Origin: a phage
Reading direction: 5' to 3' (one strand)
Length of the DNA: 851 nt
Sequence record: AB218929.1
Of this stretch, positions 1 through 851 are shown piece after piece. A program made the position numbers and the translations under genes. Numbering within the stretch: position 1 is the first letter of the stretch; each line of letters starts with the position of its first letter. The notes under the pieces were generated by a model. The model made no database searches and was not told the origin of the DNA. It was given only the letters and a program-made list of their open reading frames with translations.

Positions 1-25
1 TTCGAGCTCGGTACCCGGGCGCGCC
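1..25. other. Cloning-vector polylinker (5' flank): tail of EcoRI site, SacI GAGCTC 4-9, KpnI GGTACC 10-15, SmaI/XmaI CCCGGG 14-19, AscI GGCGCGCC 18-25
   Basis: Seen in sequence: ttcgagctcggtacccggg matches the pUC-type MCS order EcoRI-SacI-KpnI-SmaI, followed by an added 8-bp AscI site. Overlapping, tightly packed restriction sites are characteristic of synthetic polylinkers. Confidence 0.9.
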
Positions 26-26
26 G

Positions 27-77
27 CTTCACTTAGCGAATGCATTAGCCTTAATCAACCAACGCCTGAAAAGGTAA
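27..77 (+). CDS. Probable 3' end of the maturation (A) protein gene, partial: last 16 codons (LHLANALALINQRLKR) and TAA stop at 75-77
   Basis: Frame 3 is open from the insert boundary to TAA at 75-77, 16 nt upstream of the coat start. In leviviruses the maturation gene ends shortly before the coat gene. No start codon is present because the fragment is 5'-truncated at the cloning junction. I cannot confirm the peptide from memory, so this is inference from gene order. Confidence 0.35.
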   Translation, partial: LHLANALALINQRLKR

Positions 78-81
78 ATAC

Positions 82-85
82 GGAG
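82..85 (+). promoter_or_regulatory. Shine-Dalgarno element (GGAG) for the coat gene, 8 nt upstream of ATG 94
   Basis: GGAG at 82-85 with suitable spacing to the ATG at 94-96. At the RNA level this is the coat ribosome-binding site. Confidence 0.6.
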
Positions 86-93
86 TTAGCCAT

Positions 94-486
94 ATGGCAA
101 CTTTACGCAGTTTCGTACTCGTCGATAATGGCGGTACGGGGAATGTTACTGTCGTTCCTGTTAGCAATGCCAACGGCGTCGCTGAGTGGCTTTCTAATAA
201 CTCGCGCAGTCAAGCTTATCGCGTGACTGCCAGTTATCGTGCGTCAGGCGCGGATAAGCGCAAATACACTATTAAGCTTGAAGTACCGAAAATCGTTACT
301 CAAGTCGTTAATGGTGTTGAGCTGCCCATCTCCGCATGGAAGGCTTACGCCTCTATTGACCTGACCATCCCGATCTTTGCTGCAACCGACGATGTGACTA
401 CTATTTCCAAGTCACTTGCCGGTTTGTTCAAAGTTGGGAACCCTATCGCGGATGCTATCTCTTCTCAGAGTGGCTTCTACGCGTAA
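94..486 (+). CDS. cp: Levivirus capsid (coat) protein, 130 aa, GA/BZ13-like (group II F-specific RNA coliphage); also the translational repressor of the replicase gene
   Basis: ORF from the track: MATLRSFVLVDNGGTGNVTVVPVSNANGVAEWLSNNSRSQAYRVTAS...GNPIADAISSQSGFYA. It aligns by eye along its full length with the MS2 coat protein as I recall it (FVLVDNGGTG, NGVAEW, SNSRSQAY, RKYTIK-EVPK, GVELP, LTIPIFA, GNPI conserved) and is near-identical to the GA coat protein as I recall it. Length about 130 aa, SD upstream, TAA stop at 484-486. Confidence 0.95.
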   Translation: MATLRSFVLVDNGGTGNVTVVPVSNANGVAEWLSNNSRSQAYRVTASYRASGADKRKYTIKLEVPKIVTQVVNGVELPISAWKAYASIDLTIPIFAATDDVTTISKSLAGLFKVGNPIADAISSQSGFYA

Positions 487-677
487 TGGGTCTGAAAGCA
501 AAACATAAGGAAAACCTATGTTCCGATTCACAGAGATCGAAAAGACTCTATGTATGGATCGCACTCGCGATTGTGCTGTCCGATTTCACGTCTATCTTCA
601 GTCATTGGATTTGGGGTCTTCTGATCCTCATTCTCCGGACTTTGATGGACTTGCCTACCTTCGTGATGAATGTTTAA
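486..677 (+). CDS. L: Levivirus lysis protein L, 63 aa, single-gene lysis protein with a basic N-terminus and a C-terminal transmembrane segment
   Basis: ORF from the track: MGLKAKHKENLCSDSQRSKRLYVWIALAIVLSDFTSIFSHWIWGLLILILRTLMDLPTFVMNV. Basic N-terminal part then a hydrophobic stretch. The segment LYVWIALAIVLSDF resembles MS2 L LYVLIFLAIFLSKF, including the conserved Leu-Ser dipeptide. ATG 486-488 overlaps the coat stop TAA 484-486 (TAATG). The gene lies in the +1 frame over the replicase start, as expected for levivirus L. Stop TAA at 675-677. Confidence 0.85.
   Translation: MGLKAKHKENLCSDSQRSKRLYVWIALAIVLSDFTSIFSHWIWGLLILILRTLMDLPTFVMNV
503..521 (+). promoter_or_regulatory. Coat-protein-binding translational operator hairpin (RNA level), GA-type: ACAUA-A-GG-AAAA-CC-UAUGU, containing the replicase start codon
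   Basis: Seen in sequence: acataaggaaaacctatgt folds as a 5-bp lower stem ACAUA/UAUGU, a bulged A (508), a 2-bp upper stem GG/CC and a 4-nt loop AAAA. This parallels the MS2 operator ACAUG-A-GG-AUUA-CC-CAUGU. The replicase AUG (518-520) sits in the 3' arm and the SD-like AAGGA (507-511) in the 5' arm. Confidence 0.85.
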
Positions 678-808
678 CTAAACATCCTTCGCTAGGGGAC
701 AGTAATTCGGACGCACGCCGTAAGGAACTGGCATATGCCAAACTTATGGATAGTGATCAAAGATGCAAAATCCAAAACAGTAACGGATACGACTACTCTC
801 ATATCGAG
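518..808 (+). CDS. rep: RNA-dependent RNA polymerase (replicase beta subunit), N-terminal fragment only, 97 native codons, 3'-truncated at the PacI cloning junction; frame stays open through the polylinker to 851
   Basis: My own translation of frame 2 from ATG 518: MFRFTEIEKTLCMDRTRDCAVRFHVYLQSLDLGSSDPHSPDFDGLAYLRDECLTKHPSLGDSNSDARRKELAYAKLMDSDQRCKIQNSNGYDYSHIE, then polylinker-encoded LIKSRVDCLNLQAC with no stop. The segment GSSDPHSPDFDGLAYLRDECLTKHPSLG matches MS2 replicase GSGDPHSDDFTAIAYLRDELLTKHPTLG as I recall it. The ORF is missing from the track, apparently because no stop codon is present. Confidence 0.85.
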
Positions 809-851
809 TTAATTAAGTCTAGAGTCGACTGTTTAAACCTGCAGGCATGCA
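809..851. other. Cloning-vector polylinker (3' flank): PacI TTAATTAA 809-816, XbaI TCTAGA 818-823, SalI GTCGAC 824-829, PmeI GTTTAAAC 831-838, SbfI/PstI CCTGCAGG 838-845, SphI GCATGC 845-850
   Basis: Seen in sequence: tctagagtcgac...ctgcaggcatgca is the pUC-type XbaI-SalI-PstI-SphI order, with the rare-cutter sites PacI and PmeI inserted. Confidence 0.9.

Follow-up and report, generated by a model that had tools for sequence, protein, structure and literature searches.

Coat and lysis region of the RNA coliphage SD copied into DNA between plasmid cloning sites, very probably a laboratory clone

In leviviruses, coat protein dimers bind the operator and repress translation of the replicase, and translation of the lysis gene is coupled to translation of the coat gene. 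Besides SD itself, the closest described relatives of the DNA analysed here are three group II coliphages, BZ13 DL20 (FJ483839), BZ13 DL10 (FJ483837) and GA (X03869 / NC_001426). They have the same gene order and the same gene overlaps, as well as the same operator and lysis-control hairpins, and differ from it at 31-36 nucleotides, 22-26 of which lie in the coat gene. The nearest solved coat structures are those of the GA capsid (1GAV) and the GA dimer (1UNA). In the NCBI taxonomy, phage SD is filed under Emesvirus japonicum, as are GA and BZ13. Together with TL2, TH1 and JP34, SD is among the levivirus strains with known lysis proteins (PMC3499819, published in 2012).

The window, by which we mean the whole analysed stretch of 851 bases, is very probably (we would put it at roughly nine in ten) a laboratory clone that carries the coat and lysis region of the RNA coliphage SD as DNA, with plasmid cloning-site ends. 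It is a read across a recombinant plasmid and part of no natural DNA genome. The first-pass annotation had called it an engineered plasmid insert, an RNA-phage cassette between AscI and PacI in a pUC-type polylinker, and each element of this description held. Similarity to phages stops at 25/26 and at 808/809, with polylinker on either side, intact AscI and PacI sites abut the insert, and positions 1-19, 818-829 and 839-851 match the pUC19 polylinker base for base, in pUC19 order. Likewise, the annotation had proposed that the boundaries cut the maturation gene on one side and the replicase gene on the other, and the gene remnants found at the two ends agree with this (Table 1).

For the interior, a match to the GA/BZ13 group had been expected over about 780 nt, and it was found over 783 nt at 95-96% identity. 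A megablast search of 50,697 phage records, in which the group II entries are complete genomes only, gave six matches of 89.9-96.0% identity, all to group II F-specific ssRNA coliphages, namely BZ13 DL20, DL10, a third BZ13 record (FJ483838), GA (two records) and KU1. All six cover query positions 26-808 or end within a few bases of them. The insert is colinear with these coliphages, with 96.0% identity to DL20, 95.7% to DL10 and 95.4% to GA. Aligned four ways with its extended neighbours, the window shows identity to GA, DL10 and DL20 from G26 to G808, except that for DL10, which differs at 808, identity ends at A807. Outside these limits, identity to the phage genomes is at chance level. The membership in the group II coliphages is carried by colinear identity, gene order, protein families and the position of the operator hairpin alike.

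The annotation had also held that the interior is not cellular DNA. A permissive blastn search of 72,556 plasmids, with the entire window as query, returned chance matches only, 21-31 nt long and with E values of about 10, in line with that view. With no plasmid match beyond chance, we rejected the idea that the interior comes from a cell or a plasmid.

The gene content is that of the central part of a levivirus genome. The open reading frames of the window correspond to the genes annotated in DL20, DL10 and GA, in the order maturation - coat - lysis - replicase (Table 1). Two plus-strand frames in the ORF list are complete, and a third opens at the replicase start and runs off the window end, while the minus-strand frames are all short (at most 50 aa). 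The ATG of the lysis gene overlaps the coat stop codon in the motif TAATG. All three protein families were recognized with Pfam scores above the cut-off, which was 25 bits for each of them. The replicase match covers profile positions 12-92 of 540, and 95 of the 97 residues in this stub are identical to the GA replicase. Its frame meets no stop before the window end and stays open through the polylinker. The NdeI site CATATG at 91-96, at the start of the coat gene, is natural, as the alignment shows it also in GA, DL10 and DL20.

Table 1. Features of the 851-base window, in the coordinates of the window.
Feature	Position	Strand	Basis or remark
Left vector polylinker: EcoRI remnant (ttc) 1-3, SacI 4-9, KpnI 10-15, SmaI/XmaI 14-19, AscI 18-25 (BssHII 19-24)	1-25		Site map
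Insert: cDNA from a group II F-specific ssRNA coliphage (Emesvirus japonicum), assigned to strain SD from its identical coat protein	26-808	+	Nucleotide identity to DL20/DL10/GA
Maturation (A) protein gene, 3' end: last 16 codons (LHLANALALINQRLKR) and TAA stop (75-77)	27-77	+	Maps to annotated CDS end in DL20 (1301) and GA (1308)
Maturation-coat spacer, 16 nt, with GGAG Shine-Dalgarno at 82-85	78-93	+	Sequence and alignment
Complete coat protein gene, 130 aa, TAA stop 484-486	94-486	+	ORF list; Pfam Levi_coat 129.5 bits; exact SD match
Hairpin just before coat stop and lysis start	452-476	+	Corresponds to X03869 1683-1707, annotated there as potential lysis-gene control structure
Lysis protein gene, complete, 63 aa; shares its 3' part with the replicase gene, which is read in another frame	486-677	+	ORF list; Pfam Phage_MS2_lysis 30.6 bits
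Predicted translational operator hairpin (putative coat-protein binding site)	502-522	+	Corresponds to X03869 1733-1753, 'pot. binding site coat protein'
Replicase beta-subunit gene, 5' part: 97 initial codons, truncated between two codons	518-808	+	Pfam RNA_replicase_B 82.7 bits
Right vector polylinker: PacI 809-816, XbaI 818-823, SalI 824-829, PmeI 831-838, SbfI 838-845 (PstI 839-844), SphI 845-850	809-851		Site map

Judged from its coat protein alone, the insert probably belongs to strain SD. An exact-sequence look-up returned BAE54359.1 / UniRef100_Q2V0T7 of Enterobacteria phage SD, which agrees at each of the 130 residues, so that no difference from the SD coat is detectable at the protein level. 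The UniRef100 cluster has one member (n=1), and the sequence is recorded for phage SD only. The exact match of the lysis protein, P34702, is common to JP34 and DL20 among others. A gene-position index of assembled contigs held no contig encoding either exact protein.

Two RNA hairpins accompany the coding regions (Table 1). The lysis-control hairpin is predicted to fold with -10.0 kcal/mol (z = -2.0), and the operator hairpin with -4.9 kcal/mol (z = -2.5). The operator is predicted to consist of two stems, of 6 and 2 pairs, with a bulged A (508) between them and an AAAA loop, and the start codon of the replicase (518-520) lies within its 3' arm. It is invariant in the four aligned phages. The operator hairpin of MS2 (Rfam RF02359) has the same position, enclosing the replicase start codon, and the same architecture of a stem, a bulged A, a short upper stem and a loop of 4 nt. 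However, its loop reads AUUA instead of AAAA, and the stem around the bulged A in the window also differs from the MS2 consensus. The predicted hairpin is the known GA-type operator variant annotated in X03869. The weak match of the RF02359 model (18.1 bits, under the gathering score of 40) is therefore expected.

Positions 487-610 contain no difference from DL20 or DL10, and one from GA (C531G), an invariance that would fit stacked coding and structural constraints. In the coat gene, by contrast with a redesigned sequence, the differences are mostly silent. Compared with each of DL20, DL10 and GA, 17-18 of its codons differ synonymously and 3-4 non-synonymously, a pattern which is that of natural divergence under purifying selection, and not of a recoded synthetic gene. 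The predominance of synonymous differences from its relatives thus points to the cDNA of a natural isolate.

The vector origin of the flanks is evident from their composition. The left flank (1-25) reads ttc-GAGCTC-GGTACC-CCCGGG-GGCGCGCC, the last three sites overlapping, and the right flank (809-851) reads TTAATTAA-g-TCTAGA-GTCGAC-t-GTTTAAAC-CCTGCAGG-GCATGC-a, where base 851 is the first base of HindIII. Together, the flanks hold 10 palindromic hexamers, which cover 57 of the 68 bases; 9 such hexamers occur in the 783-base interior, where about 12 are expected. Not one of 200,000 random pairs of a 25-mer and a 43-mer had at least 10 palindromic hexamers, the maximum being 8. The sites follow the order (EcoRI)-SacI-KpnI-SmaI ... 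XbaI-SalI-PstI-SphI-(HindIII) and have the sequence of pUC19, with which the window has in common the stretch 1-19 and the XbaI-SalI and PstI-SphI blocks. The AscI, PacI, PmeI and SbfI sites are extra in the window.

As a reference for pUC19, we read its polylinker in two loci of PLSDB. One of them (L004) carries the full polylinker with two mismatches, one of them in its left half. The other (L005) carries BamHI-XbaI-SalI-PstI-SphI-HindIII exactly, followed by lacZ-alpha and the lac operator, which are located past the HindIII side and read in the direction of EcoRI. The flanks as such were not retrieved from the large sequence collections. There was no match for the 43-nt 3' flank in PLSDB or the complete E. 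coli genomes, for the 35-nt XbaI-to-SphI pattern in GTDB genomes, IMG/VR or JGI metagenomes, for the PmeI-to-lacZ-alpha pattern in GTDB genomes or JGI metagenomes, or for the 5' junction pattern in IMG/VR. None of these collections is a vector database, therefore the missing matches do not count against a vector origin.

The vector is probably pNEB193 of NEB, which we take to combine the pUC19 polylinker with AscI, PacI and PmeI/SbfI sites at the positions seen in the window. The 5' junction of the window reads CCCGGGCGCGCC-GCTTCACTTAGCG, and at the SmaI/AscI junction pNEB193 presumably has CCCGGGGCGCGCC, that is, one more G than CCCGGGCGCGCC in the window, which is a point against this vector. 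The BamHI segment that lies between AscI and PacI in pNEB193 is replaced by the insert in the window, as expected after cloning. Published site lists are in keeping with this choice, as pNEB193 is described with a PacI site (PMC2396408) and with AscI, SbfI, PacI, BamHI and HindIII as cloning sites (PMC6548120).

The most plausible course of events is a simple one. A 783-nt RT-PCR product of the RNA genome of coliphage SD would have been cloned directionally between AscI and PacI, as indicated by the intact 8-base sites in the right order at both junctions and by the replacement of the stretch between them, which together point to a tailed PCR product. The recipient would have been a pUC19-type polylinker also containing PmeI and SbfI, most likely that of pNEB193. 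Primers tailed with AscI and PacI sites were presumably used, one for the conserved end of the maturation gene and the other for a site about 290 nt inside the replicase gene. The first 52 and the last 80 bases of the insert are identical to GA, which would be compatible with GA-derived primers, though it does not prove them. The insert carries the central module of the phage, with the tail of the maturation gene, the whole coat and lysis genes, the operator hairpin and 97 replicase codons, and the sequence appears to have been deposited with its 25 and 43 vector bases untrimmed. Within the plasmid, the RNA-level elements of the phage would be passive cargo.

In a vector of pUC19 type, the lac promoter lies beyond HindIII and reads toward EcoRI, which places the sense strand of the phage antisense to it. 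The insert is thus probably antisense to Plac, if the vector is of this type. Such a placement is sensible for holding a toxic lysis gene, and would also keep that gene silent. The clone was likely made for storage and for a comparison of coat and lysis genes by sequencing, rather than as an expression or operator cassette. Intervals of three separate the coat protein accessions of TL2 (BAE54353), JP34 (BAE54356) and SD (BAE54359), a hint at a set of parallel deposits covering the same region. The TL2, JP34 and SD clones are reportedly described in a 2006 paper in Microbiology and Immunology that deals with coat and lysis genes in group A RNA phages.

One claim of the first-pass annotation went further than the evidence, namely that of a deliberately designed coat-lysis-operator cassette. 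The boundaries could have been set by design for a functional construct, serving for example coat or virus-like particle production, the packaging of armored RNA, lysis expression, or RNA tethering by coat and operator. Such a purpose would agree with an insert that holds exactly the whole coat and lysis genes plus the operator hairpin, with the cut of the replicase at a codon boundary, and with the use of rare 8-base cutters for directional cloning. We nevertheless consider it improbable. The window contains no tag, promoter, terminator or engineered ribosome-binding site, and its promoter-like and terminator-like sites are at chance level only. The NdeI site at the coat ATG is natural, and the insert is an unmodified natural variant whose differences from its relatives are mostly synonymous. 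Moreover, a functional construct would have little use for a maturation tail of 16 codons, or for a stopless replicase stub of 97 codons running into the polylinker. The antisense orientation to Plac in a pUC19-type vector and the parallel deposits of TL2 and JP34, which point to a sequencing survey, also speak against it.

Both remaining explanations dispense with a laboratory construct, and both fail at the junctions. Fragments of vectors do contaminate public assemblies, as exemplified by the pUC polylinker and lacZ-alpha in the PLSDB record HM037272.1, so one may think of phage RNA-derived reads and contaminating vector reads that were joined without any real clone. However, an intact 8-bp site, AscI or PacI, lies precisely at each joint, the flanks have the correct order and orientation for a single polylinker, and the insert precisely replaces the AscI-PacI segment of the empty vector, which a random chimera would not do. 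We therefore rejected an assembly chimera, whose probability is very small. Even smaller is the probability that an ssRNA phage was copied by natural reverse transcription and the DNA then integrated in a cellular genome or plasmid, for which the only argument is that the window is DNA. Against it stand the synthetic polylinker flanks, the lack of a cellular plasmid match for the interior, the absence of the 5' junction from IMG/VR, and the lack of assembled contigs with the exact coat or lysis protein in the gene-position index. The polylinker flanks and the intact AscI and PacI junctions effectively rule out such a retro-copy.

As a clone of phage SD, the window is an ordinary one. The phage content has already been described, the coat and lysis proteins are already deposited, and the coat, lysis, operator and replicase start of a GA/BZ13-group levivirus are textbook biology. 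The importance of the window is one of housekeeping only. As an untrimmed clone, it should be kept out of analyses that assume a natural DNA context, such as those of neighbours, islands or operons, and its 68 vector bases should be masked.

A minor observation concerns the SD coat protein itself, for which V79I and V103T are the only differences from the TL2 coat. Both residues, I79 and T103, are private to SD among the compared coats. Position 79 is G in GA and V in DL10, DL20, TL2 and JP34, and position 103 is V in all five. The two substitutions may indicate a capsid variant that is distinct in function, for instance through a changed serotype or assembly, and that is absent from environmental assemblies, a reading we find very unlikely; if it were true, the clone would be the sole record of the SD capsid variant. 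V79I, in the region of the FG loop, and V103T are each a two-base codon change.

A stretch of 124 nt in the insert (window 487-610) takes in the beginnings of the lysis and replicase genes together with the operator hairpin; it has no differences from the BZ13 strains DL20 and DL10, and one from GA. Directly upstream, the coat gene shows 22-26 differences from the same three genomes. Two coat residues are private to phage SD, each through a two-base codon difference (see table). At position 79, SD carries I, GA carries G, and DL10, DL20, TL2 and JP34 carry V.

Coat residues private to phage SD and internal restriction sites of the insert
Feature	Window position	Number of sites	Codon in SD	Codon in relatives
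Coat I79	328-330		ATC	GTT
Coat T103	400-402		ACT	GTT
HindIII	212, 274	2		
NdeI	91, 732	2		

The HindIII site at 274 arises from a base private to the window sequence, the G at 276. The insert has no internal site for AscI, PacI, PmeI or SbfI, which fits a selection of 8-base cutters for cloning. At the 3′ side, the replicase frame (window 518-851) comprises 97 phage codons, followed by in-frame read-through of the PacI-SphI polylinker. No stop codon occurs in this truncated frame between 518 and the window end at 851, and the translation of the replicase-polylinker fusion ends …HIE-LIKSRVDCLNLQAC.

In the left flank, the SmaI/AscI junction (window 14-25) reads CCCGGGCGCGCC, with three G, versus four in what we take to be the pNEB193 polylinker. 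This discrepancy could come from compression in a Sanger read, from another batch or derivative of the vector, or from an error in the pNEB193 sequence used for comparison. In the pUC19-type arrangement, as read from a plasmid locus in PLSDB (L005:300-420), the lac operator and lacZ-alpha are located past the HindIII end of the polylinker, with a reading direction toward EcoRI. Therefore, if the vector is of pUC19 type, the phage sense strand would be antisense to Plac, a position that would hold the lysis gene silent.

A second PLSDB locus, HM037272.1, is a "complete" natural plasmid record (B. thuringiensis plasmid pBMB0558), matched by the query at 13 places. Its positions 300-357 and 836-1000 carry pUC polylinker (two mismatches) and lacZ-alpha/lac-operator sequence, within a CDS annotated as hypothetical protein. 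The assembly looks contaminated by cloning vector.

Follow-up and report, generated by a model that had tools for sequence, protein, structure and literature searches.

The replicase-start hairpin of a cloned group II F-specific RNA coliphage fragment is very probably the natural GA-type translational operator

The closest described counterpart of the hairpin considered here is the operator of phage GA, a stem-loop annotated in the original 1986 GenBank record of that phage (X03869, 1733-1753) as "pot. stem loop structure; pot. binding site coat protein". The operator of MS2/R17 (Rfam RF02359; ACAUGAGGAUUACCCAUGU) has a four-nucleotide loop, AUUA, with A at both ends, which covers positions -7 to -4 when the A of the replicase AUG is counted as +1. 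Its upper stem is GG:CC, an unpaired A lies at -10, the AUG is located in the 3' arm and the Shine-Dalgarno sequence falls within the hairpin. At the replicase start of AVE017 (Emesvirus piscicola), the record of which annotates no lysis gene, a hairpin is found with the loop AAAA, a GG:CC upper stem, an unpaired A and the AUG in the 3' arm. Gott et al. in 1991 reportedly found that the GA coat protein requires A at -4, a purine at -7 and an unpaired purine, that it is indifferent between two positions of the bulge and that it does not demand a pyrimidine at -5. Their work and that of Lim et al. in 1994 is said to place the discrimination between the two systems in the base at -5 (A in GA, U in MS2) and not in the whole loop, and to make it one-way, as the MS2 coat rejects the GA site whereas the GA coat accepts both. 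Lim et al. are also said to have observed that the substitution Asn87Ser gives the MS2 coat a GA-like tolerance of A at -5.

Binding of the GA coat protein has been published, at least as summarised in PMC3561173, which cites Gott et al. (1991) for it and also for the critical A at -4 and the unpaired purine in GA. The same article states the loop and purine requirement for MS2, GA and PRR1 and describes the interaction as repressing replicase synthesis (PMC3561173). MS2 coat protein complexes with A at -5 (PDB 2C50) and N87S mutants are listed in PMC10610835. Katz et al. (bioRxiv 10.1101/168625) included the GA wild-type hairpin and the GA coat protein in their in vivo study of repression and describe crosstalk of the MS2 coat protein with that of GA, which agrees with discrimination being incomplete. 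A full-text literature search, whether for the GA operator or for the sequence of the hairpin, gave no result.

The window, that is, the whole stretch of 851 nt analysed here, is a cloned cassette in which polylinker arms (1-25 and 809-851) surround a 783-nt insert (26-808; Table 1). The arms carry the rare-cutter sites AscI, PacI, PmeI and SbfI, and the insert is placed between AscI and PacI. The order of sites is that of what we take to be a pUC-type polylinker with AscI, PacI and PmeI, similar to pNEB193. A PLSDB search with the whole window and with the 43-nt right arm gave no match, and a literature search for pNEB193 together with coliphage returned nothing relevant. Over its full length, the insert is identical to BZ13 DL20 in 96.0%, to BZ13 DL10 in 95.7%, to GA in 95.4% and to T72 and KU1 in about 90% of positions, all five being group II F-specific RNA coliphages (Emesvirus japonicum). 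Between the insert and the closest genomes there are 31-36 scattered differences (36/783 with GA), mostly at third codon positions and with none inside the hairpin. This pattern looks like that of a natural isolate, represented by an unmodified amplicon without signs of design. Judged from its sequence, the record is a plasmid clone of a GA-like group II isolate, in which the coat and lysis genes are intact, the operator is present and the replicase gene is truncated.

Table 1. Features of the 851-nt window, with coordinates counted from its first nucleotide.
Feature	Coordinates	Strand	Basis
Left vector polylinker arm	1-25		Restriction-site scan: SacI 4, KpnI 10, SmaI 14, AscI 18-25; phage match starts at 26
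Maturation (A) protein gene, 3' end	26-77	+	Stop TAA 75-77, where the GA maturation CDS also ends (record 1308 = window 77)
Coat protein gene (putative repressor), 130 codons + stop	94-486	+	ORF; Pfam Levi_coat PF01819, E = 1e-37
Long-range helix, coat-gene arm GCUUUC (coat nt 96-101, codons 32-34)	189-194	+	Pairs with 494-499, p = 0.99 in the insert fold
Stem-loop, "pot. function in lysis gene control" in the GA record	452-476	+	GA X03869 1683-1707
Lysis (L) gene, 63 codons	486-677	+	ORF; Pfam Phage_MS2_lysis, E = 3e-7; lysis CDS annotated at the same place in GA/BZ13
Long-range helix, 3' arm GAAAGC (-24 to -19)	494-499	+	Insert fold; immediately 5' of the operator
Probable translational operator / coat-protein binding hairpin	502-522	+	Folds; identity with GA 1733-1753; Rfam RF02359 alignment; group II invariance; covariation against MS2 and AVE017
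Replicase Shine-Dalgarno AGGA	508-511	+	Sequence; 6-nt spacing to AUG 518; extends from the bulge through the upper stem to the first base of the loop
Replicase (beta subunit) gene, truncated to its first 97 codons	518-808	+	Translation; Pfam RNA_replicase_B, E = 3e-23, profile positions 12-92/540; GA replicase CDS starts at the same base
Right vector polylinker arm	809-851		Restriction-site scan: PacI 809, XbaI 818, SalI 824, PmeI 831, SbfI/PstI 838, SphI 845; phage match stops at 808

The sequence-only reading of this window had proposed a GA-type operator hairpin with an AAAA loop at 503-521, enclosing the replicase AUG and built exactly like that of MS2. The segment 503-521 (ACAUAAGGAAAACCUAUGU) folds on its own as (((((.((....))))))) at -3.3 kcal/mol, with a modest thermodynamic significance of about two standard deviations (z = -2.3; 7 of 200 shuffles fold equally well). 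The fold of 495-530, which had been suggested as a check, has the same hairpin as its minimum free energy (MFE) structure and adds one further A-U pair, 502-522 (z = -2.0), so the natural extent of the element is 502-522 and slightly exceeds the proposed one. In the fold of 480-545, the hairpin is present in the MFE and the centroid structure alike. It is retained in the MFE structures of 440-600, of 400-700, of the segment from the coat start to the insert end, of the insert and of the whole window, with core pair probabilities of 0.94-1.0. The hairpin consists of a lower stem (502-507/517-522), an unpaired A508 (or A507), an upper stem of G509 and G510 with C515 and C516, and the loop A511-A514. 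Relative to the AUG at 518-520, which lies within the 3' arm, the AAAA loop occupies -7 to -4, so that A at -4 and a purine at -7 are both present, and the Shine-Dalgarno AGGA occupies -10 to -7.

The position of the unpaired purine is degenerate in this hairpin. In the MFE structure it is A508 (-10), two base pairs below the loop, and in the alternative register A507 (-11) is left unpaired; U517 pairs with A507 (p = 0.51) or with A508 (p = 0.48), and both registers have -4.2 kcal/mol. The MS2-like architecture that had been claimed is found in the overall structure, which is supported by the RF02359 alignment, but the register of the bulge is ambiguous. The ambiguity between -10 and -11, along with the weaker hairpin (-4.2 kcal/mol for the GA type compared with -6.0 kcal/mol for MS2), results from an A-U pair below the bulge where MS2 has G-C. 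Besides this, the two operators differ in the loop, where U at -5 and -6 in MS2 is replaced by A in the window. They share the adenines at both ends of the loop from -7 to -4, the GG:CC upper stem, the unpaired A at -10, the AUG in the 3' arm and the Shine-Dalgarno sequence within the hairpin, and presumably they work alike. The AVE017 hairpin resembles that of the window in its AAAA loop, GG:CC upper stem, unpaired A and AUG in the 3' arm, but shares with MS2 the G-C pair below the bulge and has one G-U pair in its lower stem. RF02359 was also the top Rfam match in the window, with the same structure line, at 18.1 bits (E = 0.12), a score below the gathering score of 40 bits, which leaves the hairpin outside this narrowly built family though the structure is the same. 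The low score is explained by the fact that only the hairpin part of the model (positions 16-36 of 36) is aligned, while the MS2-specific 5' flank is unmatched. Matches to snoRNA families in Rfam (E = 4-6) were dismissed as chance. The complement of the hairpin on the minus strand also folds (-4.2 kcal/mol), as the complement of any hairpin does, and since it has neither the operator motif nor a gene context it was rejected as a candidate.

The comparison with GA is decisive for the identity of the element. All 21 bases of window 502-522 are identical to the coat protein binding stem-loop annotated at GA 1733-1753, and the hairpin holds the same position relative to the coat stop, the lysis start and the replicase AUG. 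The clone does not differ from GA in the hairpin; it differs in lying in a plasmid polylinker with a truncated replicase gene. The hairpin proposed from the letters alone is thus the known GA operator, and the suggested comparison with the published GA and MS2 sites came out as expected, with identity to the former and the same structure but a different loop in the latter. The hairpin is invariant in six group II genomes and three IMG/VR contigs, the group II sequences considered being 10 in all. The 22 nt around it are unchanged in GA, three BZ13 strains, KU1 and the window, despite insertions just upstream in KU1 and T72. A scan of IMG/VR with ACRTRAGGAAAACCYATGT recovered GA again and three metatranscriptome contigs with the same coat-lysis-replicase arrangement and the same hairpin. 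Across an alignment of Emesvirus, 92.5% of the cells are paired, compared with 22-50% when the partners are slid. At the pair -11/-1, which adjoins the bulge, group II has A-U where MS2, FrSaffron and AVE017 have G-C, and the lower-stem pair -13/+2 is G-U in AVE017 and A-U elsewhere across Emesvirus. The covariation is supportive but statistically weak, since it comprises one fully compensatory pair among five distinct sequences and does not exceed that of shuffles.

The 19-mer ACATAAGGAAAACCTATGT occurs exactly in a contig outside this group (L014, 7377-7395, plus strand), and the same or nearly the same 19-mer is found in two others (L011, 5860-5878, minus strand; L012, 3609-3627, minus strand). 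These are large DNA-phage contigs (6-37 kb), in which the 19-mer starts an unrelated ORF as a plain arrangement of Shine-Dalgarno, spacer and ATG, with no levivirus genes nearby. About three chance matches of a 19-mer are expected for a collection of that size.

Such matches at ordinary gene starts could be taken to mean that the hairpin binds no protein and is a fortuitous palindrome, made up of a Shine-Dalgarno sequence and a start codon. An operator-type motif, defined as an R-N-N-A tetraloop, a 2-bp upper stem, an unpaired purine and a lower stem of at least 5 bp, indeed appears in about 5% of dinucleotide-shuffled windows (one strand). The real window has a single occurrence, at the replicase AUG, and none on the minus strand. 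The exact identity with the annotated GA site argues that the hairpin is not a product of chance, and so do its invariance in group II while the flanks vary, the compensatory change relative to MS2 and AVE017, the upstream position of a cognate coat gene whose contact residues are conserved, and the binding reported for GA, as cited in PMC3561173. A chance origin is therefore exceedingly improbable. We put at about 0.95 the probability that the hairpin at 502-522 belongs to a group II F-specific RNA phage (GA/BZ13 type, Emesvirus japonicum) as its natural translational operator, carried in a cloned AscI-PacI fragment, and nothing in the window contradicts this reading.

An operator of this type requires its coat protein, and the claim that the cognate gene lies upstream in the same cassette proved to be right. 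The Levi_coat ORF encodes a protein 97-98% identical to the coats of GA (97%) and BZ13 DL20, 72% identical to that of AVE017 and 60% identical to that of MS2, and its match in the PDB is to the GA capsid structures 1GAV/1UNA (E = 1e-78). The positions at which the MS2 coat contacts its RNA are well established from structures. Most of these residues are unchanged in the window coat (V29, T45, S47, R49, K57, T59, K61 and Y85), the substitutions being R for K43, K for N55 and Ser for Asn87, the last of them at index 87 within YASIDL, where MS2 has YLNMEL. Since A513 stands at -5 of the loop, both characters that reportedly define the GA-type class are present, and this A and the Ser aligned with Asn87 mark the pair of operator and coat, by these residues, as GA-type. 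The sequence-only reading had treated AAAA against AUUA as the discriminator. The loop is AAAA as stated, but the discriminating base is reportedly that at -5, and it reportedly discriminates in one direction only. As the AVE017 coat is GA-like (72% identity to the window coat, compared with 60% for MS2) and its operator has the AAAA loop, loop type tracks coat type. Compared with reference GA, the coat differs in four residues, namely T59 (A in GA), I79 (G in GA), T103 (V in GA) and D120 (E in GA), in Met-inclusive numbering. T59 restores, at an RNA-contact position, the residue of MS2 and of other group II strains. The exact coat protein sequence was absent from the large protein collection searched, hence the clone appears to derive from an unrecorded isolate.

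The structure and position of the hairpin, its identity with GA, its conservation and the cognate coat with its contact residues were established here, and binding and repression are expected from the literature on GA and MS2. In the plus-strand RNA, the Shine-Dalgarno sequence and the AUG of the replicase are sequestered in this stable local hairpin. The coat protein encoded at 94-486 would bind it as a dimer, with contacts to the unpaired purine (-10/-11) and to the adenines at -7 and -4 of the loop. The bound coat may stabilise the hairpin and block 30S initiation on the replicase cistron once coat protein accumulates, late in infection. The complex of coat and hairpin, which is regarded as a nucleation or packaging signal in the assembly of the capsid, probably also seeds encapsidation. 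A second layer of control may be provided by a long-range helix that joins the coat gene to the region immediately upstream of the operator. This GCUUUC/GAAAGC helix is present in all group II relatives. When MS2 was folded by the same procedure, coat nt 94-99 paired with -23 to -18, which is the same position but a different sequence, and in both MS2 and FrSaffron the equivalent positions are paired as GAAUGG/CCAUUC; the helix was not seen in the AVE017 fold. The MS2 pairing is presumably the Min Jou interaction, by which translation of the replicase is coupled to that of the coat gene, and the helix predicted in the window looks like its group II counterpart.

The lysis AUG overlaps the coat stop codon (UAAUG). 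The imperfect stem-loop annotated in GA at the place of 452-476 lies just upstream of this overlap (483-488). The insert fold has a different pairing, of 440-443 with 488-491 and of 447-450 with 480-483, which encloses the coat-stop/lysis-start overlap. The genomes of KU1 and T72 are longer by 18 nt inserted behind the coat stop and by 3 nt inserted ahead of the operator (alignment columns 18-35 and 54-56), which shift the lysis start downstream of the coat stop, without the UAAUG overlap, and leave the operator unchanged. A coat dimer on 502-522 might also hinder initiation or reinitiation at the lysis gene, so that one hairpin would serve as a joint timing switch for replicase and lysis. The geometry alone is compatible with coat-mediated control of the lysis gene. 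The group II lysis gene starts at the coat stop (486), which places the first base of the operator at +17 of its reading frame. However, with the PP7 and Qbeta coat proteins in vivo, repression vanishes for hairpins that start at or beyond +16/+17 (bioRxiv 10.1101/168625). For this reason, coat control of lysis initiation is judged improbable.

The claim that the construct contains a complete autoregulatory repressor-operator pair needs more qualification than the identity of the hairpin. Repressor and operator are both present, but "autoregulatory" is imprecise, since the coat represses the replicase cistron and not itself. The replicase frame is cut after codon 97 and remains open through the right polylinker to 851, and promoter-like sites in the window do not exceed chance (1 found, 1.1 expected from shuffles). 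The lac promoter of pUC19-type vectors would read the other strand, therefore the phage plus strand may not be transcribed. The operator, though natural, may regulate nothing in the plasmid and be a mere passenger in a cloned RT-PCR amplicon made for sequencing, typing, use as a quantification standard or work on coat and lysis. This reading is a rival only to the claim about the construct and leaves the identity of the hairpin untouched. Apart from the truncated replicase and the absence of promoters above chance, it is favoured by the insert ends, which are arbitrary points within the maturation and replicase genes, and by the differences from GA/BZ13, which are scattered and lie mostly at third codon positions, in the manner of a natural isolate and not of a design. 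On the other hand, the vector outside the window could hold a promoter, and an expression or virus-like particle (VLP) construct would be well served by coat and lysis genes that are complete and keep their natural ribosome sites. We give this reading about even odds.

It could also be supposed that the hairpin was kept in the construct mainly for the encapsidation of its own transcript, as in VLP or "armored RNA" production, and not as a switch. The coat gene and the hairpin do lie on one transcript-sized fragment, and a role of the operator in specific encapsidation has been suggested (PMC3561173). Nevertheless, the window contains neither a cargo sequence nor a promoter, a VLP producer would hardly want an intact lysis gene, and the fragment looks like unmodified natural sequence. 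Retention of the hairpin mainly as a packaging signal is thus unlikely.

The hairpin itself is already known, being the GA operator. This operator and the GA coat protein have long been characterised as an RNA-protein pair, which is already in use as a part in synthetic biology, and their presence here carries little weight as a discovery. The practical value of the result lies in a correct annotation of the record. Users who express the clone should expect the coat protein to bind the hairpin, and the transcript may possibly be packaged as well.
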